From Nannocystis bainbridge (GTDB lineage: Bacteria > Myxococcota_A > Polyangia > Nannocystales > Nannocystaceae): a stretch of DNA of 64,000 bases. The stretch is from the NCBI RefSeq assembly GCF_028368995.1, contig NZ_JAQNDL010000001.1, positions 1,728,001 through 1,792,000 of the forward strand. Reading direction: 5' to 3'. Made by a program: the position numbers and the translations under genes. Shown here one piece after another: positions 1-64,000 of this stretch. Position 1 is the stretch's first letter; each line of letters begins with the position of its first letter. The notes beneath the pieces are model-generated. The model saw only the letters and a list, made by a program, of their open reading frames with translations, was not told the DNA's origin and made no database searches.

Positions 1-1264
1 GATCGGCGTACTCGTTCCAGTGCACGCAGCTGTTGCCGGCCGCAGGGCCGTCGTTCCGCCAGGTGAAGAGCCACTTGCTGTTCGTCGGCACGCACAGATA
101 ATTGTCGGACCACGCATGCGGGTCGAGCGGCTCGACGATCTGCGTGCAGCGCATGCCGGCGATCGGCCCGGCCATCGACCACTGCGCGCCGATGTTCTGG
201 TCGGAGCAGAAGTAGTTGTCTTCCCACGTGTGCGGGTCCGAGCCCTCGCCGATCTGGACGCAGTGCTTGCCCGCGAGCGGCCCCGACGACGACCAGGACA
301 GCGTCTGGCGGTCGCCGTAGAGCCACTGGATCCCGAGCATGTCGTCGTACCGGAGGTTGGGCTTCGGATCGTTGTAAAAGGCGTACATCACCGCGTCCGT
401 GTCGTCGGAGTGATTGAGCCCCAGCGCGTGGCCGATCTCGTGCAGCGCCACCGAGCGCAGATCGGTCAGCCCGGCGCCGCCGCCGAGGTTCCAGGTCTCG
501 TCCTCGTCGAAGTGGACGTCGCCCAGGATGCCGTCGCCCGGCGGCCACGCGTGGGCGAGCACGCCGCCCGCGCCGTTGAACGGCCAGTTGTCGCCGTGAT
601 TGCCGGCGCCGAAGCTGATCTCGATCTCGGCGTCGTTCTCCTCGTAAAACCGCAGGTTTGTCACCCCGCCCCAGCGCGCGAACGCCTCGGCGATGGCAGC
701 CCGCGTGTCGGCCTGCGACAGGTCGCCGGTGAAGCTGCGAAAGCGATAACGGACCTGGTTGCTGCCCCAGGTGCTGCCGGACGTGTTGTAGTTGGAGCCG
801 CCCTTCCGCGCGTGGGGAGTCTCGTAATAATCGGGGATCCCACACCGCGGAACGGCCATGAGCCGCTGGGTCTCGGCGTTCAGGGTGCCGTCGGCGACCA
901 GCCCGTGGGCCTCCTGGAACCGCACGACGGCCTCGGCGAGCACTTCGTCGAAGACCTCGGGGTCGGCCGGCTCCTCGGTGAACACCGGCTTCCAGCCGGG
1001 CAGGTGCTCGAGCGCGGGGTTGGGGAAATAGCCGTAGCGCTTGAGGTAAGCGTGCGCCTGCGCGACCTCCTCGCCGCGATCGCCGAGCCCCGGCTCGGGC
1101 GTGGGATCGTCGGCGATGACATCGGCGACGGCGTCGAGGCCAGCGCCGTCGTCCTCGTCGATCGCGGGCAGCTCGCCCTCGGCGACGCACGAAACTGTGA
1201 GGCCAGCACACGCGAGCGCCACGAGACCACGCCGCGCAGGACTACCATGAATGAATGCATGCAT
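1..1264 (-). CDS. Matrixin (M10A) zinc metalloprotease lipoprotein with PG-binding-like prodomain; 3' end runs off the window
   Basis: Not in the ORF track because it has no stop inside the window. Manual translation from ATG 1264: MHAFIHGSPARRGLVALACAGLTVSC (lipobox), YLKRYGY, cysteine switch PRCGIPD, HEIGHALGLNHS, Met-turn AVMY, then Cys/Trp repeats. Confidence 0.9.
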   Translation of the reverse strand, partial: MHAFIHGSPARRGLVALACAGLTVSCVAEGELPAIDEDDGAGLDAVADVIADDPTPEPGLGDRGEEVAQAHAYLKRYGYFPNPALEHLPGWKPVFTEEPADPEVFDEVLAEAVVRFQEAHGLVADGTLNAETQRLMAVPRCGIPDYYETPHARKGGSNYNTSGSTWGSNQVRYRFRSFTGDLSQADTRAAIAEAFARWGGVTNLRFYEENDAEIEISFGAGNHGDNWPFNGAGGVLAHAWPPGDGILGDVHFDEDETWNLGGGAGLTDLRSVALHEIGHALGLNHSDDTDAVMYAFYNDPKPNLRYDDMLGIQWLYGDRQTLSWSSSGPLAGKHCVQIGEGSDPHTWEDNYFCSDQNIGAQWSMAGPIAGMRCTQIVEPLDPHAWSDNYLCVPTNSKWLFTWRNDGPAAGNSCVHWNEYAD

Positions 1265-1545
1265 GTCTAAAGTGTCTCTTTCTCAGGGTAAATGCCCCGA
1301 CAACGCCGGGGCCGAGTTCATGGAATATGCGGCGGGCCAGGGCGGTCCGGATCACCGCAGTCGCTGCAAGATCGACGCGAAGGCCCATCAAGGCAGCGAA
1401 CGGGCCGCAGCCCGGCGCAATCACCCCGTGGACAACCGCACGCCCGTCGGCTGCGTCGCCTGAAACCTCTCTGCGGCCCCCGGGTCATGCGGTTCGCCGA
1501 CGCGCCTCGCGCGGTGCGCGGTACGCCCGGCGAGCCACCGCCCAA

Positions 1546-4233
1546 TCATAGGACTGGCGATTGGCCAGAGCGCATGTCGCCCTCACCCCGCGTCGCGAAC
1601 TGGCGCCGCAGGTACGGCGCCGTGCGGCTGTCCTGCGCCTCGCACACGACCCGCGGCGGCCCGCTGGCGACCACCCGACCGCCGGCATCGCCCGCGCCCG
1701 GGCCGATGTCGATCACCCAGTCGCAGGCCGCGACGATGCGCAGGTCGTGCTCGACCAGCACCACCGTGTTGCCGCGATCGACCAGGCCCTGCAGGCGCGC
1801 CATCAGCTTGTCGACATCGGCCGGGTGCAGGCCCGTGCTCGGCTCGTCGAGCACGTACAGCGTGTCGCCGCGCTGCGCCCGCTGCAGCTCGGTCGCCAGC
1901 TTGATCCGCTGGGCCTCGCCGCCCGACAGCTCCGTCGCCGGCTGACCGAGCCGGAGATAGCCGAGGCCGATGTCATGAAGCAGCGCCAGCGGACGGTGCA
2001 CCACGGCCTCGTCGGCGAAGAACGCCTGCGCCTCGTCGACCGTCATGCGCAGGACCTCGGCGATGTTCTTGCCGCCCCACGTCACCTGCAGCGTCTTGTC
2101 GTTGTAGCGCGCGCCCTGGCAGGTCGGGCACGGCGCGTACACGCTCGGCATGAACAGCAGCTCGACGCTGACGAAGCCCTCGCCCTCGCAGGTGTCGCAG
2201 CGGCCGCCGGCGACGTTGAACGAGAAGCGACCGGCGTCGTAGCGGCGCGCCCGCGCCGTCGGCGTGGCGGCGAACAGCTTGCGCACGGCGTCGAAGAGGC
2301 CGGTATAGGTGGCGAGGTTCGAGCGCGGGGTGCGACCGATCGGCCGCTGGTCCACGCGCACGAGCCGGCGCAGAGCCTCGCCGCCGGCGTGGATCTTTCC
2401 GCTCGTGGCGCTCTTGACCTGCGGCCCCGCGGCGACGTCGTCCTCCTCCTCTTCGGCGCCGCCGGCCTGGCCGAGGTGCTCGCCGACCAGCTCGACCAGC
2501 GCCTGACTGACGAGGCTCGACTTGCCCGAACCCGACACGCCGGTCACCGCCGTCAACGCGCCGAGCGGGAATCGGACGTCGAGCCCGCGCAGGTTGTTGC
2601 GAGTGACGCCGCGCAGCTCGAGCCAGCCCGTCGGGGTCCGCGGCGCCCTCGTCCCGGCGACCGGCGGCGCGAACAGATAACGCGCCGTCTGCGAACCAAC
2701 CACGCCCGCGAGCCCCGCCGGCGGCCCGCTGTAGAGCACCTCGCCGCCGTGCTGGCCGGCCCCGGGCCCGACGTCGATCAGCCAGTCGGCGCGGCGCATG
2801 GTGTCGAGGTCGTGCTCGACCACGAACAGCGAGTTGCCGGCGCGCAGCAATTGCTCGAGCGCCCGCAGCAGCGCCTCGTTGTCGGCCGGGTGCAGGCCGG
2901 CGGTCGGCTCGTCGAGCACGTAGACCACGCCGAACAGGTTGGAGTGGAGCTGGGTCGCCAGCCGCAGCCGCTGCAATTCACCGGAGGACAAGGTCGGCGT
3001 GGTGCGATCGAGCGCGAGGTAGCCGAGGCCGAGCTGCTGCAAGGTGGCGATCCGCCCGAGCAGCTCGTGGGCGATGCGCTGGGCCGCGAGCTGCTTCTCG
3101 GGCGAGAGGTCGGGCGTGCGCCGCACGTCGGGCGCACCCGCGTGGGCCGAGCCGCCAGCCGCGACGCGACGGGCCCGATCGCGCTGCCCGGCGGTCCGAC
3201 TGCGCACCGCCTTGCCGCCCACGGCGGCCATTTCGAAGCGACCCTCGGCGGCGGGCTTCAGGACCTCGGCCAGGCGATCGAGCGGCAGCTGCGACAGCTC
3301 GCCGATGTCGAGCCCGGCGAAGGTGACGGCCAGCGCCTCGGGCTTGAGACGCTTGCCGTGACACACCGGACAGACGGTGCCGGTCATGAACCGGGCCACG
3401 CGCTTCTTCATCAGCGCGCTCTGGGTGGTGGCGAAGGTGTGAAGCACGTAGCGGCGCGCGCCCATGAAGGTGCCCTGGTAGCTCGGCTCGAGCTTGCGCT
3501 TGAGCGCCGCGCGCGTCTCGGCGGGCGTGAAGCCGGCGTACACCGGCACAGTCGGCTGCTCCTCGGTGTAGAGGATCCACTCGCGGTCCTTCTTCGGCAG
3601 CTCGCGCCACGGCCGGTCGACGTCGTAGCCGAGGGTCACAAGGATGTCGCGCAGGTTCTGCCCGTGCCATGCCGGCGGCCACGAGGCGATCGCCCGCTCG
3701 CGGATCGATTTGCCGTCGTCAGGCACCATCGATCGCTCGCTGACGTCGTAGACGTTGCCGAGGCCGTGACAGTTCGGACAGGCGCCCTGGCTGGTGTTGG
3801 GCGAGAAGTCCTCGGCGTACAGCATCGGCTGCTTGGCCGGGTAGCTGCCGGCGCGCGAGTAGAGCAGGCGGATCTGGCTCGAGAGGGTGGTGACGCTGCC
3901 GACCGAGGAGCGCACGCTCGGCGCGCCGCGTTGCTGCTGCAAGGCCACCGCCGGCGGCAGTCCGTCGATGCTGTCGACGTCGGGCACGCCGACCTGGTCG
4001 ATGAGGCGGCGAGCGTACGGCGCGACCGACTCGAAGTAGCGCCGCTGCGCCTCGGCGTACAGCGTGCCGAACGCGAGCGAGGACTTGCCCGAGCCGGAGA
4101 CGCCCGAGAACACGACAAAGGCGTCGCGCGGGACATCGACGTCGATATTTTTTAAATTGTGCTCGCGCGCGCCGCGGACGCGGACGCAGCGCATGGCGGA
4201 CGGGGCAGCAGCGGGGTCGTCGGACCGTTGCAT
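1546..4233 (-). CDS. uvrA: UvrA-family ABC ATPase (class II / UvrA2, DrrC-like)
   Basis: GAREHNLKNI, two Walker A motifs (GVSGSGKSS), LSSGE and LSGGE signatures, LDEP Walker B motifs, CxxC zinc fingers. Shorter than canonical UvrA in the UvrB-binding region. Confidence 0.92.
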   Translation of the reverse strand: MQRSDDPAAAPSAMRCVRVRGAREHNLKNIDVDVPRDAFVVFSGVSGSGKSSLAFGTLYAEAQRRYFESVAPYARRLIDQVGVPDVDSIDGLPPAVALQQQRGAPSVRSSVGSVTTLSSQIRLLYSRAGSYPAKQPMLYAEDFSPNTSQGACPNCHGLGNVYDVSERSMVPDDGKSIRERAIASWPPAWHGQNLRDILVTLGYDVDRPWRELPKKDREWILYTEEQPTVPVYAGFTPAETRAALKRKLEPSYQGTFMGARRYVLHTFATTQSALMKKRVARFMTGTVCPVCHGKRLKPEALAVTFAGLDIGELSQLPLDRLAEVLKPAAEGRFEMAAVGGKAVRSRTAGQRDRARRVAAGGSAHAGAPDVRRTPDLSPEKQLAAQRIAHELLGRIATLQQLGLGYLALDRTTPTLSSGELQRLRLATQLHSNLFGVVYVLDEPTAGLHPADNEALLRALEQLLRAGNSLFVVEHDLDTMRRADWLIDVGPGAGQHGGEVLYSGPPAGLAGVVGSQTARYLFAPPVAGTRAPRTPTGWLELRGVTRNNLRGLDVRFPLGALTAVTGVSGSGKSSLVSQALVELVGEHLGQAGGAEEEEDDVAAGPQVKSATSGKIHAGGEALRRLVRVDQRPIGRTPRSNLATYTGLFDAVRKLFAATPTARARRYDAGRFSFNVAGGRCDTCEGEGFVSVELLFMPSVYAPCPTCQGARYNDKTLQVTWGGKNIAEVLRMTVDEAQAFFADEAVVHRPLALLHDIGLGYLRLGQPATELSGGEAQRIKLATELQRAQRGDTLYVLDEPSTGLHPADVDKLMARLQGLVDRGNTVVLVEHDLRIVAACDWVIDIGPGAGDAGGRVVASGPPRVVCEAQDSRTAPYLRRQFATRGEGDMRSGQSPVL

Positions 4234-4405
4234 GTCGGGCGCAGCCTACCCCCGAACGGCGCCGACGCCGACATCCCGGCCAACACCGCCGCAGCCCCGC
4301 CCGCCCGCGCCAGGCCGGGCGACGGCGAAGCCAGCACGGCGGAGAACGCGGACGGCCGAGCCGGGGACCGCTGTCACGACCGGTCAGGCTCGCCGCGACT
4401 GGAGA

Positions 4406-4618
4406 ACATAAACCATCGGACATGTTCTCATCAACATGTCCTCATGGCCATCCGTCGAGGCCATGCTCGCTCTGCGACGGACCGCCTCGGGCACATGTCC
4501 CCACGAACATGTGTTGAAGCACAACATCGAGGTCGTGCTGATGCCCTCATGAGGTCGCCCTGCACGGCGAAGGACCACGAAAATACATGTCCTCGGGGAC
4601 ATGTCTCATCGAGCATAC
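4406..4618. promoter_or_regulatory. Cluster of 14-bp-phased ACATGT motifs upstream of uvrA
   Basis: ACATGT pairs at 4420/4434, 4493/4507 and 4585/4599, each with an 8-nt spacer; degenerate in-phase copies at 4406 and 4613. Confidence 0.7.
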
Positions 4619-4671
4619 AAGAAGCTCGCTCCGCGGCGAAGCGGGCCGCAGCAGGTCGGTTACCCCGACGC

Positions 4672-6516
4672 TCACCGCCTGCGAGCACGCCGGCGCGGCA
4701 GCGCCGCCAGCACGACCAGCGTCCACAGACCCACCGGCCCGCCGGCGCTCGCGCAGCCGCAGCCGCCGTCGCCGGTCGCCGGCGCGCCGCTATCGCTCGC
4801 GCTCTCGCCCGTGCTCGGACCCGTCGTCGAGCTGCTGCCCTCGCCCGAGCTCGTGCCCGTCGTGGGCGCCTCGCCGGATTCGCTGCCTTCGCCGGTCGTA
4901 GGCGCGCACGCTGGGTCGCCCTCGCCGTCGCAGTCGTTGTCGACGCAATCCTCGGGCAGCTCGACCGCGCCCGGCCAGCGCGCCGGGTCGGCGTCGTCGC
5001 AGTCGCCCGCGCACAGGCGCACCCCGTCCCCGTCCCCGTCGGCCTCGTCCGCGGGCACTTCGCCGTCGCAGTCGTTGTCGCGCCCGTCGCACACCTCGGC
5101 CGCGCCGGGGTGACTGTTCGGATCGGCGTCGTCGCAGTCGTCGCCGCCGCAGTCGACCGCGAAGTGCTTGTCACCGTCGACGTCGACGCAGCTGCAGTAC
5201 AGCCCCGCCGCCGCCGGCCCGTCGACGAAGCCCCAGCCGAGGTCGTTGTCGGGCGCGTCGGGCTGGCTCGCGGTCGATCGCAGCAGCGCCCGCATGCCGG
5301 CCGGATCGAGCTCCGGATAGGCCTCGAGCAGCAGCGCGGCCACGCCGGCGACCAGCGGCGTCGAAAGGCTGGTGCCCTGCGACGCCTCGTAGGCGACCAG
5401 GCTGTCCGACCTGGCCATCCACACGTCCTGGCCCGGCGCCACCAGGTCGGGCTTGATCCGGTCGTCGGCCGTCGGCCCGCGCGACGAGAACGAGGTGACC
5501 ACGCCGTCGAAGTCGGACGCGCCGACGGCGATCACGCCGTCGACATCCGCCGGCGCGTTGAGGGTCTTCGGCCCCGGCCCCTGATTGCCGATCGCCGCGA
5601 ACATGATGAGCCCGTTGGCGACCGCCACCTTCGCGGCCTGCGACACCACCGCGGTCTCGCCGTCGAGCTGCTGCGGCTCGTACCAGTCGGAGTAGCCGAG
5701 CGAGGCGGTGAAGATGTCGGCGCCCATGCCCTCGATCCACTCGAGGCCGGCCACGTAATAATCCTCCTCGTACGGATCCTCGACGTCGATGCGCTCGGTC
5801 TTGGCGAGCAGCAGCGAGACCCCGGGCGCCACGCCGGTGAACACCTCGCCGTCGGCGGCGACGATCAGCGACAGCACGCCGGTGCCGTGGTGCTGCTGCC
5901 CGGGCGTATCGCCCGCCTCGTCGGCCACGACGTCGTCGCCCTGGACGAAATCGCGGGCCGCGAGCACCTGCACGCCCGCGAACGCCTGGTGCGCCAGCGT
6001 GAAGCCGGTGTCCTGCACGCCGACCACCACCCCGGCGCCGGTCAGCCCGCACGCGTGCAGCTCGGGCACGTGCAGCGCCGAAAGGTGCGGCCAAGACAGC
6101 CCTTTGGCTGGAACGGGCGTCGACTCGTCGGTCACGGGCAGCGGGTGCTGGTGCCGCCGCGAGCGCGCCACCGGCCGCACGCCGGCGACGAACGGCAGGC
6201 GGGCGATCGCGGCCCGCTGGGCGGCGTCGGCGTCGACGCTCACAGCATTGAGCCAGCGCGAGGTGGCACGAATGCGGGCGCCGGTGGCCGTCACCGATTG
6301 CACATAGTCCGCGGCCGGCGGGACGTCGCGGACATCGAGGCCCCGATCGCCGCGGACCCGCGCCCGCCGCTGCAACGCTCGCGGCGCCAGCTCCCGCGCC
6401 TGCCGCTCCAGCGCGAGCTCGAGGCCCGCCCCCGCGACCTGCTTGTCGCTGAAGAACACCCACGTCGGCGGCTCCACCAGGACCGTGGTGATGGCTAGCG
6501 CGGCGATCTGCAGCAT
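4672..6516 (-). CDS. S8 subtilisin-like serine protease with Cys/Asp metal-binding repeats and MYXO-CTERM anchor
   Basis: Catalytic motifs VQDTG, HHGTGV and GTSLSTP; DCDD..PGAxExCD repeats; C-terminus GGCGCASAGG-hydrophobic-RRRARRR; GAGGAG RBS before ATG 6516. Confidence 0.92.
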   Translation of the reverse strand: MLQIAALAITTVLVEPPTWVFFSDKQVAGAGLELALERQARELAPRALQRRARVRGDRGLDVRDVPPAADYVQSVTATGARIRATSRWLNAVSVDADAAQRAAIARLPFVAGVRPVARSRRHQHPLPVTDESTPVPAKGLSWPHLSALHVPELHACGLTGAGVVVGVQDTGFTLAHQAFAGVQVLAARDFVQGDDVVADEAGDTPGQQHHGTGVLSLIVAADGEVFTGVAPGVSLLLAKTERIDVEDPYEEDYYVAGLEWIEGMGADIFTASLGYSDWYEPQQLDGETAVVSQAAKVAVANGLIMFAAIGNQGPGPKTLNAPADVDGVIAVGASDFDGVVTSFSSRGPTADDRIKPDLVAPGQDVWMARSDSLVAYEASQGTSLSTPLVAGVAALLLEAYPELDPAGMRALLRSTASQPDAPDNDLGWGFVDGPAAAGLYCSCVDVDGDKHFAVDCGGDDCDDADPNSHPGAAEVCDGRDNDCDGEVPADEADGDGDGVRLCAGDCDDADPARWPGAVELPEDCVDNDCDGEGDPACAPTTGEGSESGEAPTTGTSSGEGSSSTTGPSTGESASDSGAPATGDGGCGCASAGGPVGLWTLVVLAALPRRRARRR

Positions 6517-6707
6517 CTCGGCGTCCCCTCCTCGGCATTGTCGCCGTGAACCTCCGCGAGCGCGGCCCGTCGCCTGCGCCGGCGGGTGAGGCAGGTCTCT
6601 GCAGCGCCGCGACGGAATCATCGCCGACCGGCGCCCGAGGATGCCGGACCGGGGAGCACCTGACTTCCCCGACCGCGCTCACCCGGGGCCCGACCGAAGA
6701 CGCACCC

Positions 6708-6977
6708 ACATGCTCGCAAGGACATGTGGATTCACCGACCGCGCGTACCCGGTGCCCGACCGGCGTCGCAAGGACATGTTCTAAAGGACATGTCTCATCC
6801 GTGCCCGGATCCCCGCGCGCCGCGGCCTACCCACGCCCACCTGCGCCGGTTACCTCGTCGTCCCGCGACCCCCCGCGCCCCATGCCCCTGCGCCGACCCT
6901 GGTCCGCCGATTCGCGCGATTCGTTCGCATCATGACTTTTTGGACATGTCTAATACAACATGTCCATAAGAACACGT
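6708..6977. promoter_or_regulatory. Cluster of 14-bp-phased ACATGT motifs
   Basis: Pairs at 6708/6722 and 6774/6788, plus a four-unit run at 6930 (TCATGA), 6944, 6958 and 6972 (ACACGT). Confidence 0.7.
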
Positions 6978-6985
6978 CGCATCCC

Positions 6986-7933
6986 TCAGCCCCGCCCCGC
7001 GACCCCGAAGCGGCGGCGATATGCCCCCGGCGACAGCCCGAGAATTCTATTAAAAATCTTGCGGAACGCCCCCGGATCGCCGTAGCCGACCTTCCACGCC
7101 ACCTCCGCGATCGACAGGTCCGACCGCTCCAGCAGGTCGCGCGCCTTGCCGACGCGCAGGTGCTGTAAATACTGCGCCGGCCGCAGCCCCGTCGCCTTGA
7201 CGAACCGGCGCAGGAACGTCCGCTCGCCGAGGCCCGCGCAGGCCGCCATCGCCGGCAGCGCGATCGGCCCGCCGCTCTTCGCTTGCAGCAGGCGCTGGAC
7301 CTTGCGGATCGCCGCGTCGCCGTGGCCCAGCGCGGGCGCGAACACGCTGTAGAAGCGCTGCTCGCGGCCGCCCGGATCGACCAGGAAATAGCGCGCGATC
7401 GCCAGCATGATCGCCGGACCGAACAGGCGCTCGATCAGCTTGAGCCCGAGGTCGGTCCACGCCATCAGCCCGCCGGCCGTGATCACGTCGCCGTCGTCGA
7501 CCAGCAGGCGGTCGGTCGCCAGCGCGACCTCGGGGAAGCGGGCCGCGAACGCGCCGGCCAGCGCCCAGTGGGTCGTCGCCACCCGATCTGCCAGCAGGCC
7601 CGCCTCCGCCAGCAAGAACGTGCCCGCGCACACCGAGCACACCAGCGTGCCCTCGCCGTGACGCGCGGCGAGCCAGGCCGCCAGCGGGCCCGTGCCCTCG
7701 CGCGGGCTGCCCGCGAGGCTCGGCGGCACGATCACCGCCGCCAGCGGCCCGGTCGGCGGTCGCCCCTCCTCCGGCCGCCACGCCACCACCTCGAGCGGCG
7801 CGCGAGCGTCCGCGCCCTCGGCGGCCAGCCGGCTGGCGACCGTGAACATGTCGGTGAGCCCGTACACCGCCGACAGCTGCGCGCCCGGGTAGACGAGGAT
7901 GACGACGCGCCGCGGTCTCTGGCGAGCTGGCAT
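6986..7933 (-). CDS. GlxA-family transcriptional regulator (DJ-1/PfpI + AraC HTH)
   Basis: SVCAGTFLLAEAGLL, ATTHW, ITAGG; C-terminal AraC signature IAEVAWKVGYGDPGAFRKIF. Confidence 0.93.
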   Translation of the reverse strand: MPARQRPRRVVILVYPGAQLSAVYGLTDMFTVASRLAAEGADARAPLEVVAWRPEEGRPPTGPLAAVIVPPSLAGSPREGTGPLAAWLAARHGEGTLVCSVCAGTFLLAEAGLLADRVATTHWALAGAFAARFPEVALATDRLLVDDGDVITAGGLMAWTDLGLKLIERLFGPAIMLAIARYFLVDPGGREQRFYSVFAPALGHGDAAIRKVQRLLQAKSGGPIALPAMAACAGLGERTFLRRFVKATGLRPAQYLQHLRVGKARDLLERSDLSIAEVAWKVGYGDPGAFRKIFNRILGLSPGAYRRRFGVAGRG

Positions 7934-8005
7934 GTGTCAATTTTGCCACGAAGAAAGTCACTCCTGCCGCTCGTGGCGGGGTGACGCGCGGCCTATTTTT
8001 CCGCC

Positions 8006-8566
8006 ATGCCTCGTCGCGCCCTGATCGTCATCGACCTGCAGAACGACTACTTCTCCGGCGGCAATTGGACCCTCGTCGGCATCGACGCCGCCGCCGCCAA
8101 CGCGGCCCGCCTGCTCGCCGCGGCCCGCTCCGCCGGCGACCTCGTGGTCCACGTCCGCCACGAGAACCCGGCCCCCGACGCCCCCTTCTTCGTGCCCGGC
8201 ACCGCGGGCGCCGACATCCACGCCTCCGTCCTGCCGACCGCGGGCGAGGCCGTCGTGCTCAAGCACCAGATCAACTCGTTCCGCGACACCGACCTGCAGG
8301 CGATCCTCGATCGCCACGGCGTCCGCGAGCTCGTGATCGCCGGCGCGATGAGCCACATGTGCATCGACGCCGCCACCCGCGCGTCCGCCGATCTGGGCTA
8401 TGCGGTGACCCTGATCCACGACGCCTGCGCCTCGCGCGACCTCGAGTTCGGCGATGTCCGCGTGCCCGCGGCCCACGTGCACGCCGCCTTCATGTCGGCC
8501 CTCGGCTTCGCCTACGCGACCCTCGTCGCCACCGACGATTATCTCGCACGGACGCGCGCGACCTGA
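8006..8566 (+). CDS. Cysteine hydrolase (isochorismatase family)
   Basis: ALIVIDLQNDYF, K..INSF, GAMSHMCIDAATR; divergent from the GlxA regulator, a common pairing. Confidence 0.93.
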   Translation: MPRRALIVIDLQNDYFSGGNWTLVGIDAAAANAARLLAAARSAGDLVVHVRHENPAPDAPFFVPGTAGADIHASVLPTAGEAVVLKHQINSFRDTDLQAILDRHGVRELVIAGAMSHMCIDAATRASADLGYAVTLIHDACASRDLEFGDVRVPAAHVHAAFMSALGFAYATLVATDDYLARTRAT

Positions 8567-8629
8567 GGACGAAGCGCCGGCGCTCGCTCGCCGGCACCGA
8601 CAAGACCTCGCCGCGCCATCGCTAGCCCG

Positions 8630-9481
8630 TCAACGCCGGCGCGGCTTCTTCTTCTCGATGATCGTCGTCATGCGCCCCGTCGCGCCGTCGATGCGGGTCC
8701 GGCCCGGCAGGGTCGCACGCACGTGCCGTCCCTCCCAACCGCCCTCGACGGCGACAAGCTCGAGCTCGCCGCGCGGTGGTTCGCTGCAGCTCGCGAGATC
8801 GAGCAAGCGCTGCTCGGCGCCCTCGTGGTCGACCGGTCCCGCGTCCGCGTGGCGACCGAGCCGCTCGAGGTACGTCGCAAGCTCGGGGGCACCGACCGCG
8901 CGGGCCTGCGGCGCCCAGGTGGCCGCGCGGCGCAGCGTCTCCTCGATCTGCACGCCGCGATAGACCGCATTACACGCGGCGTCGCGCGCGTGGTGGCCGA
9001 CGATCCTGAACATGTAAAGGCGCTTGGGCACCCGCGGCTCGGCGGCGACCGCCAGCAGCGTCGGCACCAGCGCGTCGAGCATCAGCAGCAGGTCCTCGTC
9101 CTGGCTCATCAGGCTCCACCGCGGCTGCCACGCCCAGCGCTTGACCAGCCCCGGGCTGACGCGCCCGAGGTTCTCCTCGGTGTGATGGAGCGGGACCAGC
9201 CCGGCCGCCGCGAACGCGTCCCACAGGCGCCGGATCGCGTCGTCGATCTCGCCGGCGACCTGCGGCGGCGCCCCGGTGAGCTCGGCCCACCGATTCGGCG
9301 ACAGCCGCCCGTGGCGATACAGCCGCAGCAGGCTGCGGGCGATCTGCGGCCCCTCATCGTCCGCCAGCCCGCGCAGCCGCTCGACCCAGGCCGCGATGCT
9401 GCCCTCGTCGCCGCGCCACGCCACGGGCCCCAGGATCTGGACGACCCGGGCGAACTCGGCGCGCTGGCGGGCACGGGCCAT
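8630..9481 (-). CDS. Hypothetical protein
   Basis: Globular-looking ORF with high GC3; likely start MARARQR at 9481; WAWQPRWSLMSQDEDLLL segment. Confidence 0.65.
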   Translation of the reverse strand: MARARQRAEFARVVQILGPVAWRGDEGSIAAWVERLRGLADDEGPQIARSLLRLYRHGRLSPNRWAELTGAPPQVAGEIDDAIRRLWDAFAAAGLVPLHHTEENLGRVSPGLVKRWAWQPRWSLMSQDEDLLLMLDALVPTLLAVAAEPRVPKRLYMFRIVGHHARDAACNAVYRGVQIEETLRRAATWAPQARAVGAPELATYLERLGRHADAGPVDHEGAEQRLLDLASCSEPPRGELELVAVEGGWEGRHVRATLPGRTRIDGATGRMTTIIEKKKPRRR

Positions 9482-9545
9482 CGCTCGACGGTACGACGGA
9501 GCGGGCGATCCGTCACCCATCCGGCCGCCGCTACCCCCATGCACC

Positions 9546-9998
9546 GTGCCCGTCCTCGCGCTCGACCTCGCCGTCTCGCCCGCCGTCGCAGTGGCCCACG
9601 CGGCCGAGCAATTCTCTGACCAGCCCGGCGCCGCCTGCCGGTTCCGCGCCCACGCCGAGCCGTGCTGCTTCTACCTCGACGCGCGCAAGCCCGGCGGCTC
9701 GACCAGCGCCTGGTTCGTGCTGCTGCGGCGCGACCGCGACGGCGCTCGCCTCGAGCTGGTGCCCACCGCCAGCGGCGCGCGGCTGCTGCAGCTGTTCGCG
9801 GGCGTGCTCGCCCTCGTCGGCGCGTGGCAGCGCGTCGACTGGTTCGCGCTGCTGGCGATCGTCCCGGTGCTGTTCCTCGCGCTGGCGTGCGAAGCCTATG
9901 TCCGCCGCGCCGAACAGGCCGAGGTCGTCGCCGCCCTCGTCACCGCGTTCGAGCCGCTGCGCCGCAGGGGCCTGCCTTACCGCGAGCCGGCTGGATGA
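9546..9998 (+). CDS. Hypothetical membrane protein (2 TM)
   Basis: GTG start; two hydrophobic helices (LLQLFAGVLALVGAW, WFALLAIVPVLFLALAC); ends LPYR. Confidence 0.6.
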   Translation: MPVLALDLAVSPAVAVAHAAEQFSDQPGAACRFRAHAEPCCFYLDARKPGGSTSAWFVLLRRDRDGARLELVPTASGARLLQLFAGVLALVGAWQRVDWFALLAIVPVLFLALACEAYVRRAEQAEVVAALVTAFEPLRRRGLPYREPAG

Positions 9999-10397
9999 CT
10001 TCGCGAATGCGTGCAGTCGCCCACGCGAACCCGCCTGCGCGCGATCGCTTATGCGGAGGACATCGATGTCCCACTGGCCGATTGACCGGCGACACCACGT
10101 CACGCTGCTTCGCCCCGGTGCTCGGGCCCGACCAACCCGCAGGCCCTGGTCGACGCGATCGAAGCGTCCGACGACTGCGACTTTTTAAAAAGGGCCGCGC
10201 GCCGAATGGGTCATGCGCCCGGACTTCGTTTCACCTGTGGCCGCAGAGCCCCGGCCGGGGTTTGCCGATTCGGCGCGGAATCGCCAACCAAGAAATTCGC
10301 GGCACCTCGAACAATTCGTGAGCCGGTTCGCCGGCCCTTCTCGCCTTCCCCTGTGAGCGCGGCGATCGCCGCCGCGAACAACGGAAAGCGAGACACG

Positions 10398-10976
10398 ATG
10401 CGACGCATGATCTTGGGTTCGGTATTGATGATGACGTGGGCCAATTTCGGGTGTGACGTCGAGCCGCCGGAGGGCGAGGCGCTGCAGGTCGAAGGGGCCG
10501 CCGACGAGCTCGCGGCCGCCGAGGGCGACGATCCGGTCCAGGGCCAGCCCCTGCCCGGCCCCGTCGATTTGACCACCCCGGTGCAGGCCACGGGCGCCAA
10601 CTACTTCGTCCCTGTCGGCACCCACGAGACCTTCAACTGCAGCAAGATCGCCGGCTGGGTCAAGGACGGCGACACCACCGCCCCGACCTGGGTGACCATC
10701 CATCGCGACGCGCCCTATCCCTATGGCGAGCCGATCGCCACCGTCACCGCCGACCTCTATCGCAGCGACCTGCCGTTCGGCGACAAGAACCACGGCTTTT
10801 CCATCAACACCCCGGCCTCGCTCAAGACCGGTTATACTGAGACGATCTATATCCACGGGATCAACGTCGACGCCAACGGCGACTGGGACGTGACCGCCAA
10901 CAGCCCCCTGCTCAGCCAGACCGGCAAGAGCATCTGCTGCGGCGTCGGTTGCCTGAAGCCGGACGTGCAGAACTAG
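10398..10976 (+). CDS. Putative lipoprotein
   Basis: MRRMILGSVLMMTWANFGC lipobox; beta-rich domain with IAGWVKD, ADLYRSDL and HGFSINTP. Confidence 0.8.
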   Translation: MRRMILGSVLMMTWANFGCDVEPPEGEALQVEGAADELAAAEGDDPVQGQPLPGPVDLTTPVQATGANYFVPVGTHETFNCSKIAGWVKDGDTTAPTWVTIHRDAPYPYGEPIATVTADLYRSDLPFGDKNHGFSINTPASLKTGYTETIYIHGINVDANGDWDVTANSPLLSQTGKSICCGVGCLKPDVQN

Positions 10977-10982
10977 CCCCCG

Positions 10983-11018
10983 GCGGGCGATCCGTCGCAG
11001 CGGCGACGGGTCGCCCGC
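10983..11018 (+). terminator. Strong hairpin directly after the lipoprotein stop (terminator or mRNA-stabilising stem)
   Basis: GCGGGCGATCCGTCGC-AGCG-GCGACGGGTCGCCCGC: 16-bp stem with one G-U pair; no U-tract. Confidence 0.55.
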
Positions 11019-11082
11019 GCTGTGGCCACCGCGTGATTCCCCTCTGGGGCCCTCGTACGTTTTCCCCCATGCTCATGCTGCG

Positions 11083-11652
11083 ATGCCGGACCGCGAGCCT
11101 GCGATGGACATGACGGTTTTGCTAAGGGCGTGGAGCTCGGGCGAGGAGCGGGCCCGCGAGGCCCTCATCGCCATGGTCTACGGTCAGCTGCGGAGCATCG
11201 CTCGCCGGCAGCTGCGGCGCGAGCGACACAATCACACCTTGCAGCCCACCGCCGTCGTCCACGAGGCCTACGCGCGGCTGATGGCCCACGACCCGATCGC
11301 CTGGCAGGACCGGCGCCATTTCTTCGCCGTCATCACCCGGGCCATGCGCCACGTGTTGGTCGACCACGCGCGGGCGCGCCTGGCCGGCAAGCGCGACGGC
11401 GGCGTGATCGAGGGCTGGGACGACGTCGCCACCGAGGTCGGCCTCGTGCGCGCGCCCGAGCTGCTGGCGATCGACGAAGCGCTGACCCAGCTCGCCGCCA
11501 TCGACCCGCACAAGGCCCAACTGGTCCAGCTGCGGTTCTTCGGCGGCCTCTCGCTCGAGGAGACCGCCGAGCTGCTCGGCTGCTCGCGCGCCACCGTGGT
11601 CCGCGACTGGCGGATGGCGCGGGCCTGGCTGTTCCGCGAGCTCGGACGGTGA
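11083..11652 (+). CDS. ECF sigma factor, kinase-associated type (TIGR02999/ECF43-like)
   Basis: HTLQPTAVVHEAY, WQDRRHFFA, LRFFGGLSLEETAELLG; directly followed by a Ser/Thr kinase. Confidence 0.92.
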   Translation: MPDREPAMDMTVLLRAWSSGEERAREALIAMVYGQLRSIARRQLRRERHNHTLQPTAVVHEAYARLMAHDPIAWQDRRHFFAVITRAMRHVLVDHARARLAGKRDGGVIEGWDDVATEVGLVRAPELLAIDEALTQLAAIDPHKAQLVQLRFFGGLSLEETAELLGCSRATVVRDWRMARAWLFRELGR

Positions 11653-11655
11653 GCC

Positions 11656-13884
11656 ATGAACGATCGCTGGCAGCAGCTCGAAGCGCTCGTGCAGGCCGCC
11701 CTCGATTGCTCCGTCGAGCGCCGCGGCGCCGTCGTGGCCGGCCTCACCGACGACCTCGACTTGCGCGCCGAGGCGCTCGAGCTGGCCGACGCCCACGACC
11801 GCGCCGGTGATTTCCTCGAGCCGTCGTCCGAGCCGCCGGACCCGACCGCCATCGGCCCCTACCGCGTGATCCGCCGCCTCGGCAGCGGCGGCATGGGCGA
11901 CGTCTATCTGGCCCGCCGCGACGACCAGGAGTTCGCGCGCGACGTCGCCGTCAAGCTGCTCGCGCCGGGGCTCTACGGCCGCGATTTCGTGCGCCGCTTC
12001 CGCGCCGAGCGCCAGATCCTCGCCCGCCTCGATCACCCCAACATCGCCCGCCTCCACGACGGCGGCGCCCACTTCGACGGCCGGCCCTACCTGGTGATGG
12101 AGCTCGTCGAGGGCGTGCCGCTCGACCGCTTCTGCGAGCAGCGGCGCCTCGGGCTGAGCGAGCGTCTGGGGCTCGTGCTCGCGGTGTGCGACGCCGTCGA
12201 CTACGCCCATCATCGCCTCGTCCTCCACCTCGATCTCAAGCCCGAGAACATCCTCGTCATGGCTGACGGCGCCCCCAAGCTGCTCGATTTCGGGGTCGCC
12301 AAGCTGATCGATCCAGCCAGCGCCGCCACCCTGCACACCACCCGTACCGGCCCGCGCCCGCACACCCCCCATTACGCCAGCCCCGAGCAGCGCGCCGGCG
12401 GCTCGCTCACCACCGCCAGCGACGTCTACTCGCTCGGCGTCGTGCTCTACCGGCTGCTCAGCGGTCGGCTGCCGCACCCCGAGGTCGGCGCGGGCGACAG
12501 CGCCTCCTCGCCCCTGCCGCGCCGGCCGAGCGCCCCCGATCCGCACGGAGCGATCCACGACACCGGCGAGCCCGAGCTCACGGCGCGGCTGCGTCGGCAG
12601 CTCGCGGGCGACCTCGACGCGATCGTGCTCAAGGCCCTGCGCCACGAGCCCGCGCTGCGCTACGACACCGTCGACAAGCTGGCCGAGGACCTCCGCCGCC
12701 ATCGCCGGGGCCTGCCCGTGCTGGCGCGCCAGGGCACCTTCCGCTACCGCGCCGGCAAGCTCGTGCGCCGGCACGCGCGCGCGCTGATCGTGGCCGCGCT
12801 GGGCCTCGCGCTGCTGGTCGGCTTCTCCGTCGCCATGACGATCCAGGCCGCACGGCTCGCGGAGGAGCGGCGCACCGCCGAGACCATCGGCGCCTTCCTC
12901 GTCGACCTCGTCACCCACGCGCCCAGCGACGACACCCTCGCGCGCGAGCTCACCGTCGGCCAGATCCTCGACTATGGCCGCAGCCTGCTCGCGCAGCCGC
13001 ACGTGTACGCGAGCCCCGAGATCGACACCGAGCTGCGCATCGTGCTGGCGCGGCTGCTCCGCAGCGCCGAGCAGCACGACGAGGCCGAGGCGCTGCTGCA
13101 GCGGGCGCTCGCCGATCGCCTGGCGCAGCGCGGCGAGGGTCATGGCGACGTCGCCGAGGTCCGGCTCGAGCTCGGGCGGCTGAGCTTCGAGCGCGACCGC
13201 GAGGCCGAGGCCGAGCGCGAGCTGGTGCCCGCGCTCGCGGTCCTCGAGCGTGAGCGCGACCTGGCCGACCGCGACATCGTCACCGCGCGGCTCCTCATGA
13301 CCCAGGTGTCGCCCCTGCAGCGGAACATGAACGACCCCGCGCCGCTGCTGGACCGCGCGCTCGCGCCATTGGCCGCCCGTGCCGTCACCACGCGCGACCA
13401 CCTCGACCTTTTGACGCTCCGCAACTTCCGCGCTCTGCTGGTCCGGCGCGTCGACCTCGAAGCCGCCATCCTCGAGCTCGAGGCGATCGTCGCCGAGTTC
13501 ACCGCGCGCGGCCTGCCGCCCTACCCCGGCCTCACCCAGTCGCTCATGGACCTCGGCACCTCGTACCGCTGGGCCGGTCGGCCGCGCGAGGCCATCGCCA
13601 CCTTCGAGCGCGCGCTGCGGATCCACGACGAGGGCCAGGACCTCCCGCCGTGGCACCGGCTGCCGTTCGAGATCGGCCTGGCCCGGGCCCACCGCGCCGC
13701 GGGCGATCGCGTCGCCAGCGAGCGCATCCTCCGGCGGGCGCTCGCGCTGTCGGTCGCCAGCCTCCACGAGAACCACGAGGAGACCCGCATCATCGCCAGC
13801 TACCTCGGCGACGAGCTGCGCGACGCGGGCCGCCTCGCCGAGCTCGCGGCCCACGAGCGCCGGTTCCCGCCGCGGGGGCATTGA
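11656..13884 (+). CDS. Membrane Ser/Thr protein kinase with TPR-like C-terminus
   Basis: LGSGGMGDVY, VAVK, HLDLKPEN, DFG, YASPEQ, one TM segment, then helical repeats. Confidence 0.93.
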   Translation: MNDRWQQLEALVQAALDCSVERRGAVVAGLTDDLDLRAEALELADAHDRAGDFLEPSSEPPDPTAIGPYRVIRRLGSGGMGDVYLARRDDQEFARDVAVKLLAPGLYGRDFVRRFRAERQILARLDHPNIARLHDGGAHFDGRPYLVMELVEGVPLDRFCEQRRLGLSERLGLVLAVCDAVDYAHHRLVLHLDLKPENILVMADGAPKLLDFGVAKLIDPASAATLHTTRTGPRPHTPHYASPEQRAGGSLTTASDVYSLGVVLYRLLSGRLPHPEVGAGDSASSPLPRRPSAPDPHGAIHDTGEPELTARLRRQLAGDLDAIVLKALRHEPALRYDTVDKLAEDLRRHRRGLPVLARQGTFRYRAGKLVRRHARALIVAALGLALLVGFSVAMTIQAARLAEERRTAETIGAFLVDLVTHAPSDDTLARELTVGQILDYGRSLLAQPHVYASPEIDTELRIVLARLLRSAEQHDEAEALLQRALADRLAQRGEGHGDVAEVRLELGRLSFERDREAEAERELVPALAVLERERDLADRDIVTARLLMTQVSPLQRNMNDPAPLLDRALAPLAARAVTTRDHLDLLTLRNFRALLVRRVDLEAAILELEAIVAEFTARGLPPYPGLTQSLMDLGTSYRWAGRPREAIATFERALRIHDEGQDLPPWHRLPFEIGLARAHRAAGDRVASERILRRALALSVASLHENHEETRIIASYLGDELRDAGRLAELAAHERRFPPRGH

Positions 13885-14122
13885 CTGCGACACCCACGAA
13901 TCGGGCCGCCGGCGGACGCCCCTTATTTATGTCCCCCGGGACATGTCCGATCGGTCATCCACGAAGCATGGCCCGCGGCTCCGCAAGCGCAGAGCAGGTC
14001 ACCCCCGAGCGCGCGGCCGCCGTGATGCGCGGCGCGGTCTCACGGGACGTCGCTCGCAATCGGCCATGGTCGCGCGATTCCGCGGCTTCGTCGCGCCCGT
14101 CGTTCTCGGGTATTTTGCCGCG

Positions 14123-15334
14123 ATGATCGTGCGCCTCCTCGGGCCCTCGTGCATCGCCGCCGGCCTCGTCCTCACCGGTTGCGGCGACGACGGCGGCCGC
14201 GGCGACAGCACCGCGACGACGCAGCCGGGCACCGCCTCGACCGCGAGCCCCACGAGCGAGCCGACGACCTCGACGTCCTCGACGTCTTCGACCTCCTCGA
14301 CCACCGCGCTGCCGACCGGCACCACCGACGACACCGCGACGACCGGGCCGGTCGCGACCACCACGACCGACGCGACCAGCACGACGACCACCGGCGCGAG
14401 CACGACCCTCGACACCGAGGGCACCACTGGCAGTTGCCTCGACGTCCTGCCGACCCCGGCCGGGCCCGAGGCCGTGCTCGCGGCCGAGTACGCCGCCGAT
14501 TACGTCGCCTACGACCTCGGCCCGGTGCCCAGGGACGGCGGCGGCGTGCTGCCGCGGCTCGGCGGCCTCGTCGTGTTCCCCGACGATCCGCTCATGGCCT
14601 ACGTCGTCGGTCCCTCGGAGGTCGACGCCGCCGAGCTGCACGTGGTGCCGCTCGAGCGTGGCCCGTGCGGCCACATCATCGGCTTCGGGGGCGGCGCGGT
14701 GAAGCTGCTCGGCTCGCCCTACCTCGACCTGATGACCAATGGCCCGAAGGGGGTCGTGTTCATCTCGCACTACCCGACCAACATGCTGTCGCAGATCGTG
14801 CCTGGCGCCCCGGCGCTGGCCAGCACCATCGATCTCGGGCCGCTCGGCGTCGAGGCCACGTGGAGCCCGGGCGGCCTCAACTTCGTGCCGCCCGGCTACC
14901 CCGACGCCGGCATGCTGCGGATCATGGGCTACCCGTACATGCAACAGAACTCGGTGATGGGCTCGTGGTACCGCGCCGACATCACTTACAACGGCACGTC
15001 CTACGACATCGCCCCGGTCGAGAAGACGGTCGAGCTCCCGGGCGGCCCCGGCGGGTTCGCGTACATCCCCGCGGGCTCGCCCGGGTTCCCCGAGCAGCGC
15101 ATCATGGTCACCGAGTGGCTGACCCAGCCGCGCCGCGTCTCCTCCTACGCTGTCGACGCCGAGGGCGACCCGATCGTCGACTCGCACAAGCCGTTCTTCG
15201 AGTCGTTCGTCAACCCGTGGGGCTCGTACTTCGAGCCCGAGACCGGCGATTACATCTTCCTGCAGTGGGAGGCCCAGCCGGACCACGTGTATATCGTCCA
15301 GGGCTTCGTGCCCCCGCCGCCGATCCCCGGGTGA
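14123..15334 (+). CDS. Thr/Ser-rich lipoprotein with beta-propeller-like domain
   Basis: Lipobox LVLTGC, a long T/S linker, then a globular domain. Confidence 0.8.
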   Translation: MIVRLLGPSCIAAGLVLTGCGDDGGRGDSTATTQPGTASTASPTSEPTTSTSSTSSTSSTTALPTGTTDDTATTGPVATTTTDATSTTTTGASTTLDTEGTTGSCLDVLPTPAGPEAVLAAEYAADYVAYDLGPVPRDGGGVLPRLGGLVVFPDDPLMAYVVGPSEVDAAELHVVPLERGPCGHIIGFGGGAVKLLGSPYLDLMTNGPKGVVFISHYPTNMLSQIVPGAPALASTIDLGPLGVEATWSPGGLNFVPPGYPDAGMLRIMGYPYMQQNSVMGSWYRADITYNGTSYDIAPVEKTVELPGGPGGFAYIPAGSPGFPEQRIMVTEWLTQPRRVSSYAVDAEGDPIVDSHKPFFESFVNPWGSYFEPETGDYIFLQWEAQPDHVYIVQGFVPPPPIPG

Positions 15335-15440
15335 GCGGGCCGCAGCGATGACTCCGCGACGACTTCCGCGCGCCCTCCTGGCACAGTCCTGAAGTCGCGC
15401 CCCGCGGCGCCCGTCGGCCCGTGGTACAGTGCCTGCAATC

Positions 15441-15863
15441 ATGGCGTCGAGCTCGAGCGGGACCATGCGGCTGACGCGAGAGGGGGACATCGTCCATCTC
15501 CAGATCTGCGGCCCGCTCGACCTCGGCCGGGCCACGCAGATGCTCGAGCTCGTGGGCCAGGTCCAGCGCGAGACGGGCCGGGCCTACCTGCTCGCCGACC
15601 TGACCCAGCTCGAAGGCATCCCGGCCGATGCGCGGCGCGCCATCGGCGAGTGGAGCAAGACGAATATCGCCACCGCCGCCGCGCTGTACGGGGCCAACTT
15701 CGCCGCGCGCACGTTGACGAGCCTGCTGTACCAGGCGGTGCGGATAGTCGGCAACAAGCAGTTCGAGCTGGAGTTCGCCCGCGACGAGGCCGCGGGGCGC
15801 CGCTGGCTCGACGCCCATCGCGCCAGCCACGGCGGCGAAGGTCCACGAGGCGAGCCTGCCTGA
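15441..15863 (+). CDS. STAS/SEC14 (SpoIIAA-like) domain protein
   Basis: YLLADLTQLEGIPADARR, AALYGANF and FARDEAAGRRWL are typical of the myxobacterial SpoIIAA-like family. Confidence 0.8.
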   Translation: MASSSSGTMRLTREGDIVHLQICGPLDLGRATQMLELVGQVQRETGRAYLLADLTQLEGIPADARRAIGEWSKTNIATAAALYGANFAARTLTSLLYQAVRIVGNKQFELEFARDEAAGRRWLDAHRASHGGEGPRGEPA

Positions 15864-16595
15864 GATCGATGCGCGTCGGAAGACGCGGGGTCTGGAGAGC
15901 TGGGTGACGGCGGGCACGGAGCGGCGTAGCGGTCCCTCGCCACGGCGGGGCCCTCCCAGGCAACGTGCTCGGCGCCCTCGGGCTTCGATGGCAATATGTC
16001 TCTTGGGACATGTTCGTATGTGCTTCGGCGATTGAGGGGCATGCGCGCCGGCGTCGGCGTGCCCGCACATGAGAAGGCGTGGCGGCCGGCTCGCCTCGCT
16101 CGATGCTCGCGCGCTTGCGAGGACGCGGGTCGCCGCGCTCGCCTCGCGCGCTGTCATCACTCCAGCGCGCTGGTTCCGAGTCGCTCGCCCGCATCGTCAC
16201 ACGACCGACCTGGACCGTCCGAGTTTGTGATGAGCGGGACCCCCGCAGATCGGCCGACTCGCGTCAGTGTCCACGGCGCCGACTGGCACGATCTCGACTC
16301 ACCCCGGCAGCCTGCATCGGGCGGTGGATGTGGCATCGCGCTCGCGTACACTCGCCCGTGCTTCGCGTCTGCCGCGGTCCTGCTCGCTCGCGCGCGACAT
16401 GGTTCCATGGGCCCGTCTTGTGGTCGTGAAACCTCGCGCGGACTGGTGCGACATTTGTCCGATCAGGACCTCACGAGAGGCGTCGAGGAGCCGGTCATGC
16501 GAGGACCGAATGCACGCCTGCCGCACACCCTGACGTTTCGCCGTGACGAAGCTGCTTTCGGCTGGCGTCGCCTTTGTGGTATCTTTACGCAGTTC

Positions 16596-16946
16596 ATGGC
16601 CTCGGCCGCGGCTGCAAAGGGGAGATCGGTGTTGGCGCTGCTCATCGCAGCGTTCACGCTCCTGTTTTCTGCCGCGCCGGACTCGCTCTGGACGGCGGAG
16701 CACGGCGCTGATGACAGCACCGTCTCCGTCGCGGGGCAGCATGACGGCTCCCTGGTCTCGCGGCACGAGCAGTCCTCCGTGCCTTCGCCGCGCCGCGATC
16801 GGAGCAACCCGGACCCCGTGCGGTTCGACCCTGTCATGGTGGTCGATCACGCATGGGACCCGTGGCCGACGCCGATAACGAGCGTGACCGCCGGGATGCG
16901 CCGTATTCGCAGTCAGCACGCGCGTGGCCCGCCGGCCGTCGGCTGA
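16596..16946 (+). CDS. Small exported leader protein ending in RGPP (candidate ribosome arrest peptide)
   Basis: N-terminal KGR plus hydrophobic VLALLIAAFTLLFSAA, a polar linker, and C-terminus RIRSQHARGPPAVG*. Confidence 0.65.
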   Translation: MASAAAAKGRSVLALLIAAFTLLFSAAPDSLWTAEHGADDSTVSVAGQHDGSLVSRHEQSSVPSPRRDRSNPDPVRFDPVMVVDHAWDPWPTPITSVTAGMRRIRSQHARGPPAVG

Positions 16947-17009
16947 CTTCGTGACGCTCGTGGAGCCCTACGCTCCGTGACCGCCGAAGTCCGCGAATCG
17001 CAGCCGACG
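16937..17009 (+). promoter_or_regulatory. Nested mRNA stem-loop covering the uORF stop codon
   Basis: CGTCGGCTG (16937-45) pairs with CAGCCGACG (17001-09); ACTTCG (16946-51) with CGAAGT (16985-90); TCGTGGAGC (16958-66) with GCTCCGTGA (16972-80). Confidence 0.55.
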
Positions 17010-17170
17010 ACGACAGCCTGAGAACCAGGTCCCTGGCCACCCTTCGGGTGATACGCGCCATGCCGCATCGACGTGCCGTCGACAGCGCCTTGGGCCGTCA
17101 CCACTCCTGCGACAACGAGCCCCCCGACGCATGGGGCCACGCCCGAGCCTTGCCCGAAATCGACCCTTCG

Positions 17171-19242
17171 ATGACTGACCAAACGCGAGTGTCCGCCCGC
17201 GTGCTCGAGCTCCTCGCGGAGAGCGCCGGCCACGGACTGTCGCTGCACCTGGCCCACGAGGCCGCCCGCAGCGTCCGCTTCAACGACGGCGACTGGCTCG
17301 GGCCGGCGGCCAAGGCCCTGCGCCGGGCCGGGCTCAAGGCGTCTCGCTTCGCCTTCGACGGCCCGCGCGAGCTCCTGCGCCTGCGCACGCTCGAGACCCC
17401 GGCGGTCACCCGCGTCGGCAAGCGCTGGCTCCTGATGCTCGGCGAGCGCGCCGGCGTGCTCGACCTGCGCGTCGTCGACGACCTCGGCGAGCAGGTGCTG
17501 CCGCTGCGCGGGCCGGCGCTGGCCGGCTGGCTCGCCGACCACGGCGCGACCTGGCCGCTGACCTGGCTGGCGGTCGAGCCGCAGCTCATGTACGCCGCCC
17601 TGACGCAGGCGCCGACCGACGCGCGCCGGCTGCTGCGGGCCCTCCGGCTCGAGCGCCGCGGGATCTACGTCGTGCTCGTCTACGGCGTCGCCATCGCCGC
17701 GGCCTCGCTCGCCGTCCCGCTGGCCACCCAGGCGCTGGTCAACACGATCTCGGCCACGGCGATGCTCGACCAGATCGTGATCCTGGCGATCTTGCTGGCG
17801 TTGACGCTGAGCGCGGTCGCGTTCCTGCGGGTGCTGCAGCTGGTGGCCGTCGAGCGGATCCACCGCCGCTGGTGGGTGCGCGGCGCGACCGACTGGATCC
17901 GGCGCATGGGCCAGACGTCGCGCGCGGCCCGGCAGTCGGCCTCGACCCGCGACCTGACCAACCGCTTCCTCGACGTCGCCATGCTGCAAAAAGACGTCGC
18001 GGCGCTGCTGCTGAACGGCTCGTCGCTGGTGCTGGTGATGCTGGCCAGCCTGGTGCTGCTGGGCTTCTACCACCCGGTCCTGCTGGCCTTCGACGCGGTG
18101 CTGATCTTCAGCATCGGCGCCGTCCTGCTCGCCGGCATCGGCGCGACCGCCGGGGCCAAGCGCGAGGCCAGCGCGCGCTGGGCCGTGTTCGCGTGGATGG
18201 ACGAGGTCGCCGGCGGCCGCCTCACCTTCTCGAACCCCCGCGGCCGCGCCCTCGCCGACGGCCGCGGCGAGTTCCTGATCCGCGACTGGCTGGACGCGCG
18301 CGGCCGCTACTTCAAGCCGCTGCTCCGCCACGTGATCGCCGGCGCCGGCCTCGAGGTCATCGCCACCGTCGCGGTGCTGGCGATCGGCGGCTCGCTGGTG
18401 ATCCAGGGCGAGCTCGAGCTCGGCCAGCTGGTGGCGGCCTCGGTCCTGGTGTCGCAGATCGGCTCCGGCGTCGGCCGCCTCGGCCGCCAGCTCGACCCGA
18501 TCTACGAGGGCATCGCCTCGGTCGCGTCGATGGGCAAGGCCCTCGACGCCGACCTCGAGCCGAGCGGCGGCGAGGTCCTGCCGCGCCGCCCCGTCCCGCT
18601 CGGGCTCGAGCTGGTCGACGACGCCGGCACCGTGGTCCTGGCCCTCAAGCCCGGCGAGCGCGCGGCGCTGGTCGGCGCCACCGACAGCCACAGCCGCGTG
18701 CTCGACCTGATCTACGGGTTCTTCGGCCGCACCTGGCTGCCGAACCTGTCGGCCCGGCTCGACGGCCACGACGTGCACCTGCTCGAGCTCGAGAGCCTGC
18801 GCGACCAGGTCGCGCTGGTCCGCGGCGGCGAGATCGTGGCCACCACCGCGCTGCAGAACCTCGTCGGCGCCAACTGGACCGGCCACGCCTCCGAGCTCGA
18901 TACACTGCTCGACCTCGTCGACCTCCAGCCCGCGCTGCAGCGGCTCCCCAACGCCCTGCAAGAGGAGCTGCTGCCCGACGGCGACGCCGGTCCGCTGACC
19001 GAGACCGAGGTCCGCCGGGTCGTGCTGGTGCGAGCCCTGATCGCCGCCCCGCGGCTGCTGCTGCTCGACCTCGGGCTCGACCGCCTCGGCCTGGCGGCCC
19101 CGCGGCGCGCCGCCCTGCTCGACTGGATCTTCGACCGCCGCCGACCGTGGACCGTGCTCGTCGTCACCGACAGCGTCCACAGCCGCGACATCCTGGCCCG
19201 CTGCGACCAACAACAAGCGATCCGTATCGGAGGGAGCGAGCG

Positions 19243-19246
<4 letters not shown>
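17171..19246 (+). CDS. T1SS-type ABC transporter (C39-like N-terminal domain + TMD + degenerate NBD), copy 1
   Basis: HlyB-like TMD (GQLVAASVLVSQI); NBD motifs altered: LVGATDSHSR, LTETE, LLLLDLGLD, VVTD. Confidence 0.85.
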
Positions 19247-20565
<1,319 letters not shown>

Positions 20566-20566
20566 G

Positions 20567-22306
20567 ATGTCGACGCGAACCCTGCGACTCGCGAGCGCGG
20601 CCCTCCTGGGCGCCGGCCTGGTGGTGCCCGTCTCGGCAGCAGCCGCGGCGACCCCGCCCGCGACGGCCTCGACCCGGACAACCCCGGCCCCGACCCCGCC
20701 CCCCGGCCTCGCGCCGGCCCCGACCCCGACGGCCCCGACCCCCTCCCCGGTCCCGCGCGGCCGCACGCCGGCCACCATCCCTGAGAACCCGGTGCGAGAG
20801 GCCACCCGCGACCCCTCGCGCGACACCACACGCGACACCACGCGCGATCCGCCGCGGACCCCGGCGTGGGAGCCCGAGCCGCGCGAGCGGGCCGAGGAGG
20901 CCGCGCCGAAGGAGCGCCGCGGCCGGGTGCTGACATTGGCCGAGGTGCTCGACAGCGTCGAGCAACGCGACCCGCGGATGGAGGCCGCCGAGCTCGGGAT
21001 CCGCGGCGCGGAGGGCCAGGCCCGCTCGGCCCGCGGCACCTACGACCCGGTCCTGCGCGGCCGCGCCACGCTCGAGCCGATGTTCCGCAACGCCATCCTC
21101 GACACCCGCGTCGAGCAGCCGACGCCGCTGTGGGGCATGACCGCGTGGGTCGGCTGGCAGGTCGGCGTCGGCCGGCGGCCCTACTACAACACCACCCTCG
21201 ACAGCATCCTCGACATCGACGACCGCGTCGGCAGCCGCGACGTGCGCTCGACCGCCGGCACCCTGACGGCCGGGCTCACGCTGCCGCTGTGGCGCGACCG
21301 CAGCATCGACCGCCGGCGCGCCAACATCCGCCAGTCGAAGATGGAGACCGAGCGCATGCAGGAGGCCCGCGACGCCCGCCTGCTCGAGCTCGAGATCGAG
21401 GCGGCCACCAAGTACTGGACCTGGGTCGCCAACGGGCTCCGCCTCGAGATCGAGATGATGCTGCTCGACCTGGCGCAGACCCGCGACGAGGCGCTGCAGC
21501 GGCGCATCGAGCTCGGCGCCCTCGACCCGCTGGCCGGCGTCGACAACCAGCGCCTGATCCTCGACCGCGAGGGCCGCGTGGTCACGGCCGAGCGCGCGTT
21601 CCAGCAGGCCGGGCTCGAGCTGTCGCTGTACCTGCGCGACGCCAACGGCCAGCCGGTCGTGCCCGACCCCAACCGCCTGCCGAGCCGCCTGCCCGAGATG
21701 GTCAGCCCGGAGGCCGGCGGCAACATCGAGAGCGAGATCGGCGAGGCGCTCGAGCGCCGGCCCGACCGCAAGGCCCGCATGTTCCTCCGCTCGCAGGCCG
21801 AGGTCGAGCTGCGCTGGGCCAAGAACCAGCGCGCGCCGCGGGTCGAGCTGTCGGCCTGGGCCTCGCGCTACATGGGCCGGCCGCTGATCCCGGCCTTCAC
21901 CCGCAACGGCGCGGTAGTCTCGCTGCTGTTCGAGATCCCGATCCCGCTGCGAGCGTCCCGCGGCCAGCTCGAGGCGACCCGCGCGGCCGCCGAGAGCGTC
22001 GCCGCCGAGCTGCGCTTCCTCGACGACACGATCGCCGTGGCGATCCGCGACGGCCACTCCGCGCTGGTCGCCGCCTACCGCCGCGCCCGCCTGGCCAACC
22101 GCGAGGTCGAGCTGTCACGCCAGCTCGCGGCCTCCGAGTACCGCCGGTTCCAGCTCGGCGCCGGCGACCTGCTGCTCGTCAACCTGCGCGAGGTCGCCAG
22201 CGCCGACGCGGCCAACAACGAGATCCAGGCCGTCGCCGACTACTTCGTCGCCAAGGCGACGCTCGAGGTCTCGCTCGGGCGGGGCGTCCAGTCCGTGGCG
22301 CCGTGA
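20567..22306 (+). CDS. TolC-family outer membrane protein
   Basis: Signal peptide, Pro/Thr-rich N-terminal linker, LTLAEVLDSV, GLTLPLWR, EYRRFQLGAGDLLLVNLRE. Confidence 0.9.
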   Translation: MSTRTLRLASAALLGAGLVVPVSAAAAATPPATASTRTTPAPTPPPGLAPAPTPTAPTPSPVPRGRTPATIPENPVREATRDPSRDTTRDTTRDPPRTPAWEPEPRERAEEAAPKERRGRVLTLAEVLDSVEQRDPRMEAAELGIRGAEGQARSARGTYDPVLRGRATLEPMFRNAILDTRVEQPTPLWGMTAWVGWQVGVGRRPYYNTTLDSILDIDDRVGSRDVRSTAGTLTAGLTLPLWRDRSIDRRRANIRQSKMETERMQEARDARLLELEIEAATKYWTWVANGLRLEIEMMLLDLAQTRDEALQRRIELGALDPLAGVDNQRLILDREGRVVTAERAFQQAGLELSLYLRDANGQPVVPDPNRLPSRLPEMVSPEAGGNIESEIGEALERRPDRKARMFLRSQAEVELRWAKNQRAPRVELSAWASRYMGRPLIPAFTRNGAVVSLLFEIPIPLRASRGQLEATRAAAESVAAELRFLDDTIAVAIRDGHSALVAAYRRARLANREVELSRQLAASEYRRFQLGAGDLLLVNLREVASADAANNEIQAVADYFVAKATLEVSLGRGVQSVAP

Positions 22307-22342
22307 GCCCTTCCGCCAATCCGCAAGTTCGAGAGGTCATCC

Positions 22343-24421
22343 GTGGAGCCGACACTGCAGACCAGCGTGGATGAAGCCGCACCGATCCCCGCGCGCGTGT
22401 TCCAGCTGCTCGCCGCGGCGACCGAGCAGAAGCTCGCGCCGCCGCCGACGCACGCGCCTCGCGAGGCGTTCGGGCTCGAGGCGTGGGACGTCGGCGCCGC
22501 CCGGGCGGTCCAGCAGGCGGGCCTCAAGGCCGCCCGCTTCAACATCGAGACCGCCGACGACCTGGCGCGCCTGTGCGCCCTCGATGCCCCGGCGTTCTCC
22601 CTGATCGGCGGCCGCTGGGTCGTGCTGCTCGGGACCCGCCGCGGCGCGCTCGACCTGGTGGTGATCGACGGCCGCAGCGAACGCCGCCAGCGCGTGCGCC
22701 CGGCCGAGCTGATGGCGTGGATGCAGCCCCGCGGAGCGCCGCGCCCGAGCCACCCGTGGCTGGCGATCGAGCCGCGGATGATGCTGGCGCCGCTGTCGTT
22801 CCCGCCGACCGAGTTCATCCGGTTGATGCGGACCTTCGTGCTCGAGAAGCGCGACGTGTACGTCATCAGCGTCTACGGCGCGGTCATGGCGGTCGTCTCG
22901 CTGGCGGTCCCGATCTCGGCCCAGGCGCTCGTCAACACCATCTCGGTCAACGCGCTGGCGCAGCCGATCTTGATGCTCTCGGTCATGTTGATGGTGGCCC
23001 TCGGCGCGATCGCGGTGCTGCGCGTGATGCAGTTCACGGTCGCCGAGCGGATCTACCGCCGCCTGTGGGTGCGCGGCGTGGCCGACTGGATCCGCCGCAC
23101 GTCCCGGGCCTCGCGAGAGTCGCGGCAGGAGATCTCGAACCGCGAGCTGTGCAACCGCTACATGGACATGCCGATCTTGCAGAAGGACTTCTGGTCGCTG
23201 CTGCTCGACGGCACCTCGCTGACGATGGTGAGCGGGGCCAGCCTGGTGCTGCTGGCGTTCTATCACCCGCTGCTGCTCGCGTTCGACGTCGTGCTGCTGG
23301 TCGGCATCGCCCTCGTGATGCTCGCGGGCCTCGGCGCCGAGGGGCGCGCGGTCTACGAGTCCCACACCAAGTGGTCGCTGTTCGGCTGGATCGACGACAT
23401 CGGCAACATGCGGATCGCGTTCTCGAACCCGCGCGGGCGGGCGCTGGCCGACGCCCAGGGCGAGGTGCTGGTGCGCAACTGGCTGCAGGCGCGCGGCAGC
23501 TATTACTCGACCCTGCTGCGCCACATCGTCACCGGCGCCGCGCTCGAGGTGCTGGCGACCGTCGGCGTGCTGGCGATCGGCGGCTGGCTGGTGATCTCGC
23601 GCGAGCTGACGCTCGGCCAGCTGGTGGCGGCGTCGGTGCTGGTGTCGCAGATCGGCGCCGGGGTCCGCGGCCTCGGGCAGCAGCTCGACCCGATCTACGA
23701 GGGCGTGGCCGCGATCGAGACCCTCGGCCGCACGCTCGACGCCAAGCTCGAGCCGCTCGGCGGCGAGGTCCTGCCGACGCTGGCGGGGCCGATGGCGGTC
23801 GACCTCAGCGTCGAACACACGCAGCTGGCGATCGAGCCCGGCCAGCGCGTCGGCCTGGTCGGCGGCAACGACGGCCACAGCCGCGTGCTCGACCTGCTCT
23901 ACGGGCTCTACGACCGCAAGCCGCCGGTGACGCTGGCGGGCCGCCTCGACGGCCGCGACGTCGCCCAGCTCGAGCTCGACAGCCTGCGCGGGCAGGTGGC
24001 CCTGGTCCGCGGCGGCGAGCTCGTGGGCGCGTCGCTGCTCGAGAACCTGGTCGGCCCCGACTGGCAGGGCGACCACACCGAGCTCGACGAGCTGCTCGAC
24101 CTCGTCGACCTCCGCACCACCGTGCTCGCCCTGCCCGGCGGCCTCGATCAAGAGCTGCTGCCCGACGGCGACGGCGGCCAGCTGAGCGAGGCGCAGATCC
24201 GCCGGGTGGTGCTGCTGCGCGCGCTGGTCACCCAGCCCCGCCTGCTGCTGATCGATCAGGGCCTCGACCGGCTCGACCTCACCCCGCCGCAGCGCACGGC
24301 CCTGCTCGACTGGGTCTTCGACCGCGCCCGCCCGTGGACCCTGCTCGTCGTCACCGACAGCGTCGAGAGCGACGAGCTGCTGGCCCGCTGCGACATGCAG
24401 CACGCGCTCGACGCGGCGTGA
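22343..24421 (+). CDS. T1SS-type ABC transporter with degenerate NBD, copy 2 (paralogue of 17171..19246)
   Basis: Collinear similarity to copy 1; NBD motifs LVGGNDGHSR, LSEAQ, LLLIDQGLD, VVTD. Confidence 0.85.
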   Translation: MEPTLQTSVDEAAPIPARVFQLLAAATEQKLAPPPTHAPREAFGLEAWDVGAARAVQQAGLKAARFNIETADDLARLCALDAPAFSLIGGRWVVLLGTRRGALDLVVIDGRSERRQRVRPAELMAWMQPRGAPRPSHPWLAIEPRMMLAPLSFPPTEFIRLMRTFVLEKRDVYVISVYGAVMAVVSLAVPISAQALVNTISVNALAQPILMLSVMLMVALGAIAVLRVMQFTVAERIYRRLWVRGVADWIRRTSRASRESRQEISNRELCNRYMDMPILQKDFWSLLLDGTSLTMVSGASLVLLAFYHPLLLAFDVVLLVGIALVMLAGLGAEGRAVYESHTKWSLFGWIDDIGNMRIAFSNPRGRALADAQGEVLVRNWLQARGSYYSTLLRHIVTGAALEVLATVGVLAIGGWLVISRELTLGQLVAASVLVSQIGAGVRGLGQQLDPIYEGVAAIETLGRTLDAKLEPLGGEVLPTLAGPMAVDLSVEHTQLAIEPGQRVGLVGGNDGHSRVLDLLYGLYDRKPPVTLAGRLDGRDVAQLELDSLRGQVALVRGGELVGASLLENLVGPDWQGDHTELDELLDLVDLRTTVLALPGGLDQELLPDGDGGQLSEAQIRRVVLLRALVTQPRLLLIDQGLDRLDLTPPQRTALLDWVFDRARPWTLLVVTDSVESDELLARCDMQHALDAA

Positions 24422-24699
24422 ACGACGGCGGCGCTGCCCCCGAGGCAGCGCCGACTTCGAGAGGCGCGACTGCTCGCGGTCTTCGGAGCATCGACCTGGT
24501 GACCGGCCTCGTCCCGGTCGGCGCGCCCGTCGCAGCCGTCGAAGCTCGGCGCAGTGACTCATCGCGCGGGTCGGGCCGGCTTCGCCGACCACCCTCCGGC
24601 GCGACGCTGATGGGTCGTCGAACGAGCGAGCAGCACCGAGCGCCGCGCCGCGCCGCCTGCAGGTTGACGGCGGGTCCGCGGGTCGCTCATCGTCGGAGC

Positions 24700-25113
24700 A
24701 TGGCTTGGATCGCGCTGCCCCTTGTCTTGTCCCTGGTCGCCCCCGCCCCGCCGCCGCAGGCCGAGGGTCCACCGCTCGACGCATGGGAGCTCGCGCAGCG
24801 CGACAAGCAGATCAAGCTCGGGTGGGAGCAGCGTGAGCGCCGGCTCAAGTTCGGGACCGGGCTTTTCGGCGTGTTGACGGGCGTGTCACTGGTCTCGGCC
24901 GCGGCGCTCATCCCGCTGTCGGGCAGCAGCGATCCCAGCTTCGATTGCGTCGGAAGATGCCCGCCAGATCCGATGATGACCACGGGCATCGTCATGGCGG
25001 TCGTCTGCACCGGCTCGATCGCGGCGACAGCCGTGCTCGGCGTCAAGCTGACCCGGCACCGACGCGCTCGCCCGGTCCAGGTCGGTCTCGGGGGCCTTCG
25101 CGTGGCGTTCTGA
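24700..25113 (+). CDS. Small exported/membrane protein
   Basis: Signal MAWIALPLVLSLVAPA, two hydrophobic segments, C-terminus GLGGLRVAF typical of small myxobacterial envelope proteins. Confidence 0.7.
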   Translation: MAWIALPLVLSLVAPAPPPQAEGPPLDAWELAQRDKQIKLGWEQRERRLKFGTGLFGVLTGVSLVSAAALIPLSGSSDPSFDCVGRCPPDPMMTTGIVMAVVCTGSIAATAVLGVKLTRHRRARPVQVGLGGLRVAF

Positions 25114-25419
25114 GCATCGCCGACCGCCGTCGCCGCGCGAGTCCGTCGTCGCGCGCAGCTCGCTCGTCGCTCGCTGCAGCGGCCCGGGTCACGTCGAGCT
25201 CGGCGATTGCCGATGCAGTTGCGTGCGCCGGTCCGTCCTCGCGCACAGATCGACCCGGCGACGATCGCTGCCGAGGTTCGCGTTCGCTGAGGATCAGAGC
25301 GGGCTGCTTCGCCAGCGATGCGGCGGCTTCGCGCGACCGGATTAAATGCCGCGAGCCGGTCGCCCAGGGGTGAGGGGCGACCGGCTCGCGGTGGGGTCAG
25401 TTCGGCCAGGGAGTCTCGA

Positions 25420-26661
25420 TTACATCAGCTGGCGGCGCTCGAACTCCGAGCGGAGCTTGCGCAGGGCCTGCTCCTGGAGCTGACGGATGCGCTCGCGCGA
25501 CAGCGAGTAGTTGGCGCCGATCTCCTTGAGGGTGAGCTCGGGCTCGCCGTCCATGCCGACGCGCTTGCGCAGGATGTCGGCCTCCATCGGCGACAGCTTC
25601 TCGAACACCTCGAGCAGGGCGTCCTGGAGGACGGCCGAGTCCATCAGCTCGGACGGGGCGACCTGGGTCGCGTCGACCAGGGTGTCGGCCAGGCTGCCCT
25701 CGCCGTCGCGGGTGGCCGGCAGCGAGAGGCTCAGCGGCTGGTCGATCAGCGACCAGCTCATCCGCTGGATGCGCTCCATGCTGATGCCGGTGGCCGAGGA
25801 CAGCTCCTCGTCGGTCGGGCAGCGGCCGTACATCACCTCGTACTCGCGGCGGGCGCGGCTGACCTTCTTGCACGCGTCGATCATGTGCAGGGGCAGGCGG
25901 ACGCTGCGGTCGGTGTCGACGATGGCGCGGGTGATGGCGTAGCGGATCCACCAGGCGGCGTAGGTGGCGAAGCGGCAGCCGCGGGTCGGGTCGAAGCGGT
26001 CGACGGCCTTCATCAGGCCCATGTTGCCGTCCTGGATCAGGTCCTGCAGCGGGATCGAGCTGCGGGCGAAGCGGCGGGCGATGGCGACCACGAGGCGGAG
26101 GTTGGAGCGCACGAAGGCGTTCTTGGCCAGCATCACCGCGTTGTGGGCCCGGCGGGCGGCGGCGACGTAGCGGACGAACGGGGCGCTGTCGCGGTACGGC
26201 GGCTTGACCTTCATGTTGGTGGCGACGCCGCGGTCGCTCTCGAGCCCGGTGAGGTCGGCGAGGATCGAGTCAGCCACCACGCTGTCGACGTCGGCGAACA
26301 CGAGGCGCTCGATGAGGGCGTTGCGCGCGGCGGTGAAGGCCTCCTCGTGGCTCTTGAGGACGCGGTCGCGGAGGGCGCGCGAGGTCTTCTCGACCGCCTC
26401 GAGCACGGCCGGCGGGACCGACTCGGCCGACAGGCGCTCGGCCACCAGGGCGCAGATCGCCGAGACGAACGGCGGGTAGGCGAGGAAGGCGGCCCACATG
26501 GTCTTGCGCAGCTCGATGAGGCGCGTCGCGGCGACGAGCTCCTCGTCTTTACCCATCACCGTGACATCGGCGAGCTCTCGGAAGTACCGCGCGGTCGTGG
26601 CACCACCGAACGAAGAGGTGGAGGTGCTGGCATTCCCGGAAGTGGCGATTTGGTTGAGCAT
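25420..26661 (-). CDS. RNA polymerase sigma factor, RpoD/SigA-like (non-primary)
   Basis: NLRLVVAIARR, DLIQDGNMGLMKAVDRFD, FATYAAWWIR, TLKEIG..LSRERIRQ; no region 1.1. Confidence 0.95.
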   Translation of the reverse strand: MLNQIATSGNASTSTSSFGGATTARYFRELADVTVMGKDEELVAATRLIELRKTMWAAFLAYPPFVSAICALVAERLSAESVPPAVLEAVEKTSRALRDRVLKSHEEAFTAARNALIERLVFADVDSVVADSILADLTGLESDRGVATNMKVKPPYRDSAPFVRYVAAARRAHNAVMLAKNAFVRSNLRLVVAIARRFARSSIPLQDLIQDGNMGLMKAVDRFDPTRGCRFATYAAWWIRYAITRAIVDTDRSVRLPLHMIDACKKVSRARREYEVMYGRCPTDEELSSATGISMERIQRMSWSLIDQPLSLSLPATRDGEGSLADTLVDATQVAPSELMDSAVLQDALLEVFEKLSPMEADILRKRVGMDGEPELTLKEIGANYSLSRERIRQLQEQALRKLRSEFERRQLM

Positions 26662-27314
26662 GGTGGACCCCTCGGCTGGCTCGATAAGCTTCGCAATGAT
26701 CAGATCAAGAGGACGTCAGGAGAACGCTACAGGGCATCAAGATCCCGTAAAGAACGACGTTAACTGCGAACTATGCGCGGTTTTTCTTCGACTTTGACCG
26801 ACTGTGACCGACTGTCGACGATTTTCGTCTAACTAACAAAGCTATCGAGGCTCGTTAATTTCGAGTTTGCCTCCCGTGTTTGTGGCCCCTGCACCCCACA
26901 TAATCGGCGGGAGCCCCGAAAACCGACGCAAGCCCGCTATGCACAGTCCGACGCGGCCCACCTCGCGCCCACTCCTACGAGTCGACCGACGCGCCGCGAG
27001 CCGAATCTTCACAGCTGCCGCGCGACGACTCCCTGTGTCACGAGGCGATCGAGCTGGCCGCCCGTGATGCGCGAGAGGTCGCGAGCCGCTGGTGGCCGAC
27101 GCGAAGCACGGCGGGAGCGACGACATGTCTTCGGGCAGCGCGTCGACGCGTGCCAGCGAACCGCCGCTCGCGGCACGACGCGCGCACGTTCGCGGCGCGT
27201 CGATGGTTCACCGAGTCCGCGCCGGCGTGTCTTCCGACAGATCGTCGGCTCATGCCGGCGAGCCGCGCTCCAACACGGCACGTCGGGTCGATCAGTGAGA
27301 ACACGTTGCCCGTT

Positions 27315-28214
27315 TTATGGCCACTCGCGCGCGCTGTCGGGCGGCAAGACGTTGGTGAACACGCTGGCGCGCAGGTCGGCGATGCGCGCGGCGGACGGCC
27401 GGCCGCCGGTGCGCGTGGCGACCATCGAGCGGCGAAACAGGCAGCCGTCGGCGCCGAACAGGAGCGAGCCGTCGTGGTCCCAGTCGGCCCAGTCGAGCTG
27501 GCCCAGCGCCTCGGACGACCGCTCGATTGCGCCGCTGCGCTCGACCAGGCGATAGCTGCAGACGCTGCCCGGACCGTTGACCTCGAACATGCCGAGCCAG
27601 CTGCGCTCGAGGGTCAAGCGCCGATGCACCGGGTTTTGCTTCTCGAAGGTCCACGGCTCGGCGAACACGACGCGCATCGTCGAATCCGGGCCGGGCACGC
27701 CGTCGACGCCGCGATTTGTCAGCGTCCAGCCCTGCGACGACTCGGGGGTGTTCGCGCCGCGCCGTGCGCGATACTCCGTGATGTGACCGATCTCGAAGTC
27801 GGGCGGGACCGTGCTGTGGTCATGGAGCTCGGTGATCACCCGGCCATAGTTGAGGATCAGCCTGCGGTTGCCTTCAAAAAAACCGCCGCCGCCCCAGGTG
27901 CTGCCGTCGGGCCACAGGGCCAGCGCGGTGAAGTACGGCGGGCGGCTGACGGCCGTGAAGGTCGCTATCTTGGTCTTGAACTTGCCCGCGAAGTAGACGA
28001 CCAGCCGGCCGTCGGGCGAGATGCCGCAGCGCTCGTCGTAGATGCGACCCGAGAGCCACTGGCCCGGCGTGACCACGTCGCGCGCGAGGTCCCAGCGCAG
28101 CATCTGCACCTGCTTGCTCGGCCCGCGACGAAATACCACCGCCGTGCGCGCGGCGCCGGCGACCAGCGCGAAGGTCCGCGCGCTCGCCCGCGTCTGCTTG
28201 CTGCGTTCGGCCAT
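27315..28214 (-). CDS. Hypothetical protein
   Basis: Clean high-GC3 ORF: AVVFRRGPSK, GQWLSGRIYDERCGISPDG, WADWDHDG. Confidence 0.8.
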   Translation of the reverse strand: MAERSKQTRASARTFALVAGAARTAVVFRRGPSKQVQMLRWDLARDVVTPGQWLSGRIYDERCGISPDGRLVVYFAGKFKTKIATFTAVSRPPYFTALALWPDGSTWGGGGFFEGNRRLILNYGRVITELHDHSTVPPDFEIGHITEYRARRGANTPESSQGWTLTNRGVDGVPGPDSTMRVVFAEPWTFEKQNPVHRRLTLERSWLGMFEVNGPGSVCSYRLVERSGAIERSSEALGQLDWADWDHDGSLLFGADGCLFRRSMVATRTGGRPSAARIADLRASVFTNVLPPDSAREWP

Positions 28215-28819
28215 CGCGGGCGAGCGTACTGCGAATGCCCCGGCTTCGGGGTCTCACTCGTCGCGGCTGCGGCGTCTCGACCATCGTGGGCCGGCGGCGG
28301 ATGTCGAGTCGGCGGCCGTCGCCGCGGGGCTCGTCGACTTCGGTGACAGCGCGCACGGATGCATGGGCCCGCACCAACATGACCGGAACCATCACGCCGA
28401 ATTGGAAGACGAGGTCGAACTCAATGAAGACGATGGCTGCGTCAACGAGGCGTTCCCGGGCGCGCTGAACGTTGTGGACGAGTCGGAGTCTTGCGGCCGC
28501 GGATGAGGGCGTGGGTGCCATCAGCGTCGTCCTGATTGGATGGCCGTGTCCGCTGCTGCTCGAAGGGGCGGCCGCGCCTCCAGCTCTCACGCGCCGAGGG
28601 GCCCTCCTCACGCTCGCGGGCCCGCGTCGCGCTCCCCCCCCTCGCTCACCGGCGGCCGATCCGGACGAGATCCCCGCGGCGGCGCCATGCCGGTCGTACG
28701 CGGCGCGCGTCTCGCTCCGCGACGGCACGACATGTCTCTTCGGACAGTTTTATATCTCCACAAGAACATGACGGCGCTCTCGACTCGCGGCACGGCGCGG
28801 CTGCTCGTCGCACTTCGGC

Positions 28820-31186
28820 ATGTCTCTCGGGACAGATCGCATGCGCGACCTCGCTCGCGGCCGATCTCGCGGAAACGCGCACGGACGGCAGCCAGTGCCC
28901 CGTAGGCGCGGTATCGGCGATCGCGCCGTCGTCGACCACACGCGCGATTTCATGCGCTCGCTGTGCCCCGGCGCGCTCGCACGCGGGCCTTTGCGGCGGT
29001 GCGTCCCGCGGCTGCGCTGCGCGACAAGACTTCCGGCCGGATGGCGCGGGCGCGGGGGGCCAGGGGTCGGAATCGAGCGCGGGGCGGAGGTCGGCACGAA
29101 GGCTCCGCTCCCGCCCTCGTTGCGGCCGCAGCTGGCCACGGCCGTCACCGCGCCGCCCGCGGGCAGCGGCTGGATCTACGAGAGCAAGCTCGACGGATAC
29201 CGGATCCTCGCGCGGATCGCCGGCGACGACGTCCGGCTGTTCACCCGCAACGGCCACGACTGGACCGCGCGCATGGGCCCCTTGCGCGACGAGCTCGCGC
29301 GGCTCGAGCTCTCGGCGGCGTGGCTCGACGGCGAGATCGTGGTCCTCGACGCCAGGGGCAGGCCCGACTTCCAGCGGCTGCAGCGCGCCTTCGACGACGC
29401 CAGCGCCGACGACATCGTCTACTTCGCCTTCGACCTGCTCCACCTCGATGGCCACGACCTCCGCCGCGTGCCGCTCGTCGAGCGCCGCGAGCTCTTGCGC
29501 GAGCTGTTGCTGGTCCGCCGCCCCGGCGAGCACCTGCGGTTCAGCGAGACGCTCACCGGCCCCGCCCAGCGCCTGCTGGCCAGCGCCTGCGAGCAAGGGC
29601 TGGAGGGCATCATCGGCAAGCGCGCCGACAGCCTCTACACGTCGTCGCGCTCGCCGGCGTGGATCAAGCTGAAGTGCACGCTGCGCCAGGAGTTCGTGGT
29701 CGGCGGCTACACCGAGCCGAAGGGCAGCCGCACGGGCTTCGGCGGGCTGCTGCTCGGGGTCCACGACGACGACGGCCAGCTCGTGTACGCCGGCAGCGTC
29801 GGCACCGGCTTCGACGACAAGGCGCTGCGCACGATCTTCACCCGACTGCGCGCGCTCGCGGTCGACCGGTCGCCGTTTCATGACCGGCCGCGCGACGTCA
29901 AGGGCCACTGGGTGCGGCCGGCGCTGGTCGCCGAGGTGTCGTTCAGCGAGTGGACGAGCGACGGCCGCGTGCGTCACCCGGTGTTTCACGGGCTGCGCAC
30001 CGACAAGGACCCGGCGACGATCGTGCGCGAGCGGCCGCAGGCGAGCCCGTCCGGGCGAGCGCGTACACCCGCGAGAGGGGCTGCCGTCGCGGCGCGCGCT
30101 TCGAGCGAACGAGGGCAAGCCCGTGCCAGCGCAGGCCCGCCAGACGTTGCCCCGCGCGCTTCGAGCGAACGAGGGCGCGCTCGTGCCAGCGCTGGCTCGC
30201 CAGGTACCGTCGCCGCGCGCGCGACGAGCGAGCGAGCGCGGGCCCGTGTAAGCGCTGGCCCGTCAGGCGCCGCCAATGCGCGCGCGACGGCCGATTCCCC
30301 GCGAGCCCCCGCGATCAAGGTCACCCACCCCGAGCGGATCGTCGATGCGCAGAGCGGGGCCACGAAGCTCGACCTGGTCCGCTACTACGAATCAGTGGCG
30401 GCGGCCATGCTGCCCCACCTCGCCGCGCGCCCGCTGTCCCTGGTGCGCGCGCCGACCGGGGTGGCGGGCGAGCAGTTTTTTCAGAAGCACGGCGAGACCG
30501 GCTCGCTCCCGGGGTTTCGTCCGCTCGCGGCGCGTCGCCCGGGCCGCCCGGCGCCGCTCGAGATCGCCAGCGCCGACAGCCTCGTCGCCGCCGCGCAGAT
30601 GAACGTGATCGAGTTCCACACCGGCAACGCTTCCGCGCCGGACCTCGAGCGTCCGGACCGCGTCATCTTCGACCTCGACCCCGGCGAGGGCGTGCCCTGG
30701 ACGGTGATGCAGGACGCCGCGCGCCTGACCAAGGCGATCCTCGAGCTCCTCGGCCTGCGCGGCTTCCTCAAGACCAGCGGCGGCAAGGGCCTCCACGTGG
30801 TCGTGCCGCTGCGACCGACCTGGTCTTTCGACCAGGTCAAGGATTTCTCGCGCGCCGTGGCCGAGCACCTGGCCGCCACGCTGCCGGCCCTGTTCGTGGC
30901 GAAGAGCGGCGCCCGCAACCGCCGCGGGCGGATCTTCGTCGACTATCTGCGCAACGGGCAGACGGCGACCACGGTGGCAGCGTTCTCGGCGCGGGCCAGG
31001 CCGGGCCTCGGCGTCAGCGTGCCGCTGGCCTGGACGGAGCTCGACAAGCTCACCGCCGGCGACCAGTGGAATATTTTCAACGTGCCCGCCCGCCTCGATG
31101 CGCTGCGCAAGGACCCGTGGGCCGGCTACGGCAACGACCAGACGCTCGACGCCGCGGCCGAACGCCTGGCCGGCTCGAGCCGTTGA
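28820..31186 (+). CDS. ligD: NHEJ DNA ligase D (ligase + polymerase domains, no phosphoesterase domain); true start probably near 29040-29100
   Basis: PQLAT, YESKLDGYR (adenylation Lys), LDGEIV, EGIIGKR, WIKLK, OB fold; PolDom motifs FDLDPG, KTSGGKGLHV and IFVDYLRN. Confidence 0.93.
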   Translation: MSLGTDRMRDLARGRSRGNAHGRQPVPRRRGIGDRAVVDHTRDFMRSLCPGALARGPLRRCVPRLRCATRLPAGWRGRGGPGVGIERGAEVGTKAPLPPSLRPQLATAVTAPPAGSGWIYESKLDGYRILARIAGDDVRLFTRNGHDWTARMGPLRDELARLELSAAWLDGEIVVLDARGRPDFQRLQRAFDDASADDIVYFAFDLLHLDGHDLRRVPLVERRELLRELLLVRRPGEHLRFSETLTGPAQRLLASACEQGLEGIIGKRADSLYTSSRSPAWIKLKCTLRQEFVVGGYTEPKGSRTGFGGLLLGVHDDDGQLVYAGSVGTGFDDKALRTIFTRLRALAVDRSPFHDRPRDVKGHWVRPALVAEVSFSEWTSDGRVRHPVFHGLRTDKDPATIVRERPQASPSGRARTPARGAAVAARASSERGQARASAGPPDVAPRASSERGRARASAGSPGTVAARATSERARARVSAGPSGAANARATADSPRAPAIKVTHPERIVDAQSGATKLDLVRYYESVAAAMLPHLAARPLSLVRAPTGVAGEQFFQKHGETGSLPGFRPLAARRPGRPAPLEIASADSLVAAAQMNVIEFHTGNASAPDLERPDRVIFDLDPGEGVPWTVMQDAARLTKAILELLGLRGFLKTSGGKGLHVVVPLRPTWSFDQVKDFSRAVAEHLAATLPALFVAKSGARNRRGRIFVDYLRNGQTATTVAAFSARARPGLGVSVPLAWTELDKLTAGDQWNIFNVPARLDALRKDPWAGYGNDQTLDAAAERLAGSSR
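30090..30295 (+). repeat. About 60-bp degenerate tandem repeats in the LigD inter-domain linker
   Basis: Encodes RASSERGQARASAGPPDVAP / RASSERGRARASAGSPGTVAA / RATSERARARVSAGPSGAANA. Confidence 0.8.
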
Positions 31187-31365
31187 GCGTTGACACTCGC
31201 CGGCCCCGGCTCTCCCGCGTCGCATGCATTCCGTCCGCACGCGGTCCGCGATGCATTGGCACCACTGCATGCGAACCCCGCCGCAGCGAGGTCATCGCCC
31301 CCACCAGGCCATCTCGAAGCCTCCGTATCTTCGCTATTGCACGCGGCACAGCGAACGCCCGACTC

Positions 31366-32183
31366 TCAACTGCCGAACAAGCAAACACATATTGGGTTGC
31401 CTCCTGCGTTCCCGCAGACGTCTCTTTGCACGACGCCCAGCTCGTCCAGTGCCAAATGGACGCTCTCCTCGGAGAGGAGCGCATTGTAGCGGATCGTCAC
31501 CCGGCTCGGCGCCGGAGCGCCATTCGCCACCAGCGCGTCGAGGATCTCCGCCGACATCAGCGCCTCGTTCCCATCCAGCGTGATCCGCTCGATCGCCCTG
31601 AGAGCGCCGAACCCGGCGAGGTCGCCAAGCGCAAGGTTGTTAGCGTCCGCGAACATGTCCGCGCAGACACCGATCCTGATCCAAACCAACGTCTCCAGCG
31701 CTTCAAGATGGATCGATTCGACTTTCGGGTTGTCGAAAAAAGAAATCCCGACGAGGTCACGCAGTTCGTCGAAACCAGCGACTGTCCTGAGATTCGTATT
31801 CCCCTGGACGATCATCGCACTAACCTCCCGAAGACTTCCGAGCCCTCGGTGGACTCCAGTTGTGTATTATACTGAACATCCAGCGATCCATCAATCGTAT
31901 GGATGCACTTCAGGAACGAGAGATCCCGCTGATCGCTCTCGTCGAAGAGGATGCGAAGGTCACCTTCGACGACACCGATATTCTCCAGGGCCGCCAAATC
32001 GGTGCTGTCGGTGACGATGAGCTTGCCCTCGTGAACCAAGCTGCAGGGCTCCGGTGCGGCTGTCGTGGAGCCCGGCATCGTTTCAGACATGACTGAAGCA
32101 TCGGCGGTCGAATTGTCGGCACCGCCGTCATCACGCGGCGGATCATCCCCGCACGCCGCCGAAAAGAGGGCGAAGATCATCAC
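31366..32183 (-). pseudogene. Receptor-L-domain/LRR-like lipoprotein split by a 1-nt frameshift near 31843
   Basis: Lipobox FSAAC and an AGGAGG RBS. Adding one base at GAG GGC^TCG gives ..STEGLGSLREVSAMIVQGNTNL, joining the two ORFs. Confidence 0.75.
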
Positions 32184-32242
32184 TACCCTCCTCGTCCAGG
32201 AACCCCTCCGTAGGCGGCTCCGGCGGGGGCCAGGGCCGTGCT

Positions 32243-33034
32243 TCACAGCATGTCGCCTTCGGGCAGCTCGATCCCGTCGTCGCGGCTCGACTCGTCCATG
32301 CGGCGGGCGCCTTCCAGCAGCAGCGCGGTGATCGAGCTGCCGATCTGGTCGCGCATCTCGACCGGCAGCGCGCGGAACTCGAACTGCCCGGCCGACCATT
32401 GGAGGGCGTGGTAGACGGTATCGACGTGGCGGGCCTCCGGGCCCACGTCCATGAACGCGTCGACGACCCGGCCCTGGGTCAGGAACAGGCGGCAGCGCTC
32501 CTGGGGGTGGTCGCGGTGCAGCACCAGCAGCCCGGTCTTGCGCTCCATCTCGAGCAGCACCAGCAGCGAGGCGACGCCGATGTCCTCGAGGTTGCCGTTG
32601 AAGCCGCGGGCGCTGGTCGGGGTGACCTCGCGGACCTGCTCGCGGGCGGCGCCGTGGAGGTGCTGGCTGCGGCGCAGCACGCTGGCGACGCGGGCCGCCA
32701 GCTCCTCGGGGCGGAACGGCTTGGGCAGGTAATCGTCGGCGCCGAGGCGGAAGCCCTGCAGCTTGTCCTCGGCCGAGTCGAGCGCGGTGAGGAAGATGAA
32801 CGGGGTCAGGGCCAGGCGCGGGGTGGCCCGCACGCGGGTGACGAGGGTCCAGCCGCTCATGCCCGGCATCATGACGTCGGAGATGACGAGGTCCGGCGGG
32901 TCGGCCATGGCCTTGGCGAGCGCGACGGTGCCGTCGCTGGCGGTCGTCAGCGCGTAGTCCTGGTCGCGCAGAGCCGCCAGGACGACTCGTTGAATCCACA
33001 GGTCGTCGTCGACGACCAAGATCTTGGCTGGCAT
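32243..33034 (-). CDS. Response regulator with DUF4388 (PatA-N-like) domain
   Basis: ILVVDDD, ISDVMMPGMSG, GADDYLPKPF; C-terminal GNLEDIGVASLLVLLEMERKTG. Confidence 0.9.
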   Translation of the reverse strand: MPAKILVVDDDLWIQRVVLAALRDQDYALTTASDGTVALAKAMADPPDLVISDVMMPGMSGWTLVTRVRATPRLALTPFIFLTALDSAEDKLQGFRLGADDYLPKPFRPEELAARVASVLRRSQHLHGAAREQVREVTPTSARGFNGNLEDIGVASLLVLLEMERKTGLLVLHRDHPQERCRLFLTQGRVVDAFMDVGPEARHVDTVYHALQWSAGQFEFRALPVEMRDQIGSSITALLLEGARRMDESSRDDGIELPEGDML

Positions 33035-33059
33035 GGCGGAGCTCCTGCTCGGTGGTTTG

Positions 33060-36000
33060 TCATGCATGCGGGACCCTGTCCGGGAGGCGCGCGCGGAGGG
33101 CCGTGATCGCGGCGCGCACGGCGACGGCGAGGTGGTCGATGTCGGCGCGCAGATCGGCCAGGGCCGCGCTGGCGCTGGCGGCCTCGACCCGCGCTGCCGT
33201 GGCGGCGATCGCGGCGAAGCCGGCGGTGGCGGCCGTGCCCTTGAGGGTGTGCGCGTGCAGCCGCAGCTGCGGTCGCGAGGCGTCGGCCAGAGCGGCGACG
33301 AGGCCCTCGCTCGAGCCGCGCAGCGAGTCGCCGAGCAAGCCGGATAGCTCGCGCAGCTCGTCGGCGTCGCTGCCGGCCATGGCGTGCAACTGGCTGAGGA
33401 CGCCGGCGAGCTCGTCGGCGGCGAGCTCGAGCCCGGGCGGCGGTGCCGCGGCGAGCTCGTCGGCGAGCCCGGGCCCGGACGTGGTGATTGGCGCGGCGAG
33501 CTCGTCGGCGCCGAGCCCCGGCCCGGACGTCGCCATGATGGCGGGCTCGTCAGCGAGTTCGGGCTCCCGCGCGCCGACCAAGCCGGCGCCCTCGAGGTGC
33601 CGCGCGAGCGCCCCCTCGAGCAGGTGCATCGGCAACGGCTTGGTCAACACCTCGGCCATGCCGGCGTCGAGGCAGCGCCGCGCGTCGGCGCCGGAGGCCG
33701 CGGCCGTGAGCCCGAGGATCGGGGTGCCGGCGTTGGGCGAGCCGCCGCCGCGGATCCGCCGGGTGGTCTCGATGCCGTCCATCTCCGGCATCTGATAGTC
33801 CATGAGGATGAGGTCGTAGACGGTGCCGGTGGTCTTCTCGAGCGCCTCGGCGCCGCTGCCCGCGACCTCGTGGCCGTAGCCGAGGTGGTCGAGCAAGTGG
33901 GTGGCGACGATCTGGTTGAAGGTGTTGTCCTCGACGACGAGGATCTTGCGCCGCGCCCTGGCGGCCCGCAGGCGCTCGTCGGGGCCGCCGTCGCCGCCCG
34001 GGCTGACGGGCGCGGCTTCGCCGAGGGCCCGGGCGAGCGCGGCCCGGACCTGGGCCCGCCGCAGCGGGGCGCCGAGGGCGACGTCGGCGTCGTCGCGCAG
34101 CCACGGGGCGACGGTGACGACGTCGGGCTGCTGGGCGGCGTCGTCGTCGGCGTCGACGAAGCGGATGGCGCGGCCGGAGGGCGCGCGGTCGCCCTCGTGG
34201 ACCTCGACGCCGTCGGCCCGCAGCAGCTCGCGCAGGGCCTCGCGCTGGCCGGCGCTGCGCAGCTGCACCCAGGCGATCACGGGCCGCTCGCGCGCGGGAC
34301 CCGGGGCCGCCGCGGCGACGGCGGGCAGCGGCAGCGCGACGCAGAACTCGGAGCCGCGGCCAGGCTCGCTGACGACTTCGATGCGGCCGCTCATCGCCTC
34401 ACTGAGGCGGCGGCAGATCGCCAGGCCGAGGCCGGTGCCGCCGAACCGCCGCGTGGTCGACGAGTCGACCTGCGAGAAGGCGTGGAACAGCCGGTGCTGC
34501 CGGTCGGCGGGGATGCCGATGCCGGTGTCGCGGACGCGGAATGTCAACATGTCCCCGGGGCCAGGTTCGCAGCGGAGCGCGACCTCGCCGCCGCGCGGGG
34601 TGAACTTGAGGGCGTTGGTGGCGAGGTTGAGGAGGATCTGGCGCAGGCGCGTGGCGTCGCCGAGGACCCCGGCGGGCACGTCGTGGGCGACGATCGCCGC
34701 GAGGTCGATGGCCTGCTCGCGGGCCATGCCGGCGACGATGTCGGCGACCTCCTCGACGCACTCGCGCGGCGAGAAGGCGGCGGTCTCGAGCTCGAGCTTG
34801 CCGGCCTCGATCTTCGAGAAGTCGAGGATGTCGTTGACGAGCGACAGCAGGATGTCGCCCGATTTCTTGATCGTCTGGGCGTAGGTGTGAGCCTGCGGCG
34901 GCAGGCCGCGCACGGTGACGAGCAGGCCGGCCATGCCGAGGATGCCGTTCAGCGGGGTCCGGATCTCGTGGCTCATGGTCGTCAAGAAGGATGACTTGGC
35001 GACGGTGGCGGCCTCGGCGACCTCCTTGGCGTGGCGCAGCTCGCGGGTGCGCTCGAGGACGCGGGCCTCGAGGGTGCGCGAGTACTCCTCGAGCACGCGC
35101 CGCTGCTCGCGGGCCTCGGCGACCAGGCGGGCGTTCTTCACCGAGATCGCGGCCTGGGCGGCGAGGACCTCGAGCACGCGCACGCTCTCGGCCGTGAAGG
35201 CGCCGGGCAAGGAGTTGTGCTCGACGTGGAGGGCGCCGGTCAGCTCGCCGTGCAGCAGGAACGGGACGCAGGCGGCCGCCCGGGTGCCGCGCAGGCGGAC
35301 CACCGGGTCGTCGCCGAAGCGCGGGTCGAGGGCGGCGTCGGCGACGATCACCGGGGCCCGGGTGCGCGCGGTGTATTGAATGATGGCCGCGGGCGGGTCG
35401 CCAGGGTCGCCGCCGAGCGGGCTCGGCTCGCACATGAATTGCTCGTCCTCGACGCCGCCGCGGGCCCACACGCGCCAGCCGTCGGGCTCGCGCCGCAGCA
35501 GCCACCCGCGCTCGGCCCCGGCGATGCGCACGGCGGTGGCCATGGTGGCGTCGACGATGCGCGCCTCGTCGAGCTCGCGGCTGATCGCCTGGCTGGCGCG
35601 GATGACCGCCAGCACGTCGATCGATTCGCCGGTCGCCGGGGCGGCCGTTCGGCGCAGCTCGGGCCAGGCGCCGGCGAGCCCGGCGACGATGGCGGTGGCG
35701 CCCCAGGCGGCGTGGCGATCGCTGGCCTCGCGGGCGTAGGCGGCGGCGACCCGCGAACGCCCGGCGGCGCCGTGGTGAGCGGCGGCGAGGCGACAGGCGA
35801 GGCCGGCCTCGTGGACGAAGCCGTGGGCGTTGGCGAGGTCGATCGCGCGGTCGTAGCCGCGGCTGGCCTCGTCGTCGGCGCCGCGGACCCGCGCCGCCTC
35901 GGCGCGCACGAGCGCGAGCTTGTGGGCGAAGGTCTCGGGCGCGGACCCGGCCCAGCGCACCAGCGGGGCGTCGCCTTCGAGCTCGACCGCCAGGTCGGCC

Positions 36001-39000
36001 GCGCCCGCGCCGGCCCGGCGCACGCCGAGGCGCGCGAGCAGGTCGTGAAAGCGATGCACGGCCGGGTAGAGGATGCCGACCACGCCGTCGAGGAATTCGT
36101 CGGCCGCGCGACTGCTGCGCCCGGCCGCCTCGGAGTCGCCGAAGTGGAGCGCCAGCATGGCCTCGAACATGTGCAGGCAGAACAGCAACATGCGGTAGTT
36201 GCTGGCGCGGAAGGCCGCGAGGGCGCGCTCGCGGTCGAGGACGGCGCCGTCGAGGCGGAGCGGGTCCTGGGCCTCGCCGCGCAGGTTGGCCGCGGTCTGC
36301 AGGGCGAGCGCGAGGTAGAAGTTGGCGAGGTCCTGACGGATCTTGCGCAGCTCGGCGGCGATCGGCTCGGCAGCGGCGAGCAGCTCGGGCAGCGGGGTGC
36401 CGCGCAGCAGGGTATAAATGCAGAACTCGGCGCCGCCGTAGCCGACGTACTCGTGAGCGCCGGTCTCGCGGCCGAGCTCGTAGGCGCGGCGCAGGGTGGC
36501 GATCGCCTGCGGCAGCGGCTCCTTCCACACCTGGATGTGCGAGCCGAACACCTTGATGACGCGGCAGCGGATCTGGAGGTCGTCGAAGCGGGCCGCGAGC
36601 CGCTGGGCCAGGCGACCAAAGGCGTGGCCGGCGTCGAGCTCGAGGGCGCTGCACAGCAGCAGGCCGTTGAGGCAGCAGCCATAGGCGATCGGGGCCGAGA
36701 CGCCGTGGCTGCGAGCGACTGCGATCATGGTGAGGATGATCGGCCGCAGCAGCTCGGGGCGAGTCCAGTAGGTCGGGCCGATGATGTCGCCGAGGACCTC
36801 GACGACGGCCGACAGCCGCGGGTCGACGAGGTCAGGCCGCTCGGCGAGGGCGTCGATCTCGGCCGGGGTGAAGCGGAGCTCCCGCTGCAGCCGCTCGGTC
36901 TCGCCGGCGAGCTCGGCGGCGGTGCGCGGCAAGGGGACGCCGAGGCGGTCGAGGATCGCCAGGGCGGTGTCGATGGCCCGCGGCATCTGATCGCTCTGGA
37001 TGGCGTAGAGGGCGATCTGCTGGCGGGCGACGCGGACGCGGCCGAGCAGGTCGGGGGCGCGGGCCAGGGCGACGGCGGCGAGGGCCTCGGCGCGGGCGTA
37101 GTCGCCGGTGGCGTAGCCGGCCTCGACGGCGGCGAGGTGAGCGTTCAGGGCCAGCTCGGGGTCGTCGCACCAGGCGGCCTCCCCGGCGGCCGCGACCGCG
37201 GCCTCGGCGTACACGCGGGCCGAGTCGTGAGCCGCGGCGGCGGCGGCCCGCAGCGCGGCCCGCAGCTCGAGGTGGGCGATCTGCCGCCGCTGGGCCGGGT
37301 CGAGCAGCGCGGGCAAACCGAGGCCGAGCTGGACGGCGACCTCGAACAGGCGCTCCTCGAGCGCACCCGGGCCGAGGCCGCGGTGCAGCGCGAGGCCGAT
37401 GCGCAGGTGCAGGGCCGGGCGCGCGTCGACCGGGATGCTGGCGAGCGCGGCCTGCTGCACGCGGTCGTGGATGAAGCGCACGCCGTCGTCGGTGGCGACC
37501 AGCAAGCCGGCGTCGACCAGCGGGGCCAGGGTGGCCTGCAGCGCGGCCGCGGTGAGGCCGAGGGCCCAGGCGAGGGCGTCGCTGCGCACGCGGCTGCCGA
37601 GGCAGGCGGCGACCTGCAGCAGCTCGCGCTCGTCGCCGCCGAGGTCGTCGAGGCGACCGTCGAGGAAGGCGACCACGTCGTCGCGGATGTCGACCGGCTG
37701 GACCGCGCCCTCGCGCCAGCGCCAGCGCTCGGCGTCGTCGTCCCAGCGGAGGGCGCCGCGCTGGGCGAACGAGCGCAGCAGCTGACCGGCGAAGAAGGGG
37801 TTGCCGCGGGTCTTCTCCCACAGCAGGGTGGCGAGCGGGGCGACGCGCTCGGGCTGGTCGCCGAGGGCGTCGGCGACCATGCGCTGCATCTGCGACGGAT
37901 CGAGCGGGCGGATCAGCAGCGCGGTGACCCGCGCGCCGGTGGCTTCGATCTGCGACAGGGCGATGCGCAGCGGGTGGTCGGCCTCGACATCGCCGCCGCG
38001 ATAGGCGCCGAGCAGCAGCAGGTGGTGGGTGCCCGGATCGGTGGCCAGGGCGCGCAGCAGCCGGAGCGAGCCGGAGTCGGCCCACTGGAGGTCGTCGAGG
38101 AACAGCGCGAGCGGCCGCCCGTCGTAGGTGAGCGCCTGCAGCAGGTGGATGAAGACGGCCTCGAAGCGGGCCTGGGCCTCGGCCGGCGGCAGGGTCGAGA
38201 CCGGCGGCTGGGGCCCGAGCACCAGCTCGAGCTCGGGCAGGACCTCGACGACGAGCTGCGCGTGAGGGCCGAGCGCCGCGGTCACCACGGTCCGCCAGTG
38301 ACCGACGAACGCGTCGCTCTGGGCCAGCAGACGCAGCACCGCGGGGCGCAGGGCCTGGATGTAGGCGTCGTACGGCTTGGCCTGGCGGGTCTGGTCGAAC
38401 TTGCCGGCGAAGAAGCGGCCGCCGAGCGCGTGCATGGCGGTGTGCAGGGCGTGCACGAGGGCGGTCTTGCCGACGCCGGCGGCGCCGCGCACCAGCACGA
38501 CCTCGGTGCCGCCGTGCACGGCCCGCTCGCCGGCCTGGCGCAGGGCGGCGACCTCGACGTCGCGGCCGTAGAGGCGATCGGGCAGGCTGAAGCGGCCGCC
38601 GCGGTCGCGCCGGCCGGGGATGAAGTCGACGAGCGGGGCGTCGCCGGTCAGCGCGGCCCGGATCCGCCGCAGGTCGTGGGCGACGCTGGCGGCCGAGGCG
38701 TAACGAGCGTCGGGTGACTTGGCCAGCAGCTTGAGCACGACCTGCGACAGCGCCGGCGGGACGTCGTCGGCGAGCCGCTCGGGGGCGATCGGGGCGCGGG
38801 CCATGTGGCCGTGCACGCGCTCGAGCAGGTCGTCGCTGGCGAACGGCGCGACGCCGGTGAGGAGCTGGTAGAGGCACGCGCCGAGGGCGTAGAGATCGGT
38901 GTGCGGGCCGATCACGAGGTCGGCGCGGCCGAGCTGCTCGGGCGCCGCGTGATCGACGGCGACGGGCAATGCGGCCACCGGCGCCCCGGGCTCGCGCAGC

Positions 39001-39416
39001 GCCGGCCCGCCGAGCAGGCGCACTTCGTCGTGCCCGGCGTCGGCGAAGATGTGCGGGGGCTGCAGCTCGAGGTGAAGCAGCCCGCGCGCGTGCAGCTCGC
39101 CGAGGATCTCGGCGACGCGCAGGCCGACGCGCACGACCGCCGACGCCGGCAGCGACGCGGTCGCCAGCGGGTCGAGGCCAAAATCGTCGTACTCGACCGC
39201 GGGCCGCGGCTCGCGGACCATCCGCCGCGGCTTCATGAACCCGGCCGGCAGCTGCTCGCCGAGCTCGACCTCGCGGGCCAGCGCGGCGACCAGCGACGCG
39301 TCGACCGGCACCCGCCACTCGCGACGCAAGACCGGGCGACCGCCCCGCACCCGCACGAGCCGCGAGGTCTCGCCCTCGAAGAGGGTGACCTCGACCGCTT
39401 CGCCGGCGCGGGACAT
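33060..39416 (-). CDS. Hybrid sensor: Ser/Thr-kinase-like - AAA ATPase - GAF - HisKA/HATPase - REC - Hpt
   Basis: [60 protein letters not shown]; start MSRAGEAV. Confidence 0.93.
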
Positions 39417-40089
39417 GGCGTGAGGATATCCCCACGGCCGCGCCGCGGTCGCCCGAACGGCGAACTTCCCCCCGCATTTCGCATGCGGCAGCGCGGAGTC
39501 GAGCGCAGACAATGGCCATTCCAGCGGGCTCGACCGGCCGGCGATGGCGGTGGGGGTGCGACGGCGGGCACATCCTCGCACTGCGGAGACCGGCCGCCGG
39601 CAAGCCCTGCGCGCGGCCCAGGCCGTGGTGCCCGCATTGGCGCAGGCACTGCCGCCATTCACGAAAACATGTACTTACTTGCCCGAGTATGAACAATGCA
39701 CAATCCGACCGCGATTCGAGCCCGCGCTGCTCGCCGGCCCGAGGTCGTGCGCGTGGGATCTCCGACTCGCAGAAGATCGTCGGCGCGGCGTCGACCTCGC
39801 CGCGCGTGATGACCGCCGCGATCCCTCGACCCGGCGCGAGGAGGTTCTCTTTTCGACATGTCCCATGAGACATATCGCATCGCGGCCGACGAGGTCGGCG
39901 CCTGCCGAGGACCGCGGGCGAGCGAGGCCGATCTTCGTCGAGGTCCTCGCCAGCGCCACGAGCCGCGTGCTTCGAAGCGGCGCCGCGGGGCAGCGGAATT
40001 TACTCGGCCCTCTCCGTCCGCCGGCGTCGGCAGACGCGCGTTTCGGCGCCACCCGCGCATGATGCGCAGGAGCTGTGAAACGTTGTACC

Positions 40090-40311
40090 GTGGCACCCGT
40101 GACCCCGATTGAGCGGATTCGACAGCAGTTCCAGGACGCCCTCGAGAACCTCGAGGCGCACGCGGTCCTCGAGCGCCTGAAGCAGGACCTCCCGTCGCTC
40201 TCGCTGCGCGAGCTGGGCGAGATCCTCAAGAGCCCGATGGCCCGCTCGGTGGGCAGTCTGCCCGCCCGCGAGCTGCTGGCCGCCGCCGCCAACCCGCGCG
40301 CAAAGGCGTGA
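40090..40311 (+). CDS. Small helical hypothetical protein
   Basis: High-GC3 ORF: PIERIRQQFQDALENLEAHAVLERLKQDLPSLSLRELGEILKSP. Confidence 0.7.
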   Translation: MAPVTPIERIRQQFQDALENLEAHAVLERLKQDLPSLSLRELGEILKSPMARSVGSLPARELLAAAANPRAKA

Positions 40312-40490
40312 CCGCTGGCGTGAGCGCCGGCGAGTCACCGCGTCGGCCCTGATCCGCAGCGAACGGGCCCGCGCGCGAAGGCGTGACCGCCCGCGAGTCG
40401 CCGCGTCGGCCCTGACACGCAGCGAACGGGCCCGCGAGCTCGGCCTCCCGCTTCGCAGCGAACGGCCCGCGCGCCCCGCTTCGCAGCAAA
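40298..40490. repeat. Intergenic degenerate direct repeats (~64-bp unit plus partial copies)
   Basis: GCGAGTCRCCGCGTCGGCCCTGAnnCGCAGCGAACGGGCCCGCG at 40330 and 40394; partial CGCAGCGAACGGCCCGCG at ~40454. Confidence 0.75.
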
Positions 40491-40569
40491 CACCGCTGCA
40501 CCTCCCCACCGGACTCGCGTGCCGCGGGGCGGCCGGCTTGATACGCTCGCCGGCGTTCCGGAGGGCAGC

Positions 40570-41940
40570 ATGGTGAATTTCGACATCGACGAGGCGACGG
40601 CGGGCGAGACGGCCCGCGCCGTCACTGAAGGCAAGATCTCCGCGCTCGAGGCCTGCGACGCCGCGATCGCCCGCATCGAGGCGCGTGACGGATCGGTCCA
40701 CGCCGTCGTCGTCCGCGACTTCGAGCGGGCGCGCGCCGCGGCCCAGGCGTTCGACGCCGCGGGCGACCGGCGCGCCTCGCCGCTGGCCGGCGTGCCGATC
40801 ACCGTCAAGGAGTCGCACGACGTCGCCGGCCTACCGACCACCTGGGGCTTCGCCCAGTTCGCCTCCCTGCCCGTCACCGCCGACTCGGTCGCCGTGGCGC
40901 GGCTCAAGGCCGCCGGCGCGATCGTCCTCGGCAAGACCAATGTCCCGGTGGCGCTCGGCGACTGGCAGGCCGCCAACCCGGTCTACGGCCGCACCCTCCA
41001 TCCGCACGACCCCTCGCGCACGCCTGGCGGCTCCTCGGGCGGTGCCGCCGCGGCGCTCGCCACACGCATGGTCCCGCTCGAGCTCGGCTCCGACATCGGC
41101 GGATCGATCCGCGTGCCGGCGCACCTGTGCGGCGTGTTCGGCCACAAGCCGACCTACGGGCTCGTGCCGATGCAGGGGCACGCTTTCCCGACCACCGACG
41201 GCGCCGAGTTCGACCTCGCCGTGCTCGGGCCGATGGCTCGCTGCGCCGCCGACCTCGCGCTCGCGCTCGACATCGTCGCCGGTCCGCTCCCCGGCTCCGC
41301 CTATCGCCTGGCGCTGCCGCCACCGCGCCACGCCAGCCTCGCCGAGCACCGCGTGCTCGTGCTCGACGCCCACCCGGTCGCCGGCACCGACGCCGCCGTG
41401 CGCGAGCCGATCGCCGCCCTCGCCGAGGCCCTGGCCGCCGCTGGCGCGCGCGTGCTCCGGCATCACGACGCCCTGCCCGACCTGACGCGGGCCCACGCCG
41501 ATTACCGCGACATGCTGCTGACCATCCTCTCGCGCGGCACCCCGAACGCCACCCCGGTCGACGCCCACGCGTGGATGAGCCTCAAGGACGCGCAGGCCCG
41601 CCTGGCGCGGCGCTGGCAGCGGCTGTTCGACGACATCGACGTCGTCCTGACCCCGCCGTTCGGCGTCACCGCCTTCGCCCACGACGACCGCCCCGACTGG
41701 GCGGACCGCCGCCTCGTGATCGACGGCGCCGAGACGCCGTACGGGGTGCAGATGGCGTGGCCGGGCCTGGCCACGTTCCCCGGCCTGCCGGCCACCGCCG
41801 CCCCGCTGGGCCTGTCGCGCGCGGGCCTGCCGACCGGCGTGCAAATCATCGGCGACCTGTTCGCCGACCGCACGACGATCGCCTTTGCAGGGCTGCTCGA
41901 GCAGGCCGGCCTGGCGACGGTGCCGAGGCCGCCGCGCTGA
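40570..41940 (+). CDS. Amidase signature family enzyme
   Basis: VPITVKES, GKTNVP, PGGSSGG, GSDIGGSIRVPA. Confidence 0.95.
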   Translation: MVNFDIDEATAGETARAVTEGKISALEACDAAIARIEARDGSVHAVVVRDFERARAAAQAFDAAGDRRASPLAGVPITVKESHDVAGLPTTWGFAQFASLPVTADSVAVARLKAAGAIVLGKTNVPVALGDWQAANPVYGRTLHPHDPSRTPGGSSGGAAAALATRMVPLELGSDIGGSIRVPAHLCGVFGHKPTYGLVPMQGHAFPTTDGAEFDLAVLGPMARCAADLALALDIVAGPLPGSAYRLALPPPRHASLAEHRVLVLDAHPVAGTDAAVREPIAALAEALAAAGARVLRHHDALPDLTRAHADYRDMLLTILSRGTPNATPVDAHAWMSLKDAQARLARRWQRLFDDIDVVLTPPFGVTAFAHDDRPDWADRRLVIDGAETPYGVQMAWPGLATFPGLPATAAPLGLSRAGLPTGVQIIGDLFADRTTIAFAGLLEQAGLATVPRPPR

Positions 41941-41960
41941 CGCGGGCCCGCTTCAGCGCA

Positions 41961-42767
41961 TCATTCCCGCCACCAGATCGGCTCGACGTGCGGCGCATCG
42001 CCGAGCAGCACCGCCCCCGGGTCTGCTTCGCCGAACAGCGCCCCCAGCTGCGACGAGTACGCGCGCACCGCCGCACTCGCGCGCGGGTCGGGCTCGGCGA
42101 ACACCTGCACCTCGCGGCGCAGCCCCAGGCGCGGCTGCGTCGGCGCCGACAGCATCGCCGCCAGCGGGGCCAGGCACGCCTCGCGCTCGCTCGCCGGCAG
42201 GTACGCCCGCATGAACGCGCTCACACGCGCCGACGCCAGGAACTCCTCCGCCGGCGCGGGCGCCACCGGCTCGCCGTCGACCGCCGCGCCGATCTGCCGC
42301 AGCCGGGCCCGCACCGCGTGGCGCACCAGCGCGTACGGGCGGTCCTCATAAAAACCGACGCGCCCCGCCATCCCCACGTGCGCCGCGTGGACCGCCCGGT
42401 GATCGACGTGCTCGCCGACCCCGAGCGGCAACAGCACCGTCTCCGGTCGCACGCGCATCACCACCGCCGCGATCACCCGCGCCACCTCGGCTGCATCGGC
42501 CGCCTCGACCTCGCCGAGCACCAGCGCGCGGAAGCTCCGCGGCACGCCCAGGCGCTCGGGCGCGTCGCGCAGGCCCACATGCAAAAACTCCGCGCCGAGC
42601 AGCGACGTCGCCGCGACGTCCTCGGCCCGCCGCGTCGCGTGGTCCGCGTCGCCCTCGCTGAACACCGTCGCCACGATCACCCGCTCGCTCCGGGCCCGCG
42701 CCGCCAACCACGCCGGCAAGGAAAGCACCGCGTCGTCGAGGTGCGGCGAGATCACCAACGCCGTCAC
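41961..42767 (-). CDS. PIG-L/LmbE-family N-deacetylase
   Basis: VISPHLDDAVLS, RRAED, GEHVDH, FYEDRPY; GAGGAG RBS before GTG. Confidence 0.88.
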   Translation of the reverse strand: MTALVISPHLDDAVLSLPAWLAARARSERVIVATVFSEGDADHATRRAEDVAATSLLGAEFLHVGLRDAPERLGVPRSFRALVLGEVEAADAAEVARVIAAVVMRVRPETVLLPLGVGEHVDHRAVHAAHVGMAGRVGFYEDRPYALVRHAVRARLRQIGAAVDGEPVAPAPAEEFLASARVSAFMRAYLPASEREACLAPLAAMLSAPTQPRLGLRREVQVFAEPDPRASAAVRAYSSQLGALFGEADPGAVLLGDAPHVEPIWWRE

Positions 42768-42844
42768 GGATCGCTCCTCGGCCGCGCCGCACCGAATGTC
42801 ATCACGGTCTCGTTTCGCGGTGCCACGATTCGCACTCTCCGCTC

Positions 42845-43055
42845 GACGCCTCACCGATTCGCATCACCCGGCCATCGACGCGCGGCGCCTCGATTCGCAC
42901 CATCACCCGGTCAGTGACGCGCGGCGCCTTGAGCCCCGTCACGCGGTCAGCGACGCGCGGCGCCTCGAGCACCATCACCCCGTCAGCGACGCGCGGCGCC
43001 TTGAGCACCATCACCCCGTCAGCGACGCGCGCTACCTCGACTCGCAAGATCACGC
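42845..43055. repeat. 36-bp in-frame tandem repeat, 5-6 units
   Basis: GACGCGCGGCGCCTYGAGCACCATCACCCCGTCAGC; unit starts at 42877, 42916, 42952, 42988 and 43024. Confidence 0.9.
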
Positions 43056-43103
43056 CCCCGCCCCTCGCCGAATCGCCCGTCCCCGATGCGCATCCTCGAA
43101 TCT

Positions 43104-43868
43104 TCACCCCTGCACCAGCGCCCCGCCGACCCCGAACCCGAGCGTCAGCACCAGCGTCACTCCTGGCGCCACCCCGGCCTCCGCCACTCCGATCGCGGCC
43201 AGCTCCGCGTCGTTGACCAGCAGCGTCGGCACCCCGACCAGCCCTGCCGCCGCCAGGAACGCCTCGACGATCGGCTCGCCCGCGTACCACGGATACGAGC
43301 ACGTCCCGAGCGCCCCCTCCGGCGAAATCTCGCAGGGCAGCGCCATCACGATCCGCTCGCACCCTCCCGCTGCCATCTCCCGCAGCCCGGCCGCCACGAA
43401 TCCGATCAGGGCCGTCCGCCCGGCACCTTCGACCGGCCGCCCGCTGATCGGGATCGCCGTCAGATCGCGCGGAGAGCTCCAGCGTCGGCCGTCGCTGGCG
43501 ACGATCTTCAGCCGGCTCTGCCCGAGGTCGACCACCAGCCCCTGCGCGCCGGCCAGCACCGCCAGACCGCCCTGCTCCGCGCACCGCTCCGGCGCCGCCG
43601 CGACCGCGGCCGGTACTTGCGAGCTGTCCCAGCGGACATGTCCCGAAGCACCGCCGGCCAGCACGACCCGGTCGATCCTGCGGCACAGCGGCGGCAGCGG
43701 CGTCGCCGACTCGCAGGCCGCCTCGCCGGCGATCAGCGCCTCGACCGCCCGCGCCAGCGCCCGCCCGTAGCTCGCGTCGCGCGGCGCCGCGTACAGCGGC
43801 GCGCCGTCGACCACCAGGTCCCACAGCTCGACCGGCGTCACCCGGGGATCTCGGTGGCGAGCGAGCAT
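43104..43868 (-). CDS. ROK/sugar-kinase-like protein (atypical)
   Basis: VVDLGQSRLK, ALPCEI, LLVNDAELAA, VLTLGFGVGGALV; GAGGAG RBS. Confidence 0.7.
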   Translation of the reverse strand: MLARHRDPRVTPVELWDLVVDGAPLYAAPRDASYGRALARAVEALIAGEAACESATPLPPLCRRIDRVVLAGGASGHVRWDSSQVPAAVAAAPERCAEQGGLAVLAGAQGLVVDLGQSRLKIVASDGRRWSSPRDLTAIPISGRPVEGAGRTALIGFVAAGLREMAAGGCERIVMALPCEISPEGALGTCSYPWYAGEPIVEAFLAAAGLVGVPTLLVNDAELAAIGVAEAGVAPGVTLVLTLGFGVGGALVQG

Positions 43869-44800
43869 TTGGTCTCCTCGACCGGCGGCCAGGCCGGACA
43901 TGTCCTTCGCGACATGTGTTGATAATACCAGCGCTCGACGTGATACCCGATCTTGCACGCCGCGAGCGCCAGCTGAAATTCATGATAGGCGATCCGGTCG
44001 GCCAGCGGCGCCGCGGCCAGCCGGTCGGGGCGCCGCGCGCCGAAGCGCCGGTGCGCCGCGTCGAGCTCGGGGAACAGCGCGCTGCACCGCTCGAGCTCCA
44101 TGCGCATGCGCCGGTAATAACGGTACATCCCGCGCAGCGTCTCCGGCGCCCGGAAATATACGCACCCCTCCGCGGTCTCGGCCAGCGCCTGCGGCCCGTG
44201 CTCGCCGACGATCCGGCGCGAGAGATAGATGTCGTCGACGCGCATGCCGGCCGCGAAGTCGTAGAAGCGGTCACGCGGCAGGCCACCGATCCGCCCCGCC
44301 AGCTCGGCCCGCGTCGGCACGTCCCAGCCGCGGATCGCAAAGCACTTGCCGTTGAACCACGTGCGCTGCGACGAGAACCCGCGCTCGCGGTTGTACACGT
44401 GCAGCGCCCGCGCCAGCCGCCCGCGCGCCACCGGCGGCAGCGGCACGCGCGGCGGCCAGGCGACCACCAGCTCCGGCCGCGCCAGCATCGAGCGCACCAG
44501 CGCCGCCAGGGTCGGCGGCGTCACCAGCACGTCGGCGTCGACGAAGATCTGGAACGGCCCCGGCCGCAGCCCCGCGCGCTGTGCCTCGACCTTGCCGCCG
44601 CTGGCCCGCCGCGTCGCCACCCCGCGCGCGACGGCGACCGCCTCGGTGCCGTCGCTGCAGTCGTCGAGCACGACCTCGAGCTCGCAGCGAATCCCCTGCT
44701 GCGCGGCGTGACGCGCCGACACCAACAAGGCGTCGAGGCACGGCCCGAGCGCCCGCTCCTCGTTCTTGGCCGCGACGGTCACGGGGATCACGTGCGACAT
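43838..44800 (-). CDS. Glycosyltransferase family 2
   Basis: VAAKNEE, VVLDDCSDGT, IFVDAD, VDDIYL. Confidence 0.88.
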   Translation of the reverse strand: MSHVIPVTVAAKNEERALGPCLDALLVSARHAAQQGIRCELEVVLDDCSDGTEAVAVARGVATRRASGGKVEAQRAGLRPGPFQIFVDADVLVTPPTLAALVRSMLARPELVVAWPPRVPLPPVARGRLARALHVYNRERGFSSQRTWFNGKCFAIRGWDVPTRAELAGRIGGLPRDRFYDFAAGMRVDDIYLSRRIVGEHGPQALAETAEGCVYFRAPETLRGMYRYYRRMRMELERCSALFPELDAAHRRFGARRPDRLAAAPLADRIAYHEFQLALAACKIGYHVERWYYQHMSRRTCPAWPPVEETKCSLATEIPG

Positions 44801-45960
44801 AATGCCAACACCGCCTCGGCGGCCGCGCGGGCGCCCCCCGCAGCGTAATAGCTGTCCGCGATGCGCCGCGCCTGCTGACGCGGCGCACCGTCGCCGCACA
44901 GCGCCGCCAGGTGGCGCCGGACCTCGTCGACATCGGCGCGCGCGAGGTCGCAGGCGACGCCGGCCCCGGCCTCGGCGACGAAGCGGGCGTTGTGCGGCTG
45001 GTCGTTGCAGATCGGCGCAATCAACAGCGGCACGCCGTGGGCCAGCGCCTCCATCACCGAGTTGGCGCCGCCATGGCTGACGAGCGCGCGGGCGCGGCTC
45101 AGCAGCGCCAGCTGCGGCGCGTACGCGACCAGCTGGACATCCGGCGGCGCGGCGAACGTGCGGGCCAGCTCGCCCATCGCCAGCACCAGCTGCCACGGCT
45201 GACCGCGCGAGGCCGCGATCACCACCTCGAACATGCGCGGTTGATGCCAGATCTGGCTGCCGAGCGCCATCAGCACCAGCGGCCGCGGATCGAGCCCTGG
45301 CACCTCGACCTCGTCGCCGCGCGCCGCGATCGGCAGCGATCCGCCCGCGAGCAGCACGTCCGCGACCTCGCGACCGAGCAGCGCGGGCGTCGTCCACGCG
45401 ACATTGAGCCACGGCGAGAGACAATCACTGACGCGGAACCGCGGCACCGGCACACCGTACCCCGCGAACAGCTCGGCCCGCGGCAGCGCCGAGGTCGTGG
45501 CGACCAGCTCGCTGTGCCACGAATCCGGGACCACGGGGTTGAGCGACGTCGACAGCCCCGCCCACGGCAGGTTGGCGCGCGCGGCCACGATCGGCGCCGC
45601 GTAGGCCATCGGGTCGGCGACGATCACATCGGGCCGGAACTCGCCCACCACTCGCGTCAATTGCTCGACCTCGGCCGGCACCGTGTCCACCAGCATCGCG
45701 GCGATCCACGCGCGCAGTCGTTCGGGGTCCGCGACCAGCGCGGCGAACTCCGCCCCGCGATTGGCCTCGGGCGGCGGCGCTCCGCTCGCGCCGACGAACA
45801 CGCGCTCGGGCGCGAACCCGGCCCGCGTCAGCGGCTCGCGCAGGTCGCACGGCGAGTAAAAGCCGACGGTGTGACCGCGCCGCGCCAGCTCCTGCGCCGG
45901 CCCGATGAACGGGTGCACGTGGCCCTTCTCGGCGAGCACGACGAACAGCGCGCGGGTCAT
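44788..45960 (-). CDS. GT1 (MGT/UDP-glucuronosyltransferase-like) glycosyltransferase
   Basis: GHVHP, YAPQLALL, HGGANSVMEALAHGVP, DQPHNA. Confidence 0.92.
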   Translation of the reverse strand: MTRALFVVLAEKGHVHPFIGPAQELARRGHTVGFYSPCDLREPLTRAGFAPERVFVGASGAPPPEANRGAEFAALVADPERLRAWIAAMLVDTVPAEVEQLTRVVGEFRPDVIVADPMAYAAPIVAARANLPWAGLSTSLNPVVPDSWHSELVATTSALPRAELFAGYGVPVPRFRVSDCLSPWLNVAWTTPALLGREVADVLLAGGSLPIAARGDEVEVPGLDPRPLVLMALGSQIWHQPRMFEVVIAASRGQPWQLVLAMGELARTFAAPPDVQLVAYAPQLALLSRARALVSHGGANSVMEALAHGVPLLIAPICNDQPHNARFVAEAGAGVACDLARADVDEVRRHLAALCGDGAPRQQARRIADSYYAAGGARAAAEAVLALCRT

Positions 45961-47702
45961 GGGATCCCGTGATGATGCCCGAAGTGGCACAGGCCGATGA
46001 TGCGAAACAGGGCCGCCCGCTCCCACTCGATCAGCCGCCGCTGCGGCGCCAGCAGCGGCGCCAGTGCGGCCACATCGACCCGCGCTCGCACCAGCTCCGG
46101 CGGGTCCGCCAGCAGCCGCGACGCTTCGCTCTGAAGCACCCCCGCGGCCCCCTGATCCTTCGGCAGCGCCGACTTGCGGCGTGCGCGGATCTCCTCCGGC
46201 ACCACCCCGCGGAGCGCCGCGCGCAGCACCGCCTTCTCGACCCCGCCCGCGAGCCCCGACGCTGGCGGCACCGCGGCCGCCAGCGCCAGCAGCTCGCGAT
46301 CGGCGAACGGCACCCGCGCCTCGAGCCCCGCGCGCATCGTGTGCACGTCGCCGTTGTGCAGCAGCCGCGGCAACCACCGCTCGACGATCAGCGCCGTCGT
46401 GCCCGCGATGCGCTGCGCCGGCGAATCACTCGGTCGCATCCACGCCCGGTAGCGCTCCGTGAACGTCGCCAGCGGATCTGCCAGCACCTCGCGGCGCACC
46501 GGCACCTGGCCGAAGCGGCGCAAGATCGCCGCCGGGCTGGCCGTCGCCGCCGCGTCGAGCAGGAAGTGATAGCCGAAGTGCGTCTCGTCGGCCGCGTCGC
46601 CGACCAGCACCGCCTTGACCGTCCCGGCCGCCGCGCGCGCGAGCCGGTCCTGCGCGACCTCCTGCTCCCACGCCGGCAGCGCGTCGTTGTGCCGGGCGAT
46701 GCGCTCGAGGTCCGCGGCCAGCTCGCTGCGCGGCGCCTGCACCCGCATCAGCGACAGCCCGCTGGCCGCCGCCGCCCGGGTCGCGAACGGAGAATCATCG
46801 GACACGACGATGGTCGAATGATCATAGTCGAACCCGGCCATGCCCTCGAACGCGATCGTATAGGCCGGCGGCGGCTCCGGCAGCGCCGCGGCGGCGAACG
46901 CCGCGATCGCGCTCGAGTCGAGCCCGCCGCTGAGGAACACCCCGATCGGCGCCTCGGCCACGCAGGCCCGCTCGACCGCGCGCTGCAGCGCCGATCGAAG
47001 TGCCTCCGGCGCCGGCGCCTCGCCGTCCGCCGCGACCTCGAAGCGAAAGTAGCGCCGCGCCGTCGCGCCCTCGCGCGAGACCTCGAGCGTGTGGCCCGGC
47101 TGCAGGTATTCGACGCCTTCGAACATCGAAGTCGCCACCCCGCTGAAGCACGGAGCGATCAGGTACTCGAGCACCGCGTCATCGTCCGCGCGCACCGGCG
47201 AATCACGGCAGTGCGCCACCGCGTGCGCCTCCGAGGCGAACACCAGCTCGACCCCGTCCCACGCGTAGGCCAGCGGCTTGACCCCGAGTGGGTCGCGGGC
47301 CAAAAACCCGCAGCGGCGCGCGTGGTCCCACACGAAGAACGCGAACATCCCGTTGAACCGGCGCACGCACGCCGGGCCCCACGCGGCGAAGGCCGCCAGC
47401 ACCGTCTCGGCGTCGCAGCGGGTGCGGAACGGGTACGAGAGCTCCGCGCGCAGCGCGGTATGATCATAGACCTCGCCGTTGAACACGATCGAGAACCGAC
47501 CGTCGGGCGTGGTCATCGGCTGGGCGCCGCCCTCGCGATCGAGCAGCGCCAGCCGGGTGTGCTGAAGCACGCAATACGGGTCGACGAGCTCGCCCTCACC
47601 GTCGGGGCCGCGGTGGCGCAGCCGCTCGCGCATGACCCGGGCGCGAGCCAGCTGCGCCGCCGCCCCGCCGTCGAAGCGCACGATCCCCGCTATGCCGCAC
47701 AC
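45957..47702 (-). CDS. asnB: Asparagine synthase-like amidotransferase (glutamine-hydrolysing)
   Basis: (M)CGIAG N-terminal Cys, HRGPDG, FNGEVY, RDPLGVKPL, LSGGLDSS, LEARVPF. Confidence 0.92.
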   Translation of the reverse strand: MCGIAGIVRFDGGAAAQLARARVMRERLRHRGPDGEGELVDPYCVLQHTRLALLDREGGAQPMTTPDGRFSIVFNGEVYDHTALRAELSYPFRTRCDAETVLAAFAAWGPACVRRFNGMFAFFVWDHARRCGFLARDPLGVKPLAYAWDGVELVFASEAHAVAHCRDSPVRADDDAVLEYLIAPCFSGVATSMFEGVEYLQPGHTLEVSREGATARRYFRFEVAADGEAPAPEALRSALQRAVERACVAEAPIGVFLSGGLDSSAIAAFAAAALPEPPPAYTIAFEGMAGFDYDHSTIVVSDDSPFATRAAAASGLSLMRVQAPRSELAADLERIARHNDALPAWEQEVAQDRLARAAAGTVKAVLVGDAADETHFGYHFLLDAAATASPAAILRRFGQVPVRREVLADPLATFTERYRAWMRPSDSPAQRIAGTTALIVERWLPRLLHNGDVHTMRAGLEARVPFADRELLALAAAVPPASGLAGGVEKAVLRAALRGVVPEEIRARRKSALPKDQGAAGVLQSEASRLLADPPELVRARVDVAALAPLLAPQRRLIEWERAALFRIIGLCHFGHHHGIP

Positions 47703-48639
47703 GACACGATCAACCCGGGAAAGCGCCGCGACAGCAGCGCGAGCGTGGTCCAGCCGACGCGCCCGCGATCGCTCGAGAGGTCGGGCTCGCGGCCGAGCGC
47801 CTGCGCCAGGGCGGCGACCCGCGGGCCGTCCCACAGCGGCGACAGATCGATCGGCGGGGCGAAGCGCGGCTGCTTGGGCCGGCGCGCGATCGCCTCGGGG
47901 ACCCCGAGTTCGACCGCCAGGCGCCGCAGCGCGTGCTTGTGCGGATCCTCGGCGACGTGGCGCGCGACCGCCTCGGCGAGGAACGGCGCGCCCGGCTCGA
48001 GCCCGGCCGCGCGAGCCAGGGCGCCGACGATCGGCAGGTAATCGGCGCCCGAGGTGCCGCGGAACACCTCGTCGGCGCCGTCGCCGGTGACGAGCACGTC
48101 GTGGCCGTCGGCGCGCACGGCCCGCGCCAGCAGCCACCGACTGACCGGGTGCAGGTTGTAGAGCGGAGCCTCGCAGGCCGCGATCACCTGCGGCAGCGCC
48201 TCCACGTAATCCGCCGCGGTCACACGAATCACCCGCAAGGGCAGCCCCAGGGCCCCGGCGACCGCGCGCGCCTCGGCCTCCTCGCTGTATCCGGGCAGCT
48301 CGGGCGCCAATGTGTAGACCGTCGCACGCGCCCCGAGCAGGCCCGCGAGCGCGGCCGAGTCGACGCCGCCGCTCAGCGCCAGCGCGACCCGCCCCGCCGG
48401 CAACGCATCGAGGGCGCCAGCGAGCAGCGAATGCAGCGATCCGGGCGGGCCGCGGTGATGCACCCCGCGCAGCCACGGCGGCAGCACCAGGCGCGCGCCG
48501 GCGATGCAGGTCGAGCCGTCGGCCGTGACCTCGCCGAACGCCGCTCGCACGCCGTGCGCATCGAGGCTCACCGCGGCGCCGCCGACCAGGCCGACCAGCG
48601 ACGCTCCCCGCCGGCCCCGCCATTCATAGCAGTGCGCCG

Positions 48640-48643
<4 letters not shown>
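47690..48643 (-). CDS. Stand-alone asparagine-synthase C-terminal (adenylation) domain protein
   Basis: LALSGGVDS, TGDGADEVF; no glutaminase domain. Confidence 0.85.
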
Positions 48644-49860
<1,217 letters not shown>

Positions 49861-49996
49861 CCCGGGCAGGGTAGCCGGCCGGCCCGCCCCCGCTCAAGGC
49901 CAGCCGCGCCGCGCGGTTCCGCCGCCCGCGACTTCGACGCGCGAGCGTCGCCCGCACGACCTCCCCATTCGTGCGACCCGGGCCAATGACGGGACT

Positions 49997-52666
49997 TCAG
50001 CGCCTTCGCCCCGCGACCTCGGCGACCAGCTCCATCAGCGCCTGGGCGTCGATCGGCTTGCCGATGTGGGCCTGGAACCCGGCCTGCAGCGCCGAGACCC
50101 GGTCCAGCTCGCGCGTGTAGGCCGTGAGCGCGATCGCAGGCAGCGCCCCGCCCTGCTCGCGGGGCCGCGCTCGCAGCGTGCGCATCAGCTGCAGCCCGTC
50201 CTGCTCCGGCATGCCGATGTCCGAGATCATCACCGCGAACCCGCCCGCGGCGGCCGCGGCCAGCGCAGCGGAGGCGGAGGCCACCGCCGTCACCGTCGCG
50301 CCGCCGAGCTCGAGCACCCGCTGCAGCAGCTCGCGCGAGTCGGCCTCGTCCTCGACCAGCAGGCAGCGCAGGCCGGCCAGCGGGCGCGGCGGAGCGGTCT
50401 TCTCGACCTGCGGCAGCGCCTCGCGCGAGCCGGCCGTGGCCAGCGGGAGCTGGACCGTGAACGTCGCCCCGCGCCCCTCGCCCTCGCTCTGGCCGTGGAC
50501 CTGGCCGCCGTGCAGCTCGACCAGCTTGCGCACGATCGCCAGCCCGAGCCCGAGGCCTTGCGAGCGCCGGTTCATGCCCGCGTCGGCCTGGCGGAACGCG
50601 TCGAACAGGAACGGCACGAACGCCGGCGCGAGGCCCTGGCCGGTGTCGCGGACCGTGACCACCGCGTCGTCGCCGACGCGTCGCAGGTCGACGTGGATCG
50701 TCCCGCCCTTGGGCGTGAACTTCACGGCGTTGGTGACCAGGTTGCCGGCGATCTGGCGCAGCCGCGTCTCGTCGCCGAGCACCGGCAGCGGCGCGTCGGC
50801 GAACGTGCGCACGAGCTGCAGCTCCTTGGCGCGGATCGCCAGCGCGGCGGTCTCCAGCGCCGCCCCCACCGCGGCCCGCAGGTCGAGCTCGGCGACCTCG
50901 AGCGTCAGCTTGCCGCTGGCCATGCGCGACACGTCGAGCAGGTCGTCGACGATCTGGGTCTGCAGCTGGGCGTTGCGGGCGATGACCTCGATCACGTGCG
51001 GCACCTGCACCGCCGGCACGAACCCCTCCTGCATCATCTGCGCCCAGCCCGAGATCACGTTGAGCGGCGCCCGCAGCTCGTGGCTGACCGTGGCGATGAA
51101 GTTGTCCTTGGCGCGGTCGGTGTCGAGCAGCCGTTGATTGAGGGTCCGCAGCTCCGAGGCCCGCTGGCGCACCCCACCGAGCAGCACCCGGCGCAGGCTC
51201 GACGCGGCCTCGATGTGCGCCGCCTGCCACGGCAAGCTGCGCCCGCGGACCGTCTCGCGCCACAGCGCGAACGAGCCGCGCGGGCTCAGCCGCGGCGGCC
51301 CGTCGCCGCTCGCCCCGACCGCGGTCTTCGCCGGGCCGCCGGCCCAATCGATGGTCTGCTCGGTCGAGGGGCGGAACCACAGGATGTACTCGCCCAGCGC
51401 CCGCGACACGGCGACTGCCAACAACCCCGCCGGCTGGCCGGCGAATCCGACCGAGCCCGGGAACCGCACCGCCAGCCGATCGGTGACGACCACGTCGTCG
51501 CTCGCCGTGCGCAGCCACGCCACCAGCGCCGCGACCTCGTCCGCGCCCGGGCACTCGCCGACGCAGCGGAAGCCCTCCTCGAGCACCACCGCCGCCCCGG
51601 TCGCCCCGACCAGCTCGAGCAGCGCCGGCGTGCCCAGCCCGTCGAGCATCTCCGCGTGCGTCACCACCGACTGCACGATCGCCGCCTCCTGGACCTGGGC
51701 GCGCCGCGCCTGCTCGGCCTCGTCGGCGCGCTCCAGCACGCTCAATTGCCACGACAGCGCCTGGGCCAGGAATTCGGCGGTCTCGCGGATCTGGAATGGC
51801 ACCACCCGCGGCCCGCTGTAATGATGGCAGGCGATCAGCCCCGCCAGCGCGCCGTCGACCAGCAGCGAGATCGACATCGACGCCGTCACGCCCATGTTGC
51901 GCAGGTACTCGATGTGGATCGGCGACACGCTGCGCAGCACGCCGTGGCTGAGGTCGAGCGGCGCCCCGCTCGCCGGGTCGAGCGGCGGCAGCAGCGGCAC
52001 CGGTCGGTAGTCGACGTCGCCGATCAGCCGCAGCCAGTTGATGGTGTAGAGCCGGCGCGCCTGCGCGGGGATGTCGGAGGCCGGATAGTGCTGCCCGAGG
52101 AACGGCTCGAGGTCGGCGCGCCGGTCCTCGGCCACGACCTCGCCGTTCCACTCGGGGTCGAAGCGATAGACCATCACGCGGTCGAAGCCGGTGATCGCCC
52201 GGACCTCGGCGGCGGCGATCGAAGTCAGCGCGGCGACATCGCGCGCCGCCTGCAGGCGCAGCACGCTGGCGCGCAGCCGCGGATCGAAGGCCGGGGCCGG
52301 GGCGGCGGCCCCAGGGGCGCTCGCGCGCGGCTCGAGCTCGACGACGAGGACGTCGCCCACGCGGTGGAGCACGGCCTCGAAGCTGCGACCGGAGCGCGCC
52401 GTCAGCGGCAGCGGGTTGTGCTCGCGCAGCGCCTCCGAGGCGGCCGCGGCCCGCAGACGGTCCGCGCTGCCCGGCTCGAACAGCGCCAGCGCCGAGGCCC
52501 CGCGCGCCGCCTGGGCCGTCACCGCGAGGTGCTCGCCGACGTTGGCGCTGACCTGCTGGACCACCAGCTCCGCGCCGCGGCAGGCCAGCAGCACGCCGTG
52601 CGGCTGAATCGCCCCCGGGATGTGGATCGGCTCGCTAGCGCAGGTGTCGAGGGTGACCGGCTCCAT
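49997..52666 (-). CDS. bphP: Bacteriophytochrome hybrid histidine kinase (PAS-GAF-PHY-HK-REC)
   Basis: N-terminal bilin-binding Cys in TCASEPIHIPGAIQPHG; PASDIP, SPIH, PRGSF, SHELRAPL, ISDIGMP. Confidence 0.96.
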   Translation of the reverse strand: MEPVTLDTCASEPIHIPGAIQPHGVLLACRGAELVVQQVSANVGEHLAVTAQAARGASALALFEPGSADRLRAAAASEALREHNPLPLTARSGRSFEAVLHRVGDVLVVELEPRASAPGAAAPAPAFDPRLRASVLRLQAARDVAALTSIAAAEVRAITGFDRVMVYRFDPEWNGEVVAEDRRADLEPFLGQHYPASDIPAQARRLYTINWLRLIGDVDYRPVPLLPPLDPASGAPLDLSHGVLRSVSPIHIEYLRNMGVTASMSISLLVDGALAGLIACHHYSGPRVVPFQIRETAEFLAQALSWQLSVLERADEAEQARRAQVQEAAIVQSVVTHAEMLDGLGTPALLELVGATGAAVVLEEGFRCVGECPGADEVAALVAWLRTASDDVVVTDRLAVRFPGSVGFAGQPAGLLAVAVSRALGEYILWFRPSTEQTIDWAGGPAKTAVGASGDGPPRLSPRGSFALWRETVRGRSLPWQAAHIEAASSLRRVLLGGVRQRASELRTLNQRLLDTDRAKDNFIATVSHELRAPLNVISGWAQMMQEGFVPAVQVPHVIEVIARNAQLQTQIVDDLLDVSRMASGKLTLEVAELDLRAAVGAALETAALAIRAKELQLVRTFADAPLPVLGDETRLRQIAGNLVTNAVKFTPKGGTIHVDLRRVGDDAVVTVRDTGQGLAPAFVPFLFDAFRQADAGMNRRSQGLGLGLAIVRKLVELHGGQVHGQSEGEGRGATFTVQLPLATAGSREALPQVEKTAPPRPLAGLRCLLVEDEADSRELLQRVLELGGATVTAVASASAALAAAAAGGFAVMISDIGMPEQDGLQLMRTLRARPREQGGALPAIALTAYTRELDRVSALQAGFQAHIGKPIDAQALMELVAEVAGRRR

Positions 52667-52673
52667 GCGCGCG

Positions 52674-53234
52674 CTAGCGTATCGCTCCCGCTGCCGTGAA
52701 TGCAGCGGTAAAGCGCGCGAACGCGGCGGCGGCAGCGCGGCACACGGCCACGACTTGCGCTTCGCTCAGCGCCTCGTCGTGCTCCGCGAGCCCGACGAGG
52801 AAGGCCTTCCAGGCCGCCGCGGTGCCCTCGCCGCGCAACCGCAAGTATCGCGTGGGCGCCGCCGGCCCGAGCGCGGCCTCCACCTCGCGCGCCAGCACCA
52901 TCCCGCCGAGCGTCGAGCCGGCGAGCACGTAGCTCCAACCGAGAGCCTGCTCGCGGGTGGCGTCGATCGGCGCCGCGTCGTCTTCGGCCCCCGCGACAGC
53001 ACCGAGCGCGGCGAGGTCGGCGAGCAGGCACTCGCGCCGCGTCGGCTCGCCCGGCGCCGGGAACCACGCCAGCATCGCCGCCTCGAGCGGCGCCACCGCG
53101 GCCAGGCTGCCGCGCAGGAACGCGACGTAGCGATCGCGGGTGATCGCGCTGGCCGACATGGCCAGGGCAGCGTCGAGCTGCCGGTGATGTTCGTGCGTCT
53201 CGCTGCGCAGCGCGGTCAGGAGTCGTCCGGGCAA
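52674..53234 (-). CDS. bphO: Biliverdin-producing heme oxygenase
   Basis: LRSETHEHHRQLD, YVLAGSTLGG; directly upstream of bphP. Confidence 0.85.
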   Translation of the reverse strand: MPGRLLTALRSETHEHHRQLDAALAMSASAITRDRYVAFLRGSLAAVAPLEAAMLAWFPAPGEPTRRECLLADLAALGAVAGAEDDAAPIDATREQALGWSYVLAGSTLGGMVLAREVEAALGPAAPTRYLRLRGEGTAAAWKAFLVGLAEHDEALSEAQVVAVCRAAAAAFARFTAAFTAAGAIR

Positions 53235-53440
53235 GCGCTATCACCCTACCACGACCGATCCGTCGGCCATCGATCGCCGATCGCCGACCTCGCGCGGTTT
53301 CACACGCCTCCACCACGCAGCAGCGACGTCGCCCTTTCACGCGCGCCGCCTCGTGACCCGCGCGCCGCGAAGCCGCCGACCGTCTCTGATAGAGTGGCTC
53401 TCTGCGCCCGCGTGAGCGCGCCGCCGAGGACCGCCGCAGC

Positions 53441-54463
53441 ATGCCCGACGCCGCACGAATTGGTGATATGCACGCCTGCCCCAAGGTCGAGCCCGGGCCC
53501 GTCCCGCACGTCGGCGGACCGATCCTCAGCGGCAGCGCCAACGTCATCATCGGCTACTCGCCGGCCGCCCGGGTCGGCGACAGCATCGTCTGCTTCCCCG
53601 TCGGTCCGGCCGACAGCGTCCAGGACGGCTCGCCGACGGTGCTCATCAATTTCCGCGACGCCGCGCGCAAGACCGACCCCTCGTCCCACGGCGGCCAGGT
53701 CACCGCCGGCTGTCCCACGGTCATCATCGGTGGTTCACCGCAGAGCATGGCCATGTTCACCGCGGCTCGCCGCGCCACCCCGTTCTGTGAGGAGTGCGAG
53801 CGGCGGCGGCGCGAGATGGACGACCGCGACGACTCGGCCGAGATCGAGACCGACACCGTCACCCTCGTCGACGACGAGCCCCCGGTCGGCGCGCTCCTCG
53901 GCGCTGCCCTGTCCGCCGCCGACGGCTTCACCCCGCAGGAGCTCGCCGTTCAGCCCGATCAGGCCGACGGCCTCGACGACCTGCGCCGGTCCGCCCGCTA
54001 CGCCGTCGCCTATCAGTTCTACGCCGCGCACGGCGGCGACAAGCTCAAGCCGAGCCGGATCTGGTCGCACATCGGCGGCATCGACATCTCGCAGCCCGTC
54101 GAGGTCGTCGACATCGCCGGTCGCACCCTCTACCAGCGCGGGGTCCCCGGCGCCGGCACCGGCCAGTACTTCGCGCTCGACCCCGCCGTCGCGCCCGAGC
54201 AGCTCGGCGTCTCGGAGCAGGTCTACCCGCTCGTCGACGGTGAGCCCACCCCGCCACCTGTCCCACGGGACAGGCGCGTGATCGCCTTCGACGACGAGGT
54301 CCCCGCGCTCGGCCTCAAGAGCACCGCCGCCGCGATCACCGACACCTGGTCGATGCCGCCGACGATCGACGACCCCGGCCAGATCGTCCCCTGCGACGGG
54401 GGCGGCACCCAGCTCATGGTCCCCAAGGTCTTCCACGCCGGCGCCAGCCTGGTGCTCCCGTAG
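53441..54463 (+). CDS. PAAR protein with C-terminal Ntox46/Tse6-like toxin domain (putative NAD(P)+ glycohydrolase)
   Basis: DAARIGD, PAARVGD, DAARKTD, PFCEEC; toxin motifs GIDISQPVEV, LYQ, KSTAAAITDTWS, GGGTQL. Confidence 0.8.
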   Translation: MPDAARIGDMHACPKVEPGPVPHVGGPILSGSANVIIGYSPAARVGDSIVCFPVGPADSVQDGSPTVLINFRDAARKTDPSSHGGQVTAGCPTVIIGGSPQSMAMFTAARRATPFCEECERRRREMDDRDDSAEIETDTVTLVDDEPPVGALLGAALSAADGFTPQELAVQPDQADGLDDLRRSARYAVAYQFYAAHGGDKLKPSRIWSHIGGIDISQPVEVVDIAGRTLYQRGVPGAGTGQYFALDPAVAPEQLGVSEQVYPLVDGEPTPPPVPRDRRVIAFDDEVPALGLKSTAAAITDTWSMPPTIDDPGQIVPCDGGGTQLMVPKVFHAGASLVLP

Positions 54464-54473
54464 GATCCTCGCC

Positions 54474-55589
54474 ATGGCCGACACGATGCGGATCCTGTCG
54501 CGCGACGCCTTCGCCGAGGTATTGCGCGAGGCCCAGCAGCGCGCCCGCGAGCTCGACCCCTCGCGCTGGCCGCTGCTGCGCCAGGTCGACGCGCAGCTCG
54601 AGTTCATGGCCCGCACCACCGCCGACGGCCGCGTGCCGTACCCCGAGGAGCGCGCGCGCACGACCGTCGGCCCGCTCGCCGCGCGGGAGCTCGAGTCGAT
54701 CGACCCCGAGTTCGCCGACCAGCTCGAGGAGCTCGACTACACCTTCCACCGCTACCCGCTGCTGCCGAAGGGCCCGCCGCTGCGGCGCCGCGGCATCTTG
54801 CAGGTGTGGACCGGCCGCGACGCGTTCCGCAAGTTGATCCTCGAGCACGGCGAGCCGCGCACCGTCGGCACCGCGCGCGCCGATTTCGTGGTCCACGCCG
54901 ACGCCGCCGGCTCGCCGCAATTCCAGATCGTGTGGGACGGCGTCTGCGCCCACGTGCGGGCCCACGACCCGCACCAGCTCACGATCGACGGCGCGCCCGG
55001 GTGGTACGGCGAGCTGGCCAACCGCGGGTGGGTCAAGGCCGGCGCCACCACCTTCCGCTTCCTCGTCGAGGACCGCACCCCGCCGCGCTCGCCCGCCGCG
55101 CCCACGCCCGCCAGCGCCGCCGCGCTCGAACAGCTGCGCCGCCGTCGCGACGCCGGCGACCTCTACGCCGTCATCGACGCCGCTCGCTCCGACCGCGCCC
55201 TCGTGCTGCTCGACGAGAGCGTCGACCCCCACGCCTCGCTCTACGACGGCGAACCGGGCCGCGCCCTCGACGACGTCGCCCCCTACCTCGTCCAGTTCCG
55301 CCGCGACTCCGGCCTGCTCGATCGCCTCGTCACCGAGGGCTGGGGCGACGCCTGGGGCATCTTCCTCGAGAGCAGCGCCGAGTTCGAGGCCGTGCGCCGC
55401 CACCTGCGCCAGTTCCTGGTCGTCAAGGGCGAGGGTCAGTCACGCCGCTTGTTCTTCCGCTTCTACGACCCGAGAGTCATGCGCACCACCGCCGAGGTCC
55501 TCACCGCCGAGCAGCGCGCCGAGCTGCTGCAGGACCTCGGCTGCATCCTCTACGAGGACGAAGACGGCGGCCTCCGCGAGCTGCGCTGA
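54474..55589 (+). CDS. Tsi6-like immunity - FHA-like - DUF4123 fusion protein
   Basis: N-terminal QVDAQLEFM..TVGPLAARELESIDPEFADQL; middle RTVGT..ADFVV; C-terminal LYAVIDAAR, SLYDG, VAPYLV, FFRFYDPRV. Confidence 0.75.
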   Translation: MADTMRILSRDAFAEVLREAQQRARELDPSRWPLLRQVDAQLEFMARTTADGRVPYPEERARTTVGPLAARELESIDPEFADQLEELDYTFHRYPLLPKGPPLRRRGILQVWTGRDAFRKLILEHGEPRTVGTARADFVVHADAAGSPQFQIVWDGVCAHVRAHDPHQLTIDGAPGWYGELANRGWVKAGATTFRFLVEDRTPPRSPAAPTPASAAALEQLRRRRDAGDLYAVIDAARSDRALVLLDESVDPHASLYDGEPGRALDDVAPYLVQFRRDSGLLDRLVTEGWGDAWGIFLESSAEFEAVRRHLRQFLVVKGEGQSRRLFFRFYDPRVMRTTAEVLTAEQRAELLQDLGCILYEDEDGGLRELR

Positions 55590-55598
55590 CCGCCGCGC

Positions 55599-56399
55599 TC
55601 ACTTCGGGCGGTTGGTGCACTCGGCCACCTTGAACACGACCTTGGTCGTGTTGAAGTGCGTCTTCCGGCTCTCTCTCGAATCGGTGTAGTAGTTGACGAC
55701 GTCGGTGATAGCGTCGACGTGCGCGCCGGTGTCGCCGAGGTCGGACTTCTCGTTGAGCTTCTTCCAGCGCCAGTACGCCATCGCCGACAGCATCCCGCCC
55801 TTTGGCTCGAGCGTCTGCTCGACGTTCGCCACGATGTCGAGCCCGTTGCCGGGGTAGCGGGCGTTCATCTGGTTCTGCACGTTCTGATAGATCTCCTTGC
55901 CCGTGATCTGGATGTACCCGCGCCCGCGGTACAGCCAGCCCTCCCCGCTCTCGATGCTGCCGTTGCCGTTGCGCTTGCCGTAGGCCCGGTTGGCGATCGC
56001 CTCCTGGTCGGCGGGGTGATCGTCGTTCCTGCCGTACAGCGCCGCCTCCGCCGGGTTGTCGCGGAAGTAATTGAACTTCTCCTTCAGCACCGACTCCTTG
56101 TAGTTCAGGTTCTCCGTCAGCGCGTTGATCGACGCCCCGACCTCTTGCCGGATCTGGGCGAAGAAGTGGGCCTTGCGCAGGCAGCGGTTGAGCTCGAACT
56201 TCTCGAACGCGCTGTTGAAGGCGTCCATCACCGCGGTGATCTTGGCCGACGAGGCGCTGGGGAAGATCGCCGTCATCTGCTCCTGCGTCACCTTCGCGCA
56301 GCAGCGCGGGCAATCGCCCACGCACGCGCCGACCGGCGAGTTGACCGGGCTCGCGCCGGACCCCGTGTTGAGATCGCTAAGTCCCTGCCGGTGCGCCAT
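55599..56399 (-). CDS. Glycoside hydrolase family 19 (lysozyme-like), putative T6SS effector
   Basis: AHFFAQIRQE, ENLNY, IANRAYG, YRGRGYIQITGK; no signal peptide; in the vgrG operon. Confidence 0.85.
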   Translation of the reverse strand: MAHRQGLSDLNTGSGASPVNSPVGACVGDCPRCCAKVTQEQMTAIFPSASSAKITAVMDAFNSAFEKFELNRCLRKAHFFAQIRQEVGASINALTENLNYKESVLKEKFNYFRDNPAEAALYGRNDDHPADQEAIANRAYGKRNGNGSIESGEGWLYRGRGYIQITGKEIYQNVQNQMNARYPGNGLDIVANVEQTLEPKGGMLSAMAYWRWKKLNEKSDLGDTGAHVDAITDVVNYYTDSRESRKTHFNTTKVVFKVAECTNRPK

Positions 56400-56401
56400 G
56401 C

Positions 56402-57172
56402 TCAGCTCCTCCTCGGCAGGTCACCCAGCACGTGCTTCAGCCAGGTGACCGCCTTCTTCTCGAGCCGGACCGGCCACCTCGCCGGCTCTGGCGCCAGGCC
56501 GTCGCGGATGGTGTTGGCGATCCACGGATACAGCGGATCGTCGGCGCAGCCGTGGCCGAACGCGAACATCAGCACGCTCATCAGCGCCTCGCCGCGGGCG
56601 CTCGGCGACTTGAGGCCACGCGCCGCCTCGACCCCTTCGGCGATCAGGCTCGTCAGCGCCTGCTCCCCGATGTAAGCCGCCTTCTCCGGGTACACCGCCG
56701 CAAACTGGCGCGCCAGCTCGCCGACGATCTGCGCCGGCGGGTACTCGAGCGGCTGCTCCGCAAATTGCAGGATCCGCCGCAGCGCCGCGAACGTGAAGTC
56801 GTCGTCCGGCCCGGCCACCTGCCGCCGGTACTCCGTCACCCGGTCATGGATGCGCCCGGCTCGCTGCATCTGCGGATCGTCGGTCGCCGTCGTCAGCAGC
56901 TCGTGAAACCACGGGTACTGCGGATCGGTGTCGAAGCGGCTGCCGAACAGCAGCATCAATTCGAGGTACATGCGCACCGGCCCGCGCAGGTCGAAGCCGT
57001 GGCGCTCGGCCGCCTGCATGCCCTGCTGCACGACCACCAGCATCTGCGCCTCGCCCAGCGTCTTGAACAGCGGCGGCGAGAAGGCGGCCAGGTGGGCCAC
57101 CATCTCGATCTCGAAGGCGCGCCGCGGCGGCTCGCGGAAGCGCGCCAGTTGGTCCTTGCCGATCGTCAGCAT
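56402..57172 (-). CDS. VgrG-associated hypothetical protein
   Basis: MLTIGKDQLARF..FEIEMVAHL; internally duplicated LFGSRFDTDPQYPW / AFGHGCADDPLYPW. Confidence 0.85.
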   Translation of the reverse strand: MLTIGKDQLARFREPPRRAFEIEMVAHLAAFSPPLFKTLGEAQMLVVVQQGMQAAERHGFDLRGPVRMYLELMLLFGSRFDTDPQYPWFHELLTTATDDPQMQRAGRIHDRVTEYRRQVAGPDDDFTFAALRRILQFAEQPLEYPPAQIVGELARQFAAVYPEKAAYIGEQALTSLIAEGVEAARGLKSPSARGEALMSVLMFAFGHGCADDPLYPWIANTIRDGLAPEPARWPVRLEKKAVTWLKHVLGDLPRRS

Positions 57173-57194
57173 CGTGTCCGTCCCTGACGCTGGC

Positions 57195-59342
57195 TCACTT
57201 CGACCCGCGCTCCGACTCGATCGCGCTGAGCGGCAGGGCGTCCTTCGCGTCGGCCGCCGTCCGCGGATCGGCCGCGGCCCCGCGCACCGGTGAGCCCGCG
57301 CTGTTGATATAGACCATGCTGCCCTTGATGTAGATCCCGCCGGCGTCGATGGTGATGAACCCGCCCGGGCCCTGGATCGTCAGCGCCTCGCCGGCGTCGA
57401 GCACGATCCTGCTGGCCTTGAAGTGGACCTCGTCGCCGGCCTCGACCGCCAGACGACCGGCGATGCGGGCCTGCTCGTTGCCGCCGACGATGCGCGACAC
57501 CGAGTCGTCGACCTTCTCGAGCAGGCTCTTGCGCACGTGCGCGTGGCTGTCGCCGTCGACCAGCTCGAGCTTGTCGCTGCGCACGTGCAGGTCGACGCGC
57601 CCCGGGGCATCGATGCCGCCGACCAGCAGCTGCACGTCGCCGCCGAGGTGCGCCGTGGTGTGGCGGTGCACCTTGAGGTGATGGTCGTGATAGAGCTGGA
57701 CCAGGCTGTCGCCGGCCTTGCCCTGCTCGTCGCTGCCGACCGTCACGTGCGAGTGGCGGAACACCGTCGAGAACGCGTCGTTGTTGACGCGCACGTCGAT
57801 GTTGCGCTCCGCGTGCAGGAAGATCTGCTCGTCGTTCTTCTTGTCCTCGAAGCGCAGCTCGTTGTAGCCGCCGCCGCCGATCGAGCTGTCCGACTTGATC
57901 GTGCTGCGCGTCTTGTGCTCCGGCAGCGTGTACGGCGTCTCGTTCATGCCGTGGTAGATGCGCCCGGTGATGATCGGCCGGTCCGGGTCGCCCTCGATGA
58001 AGTCGACCAGCACCTCGTGACCGATGCGCGGCAGGAACATCGTGCCCCAGCCGTGCCCCGCCCACGCCTGGCTGACGCGGACCCAGCAGGTGCTGCGCTC
58101 GTCGTGCTCGCCCTCGCGGTCCCAGTGGAATTGCACGCGCACCCGGCCGTGCTCGTCGGTGTGGATCTCCTCGCCGTCGGGCCCGACGACGGTCGCCGTC
58201 TGCACCCCGCGCACCGCCGGCCGCGGCGTGACCCGGGCCGGCCGGAACGGCACCTTCAGCTCGGTCGCCGTGAAGCTGTTATGATAGGACATCTCGCCGC
58301 TGGCGTCGTGCAGCAGCGCCTGCGGCTGCTCGCCCTTGTGCTCGACGCGGAGCAGGCGATATTCGCCGTTGAGCTCCTCGTGCGGGTGCCCGACCAGGGT
58401 CATCACCGCCCCCGCGACCAGCCGCGGGCAGTCGCTGGCGCCGACGGCCTGCCGGCGGGTGGCCTGGTGCGCCTCGAGGCGGATCCGCGCCATCGCCTGG
58501 CCCTGGTGCGGCCCGCCCCGCCCCGGGTACTGATATTCGCCGGGGTAGTCGTATTGCTCGAGCTCGGGGTTCTGCTTGGCCGCCTCCTTGACCTCCATCG
58601 ATTGGTCGGGCCGGTGGAGGTTCAGGTCGCGCAGGGTGACCTTGCCGGTCCGCACGCGGCTGCCGATCTGCAGCTCCTTCACGTGCTCGCGGTCCTGGAT
58701 CAGGTTGTTGGGCCGGTTGAACCACACCGTCGCGGTCCCGGGGATCGGGCCGTGGGCCCCGACGTGGTCGGCCATCACCCACACGTGCCGATTCGCCTCG
58801 TGCTCGAAGAAATAGAAGATGCCGTCCTCTTCGAGCAGCCGGCTGACGAACGCCAGGTCGCTCTCGCGGTACTGCACGCAGTAGTTGCGCGGCGCGTACG
58901 TCCCGGTCAACGAGAAGCGGAACCAATCGCGCGGCAGGCCGGCCTTCGTCAGCACCTCGCCGACGATCTGCTCCGTGGTCTTGTCCTGGAAGATCCGGCA
59001 GTCGTGGCGGTGCTGCAGCCGGTGCGCCCACGGCTCGACGATCAGCGCGTATCGCTGGAGATAGCGGGTCTCGCCGATGTACTCCGCCTCGCACACCACC
59101 CCGTGGATCACCCGCTCGACGTCGAGGCCCTGGATCGTCAGCAGCGCCGGCTGACCGACGAACGTCTCGGGGTCGATGTGCGAGGCGCTGGCGACCTCGA
59201 CCGAGAAGCGGAACAGCTCGGAGATGGACTCCTGCCCGGTGAATCGCACCACCTGCAGCGGCAGGTCCGCCACGTCCAGGGTGAACACGGAAAGGTCTCC
59301 GAGCGACCCGGAGCCGGACGACACGAGATCGGGCTGGTTCAT
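57195..59342 (-). CDS. vgrG: Type VI secretion tip protein VgrG
   Basis: GQESISELFRF, YCVQYRESD, GVQTATVVG, GRVRVQFHWDR, PRIGHEVLVDF, NELRFED. Confidence 0.97.
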   Translation of the reverse strand: MNQPDLVSSGSGSLGDLSVFTLDVADLPLQVVRFTGQESISELFRFSVEVASASHIDPETFVGQPALLTIQGLDVERVIHGVVCEAEYIGETRYLQRYALIVEPWAHRLQHRHDCRIFQDKTTEQIVGEVLTKAGLPRDWFRFSLTGTYAPRNYCVQYRESDLAFVSRLLEEDGIFYFFEHEANRHVWVMADHVGAHGPIPGTATVWFNRPNNLIQDREHVKELQIGSRVRTGKVTLRDLNLHRPDQSMEVKEAAKQNPELEQYDYPGEYQYPGRGGPHQGQAMARIRLEAHQATRRQAVGASDCPRLVAGAVMTLVGHPHEELNGEYRLLRVEHKGEQPQALLHDASGEMSYHNSFTATELKVPFRPARVTPRPAVRGVQTATVVGPDGEEIHTDEHGRVRVQFHWDREGEHDERSTCWVRVSQAWAGHGWGTMFLPRIGHEVLVDFIEGDPDRPIITGRIYHGMNETPYTLPEHKTRSTIKSDSSIGGGGYNELRFEDKKNDEQIFLHAERNIDVRVNNDAFSTVFRHSHVTVGSDEQGKAGDSLVQLYHDHHLKVHRHTTAHLGGDVQLLVGGIDAPGRVDLHVRSDKLELVDGDSHAHVRKSLLEKVDDSVSRIVGGNEQARIAGRLAVEAGDEVHFKASRIVLDAGEALTIQGPGGFITIDAGGIYIKGSMVYINSAGSPVRGAAADPRTAADAKDALPLSAIESERGSK

Positions 59343-59993
59343 GAGATGGAGGCCGTTTGACCGCTTCTGGGCATGATTTGCACGCAGGGGGTGCTGCGTC
59401 AACGCGTCTTTGCGCGCGCCCGCGGCCGCGATGCCCGCGAGCTCGCGGAGGTCAGCGCCGACGCCACGCGGCCACGCACGGGCGCGACGGGCACGGGTGG
59501 GCAATCATGGGTGCTCGCGGGGCCCGCTGCGAAGCTCGCTGCGCGACGACGCCGCGGCAATGTGCGAACCACGGGTCGGCCATGACGACCCCGCGGGCAG
59601 CCTCGCCCCGTCGCGATCGCAGAGGTCCGTGCGCGGCGCAGCGGCCGCGACGCAGCCCGAACCGCCTGGAAGCCGTCCTGGGGCCGCCCCGGGGCCCCCT
59701 GGTGGCGCCACCCAGGAGCGAATCCACAGGGCCCTCGATCTCGGCGTGCCCATGGCTCGCGGCAGTCATGCCACGCCGCGTCACCCGGCAGCGGCGCCCT
59801 CGTGGTGCTCACAATCCCGCTGCAGGCATTGCCCGCTGTGGTCATGCCATTGCCGCGTGCGAGCGACCCCTCGTACCTCGACTGTCCGAGCACGCATTGC
59901 AGTGCGGGAATCATCCCCCCTCTGCTTGCGCAGAGCGGCGAAACTCGCACGATCGGGCTAGGCGCGCGCCTGCGCCGATCGTAAGATTCGCGG

Positions 59994-61535
59994 ATGCGCG
60001 CATCGAGCCCCGCCTCCTGGATCGCCGTCCTCTCGCTCGTGGCCGCCTGCACCGACGACGCCACTACCACCACCGCCACCCCGACGACCACCGGCGGCGC
60101 GATCGGCAGCAGCACTACCACCACCGGCACCAGCGAGGGCCAGGACACGACCACGGGGACCACCGCGGCCACCACCGCCACCAGCGGCGGCGAAGACCCG
60201 ACCACCTCCGGCACCACCGTCGCTGGCACCACCAGCGGCGGCGTCGATGACAGCACCACCGGCTTCGACGACAGCACCAGCACTGGCGAGCCCGAGGAGC
60301 CGCTGCTGCCCGGCTGCGGCGACACCCCGCCCGCCGACTTCGACGCCGTGCCGAGCGCCCCTGCCGACGGTGCCACGATCGCCGGCGCGACCACCGAGCT
60401 CGCCGTCACCCTCAGCGGCCAGATCCTCGCCGACGCCACCGCCAAGTTTCACCTCCGCGAGGTCCACGAGCTCAGCGACGACGACGACTTCACGATCGTC
60501 ATCATGCCGGACACGCAGAACTACACCCAGTTCCCCGGCAACTTCCCTCAGTACCAGGACCAGACCAAATGGGTGTGGGAGCACCGCAACACCGACCGCA
60601 TCGTCGCCGTGCTGCACAACGGCGACGTCGTCCAGCACGGCAACCAGATCGAGCTCGAGTGGCAGCGCGCCCAGACCGCGATGACGACCCTCGAGACCGA
60701 GAAGCCCAACTTCCCCGACGGCATCCCCTACGGCATCGCCGTCGGCAACCATGACAACGGCGCCCACGCCCACGACAACAAGCCCTTCGGCACGGGCCTC
60801 TTCAACAAGTATTTCGGCGTCAAGCGGTTCGAGAAGCGCGGCTACTACGGCGGCCACTACGGCAGCAAGAACGACAACAACTGGATCGTCGTCCAGGCCG
60901 GCAACCTCGAGGTCGTGATGGTCAGCCTCGAATACCGCGGCGACCTCGGCCAGGACCCCGATGTCCTCCAGTGGGCCCGCGGCGTCTTCAAGGACCACCC
61001 GCACGCGCTCGGCATCGTCAACTCCCACCATATCGTCCGCGCCGACGGCGGCTTCTCCGGCGAGGGCAAGCAGATCTACGAGGCGATGAAGACCGTCGAC
61101 AACGTCCAGTTGATGACGAGCGGCCACATCAAGGAGTTCCGCAACCGCCGCACCGACAATCACAAGGGCCACGTCATCCACTCGATGCTGGCCGACTACC
61201 AGGACCTCATCATCGGCGCCGAGGACTGCGCCGGCGGCTGCGGCTACATGCGCCTGTGGCGGTTCTCGCCGAAGAAGAACCAGCTCAAGGTCGAGACCTT
61301 CTCGCCGACGCTCAACAAGTCGATGACCGGACCGAAGGAGCAGTTCACCCTCACGGTCGACCTCTCCGCGGCCACCGGCGTGTTCGAGCTGAAGGGCTCG
61401 ATCAGCGGCCCCGGCCCCGCCCTCGCCTTCGCGGCCGAGGGCCTCAAGCCCGGCACCAGCTACGAGTGGTACGCCGTCGTCAACGAGTGCGGCGCGAAGG
61501 TCAAGACGCCGGTCCAGACCTTCAAGGTGCAGTGA
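59994..61535 (+). CDS. Lipoprotein metallophosphoesterase
   Basis: Lipobox LVAAC, Thr-rich linker, PDTQ, GDVV, GNHD, SHH, SGH. Confidence 0.88.
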   Translation: MRASSPASWIAVLSLVAACTDDATTTTATPTTTGGAIGSSTTTTGTSEGQDTTTGTTAATTATSGGEDPTTSGTTVAGTTSGGVDDSTTGFDDSTSTGEPEEPLLPGCGDTPPADFDAVPSAPADGATIAGATTELAVTLSGQILADATAKFHLREVHELSDDDDFTIVIMPDTQNYTQFPGNFPQYQDQTKWVWEHRNTDRIVAVLHNGDVVQHGNQIELEWQRAQTAMTTLETEKPNFPDGIPYGIAVGNHDNGAHAHDNKPFGTGLFNKYFGVKRFEKRGYYGGHYGSKNDNNWIVVQAGNLEVVMVSLEYRGDLGQDPDVLQWARGVFKDHPHALGIVNSHHIVRADGGFSGEGKQIYEAMKTVDNVQLMTSGHIKEFRNRRTDNHKGHVIHSMLADYQDLIIGAEDCAGGCGYMRLWRFSPKKNQLKVETFSPTLNKSMTGPKEQFTLTVDLSAATGVFELKGSISGPGPALAFAAEGLKPGTSYEWYAVVNECGAKVKTPVQTFKVQ

Positions 61536-61623
61536 CGCATGGCGCGCGCGCGCTGAGCCTGGTCACGCCCCGCCGACCCTCCGCGGGCCCGGCCGGGGCC
61601 ACGGGGCTGCTACCGTGCCGCCC

Positions 61624-62598
61624 ATGCCCATGCAAGCGAAGCTGGTCCGAACGGTGCCGGAGCTCGAAGGCACGTTGCCCCTGAGCAGGACCGCGCGAGG
61701 ACCCCACCTCTCGCTCAAGGACGGCACGCTCACGGCGTGGGACCAGGACCTGCAGCCCCTCCGCCGCTCGCCCACCGGCTTGCCCCCCGAAGCGAAGCTG
61801 CTCGACGCGCGGCCCGATCTGAGCGCGCTCGCGGCCGCGATCGACGGTGGTTTATGCATCGTCGCGGACACCCTGCGCCCGGACCCCGCCGTCATCGCGG
61901 TGGCCGCGGACTCCGCCACATTCATCACACCGAATCGCCTCATTGTCACCGCGCCCGGCGCCCCCGCCGGGGGCCGCTCCTTCTCGGAGTTCCACCGCGT
62001 GCTGCTGATGGACCTGGAGGGGCTCGTGCTCGACGAACGACGCGTCGAGGCCGACGCCGCGTGGGCGCACGCCCTCGTGCACCCGACCGAGCCAGCGGTC
62101 CTCTGCGACTTCATCATGGGCCAGGACGGCAACGTGCTCACGGTGATCCGCGCCGAGGGTGACGCGCTGACGGTCCGTGAGGTGTTCCCCGCCGAGGCGT
62201 TCGTGAACCGGGGATTCAGCCCCGACGGCACCCGGGTGCTGCTGCCGCCTTATCCCAGCGATCCGGGGCGCGCGGTGGTCGCGACGTGGCCGCAGCTCGA
62301 CATCGCCGCGCGCCTCGAGGTGGCAGACGACCTGCCGGAGGTGCAGATGGGCATCGACGTGTGGGGCGGCTTCCTCGACGACCACCACGTGCTGCTCCTG
62401 GCGACCGAGCAGGGCCCCATCGTCGCCGCCTCCGACCTCCGCGAAGCTGCGCTGGTCCCCCTGGTGGGCTTCGACGCGGTGAGCGACAGCGAGGGATTCA
62501 TCGAGCTCGCCGCCCCGCTGGCCCCCGACCGCTTCGCGGCCGTCGTGTGGCACCACGGGACCCGGCAGACGACCGTCTGGCGCCTGGAGCGGGTCTAA
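61624..62598 (+). CDS. Hypothetical beta-propeller-like protein
   Basis: Long ORF with coding-like codon use; GFSPDGTRVL, VWRLE. Confidence 0.7.
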   Translation: MPMQAKLVRTVPELEGTLPLSRTARGPHLSLKDGTLTAWDQDLQPLRRSPTGLPPEAKLLDARPDLSALAAAIDGGLCIVADTLRPDPAVIAVAADSATFITPNRLIVTAPGAPAGGRSFSEFHRVLLMDLEGLVLDERRVEADAAWAHALVHPTEPAVLCDFIMGQDGNVLTVIRAEGDALTVREVFPAEAFVNRGFSPDGTRVLLPPYPSDPGRAVVATWPQLDIAARLEVADDLPEVQMGIDVWGGFLDDHHVLLLATEQGPIVAASDLREAALVPLVGFDAVSDSEGFIELAAPLAPDRFAAVVWHHGTRQTTVWRLERV

Positions 62599-62646
62599 AA
62601 AAGCAGCGCACCGCGGCTCGATCCGCGAAGCGCCGATTGAGGCCGT

Positions 62647-64000
62647 CTACCTCGCTTTGCCCCCGCGGCGCAGCGCCTCGTAGCGGTCCTCGTCGACGAA
62701 CTGCCCCCACAGCTCCTGCTTGCGCTTGCCCGCCAGCGAGAACGCCAGCACCAGCAAACGCTCGCGCTCCGCCGTCGAAGTGCGCGCGATGAGCTCGTCG
62801 AAGTAATGCCCACAGTCCTCGAGGTCCAGCTTCTGCTCGCACGCCACCAGGCTGCGCACCGCCGCCTCGTGCAGCGCCGGCGTGCGCGCCACCAGCGGCA
62901 GCGTGCGCACGAACGGCGGCAGCTTGGCCGGCGCCGCGTCTGCCAGCGCCCGGGCCAGCACCGCCTCGCGCCGCGCTGCTGGCAGCTTCTCGATCGCCGC
63001 CTCCAGCGCCGGCAGCACCTCTTTCTGGAAGAACTGGTCCGCGTGCCCATAACCGCCGAGGATCGGGTCACGCCATTGCTCGCCCCAGCCGTGAAACTGC
63101 AGCGCCTGATCGATCGGCTCGGGCCACGCCTCCGCCCGGGCCAGCGCGTACACCAGCGCCATGCGCAGCTCCATCTCTGCCGGCTTCTCCTTGGCCGGCA
63201 CCGCCTTCCACGCCGCGTACAGCGGCCCTGTCGCCGCCTCCCCCACCAGCGCCGCCCCGTACGGCAGCAGGAGCGCCTCCGGCTGCTTCTTCGCCCGCAC
63301 CGCGGCCACCACCGCTCGCATCACCTCGTCGTCGAACAGCCCGGCGATCAGCGCCGAATCGTTCTCCCCGCGCACGCGCCCCAGCAGCGCTCGCCTGGCG
63401 CGGTCGCGCGGCAGCAGGCGCAGCAGCTCGATGTAATGCCGGGTCCTGCGCAGCCCCAGGCCCTCGGGCGTGCCCCACGTCGCCCGGTCCCGCCCCAGTC
63501 GCCCGTAGCCGTCGAGCATCCACCTGTCCTTCAGAACACCTTCCACGAGCGGCTCGGGCAGCGGCTCGCCCTGACGGCCCGCCGCGAGCAACGCCGGCAG
63601 CGCGCTGCGCTGCGGCAGCGAATCGTCCTCGTCCTCCGCCTCGCCTTGCGCCCACCTCAGCAGCTCCTCGGCCGTGGCGAATCGCAGCAGGTCCTCCGGG
63701 TCCGTCGCATAGTGGCCCATCAGCGCCCGCCGCTGCGCCGGCGAGGCGATGTCCAGGGCCGGCACGATCTGCGCGAACGACCCCGGCCCACGCGATCCCG
63801 CCCGCGGCGACAATACGAACCACAGCAGCGCCTCTTGCCATTCGTCGCGCCCCGTGAACAGCTCCACATATTGCAGCAGCTCGGGCCCGAAGCGCCCGTC
63901 GACGAGCGGCAGCGACACGTCGTCGCGCCATTCTCCCTCGACCGCCCGCGCCACGTAGCGACCCGACAGGCCCCCGCCCACACGCTCCACCCCGAAGCCC
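62647..64000 (-). CDS. Hypothetical helical protein, 5' end outside the window
   Basis: The frame stays open to the window end; high GC3. Confidence 0.7.
   Translation of the reverse strand, partial: GFGVERVGGGLSGRYVARAVEGEWRDDVSLPLVDGRFGPELLQYVELFTGRDEWQEALLWFVLSPRAGSRGPGSFAQIVPALDIASPAQRRALMGHYATDPEDLLRFATAEELLRWAQGEAEDEDDSLPQRSALPALLAAGRQGEPLPEPLVEGVLKDRWMLDGYGRLGRDRATWGTPEGLGLRRTRHYIELLRLLPRDRARRALLGRVRGENDSALIAGLFDDEVMRAVVAAVRAKKQPEALLLPYGAALVGEAATGPLYAAWKAVPAKEKPAEMELRMALVYALARAEAWPEPIDQALQFHGWGEQWRDPILGGYGHADQFFQKEVLPALEAAIEKLPAARREAVLARALADAAPAKLPPFVRTLPLVARTPALHEAAVRSLVACEQKLDLEDCGHYFDELIARTSTAERERLLVLAFSLAGKRKQELWGQFVDEDRYEALRRGGKAR

Follow-up and report, generated by a model that had tools for sequence, protein, structure and literature searches.

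Arrest peptides carrying RAPP or RGPP motifs, with ApdA and ApdP among them, were reportedly described by Sakiyama in 2021 and by Fujiwara and Morici in 2024. In the SecM type, the arrest ends when export pulls on the nascent chain. It has since been reported in the main text of a 2025 survey that RGPP is the most robust arrest motif and is refractory to EF-P, that RAPP and RGPP are overrepresented close to the C-termini of small secretory and membrane proteins upstream of diverse genes, and that all seven of the seven Streptomyces lividans RAPP/RGPP proteins tested cause arrest (Fujiwara et al., EMBO J 2025, PMC12992588). As that text stands, the general idea of RGPP arrest peptides upstream of diverse genes is already published (Fujiwara et al. 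2025, PMC12992588). CruR of Bordetella pertussis, a DUF2946 protein, is described as the exported or poorly structured product of a uORF with a C-terminal R-x-P-P, and it has been proposed that the ribosome stalled on it protects the RNA against Rho (PMC9426467). In Rhodobacter capsulatus, the co-translationally exported nascent chain of CutF is reported to be a periplasmic sensor (PMC9973294; bioRxiv 10.1101/2025.02.05.636593).

The window, a stretch of 64,000 nucleotides from Nannocystis bainbridge, holds a small gene, hereafter the leader, at the head of an exporter operon. Its features, all on the + strand, are the following:

16575..16585, +, extended -10-like element TGTGGTATCTT (TGn + TATCTT), from the alignment of leader upstream regions
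16596..16946, +, leader gene, 116 aa plus TGA (ATG at 16596, TGA at 16944-16946)
16629..16676, +, hydrophobic core of a signal anchor or signal peptide, residues 12-27 VLALLIAAFTLLFSAA, preceded by K8 and R10
16923..16934, +, codons CGT GGC CCG CCG for R110-G111-P112-P113, the presumed arrest site, followed by A-V-G and the stop
16937..17009, +, nested hairpin that begins 2 bases past the second Pro codon, its 5' arm covering the last codons and the stop
17073..17094, +, conserved non-coding spacer element, window version GTGCCGTCGACAGCGCCTTGGG, alignable in 13/13 copies
17171-19246, +, ABC1, with an unassigned N-terminal domain, a transmembrane domain and a degenerate nucleotide-binding domain
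19243-20565, +, HlyD-like membrane fusion protein, its ATG overlapping the ABC1 stop (ATGA), with GGAGGG 8 nt upstream
20567-22306, +, OEP/TolC-like outer membrane efflux protein (PF02321, 90.2 bits, cut-off 22)
22343-24421, +, ABC2, paralogous to ABC1 and likewise degenerate in its ATPase motifs

The initial annotation had described a 116-aa ORF with a hydrophobic segment, a polar linker and RGPP three codons before the stop, heading an ABC-HlyD-TolC operon. The sequence bears out this architecture, and the genes for ABC1, the HlyD-like protein, the OEP and ABC2 do follow the leader on the same strand. Like ApdA, ApdP and the S. lividans peptides, the leader product is small (<300 aa), with an N-terminal localisation signal and R[A/G]PP near its C-terminus; as reported for RAPP/RGPP peptides, there is a same-strand downstream gene and the sequence N-terminal to the motif is variable (PMC12992588). 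Unlike the known members, it forms a new sequence family, from Myxococcota and without a Pfam match, and it precedes tripartite export pumps, arrest being here a prediction. The words transporter, efflux, HlyD and TolC are absent from the main text of PMC12992588, whose figures or supplements may list such classes, and export pumps are not described as arrest-peptide targets in that main text or in the other literature found. The annotation knew of no myxobacterial case of this pairing, and the literature found agrees with it, since it links no such leader to Nannocystis or to an efflux pump.

With CruR the leader shares, besides the C-terminal motif, a predicted structure of one helix plus coil, a long GC-rich intergenic region (162 nt for CruR, 224 nt for the leader) that is incompatible with translational coupling, and an excess of C over G on the coding strand of the spacer (PMC9426467). 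It differs in having no DUF2946 match, no CXXC and no cysteine at all, and in lying before an exporter, whereas the gene downstream of CruR is reported to encode a TonB-dependent importer (PMC9426467). CutF likewise has a C-terminal proline-rich stalling motif and an RNA stem-loop between leader and regulated gene (PMC9973294), and by analogy the leader may also be an exported nascent chain that senses the periplasm. However, the CutF stem-loop is described as shielding the downstream Shine-Dalgarno sequence (PMC9973294), and at the leader locus neither a Shine-Dalgarno sequence nor a conserved masking helix was found; the leader also lacks the Cu-binding CxxxC of CutF and belongs to a different protein family. 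The combination of a localisation signal with a C-terminal arrest module (RAGP in SecM) is shared with SecM, VemP and MifM (PMC12992588), but the genes downstream of the leader (ABC, HlyD-like, OEP) are not Sec/YidC components as they are for these peptides and for ApdA/ApdP. Finally, CzcI, encoded upstream of czcCBA in Cupriavidus, is a small exported protein directly before an RND metal efflux operon (PMC9973294), a position that two diverged members of the leader family also hold. Unlike the leader family, CzcI is reported without a C-terminal proline motif (PMC9973294), and it gave no sequence match to the leader, the only lead being a language-model score of 0.90.

The leader gene and its family

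The reading frame of the leader stays open from 15996, over 316 codons, in the open-frame listing of the window. Codon-position GC is 0.68/0.59/0.83 in 16596-16946 and 0.70/0.64/0.67 in 15996-16595, so coding is supported only from about 16596; GC3 is 0.83 in the leader and 0.97 in ABC1. The dN/dS ratio is 0.13-0.18 in the three closest homologue pairs and 0.12-0.15 in the linker of close pairs, and an environmental contig 95-99% identical to the locus differs within the ORF at two sites, both of them synonymous third positions. The ORF at 16596-16946 is a real gene, conserved, fast-evolving and under purifying selection. Upstream of it, TGnTAnnnT was read by eye at the equivalent spot in 8 of the 9 aligned leader upstream regions. 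This promoter-like element ends 10 nt 5' of the leader ATG, so that the 5' UTR would be very short or absent. No Shine-Dalgarno sequence precedes this ATG, and a two-hexamer and consensus scan of 15800-17300 returned neither full sigma-70 consensus promoters nor intrinsic terminators. By eye, a TTGAnC-N17-ATAGT upstream of the leaders of a second genus, g14, resembles the Nannocystis promoter-like element.

Five other Nannocystis genomes contain homologues of the leader (E 1e-18 to 1e-12) and its own genome one paralogue; RGPP is retained in all of them. Among 1.84 billion proteins the family accounts for 19 clusters, 17 of which carry RGPP; the remaining two are one truncated and one frameshift-like sequence. 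Neither the leader nor 22 family members matched any Pfam family, DUF2946 included, at E up to 10. The family HMM detected no member in 62 non-Nannocystis genomes (the g14 leader ORFs were likewise missed), a metagenome contig search with the family alignment yielded 381 pattern matches and no relatives, and a locus search with the same alignment returned only the Nannocystis loci already found. Judged by these sequence searches, the leader family is small and almost confined to Nannocystis. In a language-model look-up, the nearest named clusters include CzcI and DUF2946-like ones (0.90-0.91), which are leads only.

At the protein level, the leader consists of a helix at residues 3-25 (AlphaFold2, pLDDT up to 93), with a maximum hydropathy of 2.6 over 15 residues, and of a polar remainder predicted as coil. 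The window protein has zero cysteines; in some subfamilies a single Cys lies shortly N-terminal to a conserved HD. The annotation had set conservation of RGPP in relatives beforehand as a test, and the motif near the stop turned out to be the most conserved feature of the leader. It is kept in 22/22 aligned family members, and L15, L16, R110, G111, P112 and P113 are the only invariant columns of the alignment, in which mean column identity is 46%. Other motifs of the family are HD.P.VSRQQ, S.RRD and WPLP. At the DNA level, all 13 copies from six Nannocystis genomes encode [A/P]RGPP followed by 2-4 residues and TGA, and the third positions of the Arg, Gly and both Pro codons differ synonymously among copies, which indicates selection on the peptide. 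The high-GC3 open frames of the same genome, about 2.9 million residues in all, contain RGPP 62 times and AGPP 174 times. Being tolerated 62 times, the motif by itself is no proof of stalling. A whole-genome scan for ORFs combining a helix with a C-terminal R[AG]PP returned only the window copy and the paralogue on contig C5.

The exporter operon and its relatives

The exporter encoded behind the leader has degenerate ATPase domains. ABC1 scores below the Pfam ABC_tran cut-off of 25 (18.9 bits) and ABC2 above it (38.3 bits), and both lack the canonical Walker A lysine and the catalytic glutamate. In ABC2, aligned to P-glycoprotein, Walker A reads GGNDGHS, the signature LSEAQ and the pair after Walker B D-Q; the ABC1 counterparts, read by eye, are GATDSHS, LTETE and D-L. 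The closest NCBIfam match of ABC1 is the NHLP bacteriocin export ABC subunit, with a score far under the cut-off, and neither ABC1 nor ABC2 yielded a C39 peptidase domain. The adaptor matches HlyD/RND models at E 1e-20 to 1e-17, under the curated cut-offs. Between ABC1 and its orthologues from four further Nannocystis genomes (G001, G003, G005 and G007) identity is 78-86%, and no Shine-Dalgarno sequence lies upstream of ABC1.

Across the family, the leader stands before pumps of different kinds. ABC-HlyD genes lie downstream of the A and C copies and of one B copy, while the diverged members L032 and L040 are followed by a CzcB-like adaptor plus an RND pump and by a CusA/CzcA RND pump, respectively. 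Of the 15 Nannocystis copies, 10 have identified downstream genes, L006, L013, L015 and L016 being outside this count. These genes are always on the leader strand and belong to envelope-spanning pumps, mostly of the ABC-HlyD-TolC type; they are ABC-HlyD, a lone adaptor with a decayed ABC1, or a Czc-type RND pump. Several B-type loci hold an intact leader next to an ABC1 of which only a remnant persists. Taking ABC1 as the starting point, 30 homologous loci were returned and 26 examined, and an ORF with a hydrophobic helix and RGPP lies 195-285 nt upstream in eight of these 26, six from Nannocystis and two from g14, where both leaders precede ABC-HlyD. No leader was found, under the filters used, before the more distant ABC-HlyD operons of 14 further loci. 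From sequence comparison, then, the predicted leader-exporter pairing recurs in a second genus, in which only the helix and RGPP layout survives. Of the two features that the annotation proposed to look for upstream of homologous operons, uORFs with a signal and RGPP do recur in Nannocystis and g14, and the hairpin is not kept across copies.

The hairpin and the spacer

The three-helix hairpin pointed out by the annotation is present in the window, where its folding energy of -37.8 kcal/mol compares with -24.6 +/- 3.0 for shuffled sequences (z -4.39; 0/200 shuffles as stable). In its 111-nt context z is -2.07, with 4/200 shuffles as stable. A near-identical metatranscriptome contig has two differences in the hairpin, both in loops. 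However, the structure does not extend to the family. In 15 copies, the 90 nt past Pro-Pro give z from -3.7 to +0.75; they are structured (-3.7 to -2.6) in L001, L040, L004, L013 and L002, and range from -1.6 to +0.75 in the other ten. The hairpin was consequently rejected as a conserved element, neither its sequence nor a uniform structure being kept in the other copies.

The hairpin ends 160 nt before the ABC1 start, within a spacer that measures 224 nt from the leader stop to ABC1 in the window and 165-270 nt across copies. The secM-secA spacer is far shorter. The conserved part of this region is the element at 17073..17094, with consensus GTGTCAGGCCGCGCCTTGGG, which is independent of reading frame, lies 118-135 nt past the stop in the 11 copies placed by pattern search and occurs in its own genome at the two leader loci only. 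A weaker likeness to it was noted by eye in g14. The spacer element might act as an internal promoter or operator, in which case ABC1 would be uncoupled from the leader. Given the length of the spacer and the conserved element within it, a separate promoter in 16946-17171, which the annotation had named as refuting its reading, is possible.

Several other readings of the spacer were tried and set aside. As a strand opposing the start codon, the spacer element is undistinguished, its duplex energy with the ABC1 start ranking 4th to 73rd of about 150-184 windows compared, and no structure that consistently masks the ABC1 start or a ribosome-binding site was found. RNAalifold proposes that the R-G-P codons pair with GGCCGCG in the spacer element; this pairing fails in the window copy and cannot show covariation, and its probability in single-sequence folds ranges from near zero to about 0.75. 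A sigma-54-type reading has, by eye, suitable spacing in some B-type copies only and not in the window, and a start-stop mini-ORF (ATG-TGA, about 75 nt past the stop) was seen by eye in several copies and is missing from the window. Rfam gave no match in 15800-17300 at E up to 1. Regarding transcription, one RNA-library contig spans 16778-17095, running from the 3' half of the leader through its stop and the hairpin to the spacer element, and a second study's contig spans the ABC1 start at 17122-17333. These contigs are weak hints of transcription across the leader and the ABC1 start, DNA carry-over being possible; the lack of cover in 16300-16777 and 17096-17121 in two RNA runs has no evidential weight.

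Proposed regulation and competing explanations

By analogy with the systems described above, the ORF is probably a leader that regulates in cis, as an arrest peptide of the RAPP/RGPP class, and sets the level of the exporter. As in ApdA/ApdP, CruR and CutF, the ribosome would arrest when Pro112 occupies the P site and Pro113-tRNA the A site. By then the leader helix would already be inserted in the membrane, HD..VSRQQ and S.RRD would be at or past the translocon, and the duration of the arrest would be set by translocation or by a periplasmic cue to which the exposed chain responds. The arrested ribosome would cover the stop codon and the start of the downstream RNA structure (16937-16945). 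From there, either the 224-nt spacer RNA would refold and permit initiation at 17171, as in SecM and CutF, or the ribosome would keep Rho off the RNA and let transcription continue, as in CruR; the output would be the amount of ABC1-HlyD-TolC-ABC2 exporter. The force sensing and secretion monitoring put forward by the annotation can only be inferred. Family members are found before metal-type RND pumps too, which points as much to a CruR/CutF-type sensor of the envelope or of a ligand as to a SecM-type monitor.

A broader reading, possible but doubtful, is that the helix, the disordered periplasmic HD..VSRQQ/S.RRD segment and RGPP form a portable sensor placed before varied tripartite pumps, its arrest being tuned by a periplasmic ligand or envelope state rather than by Sec capacity and relayed by the spacer RNA element. 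If true, this element would be a coupling device undescribed for arrest peptides. The targets of such a sensor would include an ABC exporter with both ATPase domains lacking catalytic residues and CzcBA-type RND pumps. Confirmation of the arrest-leader reading itself would extend RGPP arrest regulation to Myxococcota and to envelope-spanning export pumps. The locus also constitutes a compact experimental system, with a short leader, a single invariant motif, a strongly conserved spacer element and natural leader variants before three pump types and in two genera. It lends itself to asking how an arrested ribosome couples to a gene over 200 nt distant, and whether export force or a periplasmic ligand serves as the cue.

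Some features of the family would also fit an ordinary small membrane or periplasmic protein, such as a pump accessory or a CzcI-like periplasmic regulator, working in its mature form; RGPP would then be a motif of the protein itself, or a slow spot that is tolerated and has no part in regulation. Purifying selection reaches the linker, motifs besides RGPP are conserved, the leader survives the decay of ABC1, and CzcI and DUF2946-like clusters are among the nearest named leads. This explanation is nevertheless unlikely: outside the helix nothing is invariant but RGPP, the tetrapeptide reported as most excluded from bacterial proteomes (PMC12992588), the tail is predicted to lack structure, and one module stands before three pump architectures. 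In g14, moreover, what is retained is the helix and RGPP layout alone.

Membrane tethering of mRNA by a stalled nascent-chain complex is the logic of XBP1u. An RGPP arrest that similarly tethers the operon mRNA at the membrane for insertion of the downstream proteins, with no signal-responsive gate, would agree with the membrane-targeting helix, with downstream products that are all envelope proteins and with the failure to find an RBS-masking structure. We know of no bacterial precedent for such tethering by an arrest peptide, which counts against it, and the long, conserved spacer element would be left unexplained. Together with the fact that the published bacterial RAPP-type cases are reported to control expression (PMC9426467, PMC9973294), this makes tethering quite improbable.

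Even less credible is that the ORF encodes a bacteriocin-like precursor exported by the ABC-HlyD-TolC system. The Sec-type N-terminal helix, the lack of a double-glycine leader, the C39 peptidase domain not found in ABC1/ABC2 and the presence of the family before CzcBA-type metal pumps all speak against it, in spite of a leader gene that adjoins the exporter and of best, sub-threshold exporter matches to NHLP bacteriocin export subunits. Lastly, a chance open frame in DNA of 72% GC, where long open frames are common (316 codons from 15996 in this case), could account for the lower GC3 relative to ABC1 and the absent Pfam match, but is refuted by protein-level homologues with synonymous variation, 19 clusters in a large protein library, the family alignment, a conserved start context and the dN/dS values.

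Leader gene and exporter operon

The 116-aa leader ahead of the exporter genes is probably an RGPP arrest-type regulatory leader. The initial annotation had described an ORF with a terminal RGPP and a stem-loop, heading an exporter operon, and this observation was confirmed. The features concerned, in window positions, are the following:

16575-16585: promoter-like element TGnTAnnnT, read by eye from the upstream alignment
16596-16946, + strand: leader ORF, 116 aa (ATG at 16596, TGA at 16944-16946)
17073-17094: spacer element, the window's degenerate version (also at the same position in loci L002-L006 and L011-L017)
17171-19246, + strand: ABC1
19243-20565, + strand: HlyD-like adaptor, with an ATG overlapping the ABC1 stop and GGAGGG 8 nt upstream
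20567-22306, + strand: OEP/TolC-like protein
22343-24421, + strand: ABC2

The window is 72% GC (site G000:C1:1728001-1792000 in an 11-Mb genome) and the reading frame of the leader is already open from 15996. Codon-position GC supports that coding begins only at about 16596, with values of 0.68/0.59/0.83 for 16596-16946 and 0.70/0.64/0.67 for the upstream part of the open frame (ABC1, for comparison, 0.77/0.47/0.97). About 730 nt without coding signal lie upstream of the leader. Further upstream, the same-strand ORFs 13943-15334 and 15429-15863 show strong coding signal, neither was matched in Pfam or NCBIfam, and they are preceded by a Ser/Thr kinase-TPR gene (11653-13884). Of nine upstream regions aligned, eight have a TGnTAnnnT that ends, as read by eye, 10-13 nt ahead of the leader ATG, a proximity that suggests a near-leaderless transcript beginning with the leader.

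At the protein level, the product comprises K8 and R10, hydrophobic residues 12-27, a polar tail and the end R110-G111-P112-P113-A-V-G-stop. AlphaFold2 run on the family alignment predicts a single helix (3-25) and coil for the remainder, and none of 22 family members matches any Pfam family. The dN/dS of the three closest pairs is 0.13-0.18, linker included. Identity of the window leader to its orthologues is about 42%, whereas that of ABC1 is 78-86%; the leader therefore evolves fast outside a few fixed features. Regarding the transporter genes, the Walker A lysine is replaced by histidine in both ABC proteins (GATDSHS and GGNDGHS), the signature motifs are degenerate (LTETE and LSEAQ) and the catalytic glutamate after Walker B is Leu or Gln. 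By sequence, both nucleotide-binding domains are apparently non-hydrolytic, which is unusual for an exporter.

Conservation of the RGPP terminus and distribution of the family

A six-frame search of 40 relatives placed significant leader homologues exclusively in other Nannocystis genomes (G001, G003, G005, G007 and G010), and also found one paralogue in the own genome, on contig C5. The 13 Nannocystis copies fall into three subfamilies (A, B and C types), and their C-terminus is always [A/P]RGPP followed by 2-4 residues and TGA. Among 1.84 billion representative proteins, a profile search returned only 19 leader clusters, 17 of them with the C-terminal motif, the remaining two being one truncated and one frameshift-like sequence. 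In a 22-sequence alignment with a mean column identity of 46%, invariance is limited to the columns L15, L16, R110, G111, P112 and P113. Among the DNA copies, the four codons are written CGT/CGC/CGG, all four GGN, CCG/CCC/CCT and CCG/CCC; the third positions of all of them vary, and therefore the constraint acts on the peptide. Within the own genome, ORFs with a hydrophobic segment and a C-terminal R[AG]PP are limited to the window copy and the paralogue, an intact leader at G000:C5:385706-386038 (L011/L030) ending in KARGPPVGRC. The B-type copy at G007:C2:657044-657375 (L016/L038/L041) has a broken N-terminus, with the profile matched in two frames (residues 4-39 and 31-115), which points either to a frameshifted pseudogene or to an error of assembly.

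ABC1 homologues are present in 60 of 73 genomes of the family Nannocystaceae. From the 30 loci returned, 26 were examined, after dropping L056, L067, L069 and L070 (ABC start missing or contig end). HlyD follows the ABC gene in 15 of 17 compared loci (16 distinct, as L074 re-covers L048), and the other two, L072 and L073, stop immediately behind that gene. Leader ORFs ahead of homologous operons, the check proposed initially, were indeed found: 8 of the 26 loci have an upstream ORF with a hydrophobic helix and RGPP, namely six Nannocystis A/C loci and one each in G076 and G073, from a second genus. Under the filters used, 14 further ABC loci had no such ORF upstream. In the G076 and G073 loci (ABC about 50% identical), the leaders end in RGPP, 6 residues and TAG, with spacers of 208 and 242 nt to the ABC gene. 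The leader family HMM missed both ORFs and detected none in the 62 genomes outside Nannocystis. These leaders (L048 in G076:C1, L049 in G073:C229) have only their layout in common with the Nannocystis family: a helix, RHDT/RNDT and WFRRG segments, and the RGPP end. A promoter-like TTGAnC-N17-ATAGT abuts the ATG of both.

Hairpin and spacer

The hairpin at 16937-17009 reaches -37.8 kcal/mol with a z-score of -4.39 (none of 200 shuffles was as stable); in a 111-nt context the z-score is -2.07. In several copies, the 5' arm of a helix begins 1-8 nt past the Pro codons, and z-scores of the region range from -3.7 to +0.75 across copies. The annotated structure is thus real in the window but not conserved. 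Two contigs of soil metatranscriptomes, each from a different study, span 16778-17095 and 17122-17333, respectively; the former differs from the window by four substitutions and one insertion, two substitutions being synonymous third positions of the leader ORF and one falling, like the insertion, in hairpin loops. As the contigs come from RNA libraries, they hint weakly that transcription crosses the stop and the hairpin.

Between leader stop and next gene, 10 measured copies of the A, B and C types have a spacer of 165-270 nt, that of the window being 224 nt long. A strikingly conserved element within the spacer, GTGTCAGGCCGCGCCTTGGG, is alignable in all 13 copies; pattern search located it in 11, window included, at 118-135 nt past the leader stop. 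The element occurs in differing frames relative to ABC1 and is therefore non-coding; in the own genome it is found at the two leader loci only. Candidate roles are those of an internal promoter or operator, of a strand in an RNA switch, or of a pause site. RNA pairing models for it were tried and none held up. On its coding strand, the spacer has an excess of C over G (mean +7 to +12%, 150-270 nt past the stop), just modestly over the local background. About 75 nt past the stop there is a conserved (A/G/T)TGTGAA (L003, L011, L012, L006 and others), in several copies a start codon directly before TGA, with GGGAGG ahead of that of L003; the window reads CTGAGAA at this site.

Putative arrest and downstream genes

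The ribosome translating the Nannocystis leader would arrest at Pro112/Pro113, where it would cover the stop codon together with roughly nine bases at the start of the hairpin (a figure from general ribosome geometry). How long the arrest lasts would be set by chain export or a periplasmic cue, and would determine whether the spacer RNA allows pump gene expression. The initial interpretation of the leader as a force-sensing secretion or envelope monitor that controls the exporter is, as a whole, partly supported.

It has been reported that RGPP gives the strongest, EF-P-refractory arrest, and that RAPP/RGPP are depleted from proteomes, yet enriched near the C-termini of small secretory/membrane proteins preceding diverse genes; arrest was seen for all seven Streptomyces examples tested and for CruR (PMC12992588). 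In CruR the stalled ribosome is proposed to shield RNA from Rho over a 162-nt spacer (PMC9426467), and in CutF stalling opens a stem-loop over the ribosome-binding site of the next gene (PMC9973294; 10.1101/2025.02.05.636593). At the window locus, the spacer is long and C>G biased, and ABC1 has no Shine-Dalgarno sequence ahead of it, features that would slightly favour a CruR-like transcriptional mechanism.

The leader has all the sequence-level traits of the RAPP/RGPP arrest-peptide class. It differs from Sec/YidC monitoring substrates because the genes behind it do not code for Sec/YidC components, and from DUF2946 because it has neither a family match nor a CXXC motif. On these sequence traits, it is a new family within an already known kind. 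No paper on the leader-pump pairing was found in literature searches on arrest peptides, RAPP/RGPP, Nannocystis and efflux, and the main text of the 2025 survey mentions neither transporters nor efflux (PMC12992588).

Other copies precede other genes. Behind the own-genome paralogue, a short ABC1 remnant runs into an HlyD-like gene, and in G010 and G001 the B-type leaders have similar ABC1 remnants behind them. Two diverged leaders within Nannocystis, L032 (G008:C524) and L040 (G005:C2:4623036-4623362), end in YPRGPPMPA and TARGPPMV. Behind the former, after a 255-nt spacer, come the genes of a CzcB-type lipoprotein adaptor and, next, of an RND pump; behind the latter, after 98 nt, lies that of a CusA/CzcA-type RND pump. 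These Czc-type heavy-metal efflux genes link the leader family to the metal-related RAPP/RGPP uORFs of the literature.
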